A stretch of 63,979 nt of DNA, the filler included, from Diploschistes diacapsis (lineage: Eukaryota), in assembly GCA_023645945.1 (NCBI GenBank). It is 4 parts of 4 records of this genome, joined end to end, with 100 filler letters (N's around TTAATTAATTAA, not from the genome) between each part and the next. Parts side by side here need not be neighbours in the genome. Positions count along the whole stretch, not along the records: positions 32,600 to 48,725 come from JALAIB010000520.1; 3 more parts are not named here. The stretch is one strand, 5' to 3'. A program made the position numbers and the translations under genes. This document shows positions 1 to 63,979 of the stretch, piece after piece; position 1 is the stretch's first letter, and each line of letters begins with the position of its first letter. The notes below the pieces were generated by a model, which worked only from the letters and a program-made list of their open reading frames with translations, was not told the origin of the DNA and made no database searches.

Positions 1-28
1 AAATGGAGGAGGGGGTGGGGAGCCATAC

Positions 29-253
29 GGCTTCGTCGATTTCCTCGCGCTGCTCCTGCGTCAGCTGATCGAGCTGCGATGCGCTCTCCCGTTCCAGGCG
101 CTCTCGTTCGAGACGCTCGCGCTCGCGGTCCGCGCGCTGGGCGTCTCTTTGTTGTTGGGTGGTGGTGGTGGACATGCCGAAGGCCGTGGGGCGGTCGGGG
201 AGGGCGGTTTTGAGGGTGCGCGTGAAGGGTGGGTGCGAGGTTGTGGTCGCCAT
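29..253 (-). CDS. CDC31: Centrin (Cdc31), first exon only; gene runs off the window start
   Basis: Manual translation from ATG 253: MATTTSHPPFTRTLKTALPDRPTAFG...QRDAQRADRERERLERERLERESASQLDQLTQEQREEIDEA, then donor GTATGG at 28. This matches the N-terminal extension and the start of EF-hand 1 (L.EEQREEI.EA-F) of filamentous-ascomycete centrin. Not in the ORF track because no stop is reached. Confidence 0.85.
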
Positions 254-929
254 CTCGATGCGTTCCAGGGGCCGGTGTGCGATGGGCGGTCGAGTAGAGG
301 GTTGAGGTTGTGGGTTGTACGGTCTTTGTGATTTCGTGTTTGATGGTGTATAGGTGTTGTGGGGTTGGGCGTTACCAGGGTTACTGGGGCTACCTGGTAA
401 TGCGGTGATTGAGACAGAGACGCGAGATTGAAGATCTCGCTCTTCTCTTAGGAATTGAATGGTATGGCTATTGGATTATGCTCTTGTGTTGAAGACAAAG
501 TAGCTTGGCCAAAACACCAAGAAACCTAGCTGTTTCCGGTTTTCCAATTCCCCACAGGAGCTGCACGATTGCCAGATGTAACCTACAAGAAGAATGCAAG
601 GCCAAGTTATGGCAAGACAAATCAGACATCCAAAAGCCCTGTGATGCCATGAATTTAAATTCTTTATCTTCATGACCAAGTTACGATCTTTGCTGAGCTA
701 TGAGGATTTCTTCTCTTTACATTAGCTTCGAAGCTATGAGTTAGAATATTGTTGGGTATCGATGAGTGACGAGAAGGTTGCTACCCCAAAATTTATACCT
801 CTTTGAACCTTTCAAATCGCCATAGTATTACATCTTGTGCATTTCTTTCCCCGGAGTTTCATTGCTGATTCTGTATATCGCCCATTTTGTGTTGAGTTAT
901 TCCCCGCTGAACCCAATGAGGCCGAGCGC

Positions 930-1930
930 TCAACCTACGCGCCGTTTGACGAAGAAGAAATAGATATACGCGACGATAGTTACTGGGACACGAAAGTACC
1001 ACCCTATCTGCTGGACGTTACAGATTACAAAGCTCTTGACAATGTTGCGCGGCGCTCCCGGGTTGTAGTACAAGTCGTCGAGGGGCAGCCAGGCGAGCTG
1101 CTGGATGGGCGCAGTCCGCGTGCGCATCTCGAACTGCGCAACGTATGGGGCCAGCCCATCACGACCCTTGGCAACCTCGGCAGCAAGGGCTTTTGTGATA
1201 ATTACCGCCAGCTCACAGGCATCAGTCATAGCACAGTTGACACCCTTGCTAGCAAACGGGGACATCAAGTGCACCGCGTTATCAATGACGGTGAAGCTAG
1301 CTTTGTTTTCCCACGCTATGCCTATCGGCAACTGGTACAAGACGCGCGGCTCGATCGACGCGGGATTTACGGCGTCAATTACTGCGTGATATTCGGCCGC
1401 CCACTCGCGGTACTCACGGTGCAGAGCCTCCCTAATGGCGGTCGGGTCATTGAGGTCGTAATCTTTGGTCCAGTCTACGGCGCACGCATGTCAGAAGCCT
1501 GCAGCGATGCTGCAGTCGCCCAGTTGCTGACGGCCAAAAGATAGGCCGTCGCCAATGCCTATCCACGATCCTTTGTTGGTGACTCTGTGAATCCACAGCC
1601 GGTCGTCCGCGGCGTTGGGAATTCGCCCCTCAAACCCGCCGATGCTTGCGCAAGTAGGCATCTCGTCCGTCAGCATCTTGCGGATCTTGATCCAGGCGCC
1701 GTCGGGGCCGATAAAGAGGTCGAAGCTGCCAGCTGTGCCTATAGCGAAATCCAGTGCACGGTCGGCATCAACGCTCTTTATGTGGTGACTTTAGCGCATC
1801 GTGCAGTTCTCTGAGAGCGGCTTCGCCAAAATTTCGCGCAGGCGTGCGCGGTCAATCTCAGGCCGGCCACTCGAATCCTTGCTAGATGTGGCGCCGTCGA
1901 GGGTGAGATAGCGCTTGTTGTCAAACTTTA
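930..1930 (-). pseudogene. TetX-like / aromatic-hydroxylase-type FAD-dependent monooxygenase relic, 5'-truncated
   Basis: One reading frame carries GRPEIDRARLREIL, FDLFIGPDGAWIKIR (DG motif), NKGSWIGIGDG..QQLGDCSI and TVIDNAVHLMSPFASKGVNCAMTDA (degenerate GDAAH..PFAGEGVN). In-frame stops at 1791-1793 (TAA) and 1491-1493 (TGA). No N-terminal GxGxxG exon visible. Confidence 0.85.
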
Positions 1931-1940
1931 ATCGGCTTCG

Positions 1941-2020
1941 CTGCTTTCGGATTCGAAAGCAGTAGATGCGAAAGCAGTAGTAAAAGTAGTAGGTTTGAAA
2001 ATAGAGGCGAAAGCAGTTAG
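1941..2020. repeat. 9-bp hairpin plus degenerate CGAAAGCAGTAG direct repeats
   Basis: CTGCTTTCG-GATT-CGAAAGCAG (1941-1962), followed by copies at about 1969, 1981 (TAAAAGTAGTAG), 1996 and 2008. Confidence 0.7.
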
Positions 2021-2176
2021 ATATTAGATGCGACATGATAATTAAGTTCAGTTCAACGACCAATCAAAAGCTTTAGATTTTCGGAATCAGCGCAGCCAAT
2101 CAGTGTCCTTATTCTAAATCTTATTTATGTGTCTTCGTCTGCCCTATCATACTTGACTGAACAGAATTTCATCATC

Positions 2177-3575
2177 ATGGTAGCTATGCTGCAAATCTCA
2201 GGCCCTTCTTCCACGAAGAATGCATTGGTGAAGTTAACAATCGTCTTTGTGCTCTGGAAGCTGCTCTTATTTGTGGTTGCAATTGCTAGTCCCGGCGACG
2301 GATATGACACATCAACCACTCTGCTTAGCCCAACAAAACCCGGTCTCGTTGGCAAGTTTGTCAGATGGGACGCAATATATTTCACTCGAATAGCGCAGAG
2401 AAACTATGTATTTGAACAGGAATGGGCCTTTGGCTGGGGGTACACTCGTTTGTTGCGTATCGCCGCAAAGTGTATAGCCACATCTGGTGCTAGCGATGAA
2501 AGCCAATTCCCTGGAGTGGAGGCATGGGTGGGAGTCGTGATCTCGCATGTCGCCCATCTGTTTTCTGCATTCATTTTGCATTATCTAGCCAGTGTTCTGT
2601 TGAAGAATCATCCGAGTCGAAATCGAATTGCTTTCATAGGATCCTGTCTCCATATACTATCTCCCGCGGGCCTTTTCCTCTCTGCGCCTTACGGAGAACC
2701 CCTGTTTGCTTGTTTCAATTTTCTGGCTTACTATCTCTTTGCGCGAGCGCTACTATGGCAGGCAGAATCTAAGTTTTGGAGACATGACACGGCCATCTTA
2801 TTCTCCGGCTTCTTTGTTGCTGTTGCAACAACTGTGCGGAGCAACGGGCTTATGAGCGGCCTCTTATTCGCCTGTGAAGCATTGCACGATGGCGTTGCCA
2901 TCATCAAGTCAGGTCTAGGCTACGAGAAGGCGCGCAAACTCGCAGTAACTCTAATCAGCGGAATACTTGTCTCTAGCGGAAGTATATTGCCGCAGTATCT
3001 CGCGTACCAGCAGTTTTGCCTTGAAGATGTTCCAGATGCAGTTCTACGTCCGTGGTGTGATCGTATGCCACCGAGCATCTACAACTTTGTTCAGAGCTAT
3101 TACTGGTTAGTGGGCCTTTACAAGGACTCTACTTCCAAGCTAACAACCTAGGAATACTGGCTTCCTGAGATACTGGACTCTATCAAACTTGCCCTTATTT
3201 CTTCTAGCAATACCTTCCATCCTTCTTTTCTTGAAATCATCCATGTGGACTTTGAGTGTCCAGCAATCGATTATCCGCACTAAAGAGACACGCGACGCTT
3301 ACAGCATTCCAACCGTTCGGTCTTTACGTGCCTTCGCAATAACACAGGCGCTTCTCTGTCTGGTGATCGTCTTCAATTATCACGTTCAGATTTTAACGCG
3401 CCTATCCTCGGGATATCCTCTATGGTACCTCTGGCTGGCTTATACCGTTGTGGAGGATAGCAAGGACTACAATGAAACTGCGAAGCCGAAATTAGCCAAA
3501 GCCACATTTCGATGGATGATTATATACAGCATCATCCAAGGGGGATTGTTTGCAAGTTTCTTGCCACCAGCTTAA
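2177..3575 (+). CDS. GPI18: GPI mannosyltransferase 2 (PIG-V); 2 exons, intron 3106-3151
   Basis: YDTST, RWDAIYF, FEQEWAF, SPAGLFLSAPYGE and VRSNG motifs. Splicing GTTAGT..GCTAAC..TAG restores VQSYYW-NTGFLRYWTLSNLPLF. Also HVQILTRLSSGYP and C-terminal FASFLPPA. Confidence 0.95.
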
Positions 3576-4341
3576 GCTCGACATCAGTCTTATGCGGCTG
3601 TGTATGTAGTTGCAGATACCGAATTAGTACTTTAAGGAACGTCTACATTGGTCACTAGTGCGCTGTGGCAACCGAAAAGCTCTTGAGATTACTTGATCAA
3701 CATAGCCGTAATAAAGCGCAAGCCTCTGTACCTTTAACTAAGAGCATCATCATATTCGGACGAATTCCAGTAAGATCGAAACGTGTCTGGGTCCTCAATG
3801 ATAGGTGATACTGCGCTTGCGTAAAGTACTGGAAGCCTGATCGAGCCTCAACCCGTTTAAAGCTCGAGGCTCTGAGCTGCCTATAGCCTTGCTAATATTC
3901 TACAAACCGCAACATTAAGCTCCCATAACTTGCTTTCTTTCGTTCGGTTTACCTTTCGTTCGGATTTACTCTCTGGACACGGTGTGCAAAGAAGAAGTGC
4001 CTCCGGCGTTGGTAGATAAAACTCCTCCCTACCTAGACGGGCTCTCGTAATCGAAGCCACTACAAAACTAGTTTCGCAACCTACATGTTGTTCGATCCCT
4101 ACCTCGCATATTTTCAAAGCGCAGGTAAGCAGATGTCTCGACGTGCTTGAGGAACGGTTGACATTTCCTGGAGTTCCCAAGGCTAACCTTATGACCAAAC
4201 ATAGGCTCTTAGATCTTCCGTCGCATCCCCTCTCCCTTAGTGTTGACGTTGAAGCTCGACATAGAACTTGAACAAGGGACCGCTAGGCGCCCTTTTCCAT
4301 GACCTTGAAGAGGTCCATAGTGATACTCTCGGTACGGAGAT

Positions 4342-7300
4342 ATGAGTGAGGGAAGATTAACTGAGTTATTGGCGGAGCTTGATGGAATAAGAGACAATGA
4401 TATCTCACGGGCAACATCTCCAGGTGGTGACCCTTCAAACCAGGAGAACCGGAAGACGGCGCGGAATAGGCCGCGAACTTTCCCATACTTTAGATGTTTA
4501 CCGTATGAAGTCGAGGACAATGCCGTTGTTCAGGGCCATCTTTCGGAGATTCTGAAGAACCTCTACATCTCTATTGAAGCAGGAGATTTTGCGCCTGGCG
4601 CCGTACACCGGACAAGAGAACTCAGAAGCTGGCTAGGCCTAAAGTTTGACCTACCAAAAGAGCAACGGATAAAGCTTGTTAAGCTGTACTACGAGCTTTC
4701 GCTAGCTCCAGGCATCGATGCTACGGTCTCTGAGAGATTCGCCAGCATGTTCATGGTCTTGACCAAGTACGTTTCCTACAACACCCTTCATGCTGTAAAT
4801 ACTGACTGTGCTCAGACGGAAACACTATATCAAGCCGGTCAAAGATCTAACATTAGACTGGAGGCCGTTGTTTCGAGAGCTGAAAGTGTTTGTCCTGCCA
4901 TCCGAGTCCGGCTTAGTTCAAGCAACAGTCGTTAAAAGAAATGTTCGCACTTTAGTCAAATTGAGCACTTTCGCTCAGCTATACTGCGATCCAAAGGAAA
5001 TCCCGGCCATGTTGCAAGAGTTTTTGCCCTACTACAACACTTCTTTCGTCGAGGGAGCTTTTGTTGTCGTGGGCTTACTGAACCTTTTGTTTCCAACGTC
5101 TGCTCCCACTCCTGAAGACGAAAATCTACTACCGCAACGATATCTGCCCACATTCTTCCACCTGTGGTCCCTTGTCAATCGTGCCAGGATACTAGACCAA
5201 CAGTTCATTGATACCTTCTCCAGGCTGGCCAGAGATGCGTTACCTGCTAAGCACGTACCATTTTCGGCCTACGGAATTTTTACACAGGAGCAGTCAGCTC
5301 TGATCTTCACAGCCATATTCCGAATGTTGGAGATTCCGGTGGGTCAAGCTCATTCGCCATACAGCACTACCGTCGATGGTAGCTCGGGCCTTGGCGCGAT
5401 CATAGAACGCGATTCGAAGAAGCATCCCATCGGGCACCAGATCGCGAGGTGGATTATTATGTCTCTCTCACCAGCGTGCCTGGATAAGCCAGATTCGATC
5501 CTGGCAAATCTGGAGGGGCTCATACAAGCCGTGGAGACCTTCTTCCACCCTTCTAATTCTGGGACTTGGACGAAGCTGCTCGCTCAATTGGTATACTACC
5601 TTGCAGACTTTTTCGTCATGCGATGGAATCGAGAAAAAAGTGGAGAGATGGATATTCCAGAAGAGCGGAGACTCAACGGTGAGCTTAAACGACGTTTTGT
5701 ATTATGCCTACGTGAAGTAATATTCATGGGCATCTATTCCAAGAGCGGCACTGCCATGAACTTCTCTCTATCGACCCTGCAGAGCCTCGCGTATCTTGAA
5801 CCAGAGCTTATCATACCAGGAGCTCTGCAACGCATTTACCCGTCCATGCAGGGTTTGGTTGAAGTCCATCGCACTACATCCTCCCTCCGAGCATTGCAGA
5901 TACTATCTCGCATCATGGTGCGATCAAAAGGCTACCGGTGTCACGTCACCACCATGCTGGGACTAGCTCTTCCTGGCATAGATGCAAATGATCTTGACAA
6001 AACCCTTTACACATTGTCATACCTTCAATCAGTATGCTACAACATTCCATTACATGACCTTACAGAGGGTCAGGACCAACTAAGCGGTAGTATGCTTGCA
6101 ATGGACTGGATAACCTCTGAAGTGATACGCATGGAACAAGCAGGCGCGAATCTAGAGCTTGACTATGCAAATACTCTAAGTGATGCAGATGAAGAGATGA
6201 TCCTTCGATCATCGACAGCGAGCTTTGCGGAATTCCTAAGCTCCTTTCTTGGCAGAGTCTTTACGCTACTAGAAAATCTTCCCGACGCCGCTAGACTACG
6301 CTCTGGTTCGCCAGAAGAGAATGTGATTAACACCTTGCCTGCTACTTTCACGCCTCTCCTTGCATCGCTGTCGCCCGAATTGTACGACCTCGCCCTCAAC
6401 AAGGTTTTGGAATTCGTTTCAAACCACGTCATTCACCAAGCCCGGGATGCTATGGCTTTCATCTGCAACTCTTTATGCAAGGTGTCCCCAGATAAGGCTC
6501 TCAAAAAATTCATTCCTATGCTAATAAGCTCCATTCGGACGGAGATCGAAGTTAATGGTGCCGCCTCGACTCGGAATACGGGCACGGAAGTGCTCCCGCG
6601 AGATCGCGGACTTGTATGGAGCATTAGCATGCTCGGGATGTGCGTCGTTCATGTCGGAGACGCCGTTGTCCCTTATAAGCAAGAGCTTCTTGACGTTGCA
6701 GTCTACATGCAGCAAAAGTGCCAAGGGACGCCAACTGTACATGTATCCAACTTCATCCACCACTTACTGTTGAACATTACGGGCATTTATACAACCGACT
6801 ACTCCATATTCGAGCCGAGCGACCGGGAGAGAGGAATTGGACCAAACGATTGGGGGAAGTTTGCGAAGCCAGACGAAATAACCATCAAATGGCATGTGCC
6901 CAGCCAAGCGGAGATCGATTTCGCAATCGAGCTCTTGAGGTCGCAAGGCATGTCAGCAATAGGTTCTCTGAGGAGTCTCATTGACGGAACATCGTCTATC
7001 AAAAGGGATGGAAGTGGCAAATCTTGGTCAGATGAAGTCTCCAGAAATCTGGTTCTATTGAGACTTCTCCTTGCTGGAGTTTCCGTTTTCTTCGACTCGA
7101 AAGCTCTGAACGCGCCGGAGGATGGGGAACCAAATTCCCAAGCAAATGGCGACATTGAAATGTCGTATGCGAATGGAGGTCCCCCAGAAGCGTCAAAAGA
7201 GGAGGGGCCGGATGATTTGACTGCAAACGAAGAGAGTGAGGTTCGTCCAACGTTCAAATACACAGATGGCTATGTTTTGGAACGCGAAGGCGAAGCCTAC

Positions 7301-10300
7301 ATTGAGGTGCATCGGTTGCGAAAACAGATCGGCATTCTCTTGCACGAAGTGCATGACTTCCTCATTCGAAATCAGGAGGACGATGTAGCATGTTTCAGCC
7401 CGCTCTACACTGCTTACAAGTCTTGGTTCATCGACGTTGGGATCGAAAAGTCCGCCCACGTTTTGGACCGGGTGACCCGACTGTTCACTGCCGACATCCA
7501 TCCGTACAAGGTGAGCGGCTTGAGGAAAGAATATCCGAGATCGTTATTGTTAAGGAGAGCCAACGTCTATCACGTACAACGCCTACGACATAATGCATCA
7601 CCTCGAGAAGCAACGGACCTAGAAAAAAGTCTGCTCCTTGATCTTGCGCATTCCAGTGTATCATCCTATACCGAGGTCCGCCGAAACGCTCAGAACGCGA
7701 TAGAGTCTGCCTCCAGGGTCATAATAGGTGCACGCCCCCTTTTGATACCGCCCATACTTCAAGCATTCGAATCGGGCGTTAAGGAGTCCGACCTTGGTCG
7801 CATCAAAGGTGCTATCTACACACTTCTGTACAGTAGCCTGGCGAAAACAATCGGCCGTGACTGGCGATATGCCCCCACGATGATTCGGACATATCTGGCT
7901 GCTTGCGAAGTGGATAGACCTTCGGTTCAGAAGCTTTGCGCGACCGGTACCATCCAAATCATGGAATTCGGACGATCCGGAGAGCGCATTGCTATCCTAG
8001 ATCGAGATATCGTACAAGAAATAGCTCCAGCTGAGGGCGACGTTGAAAGCTTGATCAGCAACAAGCGAGATAAGGTCAGAAAAAAACGAGCTGCCATGGA
8101 GGCCAAGAAAGCCAAACTTACTGAGGAGCTTGTGGACATGACCCGGCAGGCCCATTGGAAGATAGCAAGTCGTACCGCAGCAATCGTTGTCACTCTAGGC
8201 TTTAGATTTGAGACGCTCGCCTCAGATAATCTGATCAATCTGCTCGTCAAAGGTACGATCGACAGCCATCCGGGACTGCGCGGTCTTTACTCCGGCGCTT
8301 TGGTGGCCCTGTTCTCGTTACTGGGCACTCGCATTGCTTGTGAGCATAAATACGAGAATTACATTCTCGACAAACAGAAAATCCTCGGCAAAATTGAGGT
8401 GAGTACGAAGGCTAATCAACATGGCTGGACGGAAGAACATCTTGCTAGCTTTGCTCGCCCAGAAACAGCGTATTACGTGGACCACGAGTACCCTGGATGG
8501 CTTGTATGGAGCGACAAGATGCCAGCATATCAGTCAGATATCCGGGAAACGGAAGACCTTGACGGCGAAGAAAAGCGCGTCGTGCAAGCGATTGGATCTC
8601 AGCTTGATAAGGATTGGTTCAAAGCTCTGTTCCGGTATCTTCTTCAAGAACCGCGCGACTCTGGAGCGGACAGATTTCGGGTTGCAAGTGCGATGATGCT
8701 CGGCTATGCCTTCGATCTGATGCATGACGGTCACGCCGCCGTCACGCTAGAGGAAATGAAGGAAGAAATACTAGCTGTGTTTGGAGATGGCAGCGATAAG
8801 CACAAGCATCGCGCCACCTCAGAAATACTCGGCGGCCTTTTGGGCTCTAGCCTCGATAAGAGTATGGAAGTACGGTCGAAGCTTTGGGAATTCTGCATGC
8901 CCTTGGTGTTGAAGATCTTCAACGATGGGTTGACCCCTGAAAATTCAGGCTACTGGACTACCTTTTTGCACCTTCTGCTGCAGGGCAAGGACCCTCGACG
9001 GTCATGGCCGCTTGTCGAGTGGCTTGCGGACTTCAGGCTAGACATGTCGTCGAATGCAGCCTTCAAAGAAAGCTCGAAGGTGATGCTTCTTCAACAATGT
9101 ATTGCAGACTCTGGTTGGCATTTTCAGCTGGAGAAGCCGATCCTAGCAAACTTCATCGACCACATCGATCACCCTTACAAGGGCGTACGTGATGCCGTTG
9201 GTCAAACTTTATCTGCAATCTACCGCACCCGGTACCACGAATCATACAAGGACGTACAAAGTCTAATGGAAGCTCAACGCAACGCCTCCTCCATCGGCCT
9301 CAGGCCGTATGCCTTAACGGATGACATTTCTGCCACCATCAACGATGTGTTCACCCGTCTGGAGACCTGGCGCAAGGAGCGAAGCCCCGGCCAGCAGACC
9401 CCCTCCTCCTACACTTCCGGCTCCAAGACCGTCCTTCTCTGGCTTGACTCAACCCTCTCCTCGCACGAATGCACCCAACTCGTCCCCTTCTTACCCACCA
9501 CCTTCATGGAAGCCCTCCTGCACATGATGGACATCAAAGAAGACCAAGAACTCCAGTCCCTGGCCTACCACGTCTTCCGGCACATTCCCAACATCCCCCT
9601 TCGCGAGGGCGAAGACGCCGAGCTCATCTCGTCCCTCATCCGCATCGGCACCTCCAGCCCCCTGTGGCACCAGCGGCTCCGCGTCCTCATCAACATGCAG
9701 GTCCTCTACTTCCGCCGTCTCTTCCTTATGTCCACAGCACAACAGCGAGCCCTGTTCGATTGCGTCGCGGATATGCTCCTGGACTCGCAGCACGAGGTGC
9801 GCCAGGGCGCGATGACCACCCTCTCGGGCATGATCCGCTGTTCGCGCGTGGCTTTCCGCGAGGACATGGTCGGCACGCTCAACGGGAAATTCACGAAGAT
9901 GCTGCTCGACAATCCGCTGCCGAAGAAGAAGCAGACGCGCGCCGCACAGCTGACTTCTGCCGGAGGAGGACAGGCAGGCTCGGCGCCCAGCACCGGCGCG
10001 AGCACGCCGACGCCGGAACACACCCGCCTCGTGCTGACCAGGCACGCCGCCGTCCTCGGCCTCGGCGCGCTGGTGCAGGCGTTCCCCTACACGAGCCCGC
10101 CGCCGGACTGGATCCCGGGCGTGCTGACTACGTTGGCGAACAAAGCCAATTCGGACCCCGGGGTGGTGGGCAAGAGCGTGAAGAGCATTCTGAGCGATTT
10201 CAAGAAGACGAGGCAGGATACGTGGCAGATGGATTTGAAGGTTTGTTTATTCTGTCCACTTCTCGTGATCTTCGTACAGAGAGCGATATTTGCTAACTTT

Positions 10301-10375
10301 TCTACTTTGCAGGCATTCTCGCCGGAGCAGGTGGAGGACTTGGAGGGCGTGCTGTGGAAGAGTTACTTTGCCTAG
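4342..10375 (+). CDS. BLM10: Proteasome activator Blm10/PA200; join(4342..4766,4816..10240,10313..10375)
   Basis: Very large HEAT-type protein with FFHPSNSG.W, LPGIDANDL.KT, RHAAVLGLGALV.AFPY and FKKTRQDTW; C-terminal SYFA (HbYX-type motif). Introns 4767-4815 and 10241-10312 have canonical signals. Confidence 0.96.
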
Positions 10376-13300
10376 TGCCTTGTCGCGGTCGCATTCGAAG
10401 CAGAGACGTTGGACGTCTCCGAGGCCGCTAAATGGTAACATCTTCTTGAGCCGTGCAGCTCGAAAGGCGGCGATCTTGTCGTACGTTTCATCAGCCTGGA
10501 AATGGCCTGGAAAAATTCACGGCAGCAAGCAGCATTCATGGCCGTTTGCCTACCATCAGATTACCATCATCGTTACTCCCATAGCCCACATCACGCATTT
10601 CTGGCGTTGTCTGATACTTGTCTCTCCGCTGCATTCTTCTGGGGTGGTTATGGTGCATTTCCCCTGGGGGCGTTACTGCATTGTAGAGCATAGGTTGTGG
10701 TCCACGGGACTGGCACTGGAAATGACTGATTGATTCTCCGATAGAACTATTACTTGGTGAGCGTATTTTGTGTCAGTGATCTCGTGCTTTAACATGTCTC
10801 TTTATTGCTGCTGGGTCCTTGACTCTTGGAAGCAGTAGGGTTGGGTGCATATACTTGTTCAACTGCGCCGCGTGATCAAGGTGGTCGGAGCTCCGATGGC
10901 GCTTCTCTTGTAGGATGATGAAAGAGAGGGATTGCGGTACAAAGCACTTGCTGGCAGAGTATTGCTGAAGAGCCAATGTGGCGGCTTCTTGGAGGAAGGA
11001 TGGCATACAGGCAATTGACTGGGAGGCAGATGGTCGGTATTTTCCAGCTCGGCAATTGAAATATATGTGTGGATAGCCCCTTTTTGATGTGGATCGTTAG
11101 ATGGGGAATCTGGAAAGTCAGCATCTTGATTTATTTAGTCAGCCGTTATTCTTCTATAAACGCCACTATTCTTGCGTAACCTGCTGCTGCCGGAGCGCGC
11201 TTCAAGTGTCGTTTCAGCGCAAGGGATACCGAGGTTGGGAACCAAAGGCCGCGCCCATGTCTCCATGCTGCCTGGCTAAGCTTCTCTTTGTCGAGAGCCT
11301 ACTGCCGTTGTTTGATGGGAGTCCGCTAACTCGGGAGGTTACCACATCGTTGCGTTTGGCGATCGACTCTTGTGCCTCCGCCCGTGCTGTTGGAGTGCTT
11401 CAGCACCATCTTGCTGTAACCTGAAGATGGTCATGGCCACGCTGGAGCGTCCCTGAGCCACTCCAGCATTGTTGTAGTGTTATTCGAAACTGATTAATCA
11501 TCGAAGAACATGTAGTATTATGGCTTAGGCGGGGAATATCTGCGCTCCTGCTTGTTGCTGACTGGGGCGAGGACAAGGCGGTCGAACTTTCGAGCAGCAT
11601 GTGACTCGGTGTCGGAGTACTTTCTGTGGGCAAAAAGCGGTTACGAGAAGGGGAGGGACTGGGTTTGATCACATGTAGTCGACTTCCATTTTGCAGTCCT
11701 CTGTTCTTAATGATATTGCTCCACGGTAGGTTGACGTCGGACATGCGTCAGACCCCTCCATTAGGGAGTTTGTACCTGCATCTTCTGCACTGCAGGTACG
11801 CTTCGAGCCGTTTGCTCGGGGCTGATAGCGCGGGGCTCCGGAGAATGGCGCAGCAATCACCTTCTGAATGTGGTAGTTCCATAGAAGGTTCCAACGCTCG
11901 GTTCTCTGTTCTGGTTCAGGCACGAGTTCCGACGAAGCAGGAGCCTGCAGATTACACTAACAGGAGGCTCGTGAAACTAGCGTTCCTCGACGGTCTCAGC
12001 CCCTTTTTGGCCAAGCAATGTAGTTGAGGTCGTTAAACCTTGGATAATAGAGCTTATACGTCCGTCTTTGCATCGGGATGCTGGCCTCGATATGACCAAT
12101 TGACACGCGGTATGCAGGTCCCAAATTGGAGTGCTGCCAATTGCTTCCAAAGCAGGACAACTAAGTGGTAAAACCAGGATACATTGGCCAGTCACCACAA
12201 CCCTGCTGAACGACACATGCGCACGTGCAGCAAATGCTGCCCCTAACCCATTCTCAAGCGCTTGTCGCCACGTCGTGAGTAAATCATGAAATATTCATTT
12301 CAGTAGGACTGACGCAGTCTTATTTCACGAGTGGATGATTTATGGTCAGCGTGTCACCGATACTGGTGGATCTGTTCGAGAGATTAGAGATTTTGCGCAA
12401 GAGGAACTTCTGTAGTACTATTGGTCTTGCTTGGGAGAGATGATATGTGATGCTACTAAAAGCTTCGGCCAATGACAGCAGCGGGACAGAAGCCCGAGGT
12501 CTCACTAGCCTCGCCCCCTGAGACGATTCGGAAGCGAAAGCCGTATTCAGTACGATGCTTTGCATTTCCCTCCTGTTTCGGCAGCCCGAATGAAGGAGTT
12601 AGCGATGCAGTTGGTTAAATGCCCCTTAGAATGCGAAAAGCTGCGCAATATAGGAAACAGCTTGCTTACGGCGTTGCAATTGTAATACGGCTGCGACCGC
12701 CCGTGGATGGCTCGCCGTCAACCGTCAGCGTACGTTGTACTGTACAATATGCCCCGGTCTCCTAAAGCCTTATCAAAGCTTCTTGTCCACACTGGTGTTC
12801 TCCTCCGGGATATACATTGGAATTGTGGGGGGTCAAGTGCCCCTTGCTGACCTGAGCGTTTATGACAAATGGATGAGTGTTGGCCAAACAGCTGGTGACC
12901 CGACCTCGGTGGTCGCAATTTAAAGATAGATTGAATGCCGCTTACAACTGCGCTAGATCAGGAGAGAGATATGTGATAAAGCTCCGCAGCAACTTCAGAG
13001 TCCTGATGGAGGTTTTAAAACATTCCGTTTCGGTTCTCACATCACTCTCTAGGGCTCTCCCGAACGGGAGTATTCTATCCTCTGGCTTGTGAAGTGCAGT
13101 AATGACCTCATGATACAAGTTGCGGCCCAAGAAATATATCGCCTGCCAGAGGCTTAGAGGGTGCTGAATGCTAGATTGTAGTCTGTACACCATCAATTCG
13201 ATCGTGTCCTTCAAGATACTTGCCGAAGGCCTGGTTGGCTAGTCTCGCGTCCTGCATGGCACCACAAGATTACACAGAATGCCGGGCAGAGGGGAGGTTG

Positions 13301-13975
13301 CAGTAATAGCAGTGTAGATCACACAAAAGAATGAAATGAAATGTTGGTTGTAGGCAGGCGGTTGGTCGAATGGCAGTAGGGCTGAAAGAACCCTCGGTTT
13401 TAGGAGATAACAGATGACACCGCCTACAAGTTACAAGTTACAACCTACAAGGCTACTAGTACTACATGTCTCCTATGATTAGTAGTACTATCTCCTATCT
13501 CGGATCAAGCATTACCTCCTGCCTGCCTATCCACCTTTTACCTCCGTCTAGCTATCGCGGAGCCTCCATTGGTTGGTGCTCTCCTGCTCTCCTGCTCTCC
13601 TGCTCTATTACTATTTCCCCACTCCAAGAACAGCCCTTGATGCTTAGCAGGACGCAGGAACAAGACGCACTAATCCAAAAAGCACCTTACCACCCTCTCT
13701 TTGCTAGCTCATCGTTAGAGCCCGATGGTGTGTGCCTGTTTCATTGGGCATCCACAGTCGCAACAACCCCTGGCCCTTCGCTCAACGGCCGTAACCTAAC
13801 GAGTGCCTGTGCCTCAGGGGATGTATGGCGTAGGTGAATTCCGGATCGGATGTCGACACAACTATCTCGGATTAGCCGTGTTCGCCATCTGATTGAGCGG
13901 ATTGCCTTCTCTTTTTGAATTGCCCCGTTTGGCGAAATCATAGCGATGAGCTTCGAACGGTAGGCTGAATATCTC

Positions 13976-13982
13976 TATAAAA
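13976..13982 (+). promoter_or_regulatory. TATA box of the aspartic protease gene
   Basis: TATAAAA about 145 bp upstream of ATG 14123, followed by a pyrimidine-rich leader. Confidence 0.6.
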
Positions 13983-14122
13983 GACATGCTGGTTTCCCTC
14001 CCTTCTTGTTCTTCATCAGCATCAGCTCCAACAGCACCTGATCTTCCTTCGTTAACAGTCATTCGCTTCGACTAACCAGCAGCTTTCGCTACAAGCTTCG
14101 ATCTTTGTGATATCCATCCACA

Positions 14123-15381
14123 ATGGTTCAATTCACCCTCGCAACGGTCTCGGCCTTTGCTGCCATCGCAGCTGCTGCCCCTGCCCAGCTCAAGGCCAGG
14201 AACAGTGGCTTCATTATCCACCAGTCTGCCAACCCCAGCTACAAGGCTAACGGTCCTGCCGCTTACGTCAAGGCTCTCAACAAGTATGGCGCCACTGAGA
14301 TGGCTTCCCAGGTCGTTAGTGCTGTGGAGGCTGCGTCCTCCGGAAGCGTGACCGCCTCATCTATCGACGGCGACACCGAATACCTCTGCCCCGTCACCAT
14401 TGGCAGCCAGACCTTCAAGCTTGACTTCGACACCGGCTCCTCCGACCTCTGGGTCTTGGGCCAGAGCCTCGCCGGCAACGGTGGTGGCCACACCTACTTC
14501 ACCCCCGGTTCTGCCAAGCAGGAGTCTGGCTCGAGCTGGAAGATCTCCTACGGTGATGGTTCCAGCGCCTCCGGCACCGTCTACAGCGACACCGTCAACA
14601 TCGGCGGCGTCACCGTCACCGGCCAAGCTGTTGAGGCTGCCACCGCCGCCTCCAGCGAGTTCACCTCCGGCTCTGGCGACGGTCTCGTCGGTCTCGCCTT
14701 CGACAGCATCAACACCGTCACCCCGACCCCGGCCAAGACCTTCCTGTCCAACGCCATCGCCCAGGGTTTGCCCAAGGCTCTCATGGCCGCCAGCCTCAAG
14801 TACCACGCCGCCGGCACCTACGACTTCGGCGCCATCATCGCCTCCCGCTACAACGGCACCATCACCTACACCAACGTCGACAACTCTCAGGGTTTCTGGG
14901 GCTTCACCCCCTCCGGCTACGCCATCGGCTCCGGCGCGACCGTCAACGGCGGCAACCTCAACGGCATTGCCGACACGGGCACCACCCTCATGCTCGCCCC
15001 AACCGCCGTCGTCCAGGCCTACTACAAGCAGGTTTCCGGTGCGTCCAACAACGCGCAACAGGGCGGCTACGTCTTCCCCTGCAACGCCAACCTCCCCTCC
15101 TTCTCCCTCATCATCAACGGCTACAAGGCCACCGTCCCCGGCAAGTACATCAACTTTGCGCCCATCTCCGAGGGCTCGTCCAGTAAGTCCATCTCCCCCT
15201 TGATTGTCTGCATTATCGTTCCGAATGCTAACCTTGACGTGCAGCCTGCTTCGGTGGTCTCCAGGCGACCGATGCCTCGCTCGGTCTTTCCATCTGGGGC
15301 GACGTCTTCCTCAAGAGCCAGTACGTCGTCTTCGACCGCACCCAGAGCACCCCCCGCCTCGGCTTCGCTCCCCAGGCATAA
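14123..15381 (+). CDS. Secreted pepsin-family (A1) aspartic protease, aspergillopepsin/penicillopepsin-like; intron 15183-15244
   Basis: Signal peptide and propeptide; catalytic [11 protein letters not shown] and IADTGTTL; flap ISYGDGS. The spliced end is [29 protein letters not shown]. Strong C-ending codon bias. Confidence 0.97.
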
Positions 15382-15865
15382 GCGGCTCTCGCTCTCCGCA
15401 CGATGGCGCGAGCCAGCCAGCCAGCCAGTTTCGACAGCACCTTGGATCTGGCGCGCCGATCGATCTCTAGTTGGACGACGGGAATGACTGCATTGGGCGG
15501 TGTTGGGTCGATTTGTCCAGGGGACTGGCAAACTGATTGTGGCGAAGGGTAGATGATGGATGATGACTTTGTTGCATTGTTGTGGATTCGAACGCCCTCT
15601 TTCCTCTGTGCATAATTACTTGGTTCCGCTTGCTACCTGTATCTACTACCGCTGCTGTTGTTATTATCGTTTTGGATTTACGTGGCCTGCACATAGAATG
15701 TATATGATCTTGTACCTCGAACGATCCACTACCTTGCAGTCCAGTGCTTTTGTACCGCGAACAGCTTCAGGCACCTCTGGCACGAGAAGGCTTTCTGATC
15801 CCCCCCCCCTCAGCGGGGAACCAATACTCCAGCTCCAGCTGCAGCTCCGGAATCGGGGGGGCCGC

Positions 15866-15889
15866 GCACACACACACACACACACACAC
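15866..15889. repeat. (CA)n microsatellite
   Basis: Uninterrupted CA run. Confidence 0.9.
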
Positions 15890-16230
15890 TGCCTGCAATT
15901 TCTTTCCATCTGCAGCTCATTAGATTATGTAATCAACCACACTTCAATCCCGAAACCCTCGCCTCACACAACCCAAATCCAGGGAGGGGCACACACCCAA
16001 ACCAAAAAAAAAAAAGAAAAGTGCCCTGCGAGATTAAGTTGTGCTGGGGCAGTGCGTGTATGTGGGTGACAAAACTCCGCAGCAGCAGTAACGTTTCGTT
16101 ACCGGTGGGTGCCCCTTTACCAAAATAAAAATTCCTGTGCAGCCCCAAGTTCCCATAACGGTTACGCCCAATCAACCGATCAGCCAATCAGCCAATCGAC
16201 CAATCGGAGTCCCCCCCTCATCAGTCATTC

Positions 16231-16330
16231 NNNNNNNNNNNNNNNNNNNNNNNNNNNNNNNNNNNNNNNNNNNNTTAATTAATTAANNNNNNNNNNNNNN
16301 NNNNNNNNNNNNNNNNNNNNNNNNNNNNNN
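16231..16330. other. Artificial contig spacer
   Basis: 44 N + TTAATTAATTAA (stops in all six frames) + 44 N. Confidence 0.98.
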
Positions 16331-16540
16331 TTATTATCTTTTTGGCTATAGAATAAGGAATATTTAGCCTATTGGCTATATTTTTTAGGATAACATCTGA
16401 TCTATATGCGTTTATAAGCTTAGAACGCTCCCAGAACTTCAAACGACGATATGGTGGCATTATTGTAGAAATAATAATAGGCATTTATTGTTTATTTGCA
16501 CCGATTTAACCGAGGGACCATTACTTTTGGACTAGTACTG
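16331..16540 (-). mobile_element. Left end of a Tc1/mariner (impala-like) DNA transposon, AT-shifted, cut by the contig end
   Basis: Minus strand reads TA|CAGTACTAGTCCAAAAGTAATGG (TA target plus CAGT-type TIR, terminus at 16540), then an HTH-like transposase start MPPYRRLKFWERSKLINAYRSDVILKNIANRLNIPYSIAKKII. TpA-rich. Confidence 0.75.
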
Positions 16541-17160
16541 TACATGCATACATTACGGAGATAGTCTCGCGTCTCTGCCTTTGGAAGCCATCGTCGAAGA
16601 AGCACGGTAAACAAGTGGCTTCTCCATCTGGGACACGTATAACTCAACTTAGTCTAACATGCAGGTAGCTTGCGTTTTTCTCAGACGCACCGACTCGCGC
16701 GTTTTGCGTAAGATCAAAAAAAATATCAAAAGCGTATCACGGTGCTCGGCTAACTCATCAGGACTTCATTCAGCTCAATTGAGTGGGAACGAGGAATCAT
16801 TATATAAGAGAAGAAGGGGAAGAAAAAAAAAAGCAAATAACAGCAGAAAAGGTCTGCATCGCATCACGCTGAAGAGCACCCCTATGGTATCTTTGTATGC
16901 CAGCCTGCCCGCCTCTAAAAAAAAGCCGAATTTCCGTCGCTTGTCCGTCTGAACTTCATGATAATTTTAGAAAAATAGGGAAGGAAAGTCAACATGCCCA
17001 TAAAACCTAAATGGCTGTTATAGCGGGAAAGGCGTATATCGAGTTCATATGCGCATCCATCTCCTTTCCCAGCTCCTACTTTCGGTTTCCTGGTCTCCTC
17101 GATTGCCCCTGTTTGGCATCATGTCGAAAGTCGTTGAATGGAAAAAAACTTTTCCTGCGT

Positions 17161-20100
17161 TCAAACCCTATGCGGCGCCATATCATCCGGCACCTCCATC
17201 TGTGCATCACCCATCAGCGGCTCTGCTTGAGTATTACTACTCCCCCTGCTCACACCCCCACTCATGCTCCGTGCCATCCTCAGCGTCGAGCCAGACTCCG
17301 CCCTGGCCTTGTGGCCTCTGCTCAGTGGCTCGTCGCTCTGCGGCCGGCGGTTCTCGTCCTGTAATGTCGCGCTGTGCGGAACGCTGCGCTCTGGCGTGCC
17401 GTTTTCGCTCGTCCCCATCGCCGGGTCCGAGGCTATGTGTTCGTAGCTGATGTTCAATCCTTCCAAATTCAGGCCTGGGTGATCAGCGCCGGGAGGCTCG
17501 TCCTTTAATGATCGGCCATCGCTGGTATGGTTGACGTCGATACCCATGTTCATCAGGGCGGGAGGACGCTGCTTCATCTGCTGTGCCTTCCCGAGACTAA
17601 TGGTTTTCTGGGAGTAGGTGCTGGACACGGGCTTGGTCTCGTCGCGGTCAATAGATGCCTTCTTGAGTGCCAGGAACCACTCGCGACCTTCCTTGTAATT
17701 GTCGACGGCGAAGTAGTGAACCGCCGGCCTCGTGAACTGGACTGCTTTGGAGAGGCCTGCCCGAGGCGGAACGAGCTTGAAGAAGAAGGGGCCACCGACG
17801 TTTTTCTCGGGGTTGTGCAGCACGTCGTTGGCCTCGGCAGCGGCGGGCGCGTTTGCTGGGGAACTTGGATTGCTTTTGGTACCGGCTAGAGTAGAATAGA
17901 GGCTGGTCATAATATCGTTCTCAACGAACATTACTCTATGGGAGTTGATGTCGATCAAGCCCTTCTCAATTTTGTCATCTAGCGAGTAATAATAGGAGAG
18001 TCGCCTATCCCGGAGGACGAAGAAACGCGACTTGAAGGCACTTGTCATCTTGGCAGATTTCTTGTGCATCCAGCCGCTATGACTGCAGTTCTCCATTGCT
18101 TTCTGAGGTGACAATACCATCAACGACTTGTAGGCGCTTGTCTCTTTCTTGGTTTTAGCCTTCTTGAGAGCAAGGGAAGACGTTCTGCTAGCGGGTAAGA
18201 CCGTCAACATCTTGTTCGTGTCGACTGTGTTCTCAAATTCGAAGCTCTTGGAAGCGGCAGAATTTGAGGTTGACCACGTGCGAGTAGGTGATTGTAGCGG
18301 CACCTCTCTGATTGGCGATGGTAAAGAGGTTGGCGATGTTATCTGGGACTTATCGATGCCGCCGCCAGGGGTGTCCAATGTGCTTCTGATACTTGTTCTA
18401 AACTTGTTTGTCACTTGTTGCAAGGGTGCGAACCCATCCGACTTCGTAGCTGGCGAAACAGGATTAGATTTGGTATTAATAGAGGTTGGCGACTCAGAAT
18501 AATCTAATTTCGTAACGAGTGGAGTCGATGTATTTGGCCCTGAGCTGGGGAGAGTCGCTACCGAGGAATTGGTATCTTTGAGACTCTGCGTCCTTGCCCT
18601 GGCTTTCAAAGCATCGTTCGAGCTTTGCCGTCCACCGGAGCCTGTAACGGAGGCAATGGCTTCCATGATGGATCCTGCGCTTCCGAAGCGAGAGTGCCTT
18701 TTTGACACGGACAGGCCACCTGCTTCCTTGTGACTGTTCTGTCGAGAATGGCTTGCGCTTCCTGGGTGGTTCTTTCGTAAAACATTTCGGTTTCTTCTGG
18801 TTTCCGCCTCACCGCTCGAGAGATATCCCCGATCAGACTCTATTGGGTTCCCGTTCTCGGTACTAGGGGTAAGCGCATTTCGATCAATACCGATTGGTAA
18901 CCCAGGGCCTGTCATTCCAAGCGCAGACAGACCAAGCATCGTCGAGGCACGCGTCTGCGCCGCACTCGTAGGAGGGGGAAAAGCACTCATGGTCCAATTC
19001 CGATCGAACGACGGCTCTTTCTTATGCCCGACTGAAGGGCTCGTCTCCGGTGTTGCGCCCGTCGGGGTGAGCATGGAATCCGCGCCTCCTGATTTTGAGA
19101 AATCAACGGAAGAGTGTCGTCGCGAGTGGTTATAGTCCCGAATGGATGCAGCAGAAGGTCGACCCGTAGCATCTGAAGAATAGATCCTCGGCACGCCAGA
19201 AGCCTCTCCCTCCATGCCAGAAGAGAATGGTTCGGAGATTATTCTGGGGCTGTTGTGCCGGGAATGCCTTAGTTGAGGAGAGCGGTTGATATAGTATGGC
19301 GACCTAGGGAGCATCGAGCCATTTGTACTTGCTTGGCTAATGCTAGCACTTCCGCCAACACTGCCGCCAACTGATCCTTCCGTCTCGAGGGTACCATCTT
19401 CGCGCAGCCGACCTTTGGCCAACTTGACTTCGTCTTGAAAAGCTTTAATCTTGTGCCACGTTGCAAGTCTACGGCCCACTGGCCCCAGGTCGAGTTCCTT
19501 CATGAAGATGGAAGATTTATCGATATTCAGAAGTACCTCACCAGATATTTCTTGCTCTTTGAAAATCTTACAGTGCTTTCCCTCCACACCGAGATCACGC
19601 AAGTATTCTGCGACCTGTGTCGGAGACCATTGGTTAACTTCTGCCTCGGCGAGTGGGCTGGCTTCTTCTTCGTCGGTTTCGTTACCCGTTATATGAGATA
19701 ACCGATGTCCGATCTGGCTGCTGTACTCACTGGCAGAATCGTTGGTATTCCTCCGAGCAGATGCCGGCAGGCTGGATCGAGGTGTATTCATGTCCGTAAT
19801 GTGCTCGTCGATAACGCTCAGGGTCTCATTCATCACTGGACTTTCTTCCCCATGGAGCCTGTTATTGTCCATGACCATACTGATGCTACGTTGCGTGTTC
19901 GATGCGCCTGCCAAAGGTTGCTGCGAATACCCACTGCTCGGTGCAGAAACGGCTCGCTGTAGGACCGTTGGAGTATTGAGCGGAGCTGGAGTATGTTCTT
20001 CGATAGAGGCGTCTGGCATGGACTGTTCTTGTGGAGATTGGTCTATCTGGTTGCTGTCTTGACCAAGAACGCCGAAGATGCTTGACGTGGGCGCATTCGA

Positions 20101-20544
20101 AGGAGGAGAGCTACCGGAACGAGATGCACGGGCGGTGCTCTCCGAGGCTATAAATTTTGAGGCGAGCTTTGTGTACACTGTGCAACCAGACATGGTCATT
20201 GAGGGAACAATATCCGGCGCTTGTAGCGCTACTTACCCTCTGGAAACAGCCCGGTCCTTCCATCCTGCAGATGCTTGCCGAGATACCACCCGTCTCCAAA
20301 ATCGTCATCTCTTTCTATGAGCTCTATGCGATCACCGCGAGTAAGACTCAACTCGTCGGGACTACGAGCTTGAAAGTCATCTATGTAGAGCGTGCATTAG
20401 CATCTTCCTCCTTCAACAAAGTAACATTTCGCCTAAATGCAGGCATATGCTAACTATCCAAAGGCGACAGGACATACGGATGACCAGCAGAGTATCTCCT
20501 GGCGCGACGTTTTTGTTCGAGCCATCATCGTTCCTGAAAGCCAT
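17161..20544 (-). CDS. BOI2: Boi1/Boi2-type polarity scaffold (SH3-SAM-PH); join(20478..20544,20237..20380,17161..20177)
   Basis: Spliced SH3 LLVIHDFQARSPDELSLTRGDRIELIERDDDFGDGWYLG..GLFPEVY; SAM WSPTQVAEYL..FKEQEISGEVLL; PH SGWMHKK..FKSRFFVLRDRRLSYY. Exon lengths sum to 3228 nt, in frame. Confidence 0.92.
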
Positions 20545-20946
20545 CTTGTCGGCCGAGATTGCTGCCTTCATCCGGCACCGTTACGGTTTCTAAACGTAAT
20601 TAAGAATCTCTCATCATCGTTGAACCAAGCTGTTCTGAGTCGAAGGCCCTCAACACGCGACAGGAGATCGAGGTTCAGAGAAGGGGTATGCTGCGGAGCT
20701 TGCTCGCTCAAGCCTTCTCTGATTGGTACTGGAGGATCGAGCTTCTCTATGGTAGTGTGGGGCGGGTGAGTGGGATTTGGGAGCTGGACAGCGCTGGGGT
20801 GGTGGTGAGAAGGGAGGTACTATGGTTCATGCATGTAAACTTAAGAGAGAAAATGGAGTGAGTCGGAAGTGGAGAGACAATTTGCGTGGATAGAAAACGA
20901 TGATGGCCCATCAGACTAGTTGGGCGGAAAGGGCCAAATCCCACAA

Positions 20947-20948
<2 letters not shown>

Positions 20949-20980
<32 letters not shown>
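20949..20980. repeat. (TC)n microsatellite
   Basis: Uninterrupted TC run. Confidence 0.9.
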
Positions 20981-20984
<4 letters not shown>

Positions 20985-21229
20985 TTTACCCCGTGCCCCA
21001 GTCAGTGCTGGTCTTTAGCCTGGGTGTCTCAACAGGGAGCCTTTTTTGGTGGCCTTCTGCGGTGTCTGCTGAATGCTCAGTGCTGTGTCACCTATTCATT
21101 GGTGCCAAGTACATAGAGCATCTTACAATTACAGAATAAGACTTGCCGCTAGGCGGAGCAGCTACCTTCTTCGTAGGAGTGAATTCCTCTGTCACTTCAA
21201 AAAATCTTTCAAGGTTAACTTCTTCCACA

Positions 21230-22015
21230 ATGACTACCGACCCTCCACCACCTGCTAGGAAGCAGAAAGTTGCAGAAGCAGAGCGTGCGCGTGAGCAGCA
21301 GCGGTTGCAGATGTCACAGCAAGAATCCAGAACTCCTCGTCAACAAACCACTGGATAGACAGGTATGTACAATCTCTGTATTTTCATTGCTCCTAGACTT
21401 ATCGTAGAAAGAATGTGTCTCAACGCATGCCCTACAGATTCAGTCTCATCAATATCTGGGCATAGAACCCCAATCTCAACTGCGTAGTCTCTTTAGTATC
21501 TTTCAACCGGCTGTTAACCGAAGACTATGGGGTTGCGATACTGGAACTCCTTTGTAGTAATATTGTTCGGTTATGGAATCCAAAAATAGCACAGCTTCCA
21601 GCTTTACCTCCAAAGGACAATTGTTCGCTGGGGCGGAACTGGAAACATCTGCACGTTCTTATTTGATAAGACGGTAATGGAGACTGCCACCATGAATGAT
21701 AGGATTGTGGATTATCTTGTCTCTGCAAGCGATGACTGCGCAATCTATCTTTGGAATCCCACTCTTGACACAAAGGCTGTGACCCGATTGCTTGGGCATC
21801 AAAAGTGGCTCAACCATGTCAGCTTTTCCCCTGACGGTCGATTGATTGCCAGCGTGGCCTTTGATAAGCTTTTCTGCAGATAGTAGACTGCTGGTGAGTG
21901 GAAGCAACGATAACACCCTAAAGACTTGTCTGGACAGAAAGACGAAGTTTTTGCGGCTGATTTCAGCCCTGCTGGGCAAAGAGTAGCCAGCCGAGATAAA
22001 GGACAGGGTTGTGAG
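21230..22015 (+). pseudogene. RSA4: Ribosome assembly factor Rsa4/Notchless (WD40) relic with multiple internal deletions
   Basis: Collinear fragments MTTDPPPPARKQKVAEAERAREQQ, ISGH, LWGCDTGTP, VRLWNPK, LVSASDDCAIYLWNP..RLLGHQKWLNHVSFSPDGRLIAS, FSADSRLLVSGSNDNTLK and DLSGQKDEVFAADFSPAGQRVAS, separated by stops and frameshifts. Confidence 0.88.
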
Positions 22016-22191
22016 CATAGACGACTATATCGACGTTTTCCTTTCAAAGTGAAAGCAGATTGTAAGCGACCTGTATTTAATTTGTCATAAACGCTCTGGG
22101 AAGTCTATTTGAAATGACGGAATCTCTACATAAGCAGTAGTATGTAATCCTAATAGTGCTATGACGGATCTGGATCCCGGGATTGAATTTG

Positions 22192-22218
22192 CTGGATCTG
22201 GATCTGGATCTGGATCTG
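22192..22218. repeat. (GGATCT)n hexamer repeat
   Basis: CTGGATCTGGATCTGGATCTGGATCTG, with another partial copy near 22165. Confidence 0.8.
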
Positions 22219-22805
22219 TCATAACATTCCTCATTAACCCATTTATCCCTAAGCTTGACCCCATTGGGAGGCCCGTTGTGCTAAGGGCTTGATTAGGGGC
22301 TCGACTGGGGGCGGGGGTCGTAGCACCCAAGCCAAACAGCAACCGGATATTGCGGAGAAAAGTGTCTTTAATAAGTATCCGGTAACAGGATCGATGGGCG
22401 CAATTCTGTACTTTTGGTGTGCTCCTCCGTAGCACCCCAAGTCAGACAAAGACAAAAGACGTGGTAATCCAGGAATTTGAAGAGGACTCTAGCTTTCTAG
22501 CCGAGGAGTGCATGTCGTTATTATTATCATGCCTAACTCTGGGATGCTCCAACATCATTGATTTTCTACCCCTACTTCCGACATTCATATTTGCCTTCCA
22601 GGAGTCGAATCAAGTACGCGACGCGACAACGGAAAGTTATTCAAGAACTTTCATGACATCGTCAATCTTAAGGAGTGAAGACAGAGATTCGCACTATGAA
22701 GCATTCAGGGATGCCCCATAGCAGGACACACCCTACTAAGGTATTGGTCTGGCGGTCTTCACGATTCTGGCATCAGTTACGGAGCCCTGACTGCGGTGCT
22801 CCATC

Positions 22806-25800
22806 ATGATTCCACACAAACGCCCTCGCATCACGGAAAGTAGCATGTCGCCTGATATGGCTAGTCGAGACATGGAAACGAGTAACTCTACTTTGCAGAG
22901 GTTCTTGGGTCCGGCAAGAAAGCCTTGGATGACTGGAGGTGTTACGGGCGTATCGAGCAGCGGCTCCGCATTGCAAGCTCCTTACCCAGAGCCTCCTCCC
23001 TCGGAAACCCATCCCGTAGCGCCTCGTGGAAGACCTCGTGGAAGACCACGCGTAAGGCCTCCAGGAAGACTTGCAGATAGGGGCTTGGTTCACATCAACA
23101 GGACAGTACAGCAGAGACCGGAAGTGAATTCATCCGTGCAAGACGTTCTTCCTATTATTGAACCGTCCACACGTATAAATTCAGCATGCCGAGCGACAAT
23201 CTCACCAACAGCCTCAACTACAATGAGTGTACAATCTCAATCCAGTGGTCAAAGGAACAACACAGACATTACTACTGATTCCGTTGTTGCTGACAAGGGT
23301 GTTACTACTAACGCCATCGATGTTGTTGCAGACGCGGACTGCAGTAGGCTTGAAGAGGCCATCACAATATCATCTCCTGATCCAAGTGAAGAAACAACAA
23401 ATGACAATCAAGTAACAACGGGAGAAAAAAACGTCTCCGGAGCGCCTCCCCATTCAACGACTTCGGCACGGCTCACTAGTCCGGCTGAAGCTCAGAGCAT
23501 CCATGGAAGTCTGAGGACTGTTGTGGCTATCAGTACGACTACCAATGGGCCTGCTCACCATGAAGCCGATACCGCGGCTGTCTCCACGAGCGCGCCTGCA
23601 ACATCAAATCCTGAACATGATAGGCTCAGGGAGCTTGCAGCGCGGTATGGCGGCGTCGACGAGCTGGAAAGACATCTGGGACTGGGCAGGCTGGCCAGGA
23701 CGTCCTCGGACTCCAATCCACAATCTCCAATAACGACACAAGCCTCTACAGATGCAACAATTACCCCTAATGTAAATGCGCAGGTCTCACAAAACATCTT
23801 GAGGAGCGCACCCCTGCCTGGTGATCAGGCTTTTCAGCCATCGATACGATCCCTCGGAGAAGGGAACGATGTAAATCCAGCAAGCTCTGGACCAAACCTC
23901 GCGCAGTCTGAGCAGCATGCAACGACCTCACCAGTCTTCCCTACAACTTTTATTCAGGCCGAGGCGCCACTGAACCCACCAGTCTCCCCCCACCACGCCA
24001 TTTTCGAAGGATTACAGAAAAGACTTGCTGACAGTTGGGAATTTTTGGCTCAATCAAGGACGACACATGCTCGTTCAAAGGGCCCTGAAGAATTTCGTTT
24101 GAGATTGTTGATGGAGGCCTGCCGAAACCATGACCAAGTCTTCCTAGAACTCCATCAGTTATACTGTCTGCTTAGCCATCCAGTGTTTTCCAGCCGCTAC
24201 AGCTTCCAGAAGGCAAAAGCCGGATGCGATGTGCTTAGTGGACTGCTCCTTCCGAACAATCTTCTTGAATACGCTTCTATAAACTGGTTTGCAAAGTTCC
24301 CACAGGTCGCTCCTCAGTCAGCCCAGGATTTCGAACGTATGTTTACTGGGACAGGAAATCGGCTTGGCGCCCTCGCTCAAAAGTGGCACGACTTCAGAGC
24401 GAGACACGTAACAAAGAATATTCCTCCCCATGTGAAAGATATCCAGGATATCTTAAAGGTTGATTCCCCGCTTCTGCAGCGTCTAATCTTTAGGTCCATC
24501 CTTCGCGGTTTTTGGCCAGGAGAGGAGGACACTTGCTTCGAGTCCTGCGCGCAAGTGTTTAGGGACAGCCAAAAGCAGTATACAAACTGGCTACGCACTT
24601 CGAATGGCGACGAGATGCCAGCTCAGAATGTACAGAACTGGCAAAATACTCTGTTAAGCAAGTACTCCGTTTGCGTGGCTGGTCATCGACACCATAATGT
24701 CTGTAGGGGTTCTCCAACAACCAACTCTCCAATCAACCCAAGTCACTACTCTGGAGGACAGCAAAGTTCTCCAACATCGGGCCTACCGCCAAGCCTACCG
24801 CAAGCCCTGCCACCTGCAAATCTGGATTATTACCTTGTTCCCTCACCGACCTCCCCAGGACAACCCCAATTTCCGGCAACTACCGCAACAGCACCTGGAC
24901 CGACCCAAAACTCTTATACTCAATACTATTCAAGCACAACGGTCAATGGCCCAAACCAACCAAGACGGCAAGATTCAAATACCGCTTTGCCCCGTCCCAG
25001 TCACTTTGTTCCACCGTCATGGACTACAAACCGTAGCATCCACAGCCCAGTAGCTGGATCATTCTTTCAAAATTCTATAGGCAGCCGCCCTAGCCCTCAA
25101 TCTACACATGTTGCTGGCCATATCCCTCAAGCAACTTCATCGTTGAATTCATCTCCTGGCGTTACCGGATCTTCACAGGTCCAGCAGCCTACTGTACGAC
25201 GTCAAAGCGGCCCGGGATCTGGGTCAGGGTCATGGCCTACGAGTTCCGAAGCCGAGGTTGTCTCCCACACTCGTGGGATCATCAATAGTCTCTCATCATC
25301 CCACGCATTACCGGTGTTGCCCAATAGAACACAAAACACGAACCCACTTCTTTTTCCCTATATTCCGTTGAGGAAGCAAAATGTCCAACAGCAAAATCAA
25401 CTCGGAATTCCTGCTCATCAGGCTCATCTCCGGGATGCCGTTTCCTTTTCGGTCTTTGGTAAGGCTTCTGGACCTGGAAGCGAAAGGATGTTTTCATACT
25501 TCAGTAAATTCGACTTTCAACCTGTCGTCATCAAGCCAACCACGCTCAATGCTAGAAATAAGTTTATGATCAATGCAGAAATGTATTCGAAGCTTCCACG
25601 ACTGAAGTCCGACACTGCACTTGGAGGTCCTCCGACACGGTGCTTGCATCTGGACTCGATACTATTGAGAGTACGATGCGTTCGGAACGGCGCTGGTGCC
25701 ACCTCAGAAGTAATGTCGGCGGCAGCATGGGCAGCAGCCGATACTGAATGGCCTCAATCGCTCACTCTGTTTATAAATGATCGGTATCAGCAAGTACGAA

Positions 25801-26465
25801 GGAAGACCGATTGGGGAAAGGATCTCGCGATCGATATCTCTTCAATCGTGAAGGAAGGCGAGAACACCATGCGAGTCTCGTTGTTGCAAGGCTCACAAGT
25901 TCAAGACCGCAAAGTCTGCTACGCGTTGGCAATCGAGATATTGTCGATCGGCAATGTAGACTCTGTGAAGAAGCAGGTGCAGGAGCTGGAGTCTTCTGAG
26001 ACCAGACAACGTATCCGCAGGCAGCTCAATAGCGCCGATGACGAGATCGAAATCATCTCAAACGAGCTGGTCATCAAAATCACCGACCCATTCTCTTCGC
26101 AGTTGCTGCAGAATCCCGTCCGCGGTAAGGACTGTGTCCATTACGAGTGCTTCGATCTGGATATCTTCCTGCAGACGCGAAAGACGAGCGATCTTCTGCC
26201 CGAGCAGTTCCGCTGTCCCATCTGCGGCTGCGACGCCCGACCAAGCAACTTGCAGACAGATAATTGGTTTGTGGAAATCTTGGCGAAGATAAAGGAGACT
26301 GGCGAGGACGCCAGAGCGATCATAGTCAACAAGGAGGCGGAGTGGAGAGTCAAAGAGGAAGAGAAAGAGGGCGAGAGCGGAGACGGCACAGGAGTCAAGA
26401 ACGTCGCGCAGGATCATACCCCGGGGCTTGCGGGCTCGGCACCCGACATCATTGAGTTAGACTAA
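22806..26465 (+). CDS. MIZ/SP-RING zinc-finger protein (ZMIZ/Siz-like, putative SUMO E3), 1219 aa
   Basis: C-terminal DPFS..L..PVRGKDCVHYECFDL..F....FRCPICG. AT-hook-like PRGRPRGRPR near the N-terminus, long S/P/Q-rich disordered regions, terminal SIM-like DIIELD. Confidence 0.88.
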   Translation: MIPHKRPRITESSMSPDMASRDMETSNSTLQRFLGPARKPWMTGGVTGVSSSGSALQAPYPEPPPSETHPVAPRGRPRGRPRVRPPGRLADRGLVHINRTVQQRPEVNSSVQDVLPIIEPSTRINSACRATISPTASTTMSVQSQSSGQRNNTDITTDSVVADKGVTTNAIDVVADADCSRLEEAITISSPDPSEETTNDNQVTTGEKNVSGAPPHSTTSARLTSPAEAQSIHGSLRTVVAISTTTNGPAHHEADTAAVSTSAPATSNPEHDRLRELAARYGGVDELERHLGLGRLARTSSDSNPQSPITTQASTDATITPNVNAQVSQNILRSAPLPGDQAFQPSIRSLGEGNDVNPASSGPNLAQSEQHATTSPVFPTTFIQAEAPLNPPVSPHHAIFEGLQKRLADSWEFLAQSRTTHARSKGPEEFRLRLLMEACRNHDQVFLELHQLYCLLSHPVFSSRYSFQKAKAGCDVLSGLLLPNNLLEYASINWFAKFPQVAPQSAQDFERMFTGTGNRLGALAQKWHDFRARHVTKNIPPHVKDIQDILKVDSPLLQRLIFRSILRGFWPGEEDTCFESCAQVFRDSQKQYTNWLRTSNGDEMPAQNVQNWQNTLLSKYSVCVAGHRHHNVCRGSPTTNSPINPSHYSGGQQSSPTSGLPPSLPQALPPANLDYYLVPSPTSPGQPQFPATTATAPGPTQNSYTQYYSSTTVNGPNQPRRQDSNTALPRPSHFVPPSWTTNRSIHSPVAGSFFQNSIGSRPSPQSTHVAGHIPQATSSLNSSPGVTGSSQVQQPTVRRQSGPGSGSGSWPTSSEAEVVSHTRGIINSLSSSHALPVLPNRTQNTNPLLFPYIPLRKQNVQQQNQLGIPAHQAHLRDAVSFSVFGKASGPGSERMFSYFSKFDFQPVVIKPTTLNARNKFMINAEMYSKLPRLKSDTALGGPPTRCLHLDSILLRVRCVRNGAGATSEVMSAAAWAAADTEWPQSLTLFINDRYQQVRRKTDWGKDLAIDISSIVKEGENTMRVSLLQGSQVQDRKVCYALAIEILSIGNVDSVKKQVQELESSETRQRIRRQLNSADDEIEIISNELVIKITDPFSSQLLQNPVRGKDCVHYECFDLDIFLQTRKTSDLLPEQFRCPICGCDARPSNLQTDNWFVEILAKIKETGEDARAIIVNKEAEWRVKEEEKEGESGDGTGVKNVAQDHTPGLAGSAPDIIELD

Positions 26466-26717
26466 TGTGGAGAGCCTCTTGCTCTGCATCATTTGCGTTA
26501 ATTGATAGCGGACAGGACAACGTGGGTGCATGGATATTCTAGAGGGAGTATGTGGCTTGAGTAGTTTGCTATTCGCAACTCTCCGTGGGGATATCTTATT
26601 AGCCTATGAAAGATATCTGATGGCTTTGCTTTCAGTAGCGGAGAGATACCCATAATCATAGCCAGTTCTATAACAATACCATTGCGAGAGTCTTAGAATT
26701 GTTACAAACTTTTGCTA

Positions 26718-26917
26718 ACGTGTTTCACCACGAAACGGAACACCCCACGAAGCGGAACACTACATTATAATGTAATTGCGCTAGATCGAGCCCTTCCATA
26801 TTTGCACGAAGCTAAATCTGTTCTCAACTACACTACCCCACTCTTCGGCCTTTTTTTGATTACATTATAATGTAGTGTTCCGCTTTGTGGTGTGTTCCGT
26901 TGTGTGGTGGAACACGT
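26718..26917. mobile_element. MITE, pogo/Fot1-type, 200 bp with 59-bp TIRs and TA flanks
   Basis: 26718-26776 and 26859-26917 are reverse complements with about 5 mismatches. Both start ACGTGTT and are flanked by TA (26716-17, 26918-19). No coding capacity. Confidence 0.9.
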
Positions 26918-27338
26918 TAGGAATCATTCGACAGCAGGGAGAAGGCGGGCCGACCCGGGAATCCAGTATAACACGTGATCTGTGCGCAATGCCAAGCATG
27001 GGCGGCGATAAGGCTTAGCCCAGCACTGTGGAGCGGAGAACCCGGGTGGATTTTGTTCCAAGCTCCCGACACCCCAAGCCCCACGGTTGCCCTCCAACCC
27101 CCCCACCAGCCACCAAACGTCACGACTTCTTGGACTTCCACGTGACTGCGCCCGAAGAAGTTCAACAACTGGCATCTTAACTGACTGACCACTGCACTTT
27201 CCTTTTAGGGGGCATCTTTGCTACCTACTAGATCTTTTCGCTCTTTAGTCCGCTCTTCTTGTTCTTTACTGTACAATTAAAATTACATGGCCGTCTAAAT
27301 CGAGAGAGATTGTCCGATTCTTCGTAACGGGGCGTGCA

Positions 27339-28406
27339 ATGGCCTCTAATTACAACATTTCAAGCAGCCCAAGCAAGAAACAGCAAGACCGAGAGAAGAC
27401 GCCGACATCTCCAGCTGCTACATCTACGGTGCTCTCCGGACCCAATGCTGGCGAACGTCTTGCCTCATACTTTGAGAACTTCTTCACGGCAATCATTGGA
27501 ATATCAACCCTAGGAGCTTCGCTCACCTTTAGCAAGATCATCCAAGCACCCGTACAACCCTGGATTGACTATGGTGTCGGTGCCGACTCGGTACAGCTCT
27601 ATATGTCTATTTCGTGGCTGCTCTTCTTGCTGGCTCTGGTCATTACTTCGGCACTAGCCAGCTTGCTAAGTCTGTACCGACCGCAAGCAGTAGACGCGTT
27701 TGGAACCAAAATCCATGAATGGAAGACGAGGGTCATGTGGGTAGCAACTTTCACCTCATTGCTGCTGATCACCCTTATCTTCGGATCTTTCATCTTCCTC
27801 AGCCTGGTGGTCGTGGCCTATTCCGGGCCAGTGGGCTGGATCACTTTGGGCTGCTCCATCTTCTTTGGAGTACTTGCCATTGCGGGGATCATCTGGCAAA
27901 GCCCGCTGGAGTGGCCACAGTGGCTTTTACCAAAGTCCAAGACAGACCCTACGCGGATAAATTCGCTGCCATCGACAAGGGTTCCGTCTTTACCGGCTTA
28001 TCCAAACTATGGCCCTGACCCATTCCTACGGCATGCTCGATTGCACGGCTCATTACGGCATAAAAAATCGTTCAACGACCTACAGCATACAAGTGAGAAC
28101 GACGATGAGGGAAAGGACTTTGAGAACTACATTGGGAGGGCTGAGAAGGGAGGGTCAAGAACAAGTGGAGGATACGTCGATGATGGGTATGGCAGGGATC
28201 CGCCACCGCCACGGAAGGAGTTTCGGCACGACAGGAGAGAGCGGTATAGCGGCGGCGACCACTACACGCAGTATAATCGGGAGAACAGATACAGTGGGAC
28301 GAGCACGTTGGTGCCTGGTGCATACGACGAGAATAAGCGGTGGAGCAATACGATACCCCCTGTACGGAACAGTGGCCAGAGACCATATTGTTCAGATGGC
28401 TTTTAG
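27339..28406 (+). CDS. Hypothetical membrane protein (about 4 TM helices plus a hydrophilic C-terminal tail)
   Basis: 355-aa ORF with good start context (GCAATGG) and four hydrophobic segments in residues ~45-185; family not recognised. Confidence 0.8.
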   Translation: MASNYNISSSPSKKQQDREKTPTSPAATSTVLSGPNAGERLASYFENFFTAIIGISTLGASLTFSKIIQAPVQPWIDYGVGADSVQLYMSISWLLFLLALVITSALASLLSLYRPQAVDAFGTKIHEWKTRVMWVATFTSLLLITLIFGSFIFLSLVVVAYSGPVGWITLGCSIFFGVLAIAGIIWQSPLEWPQWLLPKSKTDPTRINSLPSTRVPSLPAYPNYGPDPFLRHARLHGSLRHKKSFNDLQHTSENDDEGKDFENYIGRAEKGGSRTSGGYVDDGYGRDPPPPRKEFRHDRRERYSGGDHYTQYNRENRYSGTSTLVPGAYDENKRWSNTIPPVRNSGQRPYCSDGF

Positions 28407-28974
28407 ACCGGGTTGAGACTTTTTCAGAGCCTCGATGGCTTCGGAGCTTCTACTGTATGATATAATCCAACGTTTATTACCTTTTGCTGAACTTCTCTTC
28501 ATTCGTCCTCCATTAGAGACGCCTTTCCCTTGTGACTAATGGCTAGCAAGGAGCTGGTAAGATTGCCGGACCAAGGAAACCGACTATAATAAGGTTACGA
28601 AGTGATTAGCATGGACTCATATCAGTGTCATTACATGGTAGCACTTTCAGATTCAGCTTAGTCGCTTGAATCAGGAATAGTCACGGTTTCTTTCAGACAT
28701 GCTCATAGCTGTCGTAAGTACATTCCATTGGCTACAGCATGGTTGGGCTCAATTTTTACCTGCAAGACACCGAAAACAAACCATTCCCGTCGATGTGCCC
28801 ATGTCGTTACTTCGAGATACTCTTGCAAGCTCTAACACGCTTCTCACAGATACACTACCATAGCTCGGATTAAACTTATCTGACGGTTTCGGATATTCGT
28901 ATTATTGGAGGAGCAAGTCATCTTCAGAATCCAAACGATTAAGCTAAGCTTTTTATTGAGTTGGACCGGTTAAA

Positions 28975-30005
28975 ATGGATGAGGTCACGGTTGAAGAGCT
29001 GGTCGAAGCATTCGGTGAGCCAAATAGCGACACGCTTCTAAGTAAAGCTCAGCCATGACAAGAAACTCAGGGAGATTGTGAAAGAGCTCAGGAAGGGGTT
29101 CGAAGCTCTGCTACGCAGGAATATCAGAATCACAAGGCTGCGCAACCCAATTCGGCACTCCTGCTCAGGCCTGGGTTCTAAACTCCCGTCAGCAGATGAT
29201 ACGGCTCGCGTTCTGAATAATACTGGATCTGAATTCTGGACGCACTCAGATTATCTGACTAGAGCTGCTTGCCGAATGATTCTTGAAAGTAGCCACTGGA
29301 TATTTGAAATGCGAGAGATTAATGTGTATACAATCTTGGCGGCACGGTTGTATCTCATGTTTAAAATGAATGAATCGAAGTGGCTGATCATCGAGACGAG
29401 TGTTAGTATAAACATTTATCTACCGAATCTGATACTCAAGTCTGACCGGCTAATTATTCTAGGTGAGGCACTCGAGCAACAGCAACGAAAAAAAGGGGCG
29501 AAACCTAGAAAGATTGAGCCCAGCTCCAACTTCGAAGAAACGCAGTTACAACGAGTACTTTTATTTTGACAGACGACGAGCCTTTTTTCAAAATCACATT
29601 CCTCGCCGCGCAAACGCTCAACCGCGGTCAATACTACCCCCAGCAATGCTCAGCTTCAACTCAACAACCACTCTTACCAAGCCTGACAATCGCAAAGTCA
29701 ACCTCCTGCGCAATGAGCTTCAGGGAATTCGCAAAGACATAGAGGATCTCAGAAGTCAGCAGCAAAGCACCAAGCAAATTAAATATGCACAGGCAGCTGC
29801 CGTACGGTCTAAAGAGCTCGAACTCCGGAAACTTGAGGGGAACATTGAAAGGGTGAGAAACATGTACGAGGAAGCACGGCGGCGGTATCCGGAGACCAAG
29901 ACCAAATTGGCGGCTATTGAAGACAAGCTAAAGGAAGCGGAGGAGATGGGGGTTCTCAAACCAGAGATGATAAAGGATTATGGGGGCGAGCCGATAACCC
30001 GGTGA
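28975..30005 (+). pseudogene. Uncharacterised coiled-coil protein, paralogue A, with a +1 frameshift near 29044; intron 29402-29462
   Basis: MDEVTVEELVEAFGEPNSDTLLSK continues as LSHDKKLREIVKELRKGFE only if one A is removed from AGTAAAGCTC. A phase-0 intron joins ORFs 29078 and 29463. Homologous to the gene at 30811. Confidence 0.7.
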
Positions 30006-30810
30006 GGCTATGGTATGTGATATGCCCATGGAATTGTCTTAACCTGACATTTTCTTCGTATAGCTCTACTCCCAACCTACAATGCGCGTTGAACTTTGAG
30101 CTTAACCGTGTCGAGGAGACTTGAGTGCTTCTTTGATTCTATTAATGGTACCACTGATACTCTGCTGCTCCTTGTTGCTCTAATCTCCTACATTCTACGA
30201 CGCGCATGTCTGCGATTGTGAAATGTCTATGCCCTGTTGAGCTGCTATCCAGCTGTTAGGATAATTCGAGTTCGATTTCCTTGACGATATGTTAGAGCCT
30301 GGTGAGGACGAAGCCAACGCTAAAGATGACCCATTTACAAGAATACCACGAGCAAAGTGAGGTCGAATAACCGTTCGCTCAAGTCTAACATATGCTAGAT
30401 ATTGAGTCATGCCGTGATCCTAGTTGAAGGGGGATATTTCGCTTCAGTAATGCTTCTACCACTGGAGCAAGCAAATTTAGGGCCATTCAAAGTGAGTTTT
30501 CTTAAGTGTTTACAAAGTTGTTTTCCCTACCCCAAGAGACATGCGAAGTTCTTAAGTAAATAAATCAGAGTCCTTCAAGATGTGTTTCATTCAGTACCCG
30601 CACACTCGATGTCCTGCCTCAAGATAGCCAAACTCGTCACTTTCGTATCATGCTTCCTTCCGATCCTCAATCCCACATACCAGTTTTCACTTCTTTCTGA
30701 ATTGCACAGAAGAAGGAAAACGCTTCTCTCGAACATTTTGAGCAATAGTTACGACATCTATTTCAAAAGCCTCGTGGCTACGCAGTAAATCTCAGCGCTA
30801 TAATCGAAAG

Positions 30811-31900
30811 ATGGCATATATGGGCGAGGAATTTCATATCTCAGAGGTCGCTGCAGCATTTGGTGAACCTCATGTCGATGCTCTGCTTGAAAAACTTTCA
30901 GCAGATCCAGAGCTTCAACGGATCCAGCGAGAGCTAAAACACGACCTGCAGAAACGATTCAACTATTTTAATCTAAATAGAAGAAGTACCAGAAGACGCA
31001 CTAGAAGCACCAGGAGCACCAGTCCTACAGTGTCTGAGCAGCGAATCCGGGAGGCTCTCGAATACAAATCTGAAAGAGTTCGGCTCCGGAGAAAAACTCA
31101 CTTCGCTTCTTGGTCGTCTGCTCTTCACTTTGCCAGAGCAGTCTTGCTGGCTATTGATGGTAGCGACCAGCCGATTTTTAAGAGCCGCAAGATTAATGAC
31201 ACGACTCTGCGAGCCGCAAGCTGGCTATTTCTATATTGGAATAGATCGGAAACCAAGGAAGCTCGAAAGGTAAGCATAAACTCATTGTGTCACTTGGAAG
31301 CGGATGGACTTTAATTGCATTATGTAGAATGATGAGTCTAGCCCTTCAGACGTTTCTACTCCATGCCCGAAGAGGCGGATACTGGTCATGAAGAAAGGAA
31401 CGCATCAATCTGATGGAAATGACGGATTAGAGCTGATATCCGCAGCAGAGTTTGCGAAAAATGTCTCGGGGACCACGATCCCAATTGATGGGAAACAATG
31501 CGGCCCAGCGATGAGATCGGAAGAATCTTCATCCAACAATAGACCGAAGCCTCCCAATAGCCGCAAGTGCGAATTCTTGAAAAATTGCCTACATAGCATC
31601 CGGGCATCCATTGTTGATCGGAGGGAGAAAGAAGAAGGCTACGCAAATGAAAAGAAAATTGGCCAGAGTACTATGATCTCTATGCGAGGTCAATTAGACT
31701 CCAAGCAGAGAGAAGTAGACCAGAAGGAGCAAGAGCTTCTTGCACTCAGAGAAGAACTCCAGAAGGTCAACGAGGAATTCAACGCCGTTCAGCAAAAGCA
31801 CGATCATGCAGAAGAGCAGCGCCTGCAGATGCACCGTGAACTTGTCCAAGCTAGGGAGATGGAGATTATCCAAGAGGAGATGCTGCACGATTACCAGTAA
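30811..31900 (+). CDS. Uncharacterised coiled-coil protein, paralogue B; intron 31270-31327 (a further exon to ~32124 is possible)
   Basis: Phase-0 intron GTAAGC..TAG joins ORF 30811 in frame to ORF 31388; E/Q/K-rich heptad C-terminus. A GTAAGT..CTAAT..CAG signal overlapping the stop suggests one more exon. Confidence 0.75.
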
Positions 31901-32499
31901 GTGAGTTTCGGTTCCCGAGAAAGCCAACTCACCACATGCATTAGAACGATTTTGCCCTAATCGCCAGCTTACGAAGCTCTTCAATTCACGGAGCCGGATG
32001 GGGGAAATACTTGAGGACCGGACAGTTTGTGTTGGACGAAACGGGAGACAGTGAGGAATATGAGTACTTGGGAAGCTTGAACCGTGACCGGAGGGTGTTC
32101 GCCACCAAGGTTGCAAGAGCGTAGCTCACGTCTGCACGATCGTATATCGAGCAGCTTTTTTTGAGAAGACTTCGAATGGGAAGTGCCGAAGAACGAACCC
32201 CCGGAGGTACCTGATATGGGCCCGAGTCTAGCCAATACTACAAACCAAAACAGATCCCTACCAGTCTTGAGGACGAACCCCACTCTGCCCCTATCGCTCG
32301 AGCCAGCACCATCCTTCCCAAGCTCTGACCTTCTTTATCTTTTAATCTACAGCTTACCACTTGCATGAACCCAGTTCGCCCGCAAAACCATGCTGATATG
32401 CACAACAACATAGCCGTCTTCCCCTGACCGCATCGCTCGCCAATCTTCCTTTCTCTACTCGCCCAACCCAAGCCCTCCATATACCAACACCCCCCTCTC

Positions 32500-32599
32500 N
32501 NNNNNNNNNNNNNNNNNNNNNNNNNNNNNNNNNNNNNNNNNNNTTAATTAATTAANNNNNNNNNNNNNNNNNNNNNNNNNNNNNNNNNNNNNNNNNNNN
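32500..32599. other. Artificial contig spacer
   Basis: 44 N + TTAATTAATTAA + 44 N. Confidence 0.98.
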
Positions 32600-33245
32600 G
32601 AAGAGTAGGGAAGGGAAAGGGTGGGATGTAGGAAGGGATGAGGTAACGCGGTGGGTTGGTGTTCTTGGGGTTCTAATATGAGCCGCATTGAGGCTGGAGT
32701 CTGTTGCGGTAGGCGATCTGCTTGAGATCTATTTGGATCTCATTAGGTGCCTTGCTGCGAGCCAGATTTCCGGTGGCGTTGGACGGGTTCATGTCATTTT
32801 GTCAGCATGGGATGGGATTTGGATGGGATGGGATGGGGACTGGACGGGACGGGACAGTATACCCTTTTTGTTACAGCATTTCTGTTCTAAGAAGTAGCGC
32901 AATGAATCTCGTTGTTTTAATGTGAAGACCGAATGTGAGATCGGGATGTAGGCGGGTGGCTTGCTCCTAACGGGCCTAAGAACGATCGATGTACTAGACG
33001 CTCCTCCTGCTCATGGATATGTGCGTGCGGTGAGTCTAGCTCAATTCGCTTTTCTGTCTTCGATGAATCCAACGCGTGTGAATGGAGACAAGGCGTCGAG
33101 TTGGGACGCACTCTAAGAGTCCTGGAGCAATGTGCTATGCTAGGAATATGTAGTCATTGTGAAGTGATGTATAGCTAAGCATTTGTTCAATCTCTGAATA
33201 TCCATTATTTTTGAAGCTCCTATCCAGCCAGGCCAGACACAGATC

Positions 33246-33279
33246 TCAGCATTCAGCATTCAGCATTCAGCATTCAGCA
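33246..33279. repeat. (TCAGCAT)n heptamer repeat
   Basis: About five tandem copies downstream of the CCCH gene. Confidence 0.85.
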
Positions 33280-33447
33280 CCACTTCAGGTGGTGCCGGAG
33301 ATACCAGTGCATAGTGTAAGCACAGCTCGGCGCAGCATATAGGAGCTTTCCCTGTATTCTTCAGGAGAGCCTCCCAGTGTAAGAAAAGCACAACCTAAGT
33401 CTACCCTCCGCTCTCCGCATACCGTAGCACTCTGTTCCCTGAGCACT

Positions 33448-34643
33448 TCAAAGTCTCTTGTGCACCCCCTCAACGGCTCCAATCGCCGTCCCTAAGCTCA
33501 CCTCAGCCCGGTGCATGCTCTCCGCCAATTCCTCCAACCCTTCCATCAACTCCATCCGCTGCAGACACGGCTCCGCATCCCAGCATTCCCGCAGCAAGGC
33601 CTTGTCCTCCTTCAAGCCCCACTCCGCTAGCTCCAGTTTACGCCGGACTGTTTCAAACGTCCGAGCTACGCTAAGGTCTGCGTCACCGGTCTTCTTGGTG
33701 TTTTTCTCGTACTTGCGCTCTGTGGCGCTCAGCTGACGGGTGCGGATGACCATTGCCTTGGGAGCCTTGGGGGTTCTCGAGGTTTTCGACGGGACAGAAA
33801 CCAGCTGAAGGCCCCACTTGGAGTTCGGATCGCGAGGCTTGAGGGGGGAGCGATCGGTTTTGGTGAGCTTCGGCATCTCTGGCTGGATCTTGCGAGTGCG
33901 TCGGCGTTTGCGAGAGCACGGCGGCAGCTCTGCGTCCTTTTCGTCGTCTTCGGGCAGAGCGCGTTTGGGGCGGTAGTAGTCGCCGTGGATACGCACTTCT
34001 GCTCAATGCTGAGACTCGGCGGGGAATGATAATCACTTCGTGAAGATTGGTGGAGGGCACGTACCTGGTTGAGCCTGGCCTGGCTTCCATGAATCAGCCA
34101 TTGATGATTGAGTTCGTAGTCTGTTCTCTTCGAAGTCGTTGTTTGCGCCCTTGACGGCCGACAAAAGCTGTGAGAGGGCATTCCGGTTTCTAGTGTCGAA
34201 GCCTGCTTTGTGTGCCGCATGCGCAATCGCTGCATTTCTACCGCCGAGTACAGGCTCTGGCTTCAATCAGCTTCCAAGCTCTACGAACAGCCCGAAAGCA
34301 TTCTCTCGGTAGACTCACGGTTTCTACCAAAGCGAGTGGGCCGCTGAGCACTCAGGGCATTACGGCTATGAGTGTAGGGACACGTCTCTGAGGAAAGCGT
34401 GCAGCGACCCATTTGCCACCACCAGCACGTGTAAGGCTGTGGTGGTGATACGAAATCTCTGTACTCATGGGTGTAGTAGCAGAAGCGGGATCGGCAGTTT
34501 GAGGTGAGCCATTCCCGGCAGGTGATATCTCGGGGATCAGGTTCGCTGTGTCTGTAGTACTGAGGGACTACACAACTATCATAGCTGTCGTGAGGCTGAT
34601 AGTATGCACCCCCTTGAGAAAAAACGTAGGGACGGTAAGACAT
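33448..34643 (-). CDS. Tandem CCCH zinc-finger protein with C-terminal helical region; join(34319..34643,34065..34256,33448..33998)
   Basis: CREWLTSNCRSRFCYYTH and CWWWQMGRCTLSSETCPYTH. Two phase-1 introns (GTGAGT..CAG, GTACGT..CAG) join three track ORFs into 1068 nt in frame. Confidence 0.8.
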
Positions 34644-34954
34644 ATCAACGCCGGTTCATGGGGAGGAAAGAATATAGCGGAAGTTTCGTGGAGTGAGGTT
34701 AGGAAGAAAGAGATGAACTTCTATGAGAAAAAATGGACAGCAAGCTAGAGATACGGATGTTTTGCCAAGACAACGTAGAAGATCTGCACTGGGGAAGGAG
34801 CGAGCTATTTGAACTGATACTGAAACAAGATTGCCTGTGATTGTGTTTTAAATGAACATGTATTTAGATGATTTCGTTCTTCGTGAAGATGTATGACTGT
34901 TGACGATGAAAAGTAGAAACCTCTCATTACCTTACCCTGAGCACTCCTCACAAC

Positions 34955-36439
34955 CTAATAGCTCCGAGGTAGACCAAGCACTTTCTCCCCAACATAATTC
35001 ATAATCATCTCCTCATACGCTATTAGCTGGTGCAGAAGTATATCTATCTGCCCGAGAGCTTACTCTGCTCACTGGTGCTATGCGAGGCACGAAGCACTCC
35101 CGCAGGTATCGTTCTACGTGATATTCTTGAGCGTAGCCCATACCTCCATGAGCGAGGACCTGCAACTTAGCAAAGGAGCACTAATAAGGAAAGACAGACA
35201 CATACAGATCTTTCGCAGGCTGTAAATGCAGCTTCTGCTGCAAGATACTTCGCAGAGTTACAAGCAACGCCCACCGCATGCTGTGTGATTGAGGAGTCAT
35301 GGGTACTCTGATCATACAATCGTGCAGCATGATAAGTTGCAAGCTTCGCCGCCTCAAGATGCATATAGGCACTGGCCAATGGATGCTGGATTCCTTGATT
35401 TTGACCAATGGGCCTTCCAAAGACGACGCGTTCCTGCGCATATCTCGAAGCCTTCTGCAAGGCGGCGTAGCCCAGTCCGAGCGCCTCGCCAGCCAGGAGA
35501 CAACGCTCAGCATTCATACCATGAAGTACCTGCTCAACATCAACAAGATCCTTCGGAAGGCTTCGTGCAGCAGACAATTTTGAAACCGTTACCTTCCTTT
35601 CCGATAAGTGAGTCGACTGGGACCCTATAGTTCTCAAAGAAGACTTCGTTGGCATCTACAGCTCGGCCACCCATCTTCTTGATCCTTTTCAAATCAAGTC
35701 CAGGAGCGTCTCTATCAAAATCAATGAAGAATAACGAAAGACCTTCAGATGGCTTCTTGACCTCTTCTAAAGCTGTAGTACGGGCAAGGAGTATCATTTT
35801 TGTAGCCACCTGCGCCGAAGATATCCAGATCTTTTGACCAGAAACAAAATAGGAATCACCATCACGTACAGCTTGGGTTTTGAGTTTCAAGGTTTCAAGG
35901 CCAGTGCTCGGTTCGGTCACCCCAAAGCACGCTCTCCACTCACCTTTAATCAGACCGGGAAGCATCCGCCGTTTCTGGTCGGTAGTCGCAAACTTAGCAA
36001 CGGGTTGAGTTGCATAGACATTGGCGTGTATAGATTGGGCGCCTGCCATTCCTGCTCCGCTCTGGGAGATGGTCTGAAGCATCATGGTGGCTTCGGAGAT
36101 ACCGAGACCAGCACCGCCAAGCTCTTCAGGCAGCGCAATGCCTAGCCAACCATCTCGCGCGAGAGCAGCATGAAGCTCATGGGGATACTGGCCTGATTCA
36201 TCTCGCTCGGCCCAATAATCGTCGCTGAATTCCGAACAGATCTTGCTCACAGAGCTATGAACATCCAACTGGGTTTCTGAGAAGCCCGTCATTTCCATGA
36301 TTCGATGCTGACATGATTGAGAGAAGTTCCTTGCCGCCTGGTTCAACACTTGACTTCTTGAGCGTGACTGTGCGGAACCATGAAGCAATTTATCTCGCAG
36401 TGTAATTCTCAGCGTATGCCATCCAATGTTTCGCAACAT
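34955..36439 (-). CDS. Acyl-CoA dehydrogenase (probably mitochondrial), 4 exons
   Basis: CFGVTEP.TG, GQKIWIS, HGMNAERC.LA, RVVFGRPIGQNQGIQH, AHGGMGYAQEYHVERYLRE, APVSREMIMNYVGEKVLGLPRSY*; Arg/Ser-rich N-terminal presequence. Confidence 0.93.
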
Positions 36440-36730
36440 GTCAGCCTTGACCTGGAGTGCAAGAAAGGCCTAGATCACTCAAGAAAAATCCGGAATGGGA
36501 CTTGTATAGCCAAACATATGCGCACTTGATTCGAGCAAAGTTGTTATGCAAAGAAGCTGATAGAAAGTATGCACACCAGAAGTAAAGAACCGCGCGAAGA
36601 GCAGTGCCTTAGACTGTTATGAATACAACTTGCTCCAGATGGAGGCTCCCATTTCTATCGAATATCACGGAGAAGTGTCCCTAGTAAGTACATGGTAAAA
36701 TACCACAGTTGCAAAGTAAAAGAGAGCTCA

Positions 36731-36738
36731 TCACGTGA
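36731..36738. promoter_or_regulatory. TCACGTGA bHLH (Cbf1-type) site in the divergent ACAD/INCENP promoter
   Basis: Perfect palindrome midway between the two divergent start codons; function is inferred. Confidence 0.35.
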
Positions 36739-37012
36739 CGGCCTGATCTGGCGTGGCTGCACTAGTACGTATGTAGTAAGCGCGACGAGCTGCCTTTCGC
36801 TCCCACACTTTTGCTTTGTTTACTCTGGACTGCAACCCTTATAAGAGATCCATCACTGACTTCTTTGCCCTTTCGCGATGCATTGAACAGCTCTTACGAA
36901 GCATCTTCCGGATATCAGGATACGGAGGCTATGAGAATCTGATTGTTAACATTATACTTTCTCAGGGCTTCTCAACGATAGCGCTTCGCAGGTCTTACGG
37001 TATCAACGCAAC

Positions 37013-40000
37013 ATGGCCACAGCCCGCGGAAAGGCAACAATGCCACTCGGTTCTTCAGAGTGGATTCAGCAAGAGAGAGAACAGCTCGCGCAATTCAAGG
37101 AGCAGGAGCTTGAAGACTTCGTCTTCTCAGTTCGTAACGAAACAGAATGGCTGAACGAGCATATGACAGATATCTTCAACAATACCCAATTGTCCGTCCG
37201 TCCTAGACTGTGCACAGCTTGGGTACTGACCATAGTATTAGAAACGTTACCGAGATTTTCAAGACACCTGGTAAGCTTAGAGGCAAGACACCACGGACTG
37301 CACGGATGCACAGTCCCGAGATTCGAGCTGTAAGTTTTTCTTCACATCATCTTAGAAATAGTAGCTCATCTCCGAAAGCCGCTTACCGAGATCTTCGGGT
37401 CGAGCAAGAGAGTAAACAGTAGTCCAATACGTCAAGAACCGGCTCGACAAGAACAGAAGCCCTTTCCAAGTCCCAGCAAATATGCTGTTCCATTCGAGGA
37501 GGAAATCAGTCTCAGGGAGCAATGCGCGCCTGTGCCAAAACACACCAAGCAAAGTCATGACTCTGGCTACCATTCCGGCTACCCTGGGATGACAGAAGAT
37601 GAGATGGAAGTTGATGCTCCCGATGCACAACTATTAGTGCCACAAGTCATAGAAGACCACATAGGAATAGATGCCGAAGGCTCAAAAGCAGAAGGAAAGC
37701 GTATGTCTATAGATGGAAGGACAACGGAAGGATCATTCCATTCGGCGAGGGAAAATATAACAGCACGTGATGTTCTAATGACTGATGCTCCAGGACGCGA
37801 AGGTACCGTCCCTCTCGACCTTCCTGGCTCATTCCCAAAAGAGACTTCGTTTCCTCCTGTGCCTCTCAACGTTGTCCCCAATGTCCAGGAACCAAAAGAG
37901 CACACACTGGAGCAGGTAATTGAAGTCGAAGACGGCAGTCATCCTGCAGAAAGCCCTGATTCTACTGTTGATGGTTCAAGTCCTCCCAAACAGCTTGTTC
38001 GGAAAAGCAGTTTGACCTTTGCTGCGCTTCCAGCTCGCGAGCCACTTGCAACGAAGAAGAGCATTGGTCATCAAGCACGGACAAGCAATGCCGATGCATC
38101 AAGGACCGCGACATTCAATCGATCAAGTTATATGGGTAGGTTTACTGGAGGCAAATCACTTGGTGGTAGCCGAATCGCGGATGAAGACCAAATGGATGTT
38201 GATGAGGACGAAAAAGTCTCGGATCGAGAAGATCAAGAAGAACACGCGAAAAAACTGCATAACAAATCATCAACCCAAAGGCTCCATGAGCGAATCAATC
38301 TCTTAGGTAAGACCCAGCCTGCCAGGCCCACCAAATCGATACCTTCAGCTGCGGCCTACCAGCCTACATATCCTGAGCTGCGTGATGACACCGTAGAATC
38401 TGAAGACAGAGATGTCATCCAGGCGTCTGTAAAGGAGTCAAGGGAGGGGCCACAGGCAGATGAGGAGGAAGATTGGATCATGCCCGCGGCACCGAAGGCA
38501 GAAGTCGAGACGCGTCCTACGCTGATCAAGAGCCGATCTGTAGATGTTATGGAGCATATACAAGGAAAAGAAAACATTTCAGGGGCAGATTTTGGGTTGG
38601 ACCCAGGCGAGAGCGAGCAGACGCGACAGCAGTCTCCTCTGCGATACCAGATCGATGCTCGAGGAGCTTCGCCGTCAAAAGCTCATGCTAAAGCTGCGTC
38701 GACTATTGAGTTGGCCTTCTCGGCTCAGCCGCAAACACATGGCAATCAGAAAGCCATTTCAGTGTCAAACCCTACTCTGCCTACGGAGACCACAACACCA
38801 ACTGGATCACCTAACTCCAAATTCTACCTTGATGGTCATTTGAGCGCATCAAAGTCTAAGCTACAATCGATTATGAAGTCAGCAAAGAATCTGTTCTCTA
38901 GCAGCGCTAGAGTTTCGAATCAAGCCAAGATGGAGACAATGTCGCCGTCTCCAATGAAAATGCGAATGCTAGCAGGGCAAGGTCTAAATGAAATTGCAGA
39001 GGTCTCGGGTTCAGAGCATCCAGCATATCCCGACCTCAACCAAGATCGCACTGCGCCACCGGAGAGTCCGGCAAAAGGCAGAAGGACGCGAAGCTCAACT
39101 GAGAAGGAACAGAAAAAGCGCGAGAAAGAGGAAAAGGAGAGACAAAAGGCAGAGGAGGAGCTCAAGAAAGCTAGAGAGCAGGAGAGACAGAAAGCCACGA
39201 AGGTTCCGGACAAAACCAATGCACCAGTTGCTGCTTCAACTATCGAGCCACCTGCGACTGGGTTGACACTTGAGCAGACCTCAAAGCCAATCAGGCAAAG
39301 TCCTCGCAGACTACAGAATCGTGAAGATCATCAGACAGCGGTGAATGAGAGCAAAATTGCTGCCGGTCAATCTGTTCGACCACAGTCTCAGGCCTCTCAG
39401 ATTGCGAAACCCAGAGAGATCCGCCGACCGATGAAGCCGACCAAAGATACAGCTCCGAAGTCAAAGCCACAGCCAGTATCAATTCGCATTGGAACTATGT
39501 CTCAACGCATTCCCCTTAGCAGCACAGCTCTGGCATCTGGTCAACAAGACTCATCAGCTCCTGTTTCTATCCCTGCAAAGCATGTGCCTCCGGCCAAGAA
39601 GCCAAGTATTGCTTCTCAGGCCTCCACAACCGCTCCCAGCTTCAAGAGTTCTGTATCTTCAAACACATCCAAGGCAAAAGCGCCCATTATTCGAAAAGTT
39701 GAACGTAAGCCAACGGCCCAGGAAGAAGCACAGAAGCGACTTCAGCAGCAGCGAGAGACTGTGCGCGCAGCTTTGAGTGAAGATCCAAAGAAGACGGCCC
39801 AAAAACAAGCGATCGATCAAAGGAAGTTGGACTTGGCAAGAAAAGAACAACAAGATAACCAGCGGCTTGGCAACGAGGCAGCGCGATCAGGGAATGCTGA
39901 AAGGACGCAAACACAAGGACCTCACAGACCAGGGTTCGGAGCTTCGAGGCCATTGTCCAGACCAGTTGAAATGCAGGAATTCCCGAAACCACCTATGGGC

Positions 40001-40913
40001 AATCCAGCTCACCCGAAGAGAGTCATCGATTTTGATCATGAAGACGAATTATCACGGGCAGCGAGACCGATCCCTGGTCAAAACTACCAGCCGAATGAGG
40101 CTAAACGCCGAAAGACGGACGATGAGGAGATCTCAGAGCAGCCTGCAAGACCTGCCATTGGCCCTCCAATCCGACAATCAAACATTAGAAAGGTAAGCTG
40201 TAACTCCAAGTGCTGGATGGCTAAAATTTATCAATCTGCAGGACGGTTTTAAGTCTTCACTCTTTGGCGGCAATTACCCCATGGCTCCTCCACCAGCAAG
40301 CATGCATGCTGGTCCATCAAGGCCTCCTGTTGCAGCTCAGCAACATCAGCAACAGCCTCAAGCCCACACTGCTTACCCAACTCGCCCTGGTCATCCAATG
40401 GATATGGCCAAGTTCACTAACGGCAAAATCCCCTTTGCCGACGCACCCAACCCACCACCTCAATCAGCTTATAAAACCCCAATGGCCATCACCAAACAGC
40501 CTGGCCTCGCCCAGCCAACACCCAAGACGTTCTCCCCTATGTTCCAAAATGGCGAAAACATTGTCCTCGACGAGATCGAGACAAGCGAGGACGAAGAGGA
40601 CTCGGACGACGAGCGCGACAAGAAGAAGCGCCTGCCGGACTGGACGCGCACGCCGAACATGAACCAGATCCTGCTGTCGCAGGAGGCGGTCGACACGGAC
40701 GCCGTCTTTGGGCCGGTCGCGCCCGCGAATCTGGAAGAGTGGTTCACAAAGGACAAGAGCCGGTTGCATAAGTTGCGGATGAGGACCAGTAGCGCGAATT
40801 GGTTCGGGCCGGATAGGCTTACGGAGGATGAGGTGAAGAACGACGTCGAGGCGAGGCAGAAGATGAGCAAGGATGGGGGATGGACGTTTGGGTTGTCGAA
40901 GCTTAATGAGTAG
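37013..40913 (+). CDS. Inner centromere protein INCENP (Pic1/Sli15-like), 4 exons
   Basis: N-terminal DFVFSVRNETEWLNEHM.DIF and KTPGKLRGKTPRTAR, a central charged helix, and C-terminal IN-box LPDW....FGP..P.NLEEWF...RTSSANW.GPDRLT. Introns near 37192-37240, 37330-37378 and 40193-40241. Confidence 0.9.
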
Positions 40914-42133
40914 TGGAGTTGCAGCATCTTTTGGGCGGTCGGAGAGATTGTGCTGGAGCTGATTGCTAAGTGGAGAGGTTGGAAAAGTTGCTAATGATTA
41001 CCTACGAACGGCAAGTACGTTTTTGGATCCTTGGCTATAGAGTTTTTGAAGACAGGCATGGGCGCTGGAAGAATCTTGGATGAAGGTTCACGAAGGGGGC
41101 ACGTTGGAGAGGGCCGTCACCACCGCTATCGGGTCTGGTATTCGTGAGAACTCGATTAGCGTTCTGGCTGCTGTATCTCTGGGCGATGCCTGTCCTGCGG
41201 TGTTTGAGGCACAAGTGAGGGTTGTAGAGGTGCTCGGCATTGGTAAATACAGCTCATTCTCATGTCCATTTTGACTTCTCCGTGCTGGTGAATGTGTGTA
41301 AGGGACTACTTATGTTTTCGGGACTGAATACATGGGTGTGCTCCGGATAGTACTATTGCTGGGCACTGTCTTAACTTGGCCGATGTGTTATTGTGTTGTA
41401 AGGTTGGTGTTTGGTACAAATTCCTCTTACAGAGCAGCAGCTTCCATTGTTTTCCCTATTTTCTTTACCTTTCACCTGCTAGGAAGCAGACTTGTCTCGT
41501 CGAGTCATAGAGTCTCTTCTTCATCAGGTCTTTCCTCATCACCTGGCAGGTTTCTGCTTTAATGTCTGTCTCTCGTCAAGGTTCTCCTTGAGCGAGTGCC
41601 TCCTTCATCAGGTCTCTCCCTTATTAAGTGTCGCTTTCATTGAGCCTCTTCCACATTGGGAGTCTCTTTTATTAAGAGGCCTACGCTTCTCCCAACTGAA
41701 CCCTTTTGAACAAGTATTTAAGAGCAAACCAATCTTGATAACAGGTCGAGATACTCTCGTGTCCTGTACATTTTGCTAAGGTAAGCAACACACTGACCTC
41801 CGCCTTTCATGTGTAGCTCAGCTAACGTAGCTTTCAGATACTAGACTATTCCTGCTACCAGAGGCCAAGGTGACCGGGGCTCCTCTGAGTGTCTTCGTTA
41901 GTGAAGTCGACAATATTCTCGTGTTGGAGCGAACTCTCGATCCGTCTTCTGACCTTTAAGAGGACTGCTATATTTGAGGATTGGTGTGTTTATCTGCATA
42001 CGCACTCATGTATTGGGGCGAAAACCTCGACTAATCTTTTTCCCTCCAACAGAACTTCTATATTCGAAACTTGACCTGTTTCTCTATATATCTCGACCAA
42101 CAAGTTCTATATCTGAGACACATCTGACGAACC

Positions 42134-43753
42134 ATGTCGCTATCTCGATGGGATCCGCGATATACAGTGGCCGAGCAGCGGGTGCGCTTTCCACACAAAG
42201 GTTTGTCTTTCGCCTATCGTCGTCTGTATCTTCGGTCTCCTAACCCAGTCCGCAGCTGGCGAGCATAACCTGGTGCCTCATCTCAGACCGGGGCACGGCG
42301 AGCTCGGGCACTTGAACACTATTCGCATCGGCCGACAGAACGACCTCCAATTTCTCGATCTCACCTTTCACAGGACCTTTGGCGGCGAAGCAGATTGGCG
42401 GAGCGTGTATCCATCTGACGGTTCGGGTGTGCTACCCTTGCGTTGGGAGGGAGGATCACTCGTGCTCGGAGCATATGGTAAGCGAAGCCTTGCAAGCACC
42501 AGACCAAAGAGGAACTGACACACACCTACAGACGACGAAGACCTTGGCCTGCAAGTCAGAGCCCACGGGACTTTCAAAATTAAAGTCTTCTTCGCCGACT
42601 GCAACGTAATCGCCGCGAAACCGCGCCCGGTTCCGTTCGCCGGCATCCAGGTCATACCTCCCTCGGACGGGGGTGATATCCGACAGGACTACCTAGTCAT
42701 CCAAGGATCCGAAGCGCAGCAGCTCGAAGGCTTCCTGTCCGGCATCGCCGGCACATTCCACCAGTACTTCCACCATCTTCTGCCCAATGGACGAACGCCA
42801 GCGGACAGGACGCTGGAAGTCGATATTGTTCCGGCGAAAGAACAGAGTCTCTATCCGCGCAACATAGGGGAAGTCAGGATCTGGCTGCAGCACCGCGATG
42901 AAGCTGGCGAGCTCAGGAAGAGGGAGGTTCGCGCTCGTGAGACGGATAGTATGTGGATGGTTAAGCACAGGGCTCGGAAGTATGCGGGAACTGCCAAGGC
43001 TGTGCAGCTACTCTTCTTCCGCAGGACAGAGGATACTGGGGTACTGGAGGAGCTGGAGGGTTGGTTATCAGATCTGGGGTTATTGTCGTAGTGCTGATGG
43101 AGCTAGATTGCCCTACTGTCGGCTCTTACGGGATCAAATCCGTTGAGTATTTCATATTATAATAAAGGATAATTACTGATTACATATAGGGCGACAGTGT
43201 CGAAGTCTTCACGATCAAAAAACCTCCTTCCGAACCTATACTTCGCAAACCTTACGAACCGGTCAAAACTCTAAGGCCAGTTGAAGGGAATATTTTGGAC
43301 GCCGAGGCTATTACATGGGACGATGGCTACAGTTATACGCTGAAGATTGAACTTCAAAACTTGGGGGTGTGTCCAATCCATCGCCTTCAACCTGCAGCTT
43401 CTGTCGAGTCGGACGAGGGAGAGCCTGAGGACGATAGTATCCCGAAGGAAGCGGACCATACATTGCTCGCCAAGGACTACCCTTCGAGCGATGATGCCAA
43501 CAAGCAGGTTGACTCTGGTATCTTCGGTCCGGCCAGTGAAGGTCAGGCCATAGACGAGCCGATAGAGGAACCAGCCAGCGCACCTCCTTCCAACCAAATC
43601 ACCGAGCGTCATCCCTGGGACAGCGGACCGGTAGAGGAATGGCTGCCAGACGCCAATACTGCGACCATCGAGCCACAACCGCCGGAATCAGAGCCCGACC
43701 TCATCGATCTCGGTTCCGAAGGTTCCGACCACGGGTGCTGCTACTTGAAGTGA
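42134..43753 (+). CDS. Divergent member of an uncharacterised ubiquitin-insert protein family (Ubl lacks di-Gly); join(42134..42200,42256..42477,42532..43059,43107..43141,43190..43753)
   Basis: ACCATG start; four GT-AG introns with branch points; 1416 nt with no stop. Motifs LDLTFHRT, GGSLVLGAY-DDE, FKIKVFFADCNVI, QDYLVI, LEVDIVP, Ubl-like ..LEELE-DCPTVGSYGIKS-GDSVEVF and WDDGYSYTLKIELQN all parallel the downstream canonical copy. Confidence 0.78.
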
Positions 43754-44277
43754 TAGATTCGAGGAGAAGGAAAAGGTGGATAGACGACACCATAAGCTGC
43801 TGAACAGCCAGGCCTACGGATGCGGTCTTCACTCGAGGTCTGGAGTATGTCAAATTTGGTAGGAAAACATAAGGTACTGCAAAGATTTTGCAACAGAGTG
43901 TCCAAATGTCCAGGTTAACGAGGCAGATAGGTGCGTCAAATAGTGTGAACTTGCGGTAAATATGTTCGCCTTTTCTTAGGACTATGGAATCTAGGCGGTG
44001 AGCCAGACCAATGCTCACGCCTGTAGATGTTCGAACACTTGCCCAAATCCTCCAAAAAGCCCCTTTGCAACTTGACTTCACTTCTGCACATCTGGCACCG
44101 TCCCTTGCCCTTGCTTACACTTGAGTCTTCGTGTCCTGTTTGCCATATATATTGCCGGCCTCCCCCACTCACGAAAGAGGATTTTCAGAAAAACACCATC
44201 TACTTTGTCAACGGCATCAAGTTGTGAAGCCCATCCCAATTAGCAAGATAGATGTGACTTACTAATGATCACGGCAG

Positions 44278-45632
44278 GTCCAACCACCATGTCAAATAAA
44301 AGCACCTTAAAATGCAGCCTTCGGCGGAATTCCGCTCTCTTCGAGGGCGAGCGCTTAAGTCAGCGGCCACACTATACTGGTGCCTGATAGTTAAAGGCCG
44401 CATTCCTTCCACCCGACATGGGAAACTATCCCCTCTTCCCAACCTCGGAGTTTGCGAAGAAGACGCCAGCAGAAATGGCGGCTGAAGGAGGAGCGATTGT
44501 TTCCGATGTATTATAAGTAGCTGCTGTTAGATTGACGAGGCCGAGAGAGCCTACACGGACAATGCAGAGTGGGAAGCAATGTGGATCAATTTCGAGTCCG
44601 ACCGTCCGTTTGCAATTAAGATTCGTGTCGAAGGCGTTAACGCTATCTTTTGGACGTGATTGCTCCGGCGCCAGAATAGCGGAATGGCACAGCCACCGGG
44701 ACAGGCAAGGTCTGGCAGTATGTGGCCATGCCACTAGGATCGGGATGCTCGGTTGAGGCTCAGGTCACCGGACAAGAGAGGGTGGGCGGTATCGAGTTTG
44801 AGCTCACGCCGCAACCTCTTCTCGTAATTTGTCCTCCTATGTTAGGAGACAGGCGTTACAAAATCTTGGTCAAAACCCCAACGGGGAAAATCGCAAACTT
44901 CTAGTGCACAGTGAGCAGACTATTGACGTGCTAGAAGAGCAGATACGCGACGAGGAAGGAATTCCTTCCGAAAGATCAGCGCTTGATTTTTGCTGGCAGG
45001 CAACTAGAGGGTAAGTGCACAATATCAAGAGTATCATAGCAGGGCTAAGGATACAGCAGATAGTGACACAAACAACATGTGCAAAATAAGGCCACTATGT
45101 GCTTCCATATTTGGACAATAATCGAAGCTGATCACATCTCAGGAGTGCACCCTACACCCAGTGTTACGCATCAGAGGCGGCAGAAGGGTACCAGCAGAGA
45201 CGCAAATGGAATTAGCAGTGGGCGATATGATCACGCAATCGATCAAGAAAGACCTGTACCCCTCTGGCTCTTGGGACAATAGCTAAACCATCGTCTTCAA
45301 CGTTCAGATTCTAAACTCGGGCATGTTTCGCCATGTCACCGGTCTGGCTCCGTCCTCGTCACCAATTACAGCTAAGACGTATGCAGTCTTGAGCTTCCCG
45401 TTGTATAAGCTTCTTGAAGAGACTTTCGCTTATCGCAGGCAACTGCAATGGGGTGAAATCAGTAGGCCATATTAGATAAGGATCAGGAAAGCGAGGAGGA
45501 GGGCTCTGCGTCTGAAGAGCCATCATACAAATTTCCACTCGTGGTAATCAATCCCCAGCGTGCCGGACTTCCTTTTAGGTCTGTTAACGATATGAAAAAA
45601 ATCTCTTCAGAGCATAGATTATGCTTCGTTCT
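44278..45632 (+). pseudogene. Canonical ubiquitin-insert family gene, inactivated
   Basis: FLPPDMGNYPLF, EAMWINFESDRPFAIKI, QYVAMPLGSGCSVEAQVTGQE..GGIEFELTP; ubiquitin ILVKTPTGK..TID..EEGIP..DQRLIFAGRQLE..ECTLHPVLRIRGG; then TIVFNVQILNS..VTG.AP..PITAKTYA. Stops at 44677 and 45284, several frameshifts, and donors mutated GT>AT at 44513 and 45086. 5' limit approximate. Confidence 0.88.
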
Positions 45633-46312
45633 GAGCCGGAGAAGACATTCACAGAAGGGGTGTCAGTTTTGTGATTGGCGGCCTGGCTAAGAGAGTTTGG
45701 GGTGGAATCGAAGCATGCAACAATAGAAGCTAGCCAGCAGGAGCTGCATAGCACACTGAACAGCCTGGGCCTTGCTCTGACGAATCATCTGTATCCCGTT
45801 TTTGGTGTAAATCAAAAGCCACATGCCGTTGTTCCACCACGTACGCACTCATCCACAGGTTGCACATCATTCTGTCCCAGCAAAGGACCCAAGATTGGAG
45901 GCGCTGCTTGCGCCGATACGGAACCGTCCATCGTAGACTAGTAGTAGGCAACCATGGCCGAAAAAGCTCTGACCCAAGTCAACTCCATAACTATGTGGTG
46001 GGATTCCGGTTCCTGCTCATTGGGAGAAGATCTCTTAATGCCATGATCGTGGAGGTCAAGTTTGTGCTGTTGTGGTTGTTGTTGATGTTGCTGGTGTGGA
46101 ATGCAGAATGCAGAGTGCAGAGACGAACATGGATCAATATTAGCTCCCTTTAGCGGCATCATCAATGATAATCACCTTTTTCAGTGATCGCCCTTGGTAC
46201 GCATATCCCACCCACCCACACAATCTTCTTCTGCCTCTTCCTGAGTCCCTAGGCCTTCCAAAAGCCCCAGGCAAAGGGTCCCATTCAAGCTCTGATTCGA
46301 CTACGTCGTTAT

Positions 46313-47890
46313 ATGGCCTCGTACTATAGCATCCTGAACCACCACCGCCAGCAGACCATGTACGCTGACGCAACCCTCTCCCAGCCTAACGTGCCGCAAT
46401 CCCACTACGCCTTCCCGTTGCAGCCACATGGATTGTCCTTCGATGACCAGAACCAGCAGCAGCAGCAGCATCAACAGCAGTCCCACGCGCAAATGCAGCC
46501 ACACTTCAATAACGGGTACAACCCTGGCGATGCGGGCTCTATGCCACCGCCCTCGGGTATGGGTAATATGAGCATGAATGGTGCTACCATGCAGCAGGGA
46601 ATGCCACAGCGCACTCCACAGTCATATCAAGCACAGATGCAGCGTAAGTCCATTGGCGCTATGTCTTCCGCTAGTTCCATGCAGGTATTTCTTTGTTCGG
46701 CAACCACCATTTAGACTCTGACTAGCGCTGGACAAAGACAGGAAGGCTGACTGGGACTAAAATCCAGGGCAGCAGATGCCTCCGTCAAGTCCGGGCTACG
46801 TGCAGTCTCCAATTTCCTACGGCACGCCTACTCCCCCTGGCGGAGTGGCAGCAGGGCAATTCTTACCGCAACCGAGTCAATCACCCACGAAACAGACCCC
46901 GCCGACATCGGCACCAACTTCACAGCCTCAGATGGGTCCCTCGGTATCCCCTCAGAATGCGGGCAACCCGATGCAGAAGCCGCAAACGACGGCTCCGTCG
47001 GAGCAACCGCCAATGTCGCCCGAGTCGCAGAAGCGCGAGAACCGCAAGATCGACTTACTCCTTGAGATCAATCGATTTCTATTCCAAGAGATAGTGCTAC
47101 TACAGGCAGCAGGACGAGGGCAACCAGCGCAGAACAGGGGATCGGAGTCGAATGCACAAGGCGGGCAGCAATCACCCACAGGCACGGAGAACGGCAAAGA
47201 CGTGACAGCCGAAGCGAAGGACTCGGGAACCGCCGACAGCGAAACCAAGCCCGACGAGAAAGAGAAAAAGACAGTCGCAAGCCGCGAGTATATCGAGTAC
47301 GTGGCCCTCCACTCTCTTGGCCTACCTATACTCAGGCTCCCCCATCGGACCCTGGCCCTTTCTCATCCATCGCTAACACTCCGTGCAGATGTATGCGCCG
47401 CCTCCAAGCAAACTTCGCCTACCTCACGAACCTCGTCTCGCGGCCCCAGAAACCGCAGGAGAAGATCATCGAGCGACCGCCCATAATGGAAGCCGTGCCC
47501 CCCAACATCGAAGGCAACACCATGTCCGAGGACTCTCTGCGGAGGCTGCATGACATGTACAAGAGCCTTAAGGAGATGTGGCCGTCAGCTCCGCCGCCGC
47601 ACATTCAGGCGTGGAATGCGGTACAGGAGGCTAGTGAGCGCGAATGGATGGGCGCAGGGGGCCCAGCGTTGGCAGGGGCGAATTACACGCCGGAGCAGAG
47701 GGCGCAGATTATGAAGAGAAGACAGATGCAAATGTATTATCAGCAGCAGCAGCAGAAGCAGCAGCAGGCACAGGCCATCAGAATGGAGCAACAGCAGCAG
47801 CAAATACAGCAGATGCAGCACCAGGAGCAACAGCAACAACAATTACAACAACAGGAGCAGCGGCACCAGCAACACCAGCAACAACGGTAG
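46313..47890 (+). CDS. Glutamine-rich protein with a split SS18/SSXT-like domain (putative SWI/SNF-associated), 3 exons
   Basis: IDLLLEINRFLFQEIV.LQ and the spliced EYIE-CMRRLQANFAYL resemble the SS18 N-terminal helices; poly-Q at both ends; introns about 46644-46767 and 47297-47388. Confidence 0.65.
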
Positions 47891-48433
47891 CAGCAGATGC
47901 AGTCGGGGGAATAAGGCACAACAAGGATCAACGAGGGACGAAGGAATAGAAGTATCGAAGGCACATCTTTTCTTTTTCCTTCCCCTTTTTGGATACACCC
48001 AAGAGCATGGAATCTATCCACTGGCATCTCTTATAGCGGTTGGCGGCTATCTGTGGATTTCGGACACGTACTCATCTACAAGTCAGGCACGCGATCTTTT
48101 ATACGATATATCATGTATCTGGCCCTCTTCCTCGGTTAGCGATGTGTTGGGGTAAGAAAGTTGGACATCTAATCGGATTTCGGGATTTGAGCGTACCGGG
48201 CTGGATACGCATCTGGGATACAGAGGCTGGAACTCACGATCGCAAGGCCAGTGGGACGCACTCAGTGCTAAGATGGTATTACGTCTATACCCTCCGCTTC
48301 TCATTGCCGTCAATGCTACTAGTGTATACCCTATCTCAGACTCTCAGTACACGGATCTATGCAGCGCCAATTTTTCTCGCACCGTCTACTACACGTACAC
48401 CTACCACCTGTTATTTCACTCATCGTTCACTAT

Positions 48434-48725
48434 TCACGCAACGACACTACTCTCCCGCACCTCCCTCCTCTCCTCCTCCTTTCCGTCCCCAACCCCGACG
48501 CCATCCACTATCCCCCCGTCATCGGATTCTCCCAGGACCAGCACCCTTCGCAGCACCCTCCTAATCTGCTTTAAAAACACACCAACCTCCTCCTCCGTCC
48601 CCACCGTCACCCGCAGACACCCCTCGCATCCATACTCCTTGCCCCTGAACCGCACCACCACCCCTTTCTTTCCCTCTCCGGTTTCCCGGGACCCATCCGC
48701 ACCATCCTCCCCATCCACTTCATTC
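48434..48725 (-). CDS. HIS5: Histidinol-phosphate aminotransferase, 3' end only
   Basis: GVVVRFRGKEYGCEGCLRVTVGTEEEV is the characteristic fungal His5 C-terminus; truncated by the spacer. Confidence 0.88.
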
Positions 48726-48825
48726 NNNNNNNNNNNNNNNNNNNNNNNNNNNNNNNNNNNNNNNNNNNNTTAATTAATTAANNNNNNNNNNNNNNNNNNN
48801 NNNNNNNNNNNNNNNNNNNNNNNNN
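48726..48825. other. Artificial contig spacer
   Basis: 44 N + TTAATTAATTAA + 44 N. Confidence 0.98.
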
Positions 48826-49090
48826 TAATAATATTTAATCGATAATATTAAATTCTCAAAAAGCTCGAAAGAGGATAACGTGTATTTTAGAAATTCTTTA
48901 GCTTCTTAATAAACGAAAACGATAATTTTTATAATAATTTATGAAAGTTTCTTTAAAAGGTTGAACGATAAGAAAATACGGTAAAAAAATTTTTATCACG
49001 CGATCTATATTTTAAATCCTAATAAATCGAATAATATAAGCGAATCGAATCGTTTCGATCGAAAAAAGATTTATCCTTTTCGAAACTCGA
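48826..49090. repeat. AT-rich, RIP-like degenerate repeat at the contig start
   Basis: Very AT-rich, abundant TpA, almost no CpA/TpG while CpG persists (TCGA, AACG); element family not identifiable. Confidence 0.6.
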
Positions 49091-49665
49091 CCTTTAGAGT
49101 CTGGCCGAGGCCAGAACTCTTTAGGTAAGTTACCTTTTCGTTGCTACCATATGTGATTCGATTGCATAGTGTGTTTAAATTGTCTAGCTACAGATTTACA
49201 AATAAAAGGTATTCCGCCAAGTCTTTTCGGACTTAGGGCTTAACTCCGTAGTGAAACCACACTAGCACTAGACCGGACACGCATGATAAAGTGGCGGATA
49301 GTAAAAAGTTAGCTATCTAGAAGCGCTGATGAGTTTTGAGATATCGCACAGAAGGTACATAACAGTATTCAAGAATTGTAAGGGACGAAATAGTGATTTC
49401 TGTATTTTCCTCCGAATCGCAACAAATAGAAACTTCGAAGGGCAAACGATCTCGCAGCTGGTGGAAATAAACATGGCCCAATAATCATATAATAATACTA
49501 TGAACGAGGAAGTGGCAGATATCAACCCGATGGCCCATAGTATGTTAACAGGACTAAGATGTTATGGTGTGCAGGATCTTGTCGAGTGCACATAAGGCTG
49601 TAAGGATTACATTATACACTATAACCAAGCATGTAACTTTTACACACCTGTGTTTGCCGATCTAC

Positions 49666-50817
49666 TTAGGGACTCCTTGAGCGATCGATCGCCTCCTTGG
49701 TCGCCTCATCAATGTCCTCGCGCGGCAGGCCGAGCAAGCTGTTCAGCGTGCCCCTATTGTGTTCGAAGTCGCCGCAGCCGTCGGGATAGAAGACTCGGGA
49801 CATCAACCTGGGAAAACCAGTGTGTTTGCCTTCCTGGATCTCTTTCAAACCGCTGGAGTACCGCTCCCGAGCTGGCTCTTTCGTGATGGTCCAGTCGTCT
49901 TGCCTGGTACCTGTGACGCGGAGAGCGGAATCCAACATATCTTTCTGGCTGACAGTGAAGGAATTGATGTATACTACCTTGTTCCTAAAGTTCTCGAGGC
50001 AGGCTTCTTTGTTCCGGCCTTCGGACCGGACCGGCAGACCGAGAAGAGCGGCCACGGCTCGACCTACCTGGTGATGGTCAGTTGCCAGTCGGGAAAGGGT
50101 TGGACGATTGAAGCCAAACCTGTGCGCGCGCGCGTCGAGGTTGAGATCTTGGTCTCGCCCTCGTCGAAGAGGGTGACGGCGCGGTTGGCCAAGTCAATGC
50201 CAAAACCTGCCGGCATACTGAGCCCCAGCTCATACCAGAAGCCGGTGGATATGGCGATGTAGGAACTCTTGCCAAGACGTGCAATGGCGTTGCGGGTGTC
50301 CACTGGGGGCACATCAGTCTACTCAGCGACCATCTCTCGCACGGATTACGGGGGGCATGTGGTATTTGAGATTGCTCACCCTTTGGCTGGAAGAAAGACA
50401 CGTCTTTGACCAGCGCCTCGTTCGCGGTGTCCGGGGACCATTCGTTCGGCAGGACCCATGGCACGCCTGCCTCCCAAGCGGCGTTGACGGGCCGCATTTC
50501 CGTCTCTTTGGGAGCACGACTATTCAGAGTGATTACCAACGCGTCCTGGCCCCTGAGTGCCTCCACAAGGGTTTCGGGCTTGCCATAGTCAACCGTGCTC
50601 GGTATCACGGCTTCTGGTAGCTTGTTCTGGCTGTCGACCCGCGTGATTGCCGTGATGGTGTGCTTGCCGGTCTTGATCAACGCTTCAGTCATGTAGCTAC
50701 CGCTGTTGCCGCCAGCCTGTGTCTGTCAGTGAACCATTCGCAGGGCGAAGCAGTGGATAGCTTGGTGTTACGCACGCCAACTATAGCAATCTTGGTGATA
50801 TGGTTTGACGCTGCCAT
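49666..50817 (-). pseudogene. NmrA-like (CipA-type) oxidoreductase with a frameshift in a (CG)5 run
   Basis: IAIVG-AGGNSG, LRGQDALVITL, GVPWVLPNEWSPD, TGFWYE, LFDEGETKISTST, VGRAVAALL. Exon 3 ends in phase 1 (ACG CGC GCG CGC ACA G|GT) but exon 4 needs phase 0. Confidence 0.8.
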
Positions 50818-52759
50818 TGGAAAAAGAGGGTCAAGGCTGCGGTTGATTTGATGGGGAGGTGGGCGACAGAATCAGGGTTTTAAATTCTACGTGATCAACT
50901 TCAGTCCGTCTTGTATACGCCATCAACTATCTTTTGCCACAGCAACGTCGGGGTTTTACAGCCAGCGTTTCCGCGGTCGAGTACGTTGTTCAGCTGAAGC
51001 GGTTAGACCAGACTCTATAATGTTCTGAGTGGTTACGTATTTATATATTCTTAGAATTCGATCGCTACTCCGCCCGGAGGCGAGAAGTGTAGAATCTGTT
51101 CCATCCCCGAGATGATGAAGAGTCGATTGCGGACTATGCTTTTGACATTGAAGAACTCAGCGAAGCTGGGCACAGGTCATAGAAACAAATTGCGAAACAA
51201 TAACAGGTATTGAACAGATGATCGTAAATGTAGAAGAAGACAACAAGTTCTCTACCAAATTTATAAAATGAGATATGGCGTGTTTAATATGTTTTTTGAA
51301 GCTTACTGGCAATATAAATCCAGCCCGATTGCGATTAGCATTACCATTTGCTCAGGAGCGAAGCTGGTCCTCCATTTACAACTTACAACCCACCAAAGTC
51401 TTTGCTCTGGCGAGCACTGTATAGGTTATGTTCCTGGATTAATTTTTGCCCACTTTTAGAGAGGGGGAAGTAAAGGGGTTCAAGGGTTCGGGTTTCTCAC
51501 AACCCCTCCACACCAGAGGGTGACAAAAGCCTGAGTCATTTCTCTGCGCGTGGGCTTTATATGTTGATGGGAGAAAACGGAATACGTAGCACGCGGACCT
51601 TTATGATTCCCACGGCGTCGATAAGGTAGGAGGGGAACTGTGGTGTGAGAAATTGGACAGAGCAAAAAGCACATAAGAAATGACCGTGCACAAGCGTGGG
51701 AAAATGAGTCTGAACGCCAACGCATTGATAGACAGGCAGACGGGTAGGCAATAAACATACACTTAGTACCCAGATGAACAGGGCCCAAAACGTGTAAACA
51801 GCAGGCGAGATCCGGTGTTTGAACCAGGTGGCGAGAATACCAGTGATTTCCGCGCCCGGGTTGTTAGGCAGACCTGGTAGGTACCAAGCAGATAGATGCC
51901 TTTCCCACGCGTTTTGGAAAAATCAGGTTCCCCGTTTACTGTACTACTGCAGCACCGAAGGAATGCTTCCGTATTTGCTGGCCTGATCTAGCATACCGAA
52001 ACCGAACTTGCTACCCGGTGTCAGTGGCCCCTTGCCAGCTGGATAGTGAGCGGGCTGTCAGATCAGGCGTTGAGTTAATGTCCCACGCAGGACCCCCGCA
52101 GGCTGGTGTGCGAATGGGATGCGTGGAATTACGGCCTGAAAGTCGATGCCTTGGGTTTTGGCTCAAAGCTATGGACACTCTTTGGAGGCTGCAGCGTCTG
52201 GTCGAGTCGGATATACGATTAGGAGAAGCATGTGATCATCGTACTCCGTTTGAAAGCCGGTCATTGGTAAACTCTGTATGTACAATAGATTCTTTGTAGA
52301 ATCGGTGCTTCGAAAAGAAATGGCTGCCTTCTTCTTTGCCTACCTCCGTTTCGACTCATCGATTCGTATACTTCCCCTGAAGACAGAAAGGTGAACCGAA
52401 GGATGCGCGCCCGGGAAGCATTCTCACCTCAAGGACGCCCCAGCAGTAAGTGATGAGTCAAGGAATATCCAATCAGCAACTGCAGTGCTGACACCTCCTA
52501 GTAGAATACGCTCTTCAGCGGTGGTAGAGAGACTTTTGCTTTTGCTAGATTGACCACTATCTCAAAAACCAGTTTCATGACTGAATCGCTTGGGAAAAGT
52601 GGAGACGAGGGGGAATTGGGGACAAGATCGTCAGCTGAGCGAGGAATGAGTCGTAAACAATAGATTCCATGTGGTTGAGGCTCCGCCGAGAGGTCCATAA
52701 CCGGATACAAGGCGGAAGCACACAGTAGTCGTGCTGAAAAGAAACCATGCAGCCTAGCC

Positions 52760-53949
52760 TCACATTACTACACAACATCCCTTCTCTTCCATCTTCTGCA
52801 GTATCCTTGGTATTAGCTTCTTGACCGCCTGTTCCATCTCGTCTCCTTGCCCGCCTCCTTGCTGTTGTTGCTGGTATTGCCCACCCGCCTGACCATACTG
52901 CTGCTGCTGTTGCTGCTGGTATTGCCCACCTGCCTGGCTGTACTGCTGTTGATCTTGGGGCTGCTGGTAGCCTTGATACTGGCCCTGCAGATGCTGTTGC
53001 TGATGGCCACCATGATGATGTTTGCCTCCAGTAGGAGGCATTACTGCTGGCCCTCCCTGGAGATTGACGTACATCCTTCCTTCGTTCTCCTCTGTTGCGT
53101 ACTGAAGACCTAATTCTTGGCATATCTGCTCGACCCTGGGCTTAATCTTTTGGATATGGTTAACTGAATGATTTCCCTTCCCGACTATGCTATGTCAAAT
53201 AAGTATGGCTGCCTAATGTTTTGGGAGAGGAAATATTGTCTCTTAGCCCAGAAAAGCAATGTGCCTAGAAGGCTCCATGCACAGTACAAAAGCCGCAATC
53301 AATGACCATAAGTCGCCTGAACTAGGCAGAGAAGGCTTTGACATACACGTGGAGATGGGTCTGTCCATGCTGCTGTGCGTATCTGATACGTGCTTCCAAA
53401 ATATCTTCTGCCTCTTCTACAAACTGGCCGTGCAGATCAATTGTATCCGAATCGACTCGACCAACAGCATTGTTCTCCCGGAAGATGTAGTCCGAAGCTT
53501 GCTTGTTATATTGGTCCATCATAGCTCCGAGGCGTTTGCCTTCCTCTGAGAGCTCATGCGCGCTTGAGCCATCGCCCCGTTCATACGCCTGATGCGCCTA
53601 CTTTCCATACTGTTGTTAGCCTCATCTGAGCTTCCGTAAGCCGAATGAAAAGGCAACGTCTCCGGGCGTGCGACAGGCACCGAACAATGCCTTATAACTA
53701 TGTCGGGAAAGCAGAGAATAACGGCGGACCTTAGCGAAACATGCCGAACGCTTGTCATGTTCCTGCCTAGCGAGGTTACGCAGGCGATCATATTCCCTCT
53801 CGGTATTTAAGCTTGCGGAGTGATTGAAAGCTGATCAAGCTTGAAATTAGCATGGCTACTGGCGGAAACCGTACCGAGTACAGGTTGAGCTGCATACCAC
53901 CTCCCCCCAATTGGGTTGTCGGAAACTTCCTGGTTTTTGCAACAGACAT
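52760..53949 (-). CDS. DUF1771-Smr domain protein with Q/G-rich tail and CaaX terminus, 4 exons
   Basis: Spliced AFNHS..EYDRLRNLARQE..AHQAYERGDG..YNKQASDYIFRENN, Smr IDLHGQFVEEA..LHV-IVGKGNHS..NEGRMYVNL; ends KGCCVVM*. Confidence 0.88.
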
Positions 53950-54738
53950 GATACAGTACTAAAAGAGCGTGAAGAGCTATGAGCGGATGAAGAAATGCAA
54001 GAAAAACATGTACGCTAAAAAGCAAAAACATGAAGGACTCCGAACGAGAACTTTTGACAAGATAGAGTTTCATGAGTACGTATTTATCCAGGATCAGCCC
54101 CGTCGGAAAATGACGCCATGCTTGGGGTTCTGCGGCCCGATGTTTGGATTCGGCCGGCTATCAATTTTATAAAACTCACGAGGCATCAGGTTTCTTTGTA
54201 ATGCCTTCTGGTTGCGTATTCCTGCCACTGACAGGCACGCCAACATGTTATATGATACCTGAGAACCTGCCAGCGTTTAACGTCTATTCTCCTTTTAAAT
54301 GGGAGCACATAGCGTCGAGTGTCTGAAGCCTGCACTCGAGCCATAATGACCCCCAGGGGATTATAGTCAGCTGAGTCTGTCAGACGGTTGCAGGGACGCG
54401 ACTCCAAATAAAGGAAGTGTTGGGATAGCATGGATTAACGTTCTTATGCTCCTCTACGGCAACCACGCGAAGACCTACCACGTCCCCGGGATCGGTTAGG
54501 AAGTTTAGCCACTGACTGGGATCCAGGGGTAACGCAACTGAGCTAACTCATCGCGCAGCACGGATTTGGATAAACTCGTGTCATAAAAGGGTGCACCGTG
54601 AGGCCTCTATCTGTTCTAAAAAAACATCTTTGTTGAAGGTAAAAAGAACTGAGAAAGGATGTGGAAGAACCTGAATGAGTGGACGTATGGAAAGATCTCC
54701 AGAAATCTCGACATCCCCTCGTACGCCAACGCCCAAGC

Positions 54739-55757
54739 TTATAATGGCTGTGCAAATTCATTTGCCCATGCGAGTTCCAGCCATTCTGCAAAGGGTGTCG
54801 GTGTGATATTGACCATTCGGTTGAAGTTGTAGTCAGTAAAATCGAATGCCCCTTCCCCTGTTGCCATAAGGGTTTCGACCCGAGTTCGAGCGTGTGGAAT
54901 CGCGGAGGAACTTTCCAAGTGCAATTGAGATTCAAGGGAACCATTCGTGTGATCTGCTCGTTCGAATTGAAAATCTGCGTCTTTATCAGTTTCGCAGAGG
55001 AGAGTGGTTTCTCAATCATACCTCGTAGTCGCTCAGCAACTCTGACCACATCCGAAACGTTCATCCGTTGACCACACACTCGCAGTTCGGTAGGCCACTG
55101 TGGTAAGTCTAGGGCGGCAACAATAAATTTCGCCACATCGTCCATCGCAGTCATACATATCATGGCTGGTCTTTGGGATGAGTCATGAGGGATCTGGGCT
55201 CGCATAGTCCGGACGTTCATTAGGTAATCACCTTCACCGTTGGCCCCAGACACGTTGCCTGTATTGAAGTCGGCAAGTCCCCCAGGCGCAAACCGCTCGT
55301 AGAGGATTCCGCAACTGATCAACGTGAAAGACATGCCTTCCTCGACATGGCCCCGAAGACGAAGGCGTGCAAATCTTTGACCACGATCTAGAGCCGGGGG
55401 ACGCTTCTCGGATATGCCAGCGAACTCAGCAGGTACGAAGCGCGCAACTCCTGCATTGAGAGCAGCGTCAATCATCAAGAGCTGATCGTTTCCGGTCACC
55501 ATGGAGATCACAAGATCGATTCCAGCTAGATGGTACCGCAGACCGGCTTCATTCCTGAAATCGACCACGAGGACCGTCCAGCCACGGGCCGAGAGTAGCG
55601 GTTTCGGCTGTCTAATCTCAGACTAAACTCACATAACAACTTTCCGGGCACTTACTGTTCGAGAAAGCAGAACAAATTGATGGTAATTGCGGAGCGACAA
55701 GTAATGCGCAATGAGGAACGCGAGGCCGTTTGTCCCGGCGATTGCTACCTTCATCAT
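54739..55757 (-). CDS. NmrA-like / isoflavone reductase family protein, 3 exons
   Basis: MKVAIAGTNGLA, LAGIDLVISMV, IDAALNAGVARFVPAEF, DDVAKFIVAALDL..WP; final exon ..PTPFAEWLELAW after an intron at about 54969-55021. Confidence 0.85.
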
Positions 55758-57814
55758 GTTCTGGTTTTGGGTACTCACGCAGAACGGAAACACCGCTCTT
55801 ATATCTCTTGTACTAAACTATTAGAAAACCGGCAAGATCATTGCTACTCTTAGGCTTCAGCTCTGGAAGAGGAGCTAGGGGCCCATGGCAGTTAGACGTC
55901 AGTCGTGGTTGTTGGTGCCGAAAGGGGTAACATGCATGCCAAAATCGTTTGAATGGGCGTGACCGCTATGGAGTGCAAGACCACTCATTCGTGGATACTT
56001 AGGCTGGAACAGTCAGAATCTACTCGCGTGACAAGCAGCCAGTCCAGGCAATGCTGCCCACACAAACTCGGTCTCTGACTAAGTGCAAAGTCTTCAGCAA
56101 CTGGAGACGTAACGATGATTAAGGGATTGAATGTAGCAGAAGCTACACACCATAACTTAGAAAATTTCGAACGTTGGACATGGGGCGCTTTAGAATGGAC
56201 ACTGAACAGAACGGGTTACAACAGGGCAGCAGAGATGGTTGCGCAAAATTAGGAAATTCGAGCCCTTTCTGTTTCAGAATTCATTCCATGATTGTGTCTT
56301 GAGGGATAAGCATGTTTCAGCAGCCTTGAGGTTGGCACGAGAGGTGTCTGTAAGCAAGAGGATATCAACAAAAAGACTGCAAGGTGCGATCTCGGTAGTG
56401 ACGGCTTGTCTATGATTCTTTCACGAATTTTAGCAGCCTGTCTTCTTTGAACCGCATTGTACCTCATTGAGGGAATAGCTTCAAGTGTGAGGTTCGAAGA
56501 CAGGGTAGGAAATCTAGTAAGCCACGAGGAGTGTGAGTGTGATTCTGCGAACATTGTAGCTCTAACACCTTCCCATTTGTCAGCCATTGGACGCGAATTG
56601 ACAAGCGGTCGAACATGATCGGCAACAAGCTGCAGTAACCTCCTAATTAATATCCGAAGACTATAGATGACTGGCCTGTGTACACAATTGTGTGATTGAA
56701 CGAGGCACAGGAGCCTTGGTCCTCGTCACCAGCATTCTCAAGATTGCGTTCTAGAAAGCGGACTGTAATCCGGTACAAGCGTGAGGGAACTGCGGCTGAA
56801 GCTGGAGCCGCAAAAAAGTGCTAGGGGGCAGTACGCATTGGCTGCTGCGCAGTTCAACCGGGGAATCAGCATTGCAGAAGAGGCGCTTGAGACTCCCTAG
56901 CGCTGTCAGGCTGTATAAACTTACAGGCACGTCTTTCGCGCTCGTGTCCAGGTTTTTTTGAGACGTCCGGTGCAACCCGACCGGGGTGATGCCTGACCAT
57001 TCTTCAAAGAAGGGGGAACATGAAGATGCGCCGATCTGTATAAAGTAAGGGCATAAATATAGAGCGAAATACCAGGGACCCTGCATAAACCGGATCGATA
57101 CAGCAATAACAAGAAAATCTCAACCGTCTTGTAACAGGGATAAGAAGGACCTCCGGTAGACTATCAGTATAGAAATAAGGATAAAACGGTGCAATTGCCG
57201 GGAGAACACAGGCAGCTGTGTATCTGGCAAAATTTTGAAGGATGGATGAATGGATTCAGAACGCTCAGCTTCAACCTCCCCTGAAAGGTGGCGTCAACGA
57301 TTATTTTCAGACTGGGGGACGTTGAGGAAGCCTCAGGTAGAGGTCGGCATACTCAGGTCGTTTGCTTATGTGCTAGGCAGAAACGGTCCAGAAGCTTCAT
57401 TGGATCTCGGCCATGATAGTTTGCCTCGCATACGCCTGATACTCGAAGCAAAGATTTCGTCAACCCAACCTAGGGTCTTTAACAAGCAATGAAAACTTAG
57501 AAATAGAACAGAAAACCTCTCTTGTAAAGCAGCGTGCGCTAAAGGATAGAGCATAGGTTGAGCGGCAGAAGCTGGCTGTCACGGTGACGATGCGAAGGAG
57601 TAGAGGAGTGAACCTTCTGTAGGGTTATCCTCCCCCACGATCGACTTTGAAGTTGTCATCTTAGTGGGATCTGCCGAGTCACGGGATGTCGTGGCAGGCT
57701 CGATTGAGTGGCGGCCACGTCGCGTCGCATTAGCTGCAATCATCGTTATGCACACGTTACTATTGAAGCTTGAAGCGTACAGAAGGATATACCAAGAAAG
57801 ATACCAAATCGACT

Positions 57815-57837
57815 ATGACAATGACAATGACAATGAC
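57815..57837. repeat. (ATGACA)n hexamer repeat
   Basis: About four tandem copies. Confidence 0.8.
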
Positions 57838-58216
57838 CAGAAGCTAATAGTTAGTCTACCCATAAGCCAGTTGAGGCCAACCTCGAAGAAATAGAATGAG
57901 TTATGCTATCGGATAGATAGATTCCAGTCGGCTACAACATGTAGTAACCCCGTGCGTAATAGTCTCCTAATACATTGTGGACATTAGAACTACAGCCCGA
58001 AGCAGTTTTGATGCCCAAGAGAAGTGTGAATATGAACATATCAAGATATAAAGATATAGATAGGTGCCTAATGGTTATAACACGTGCCAGGGCTTAGCGA
58101 AGTCAACATACATCTGTTTTGTAGGCGAGAATAGAATAGGCATAAAATAGGCATAAAATAGAAATAAAACAGGAATAAAATAAAAGCATCCATCCCCCAC
58201 CTTTGCCTCATCAAAT

Positions 58217-58235
58217 ACGCGCTATTTGGACGCGC
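58217..58235. promoter_or_regulatory. Paired MCB-like (ACGCG) elements upstream of the homeobox gene
   Basis: ACGCGC at 58217 and 58230, about 90-100 bp before ATG 58321. Confidence 0.5.
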
Positions 58236-58320
58236 TTTCATACCTTATACCACCATAGCTTGATAATAATTACCTTTCCCGTTCACAACTAATGATTGTA
58301 TTGCTTCTACTTTGCTCAAA

Positions 58321-60244
58321 ATGTCCTTCGCACCTATAAGAGGCTCTGCAAGTCCCCAGGTGGTGCCAGATCCATTTCTCAGCACCGACAGTGGCAGCAC
58401 GCCTTCCAGTAGCTTCACCTTTCTCGTGTCCGATCCCTCAAATCCCCATTTCCCCCGAGACGAAACATCATCCAAGCTCGACAAGTTTGCTCATACGCGC
58501 ACGAAGCGAAAGCGGACAAGGTAACAAGGCTCTATCTTCCCTTTGGTATGGCTTGCCTCTCTAATGCCAAACCAAACAGCCCAGAGGATTATGCCATATT
58601 AGAAGCAGAATACCACCGGAACTCAAAACCAGATAGACAGTGCAGAGAGGACCTTGTCAAGCGGGTTTCTCTCTCGGAGAAGGAAATCCAGGTAAGTTGA
58701 GACACCAACACGTCATCATTTGGGAGCTCTCTTCAGGGGAAAGCTAGAACTATAGCTCCCATCACCCGCGTGCTAATGGGTTTGCCACTCAGATATGGTT
58801 CCAGAACCGTCGTCAAATGTCTCGTCGGAAACGTCATACGTGGCAGCCTAACGAGATAACGTCGATCATCCGCTCAAGTCAGGACCCAGTCACCGATCCA
58901 GGGTCATCGGGAAGCCAGTTATCTTCCAGCCAGCCCTCGCCAAATGAAAGCATGGCACAACGGTTTGAGGAAGACCCGCAAAGCAGCCCAGCTGCCTGGA
59001 AAGATTCAGAACATACTGGCGATACAACAGGGGAAATTGTCGCCCAGGATTCTAGCGCGGACCAGAGTTTAACATCGGTTCATCTACCTCCTCAATTAGG
59101 CCACCATGGTGAGCAGGGTCAAAGAGCTACCACGCCTGCAATGGATTTGGTTGAATACTGGACTTGTGGGAACACAGCTGAATTGGAAACTACGGACAAC
59201 TTGAATGCTAGTGCGCAAATAGCGCAGAACAATGAAAAATTGGAGTCAACTGATTCGGAGAGTCCCTTGTCGAAACCCGAGGATCAGAATAGCATTGTTG
59301 CGACTCCCTCTAAGGGGCTCAAGCGCACTTCATCGATGGTAAGATTGTCCATGTCTCTTGACGGGAAAGCCTCTGTGGTCTTGAAGGGTAATACTCCTTC
59401 TCCGCCAAGCAAGCGACCAGCGCATATTATCACGGCGCGTTCAGGATTGCAAAGAAGCCAAAGTATGCTCTCTGGAAGCTCACAATCCACGTTAATCCCG
59501 CGCGAGGTACGACCGGCGTTGGCTATACCTAGGATGCCCGGTAGATCACGCGATGCCAGGACGTGGGAGTTCTATTGTGATAGCGATGTTCGAGAATCTT
59601 TGACCAAGACGGCCTACAACGATCAACGTGGCTCTGCAGCTGGCCCGATCCAGCTCATCAGATCCGGGTCTGCTAACCGTCAAGCTTTAGCGTCGACCAA
59701 CAGACAAAGTGTACAACACCACAAACAGGGATCATCCAAACGTAAGCTAGTTGCGGACCTCGACAAAAGCAAGCCCAAGCTTGCAAGAACTGCTTCGTCA
59801 TACGCTCGTTTGCAAGGCATCAAAGAAAGCACCACTGGAAAGTCCGATGACTTTTGCGGGAAACCAAGTTCTCAGCCCGCCCTGCGTCGCGATCCTTCAG
59901 GCGACTCGGACAAAGAGAACTGGGAGCCAGGCAGTCACCATAGCAATAGAAGGCCTAAAACGTCTGCGGCTCGTGTACCACGGACTTTCCAGCACGGAGT
60001 CTTGCAAGAAAGTGAAGGTATCTCAAGTCAGTTTTCAAGTGTAGGAACTCTAATGGAGCAAGAGAAACTTGGTACAAGAGGTGCTAAAAGGCGCTCGGAA
60101 TGCGAAGCGCGTCTGGACAAGGAGAACGAACAGGACGATGAGAAAGTCTCGAAGTCACTAGGAGCCACGACATCGGTACGTGGGGAAGATGATTTGGATG
60201 TGGTTCAGAGCCTATTGTCGTTAAGTCAAGGCGCTTGGCAGTAG
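58321..60244 (+). CDS. Homeobox transcription factor, Yox1-like; join(58321..58520,58580..58691,58793..60244)
   Basis: Spliced homeodomain KRKRTS-PEDYAILEAEY.RN.KPD...V.LSEKEIQ-IWFQNRRQMSRRK; conserved GRSRDARTWEFYCD, DSDKENW and terminal LLSLSQGAW. Confidence 0.9.
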
Positions 60245-60966
60245 GCGCCTTTGCCGATATGGTCATTTGGATATGTGAACTGGCGCAGGGATGCTTGCAT
60301 ACTGGTGCGAATCAAGTTTACTTGGTGGCCCGAGCCATGAACGAAATTCTTGGGCTTTCAAAGCCTCCACGATTCTCCTGTCATTCATTGTGTTAGGACT
60401 CTTAGTCGGAGCAACTTGAAGTTTGAGTGGGAACCGACCCCGCGTCATCATAACTATAGTATTCTACCAGATACCTCCCTACCCCTGCGGATGCGCTCGC
60501 TCTAACTTGTACCGGAGAGAACAAATATCTGTGAGAGAGATGCGGCGGTCTCATCTATCATAGTGTCTGACTCATTTGTTGTTTGCAATTATCTATTGTC
60601 TTCTTTGGGTGAGTGTGTTTAAGGTTCTTATCTTCGGATATGGATTTGTTTATGTACTTCACTTGCAAATTTCTAGATTGAGGAAGCACAAGCCAATCAT
60701 TGGTACACCTCCTCCCGATTGTAGAGTGCTTCCAACCGCTTGAGAATTAAGCCGGGCTGCAAGTGTTACTGTTATCCACTTTCACTCCCTCCAGTGCCCC
60801 TATAGAACGACCATTGTACCTTGAAGTTGATAATAGGTGGAAAAGCATGATTCTGGGGAGTACCCATCGCAGGCAGCAGATCAATGAGAACGACAATATT
60901 TCTAGAATTAAACAGGACCTCTCTGACTTTCAAAACGGAGCTAAGCTTTGGCAAAAGCAAGACCGC

Positions 60967-62739
60967 ATGCTAAGAACAATGGCGACGAGGTGGATAACGC
61001 GACGGCAGCCCAATGTTTGCATAGTGGGAGCAGGCGCTGCTGGCTTACAATGTGCAGATATACTGTTAGAGGCTGGTGTCAAAGTGACTATGTATGAGGG
61101 TAGAGGCCGGATAGGTGGACGCGTAAGTATGCACACAAACCAGATTCGTGAGCTAAGCGGCATAGATTCAACAAGAAACTTTGCATGGACACTCAGTCGA
61201 TTTGTTAGCTTCTACCAATCGATTTCGATGACTTGGCTGACTGCAGCACAGAGGCCCAAACTGGATACATGGGACAGATCACAATCCGATACTCGACCTT
61301 GCCAAGGAGACAAAGTCTATTGCATGTTCTGTTGACGAAGTATCGGCAACTTTTGACGAGAACGGAGACCTAATGAAGCAGTCGAGATCTGATCATCTCT
61401 CGGAACTCATGTGGAGTATCATAGCTGATGCATTCAAATACAGCAATGAATCCTCAGACATCTCGCCGAATCGAAGCTTAAAGGACTATTTCGTGGAAGA
61501 AGTTTCCAAAAGAGGCCTTAATCAGAATGATACCAGGATCGTTTTGCAGATGGCAGAGATTTGGGGCGGCTTCATTGGGGACCATGTAGAGCATCAGAGC
61601 TTAAGATACTTTTGGCTGGAGGAATGCATCGATGGGGGTATGCTTGCGGCTGAATTCGTGACCGATCGCAGACCTAACGACATGCAGAGAACCTCTTTTT
61701 ATCTAGTACCTACAAGGCTATTCTTGCTCGAATCGCAGACCGCGCACTCAAAGAGGCCACTATTCATTTGTCCAAACCCGTGCTATCTATAGACACATCG
61801 AATTTCTCCTCCACTCAGCCTGAGGTTTCAGTAACAGCGGAGGCCGGCAAAACCGAGTCGTTCGACGCGGTGGTGCTTACCGCTCCACTCGGATGTTTGA
61901 AGCGCTCCAAACCTGTCATCACACCTGCTTTGGACAGCCGTCTGCTCAAAGCTGTCAAGCAAATATCTTATGGCCGGCTTGAGAAAGCATTTGTATCCTT
62001 TGATACAGCGTTCTGGGATCGATTAGAGCCCACTTCCAAAACTGTCGATTCTGCAGCTCCAAAACCAGTTTTCAGGCATTTCCTGCACCCTCTCTATGCG
62101 GAGTCTAACCCGCATGCCTATGATGTTGGCATGATGTCGCTACACTCCCTTCCAGGAGGCATCATACATCCAACGCTTCTCTTCTACATTCATGGCCAAT
62201 TTGCAACGGACATGATCAACCTGCTGACCCCGTATGAGCCCGGCTCGGATGCTTACAACTCTGCCCTGCAGCGACTACTGCTACCATATTATAGCCGTTT
62301 GCCCAATTACGACGAAAACTTGCCAGAATGCAAGCCGCGCACACTATATGCAACTTCTTGGCAACGAGACGAGTTCGCCGGTTTCGGCTCGTATACGAAC
62401 TTTCAAATCCCGAACCCGCCAGTCGAAGAAGGGACAGACCATTATCCACACCTTGACGAAGATATCGAGGCTCTTCGGTATGGATCACCTGAGCGTGGTC
62501 TCTGGCTGGCCGGGGAGCATACTGCACCCTTCATTGCCCTTGGGACAGTCACGGGGGCGTATTGGTCAGGGAATGCAGTCGGTAAGAGGATTGTGAACTG
62601 GCTTGAAGGGGGAAGTATTGGAGAAGCGGAAAACGTCGGAGAAAGTTTGAAACAAAAGACCGGAAGAGTCGGCAGTGACGCCTCAACCGTACAAGTAGGC
62701 AAAGGCGGAGAAGCAGGTATCACCGGAGTAGAGAAATGA
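60967..62739 (+). CDS. Flavin-containing amine oxidase (polyamine oxidase/Fms1-like), multi-exon
   Basis: VCIVGAGAAGL..EGRGRIGGR, GPNWIHGT..NPI, FDAVVLTAPLGCLK, YGRLEKAFV.F..AFW, LAGEHTAPFIALGTVTGAYWSG. Start is 60967 or 60979. Confidence 0.92.
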
Positions 62740-62931
62740 TCACAGTACAGGCTGTATCATTGGTCCTTAGCGAGCTTAGAGACTGCATAGCGTTGTTCGC
62801 TCAAGGACCGTCCTTTCGCTACGGCTTTTCCAAATATCAAACGTCGTACAGTCGTACACATGCGTTCACAGGTGCCTCCGGTTTCAATCCACTATGTACA
62901 AGGCCAGATCCTAGAACCGTCTATCAGATGT

Positions 62932-63346
62932 TCAATTGCTCCTAGCTCCGCCTCGCGCTTCTCGTAGTTCATTCTGCTTGACCACCCTTCTCGTATATTC
63001 TGCAAATTGACACTTTTCATAGGAATGCCTCTCGTCCTGCCAATCATAAGCACAGTTGTGGATAGCTCCCTCCAAGACCGTACCTCGCACTTCCAGGGCA
63101 GGAACCATTCTTCTCTACGACACCGGTTCAAAGGGATCAGGAGGTGGGCGCAACTATCTCGATATGCCAGTGGAAGACGCTCGGCGGACATTTGCTCCCT
63201 GGTTGCGGCTAATAAAAATATCTTGTCAGCCAGCATTCGAGTCGCTTCGAACCTCGATAACTATAGTGTTACTATTAAGACGTACGGCCTGAAGGTGGTT
63301 GTCCATCCTCACCCAGCGCATGCTTAACGGTGTCGACTGGTGACAT
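62932..63346 (-). CDS. NDUFB7: NADH:ubiquinone oxidoreductase B18 subunit, 3 exons
   Basis: ATREQM..RLPLAYRDSCAHLLIPLNRCR..FLPWKCE-DERHSYEKCQ (twin Cx9C), ending RGGARSN*. Confidence 0.95.
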
Positions 63347-63607
63347 AATTGCTGGGTAATGGATAGAGCAGAGCTATGGGTTCAGAATAAGTCTGCAATG
63401 AGCAATTGAAGACTAGCAACTGCTTCTTCAAAGGATGAGGCACGGGAATTGACAAGCTGCAATGTAGAGTATAGAGCTACAGCTTCGGGGGTTGCGCGTT
63501 GTTCTTCTCGGCCCGAGGGGTTTCCTTGCCGTACCCGCGAACAATCGGGTAAAATCGGTAGAGTCGTGATCCAAGTACCCGAGCAGACCCTAGTTACCGA
63601 GCACGTG

Positions 63608-63979
63608 ATACAATAATAAAATTATAATAATAAATATTTAAAATAAAATATTTCTTAAAGTAATTAATTTGAAGCCCTATAAATCGAATAATAGTTATAT
63701 CTAATTCTATAAATTTATTTTATTATATCTAATCGCTAACGTCGACGCCGCTAACGATAAAAAACCTTCTTAAAATAACTAACCTTCTTTTCGGAACTAT
63801 CTTCTTATTTTTATATATTCTAACAGCCTAAAATATTGCTAACTTTTCTTTCTTAGCCTGCTTCTGCCTTTCCTGCCTATTAATCTCGTAGAATGCTTAT
63901 TCTTTCGTCTAACGCGCGTTAGTAGTTTTTATAAAAATTAAAAACTTATTTCTTATAATTACGATAATGTATTTACGTT
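63608..63979. repeat. AT-rich, RIP-like degenerate repeat
   Basis: Abrupt shift to very high AT with excess TpA, scarce CpA/TpG and retained CpG; family not identifiable. Confidence 0.65.

Follow-up and report, generated by a model that had tools for sequence, protein, structure and literature searches.

The analysed window, a 63,979-nucleotide stretch of Diploschistes diacapsis DNA, carries two adjacent genes, both on the plus strand, as are all features described below: a five-exon gene at 42134..43753, hereafter the target, and a decayed gene at 44244..45642. The target model comprises 1416 nt and 471 codons, and its spliced translation contains no internal stop. The stop-to-stop ORF list shows the same locus only as fragments of 133, 190 and 187 aa, so the earlier note's proposal of an intact gene hidden behind broken ORFs is reproduced. 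In the protein, some 200 aa of N-terminal region precede a central ubiquitin-like domain (Ubl), a short conserved ITWDDGYSYTLKIELQNLG block and an acidic Pro-rich tail of about 130 aa. All four introns (55, 54, 47 and 48 nt) run GT..AG, each with a branch site resembling CTAAC, CTGAC or CTGAT. Exon 1 (42134..42200), which supplies the ATG and 22 codons plus one base, is the least certain exon of the model: it scores -0.05 in frame versus +0.13 in another frame, so its own frame is not favoured, and none of the family relatives covers it in alignments with the spliced model. Intron 1 (42201..42255, 55 nt, GTTTGT..CTAAC..CAG) leads into exon 2 (42256..42477), whose frame is open for 133 codons and which ends in ..EGGSLVLGAY plus one base, with a codon score of +0.057 in frame versus -0.07 and -0.27 off-frame. 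Intron 2 (42478..42531, 54 nt, GTAAGC..CTGAC..CAG, phase 1) has the place and phase of the neighbour's first intron (44513-44567). Exon 3 (42532..43059; codon score +0.133) encodes N-terminal region, then strands 1-4 and the helix of the Ubl, which starts at 42867.

The Ubl is interrupted twice. Intron 3 (43060..43106, 47 nt, GTTGGT..CTGAT..TAG, phase 1) lies within the codon after ..LE, and its removal yields ELED joined to CPTVGSYGIKS, which matches without gaps ELEDRHDLGFYGIES in the relative P0003 and ELEDRRTIGEYIAKS in the relative P0004. An alternative in-frame acceptor 15 nt upstream was rejected, as it would shrink the intron to 32 nt, place the branch site in the exon and add five residues that spoil this gap-free match. 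Exon 4 (43107..43141), a micro-exon of 35 nt, supplies the loop and the short helix ahead of the last Ubl strand. It is followed by intron 4 (43142..43189, 48 nt, phase 0, 21% G+C), which combines a weak donor, GTTGAG, with a CTGAT branch site. Leaving either intron 3 or intron 4 in the transcript would introduce an early stop. P0003 carries an 18-aa insert that begins with V-E exactly at the site of intron 4 and has low model confidence, as would be expected of an unspliced 54-nt intron. Exon 5 (43190..43753; codon score +0.156) encodes the last Ubl strand (to 43222, ..VEVFTIKK), PP, the WDDGYSYTLKIELQNLG block and the acidic Pro-rich tail, and terminates with TGA at 43751-43753.

Codon usage and conservation both indicate that the target is probably an intact coding gene. 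The whole model has a codon log-odds of +0.122 per codon in frame versus -0.16 and -0.27 off-frame; for comparison, six neighbouring genes score 0.116-0.242 and intergenic DNA -0.18 to -0.32. Among 1,835,955,588 protein representatives, five matched at E <= 1e-3, four of them true relatives (exon 3 matches at E 4.7e-30, 6.8e-22, 7.7e-10 and 1.9e-8); the fifth, P0005, is a tandem-repeat protein with seven short matched stretches and was dropped. Identities between the target and its relatives range from 26 to 49%, with P0003 and P0004 at 26-31%. An alignment of spliced target residues 103-393 with P0003 (E 6e-27) runs through the exon 3/4/5 joins. P0003 and P0004 have the target's domain order, and P0003 is the sole relative that extends to the end of the Ubl. 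P0002 is frameshifted at the Ubl start, which indicates that members of this family do decay. A word-index search of longer proteins with exon 3 gave no match beyond the representatives, and one with the family alignment returned P0003, P0001 and P0002 only. The similarity of two metagenome loci (L001 and L002) is confined to the surroundings of the forced 8-mer pattern, and both were judged chance.

The middle region of the target (residues 209-295, which follow the N-terminal region and precede the WD block) is, as predicted through the aligned relative P0003, a ubiquitin-type beta-grasp. An AlphaFold2 model of the P0003 segment, built from a four-row alignment that included target exon 3, reached pLDDT 63.1 and pTM 0.53. 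It displays the topology strand-strand-helix-strand-strand-short helix-strand and superposes on ubiquitin. When the segment model was compared with the PDB using Foldseek, 130 matches were obtained at E <= 0.001, and among those listed are ubiquitin, ubiquitin variants, SUMO1, ISG15, FAT10, Hub1 and the Ubl domains of TBCE, Get5 and plexin. The beta-grasp fold proposed in the earlier note is thereby borne out with moderate confidence, on the relative P0003 and not on the target's own spliced sequence; a model of full-length P0003 was unusable (pLDDT 40.1). At the sequence level, the Pfam ubiquitin model (PF00240) and related models match neither the target exons nor any of the five family rows, even at E <= 10, and a PDB sequence search found no match. 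A protein-atlas feature search placed three Ascomycota PF00240 clusters on top, a lead only, at scores of just 0.78-0.80. The Ubl ends in ..VEVFTIKK followed by PP in the target and in ..IEVYTSKY followed by LPP in P0003, and, judged from where the structural alignment stops, ubiquitin positions 75-76 fall on Lys-Lys and Lys-Tyr, respectively. The C-terminal Gly-Gly is thus absent from both, as had been reported for the target. Without Gly-Gly, a ubiquitin fold is neither released by deubiquitinases nor activated by E1/E2 enzymes, so the target Ubl would be a fixed, built-in domain.

The tail that takes the place of the normal C-terminus is, as described before, acidic and Pro-rich, its 129 aa including 30 D/E, 6 K/R and 17 P, and is presumably disordered. 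By hydropathy, the target appears soluble (highest 19-aa value 0.86). The protein terminates in DLIDLGSEGSDHGCCYLK, and its last residues, C-C-Y-L-K (C-Y-L-K at 43739..43750, with another Cys before it), are CaaX-like. A CaaX box places Cys at -4, ahead of two aliphatic positions and a suitable terminal residue; the target has the Cys at -4, but the Tyr and the terminal Lys are atypical. The resemblance is a weak lead. The tails of the target and P0003 are otherwise unalignable, yet both contain LIDLGS (43700..43717 in the target), and a shared 6-mer or longer arose in 7 of 2000 shuffles. With Asp at -1, the motif is clathrin-box-like: D-LIDL-GSEGSD (residues 454-466) fits the L-[IL]-[DE]-[LM] core with acidic flanks. 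According to PMC11543927, from which this motif definition comes, LIDL is the clathrin-binding motif of yeast Ent1, Ent2 and Ent5, Asp at -1 aids binding, and Asp-flanked LIDL is the optimal yeast clathrin-box. The target resembles these proteins in carrying D-LIDL, as a candidate motif, in an acidic, presumably disordered C-terminal region, yet, unlike them, it lacks an ENTH/ANTH domain and any other that would bind membranes. The clathrin-box reading concerns one six-residue motif, found in two family members only.

The neighbouring gene, by its sequence, is a dead ubiquitin-insert gene of the ubiquitin-IMP family, in which ubiquitin lies amid a homologue of a bacterial-type 'integral membrane protein' (IMP) and which, in the available text of Sibbald et al. 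(2019, BMC Genomics 20:38, PMC6332867), is found in 63 of 88 fungal species. A profile that we built solely from 32 bacterial IMP sequences scores the neighbour at 117.1 bits (E 1.8e-34) and matches, among the 2424 ORFs of the window, exactly five of its pieces in order: three of the N-lobe (44403-44501, 44570-44647 and 44686-44796) and two of the C-lobe (45167-45280 and 45302-45421). Smith-Waterman scores of the neighbour (184 and 152) are reached by 0 of 200 shuffles. The ubiquitin, at about 44853-45181, contains a 29-nt micro-exon (45057-45085) between introns at 45011-45056 and 45086-45142. This reading was preferred over read-through of the GTAAGT after LEG, with ..TIS.. in register, because it provides a perfect donor, a branch site, normal intron sizes and a near full-length ubiquitin. 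In agreement with the earlier judgement that this copy had died, it carries at least eight frameshifts, stops or dead donors, with two of its three donors mutated (ATAAGT and ATAAGG). RIP is unsupported as the cause of this decay, given a TpA/ApT of 0.77 and a (CpA+TpG)/(ApC+GpT) of 1.33. Word-index and protein atlas searches with a neighbour piece returned no match. Of three genome-contig loci, only L003, which holds a bacterial IMP (L003:1572-2567), is real, L004 and L005 being forced by the search pattern. The IMP part has no match in Pfam, NCBIfam, PADLOC or PDB, and membrane-spanning segments were found in none of the 32 bacterial members examined. Full-text literature searches retrieved ubiquitin-IMP itself only in PMC6332867 and no derivative lacking Gly-Gly. 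As the neighbour belongs to this family, the "canonical family" of the earlier note is already in print, and the suggestion of an undescribed system falls away to that extent.

The target and the neighbour lie on the same strand with their parts in the same order, and 665 bp separate the target's stop codon from the neighbour's internal ATG, with less to the neighbour's upstream exon piece at 44244. Three of the four target introns correspond to all three neighbour introns in position and phase, each read directly as the earlier note had it. The first follows Y plus one base (42477|42478 in the target, 44512|44513 in the neighbour) and lies outside the Ubl, after ..EGG[AS][IL]V[FL]xxY, with equal phase in both genes; the second follows LE plus one base (43059|43060 and 45010|45011); and the third, in phase 0, stands just ahead of the last strand, with acceptors at 43189|43190 and 45142|45143. 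The second and third introns bracket the micro-exons of target and neighbour (35 and 29 nt, respectively). By a rough estimate, the chance of three exact coincidences of position and phase among four and three introns would be well below 1e-4.

The motif-by-motif parallels previously drawn between the two copies do not rise above chance. With the target model as query against the window, tblastn gave no match in 44.4-45.7 kb at E <= 10. The Smith-Waterman score of target versus neighbour (39) is reached by 103 of 500 shuffles, a target-family HMM scores the neighbour at -1.8 bits (131 of 2000 shuffles score as high), global alignment gives z of -0.1 to 0.2, and the target Ubl versus the neighbour's ubiquitin gives z 0.2. 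A significant profile alignment to the canonical family, on which the earlier note had staked its reading, did not emerge either: the HMM of the 32 bacterial IMP sequences scores the target at -2.1 bits (a level attained in 320 of 3000 shuffles), hhalign of the target family against IMP gives E 0.25 and a probability of 0.2% (a score reached by 49 of 150 column-shuffled controls), and no target piece is among the bacterial profile's matches in the window. Pairwise Smith-Waterman comparison of the target with the 32 IMPs yields a mean z of 0.35 and z > 3 in one case; 137 of 1000 shuffles attain the score with G055, and only the comparison with G001 is suggestive (score 57, attained in 4 of 1000 shuffles). 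In the best local alignments, that with the neighbour and that with G001 both set the target's ..GAY on the family's ..PMY, that is, on the shared intron site. The IMP C-lobe motif PPITA..Y..G.PWF is absent from the target, which has the acidic tail instead; its WD..N block is the sole counterpart to the C-lobe, with the same W-to-N spacing as in the neighbour. Collectively, both the gene model and the intron sharing are real and not trivial, whereas the sequence parallels alone are no evidence. The kinship of target and neighbour is thus drawn from intron positions, adjacency and domain order, and not from sequence statistics.

On balance, we lean slightly towards the target being a real, probably functional gene of a small, fast-evolving ascomycete family with old descent from ubiquitin-IMP. 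An old duplication among the fungal 'ubiquitin inside IMP' fusions would have given rise to the family; afterwards both IMP lobes would have diverged beyond recognition, with the C-lobe mostly lost and a new tail gained, and the canonical partner next door would have decayed later, in the present genome. Because the Ubl end of P0003 lacks Gly-Gly and P0003 and P0004 share the target's domain order, the split between target and neighbour should predate those lineages and thus be old. The same relatives, which come from other organisms, speak against the recent event envisaged in the earlier note, namely a tandem duplication in the present genome after which one copy rapidly neofunctionalised and the parent died. 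The tandem position, common strand and shared introns would suit such an event, yet no similarity is detectable between the copies in either DNA or protein, and we regard it as very improbable.

The failure of the IMP profile, profile-profile and pairwise tests, together with the missing C-lobe motif and the chance-level motif parallels, would also fit a target that is an unrelated Ubl gene lying beside the pseudogene by chance, or one into which only the intron-bearing ubiquitin cassette was copied, its ends not being derived from IMP. The shared intron outside the Ubl, with equal phase, is hard to reconcile with this account, as are the two independent local alignments that place its Tyr on PMY and the low estimated odds of three coincident introns, and we consider it rather unlikely. 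We give about the same small weight to the view that the target only looks intact and is a relic lacking function or expression, either a young pseudogene or a lineage-specific gene that is being lost. The extreme rarity of the family, the frameshift in P0002, the dead neighbour and the weak fourth donor point that way; however, 471 codons remain open over five exons with every splice signal intact, codon usage resembles that of working genes, and 26-49% identity is kept with relatives, which neutral DNA would not retain. Decay at this locus looks like the neighbour, with its many lesions in a similar length.

On the favoured reading, old descent from ubiquitin-IMP, the target retains from that family an N-terminal region, a ubiquitin-fold insert and then a WD..N block, as well as the three intron positions and phases of its tandem member, including the micro-exon in the ubiquitin fold. 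It departs from the family in being unrecognised by the bacterial profile, in its divergent Ubl with neither Pfam match nor Gly-Gly, and in having a new acidic Pro-rich LIDLGS tail but not the C-lobe motif of bacterial members. With type-2 Ubl proteins (Get5/Mdy2, Dsk2/Rad23 and tubulin cofactors B and E) it shares a beta-grasp within a larger polypeptide that is neither processed nor conjugated, and integral Ubl structures of this type are among the top structural matches of the P0003 segment model. Unlike them, it has no sequence relationship to these proteins, and its Ubl is internal and apparently derived from a genuine ubiquitin insert.

The adaptor or decoy role suggested earlier is conjecture. 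Tentatively, the protein might be a soluble scaffold with a fixed Ubl that is bound by modules recognising ubiquitin, for instance UIM or UBA domains in receptors of the endocytic or proteasomal pathways; the target itself showed neither a UBA nor any other partner domain. More speculative still is the fuller scenario in which a bacterial-type scaffold with true ubiquitin gave rise to a hitherto unrecognised ascomycete family with a non-cleavable Ubl adaptor, D-LIDL clathrin binding and maybe a Cys-Cys-Tyr-Leu-Lys lipid anchor. If true, such an adaptor could couple ubiquitin receptors to coats or, alternatively, serve as a decoy for whatever machinery processes the canonical ubiquitin-IMP proteins. 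On the favoured reading, the locus would represent one evolutionary fate of a ubiquitin-IMP gene, in which an embedded ubiquitin that could potentially be released turned into a fixed Ubl, most of its host was reshaped and the canonical copy was lost to decay. The locus offers handles in the four junctions, the clathrin-box candidate and a natural cleavable/non-cleavable pair. The target is also a worked example of predictors breaking a gene at a 35-nt micro-exon, and as exon-3 fragments make up three of its four relatives in the database, genes of this kind may be under-annotated.

The gene at 42134–43753 on the plus strand, proposed in the earlier note as a five-exon, stop-free model of 471 aa, was reproduced exactly (1416 nt, 471 codons, no stop), and it does appear on the ORF track only in fragments, the stop-to-stop list holding pieces of 133, 190 and 187 aa. 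Its exons lie at 42134–42200 (exon 1, 22 codons), 42256–42477, 42532–43059, 43107–43141 (exon 4, a 35-nt micro-exon) and 43190–43753, separated by introns of 55, 54, 47 and 48 nt with the donors GTTTGT, GTAAGC, GTTGGT and GTTGAG, respectively, each containing a branch-like CTAAC, CTGAC or CTGAT site. By codon-usage log-odds trained on six neighbouring genes, the modelled frame scores +0.122 per codon, compared with 0.116–0.242 for the training genes, −0.16 and −0.27 for the off-frames and −0.18 to −0.32 for intergenic DNA. This frame is favoured in exons 2, 3 and 5 each; exon 1 is neither favoured by codon usage nor covered by any relative, so the gene start is the weakest part of the model. 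An alternative in-frame acceptor 15 nt upstream of that of intron 3 (43092–43106, adding 5 residues) is unlikely to be used because it would leave an intron of only 32 nt, and could show up as a minor isoform.

With exon 3 as query, an exhaustive HMMER scan covering 1,835,955,588 representative proteins returned five matches at E ≤ 1e-3, and word-index searches added no relatives to them. P0001 (172 aa, E 4.7e-30), P0002 (153 aa, E 6.8e-22) and P0004 (169 aa, E 1.9e-8) are exon-3 fragments, P0003 (447 aa, E 7.7e-10) is nearly full length, and P0005 (516 aa, E 5.1e-8) was dropped as a tandem-repeat protein. P0003 and the spliced model can be aligned over residues 103–393 (E 6e-27, 26% identity), across both the 3/4 and the 4/5 exon junctions, where ELED-CPTVGSYGIKS of the target pairs with ELED-RHDLGFYGIES, and VEVFTIKKPP with IEVYTSKYLPP. 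P0003 carries an 18-aa insert (residues ~163–180) that begins with Val-Glu exactly at the intron-4 site and probably reflects a 54-nt intron left unspliced, in frame, by the database gene prediction; P0004 reads ..ELEDRRTIGEYIAKS and then continues with Val, and where intron 3 would fall, P0001 has ..ELE-G-K... Since these patterns are those expected from unspliced GT.. introns, introns 3 and 4 seem to be conserved in the family, with a micro-exon that appears to break gene callers. Over 23 codons, the tail of P0002 (residues ~126–148) is compatible with the +1 frame of the DNA that encodes residues ~91–113 of P0001 (random-offset mean, 1.5 compatible codons). P0002 therefore appears to be interrupted at the first strand of the ubiquitin-like (Ubl) domain, either by a frameshift or through misassembly.

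Neither the target nor any family row gave a ubiquitin match in Pfam, and a PDB sequence search gave no match. An AlphaFold2 model of full-length P0003 reached a pLDDT of only 40.1; cropping P0003 to the candidate Ubl, with a four-row alignment including the window's exon 3, gave a pLDDT of 63.1 and a pTM of 0.53. The cropped model comprises strands at 2–9 and 20–27, a helix at 32–43, strands at 51–57 and 60–63, a short helix at 70–73 and a strand at 97–101, with low confidence in the 18-aa insert. Foldseek found 130 PDB matches at E ≤ 0.001, and among the matches listed are ubiquitin, ubiquitin variants, SUMO1, ISG15, FAT10 and Hub1, as well as the Ubl domains of TBCE, TBCB, Get5, HOIL-1L and plexin. 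We thus hold with moderate confidence that the centre of the target is a beta-grasp lacking the di-glycine; the fold called for in the earlier note is predicted for the relative P0003, not on the target's own spliced sequence. The loss of the di-glycine itself stands: by structural match, the place of ubiquitin's Gly-Gly is taken by Lys-Lys in the target (..VEVFTIKKPP) and by Lys-Tyr in P0003, followed by Pro-Pro.

A ubiquitin-fold domain without Gly-Gly and with Pro next can be neither released by deubiquitinases nor activated by E1. By this established ubiquitin biochemistry, the target Ubl is predicted to be a fixed interaction module. The protein is soluble by hydropathy (highest 19-aa value 0.86), and its tail is acidic and Pro-rich as described before, with 30 D/E, 6 K/R and 17 P in 129 aa. 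The C terminus, C-C-Y-L-K, which we take to be CaaX-like, is a weak lead. LIDLGS occurs in the tails of both the target and P0003, which otherwise cannot be aligned; a shared 6-mer or longer arises in 7 of 2000 shuffles. Yeast Ent1, Ent2 and Ent5 bind clathrin through LIDL, and Asp at −1 strengthens this binding (PMC11543927); Asp also precedes LIDL in the target, whose clathrin binding is putative and read from sequence. A Ubl-bearing scaffold of this kind would bind clathrin via its tail and present its fixed Ubl to ubiquitin-binding modules, a tentative role that we consider rather improbable.

Downstream of the target, a three-frame reading of 44.2–45.7 kb (plus strand) revealed a gene with at least eight lesions, in agreement with the view that the adjacent canonical copy is dead. 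The lesions include two stops at 44386–44391, frameshifts near 44500, 44892, 44967 and 45440, a stop with a frame change and ~26 missing profile columns after 44650, a TAA stop at 45284 and a further stop near 45474. Two of its three intron donors are mutated, to ATAAGT (44513–44518) and ATAAGG (45086–45091), as if G-to-A changes had struck GTAAG donors, and the codon split across the first intron as it now stands is TAG; dinucleotide indices gave no indication of RIP. The middle of this pseudogene encodes a near-canonical ubiquitin with an RIRGG end and more protein after it. This architecture was described by Sibbald et al. 2019 (PMC6332867), in whose fusions the partner of ubiquitin is a homologue of the bacterial "integral membrane proteins" (IMPs). 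A 32-sequence bacterial IMP profile matches the pseudogene at 117.1 bits (E 1.8e-34) and, of the 2424 ORF pieces from a six-frame translation of the window, hits exactly its five, colinearly, with the ubiquitin falling between profile positions 166 and 193.

Is the target a sister of this pseudogene? Sequence similarity does not place it there. A tblastn search with the target model found no match in the neighbour, and a target-family HMM matched its own exon alone among the 2424 window ORFs. The best local alignment of the two genes scored 39 (equalled or beaten by 103 of 500 shuffles), the family HMM gave −1.8 bits on the neighbour (reached by 131 of 2000), the two ubiquitin regions gave a z of 0.2, and global alignment a z of ~0. 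Against the IMPs, the 32-sequence profile gave −2.1 bits on the target (reached by 320 of 3000 shuffles), hhalign an E of 0.25 (a score that 49 of 150 column-shuffled controls also attained), and Smith-Waterman comparison with the 32 IMPs a mean z of 0.35, exceeding 3 in one. The only suggestive result is a score of 57 against the IMP of genome G001, reached by 4 of 1000 shuffles, in an alignment of the expected register (..PLR, GG..Y, F.[IL]KV, QDYLV, L[ED]GF). The target's DY is paired with the IMP QDY in 12 of the 32 best local alignments, compared with 0–3 of 32 for the other four family members, and the target lacks the C-lobe motif of the IMPs. The target is therefore not demonstrably an IMP-family member by sequence; the lack of a significant profile match is the third of the outcomes that the earlier note had named as refuting its proposal.

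The introns point to kinship. As proposed, three positions and phases are common to both genes: intron 2 of the target follows ..GAY plus one base and the neighbour's first intron ..PMY plus one base; the codon after ..LE is split at phase 1 in both, with a perfect GTAAGT donor in the neighbour; and intron 4 and its counterpart, both phase 0, end immediately before the last Ubl strand. Introns 3 and 4, which flank the micro-exon (29 nt in the neighbour), presumably correspond to ubiquitin codon 52 and the boundary of codons 63/64, as placed by predicted secondary structure and ungapped spacing. We roughly estimate the chance of three exact coincidences, given four versus three introns and ~350 alignable codons, at far below 1e-4, some alignment slack allowed. 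The genes also lie in tandem on one strand with the same order of parts, 665 bp separating the target stop from an internal ATG of the neighbour. Together, these features make common descent the best reading, and a somewhat probable one. A recent tandem duplication is not borne out: the two genes have no detectable sequence in common and relatives at 26–31% identity already have the derived form, so the split is not recent.

The canonical ubiquitin-IMP family and integral Ubl domains are already known, the former architecture from PMC6332867, and the pair is to that extent not an undescribed system. A full-text literature search found in print neither a GG-less, remodelled, intron-sharing offshoot, nor its rarity, nor its occurrence beside a canonical copy that has died. 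The window's DNA is ascomycete-type nuclear, with short GT..AG introns and ~50% G+C, and the target is surrounded by ordinary core genes: those for a PIG-V mannosyltransferase, the Blm10/PSME4 proteasome activator (4799–10372), an aspartyl protease, a SAM-PH protein, an SP-RING protein of SUMO ligase type (22791–26462), an acyl-CoA dehydrogenase and, directly upstream, INCENP (37334–40910). The Blm10/PSME4 and SP-RING genes share the window with the target with no sign of a functional link.

A scan of genome contigs with a piece of the neighbour yielded a single genuine homologue from bacteria (L003:1572-2567, 332 aa). Used as query, this sequence led to a second homologue, and 2 of the 301 genomes sampled from its phylum carry an IMP. 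Of 401 genomes sampled from a second phylum, 42 gave a match at E ≤ 1e-5: 32 with strong homologues over the full length (E 2.7e-64 to 4.1e-79; ~330 aa, 40–52% identical to the first) and 10 that match only the inserted-domain columns of the query. The family is patchy in bacteria (2/301 and 32/401 sampled genomes). Searches of Pfam, NCBIfam, PADLOC and PDB sequences gave no match for it, and none of 32 bacterial IMPs, among them L003:1572-2567 and 30 ORFs of loci L009-L038, reaches a 19-aa hydropathy of 1.6 (range 0.70–1.34); "integral membrane protein" looks like a misnomer for what looks like an uncharacterised family. In genome G055, a 485-aa homologue (L007:607-2061, minus strand) carries an MshEN domain (PF05157, E 7.7e-17) between its two lobes, at the same site as the fungal ubiquitin, and the interlobe loop seems to tolerate the insertion of modules that bind ligands or partners.
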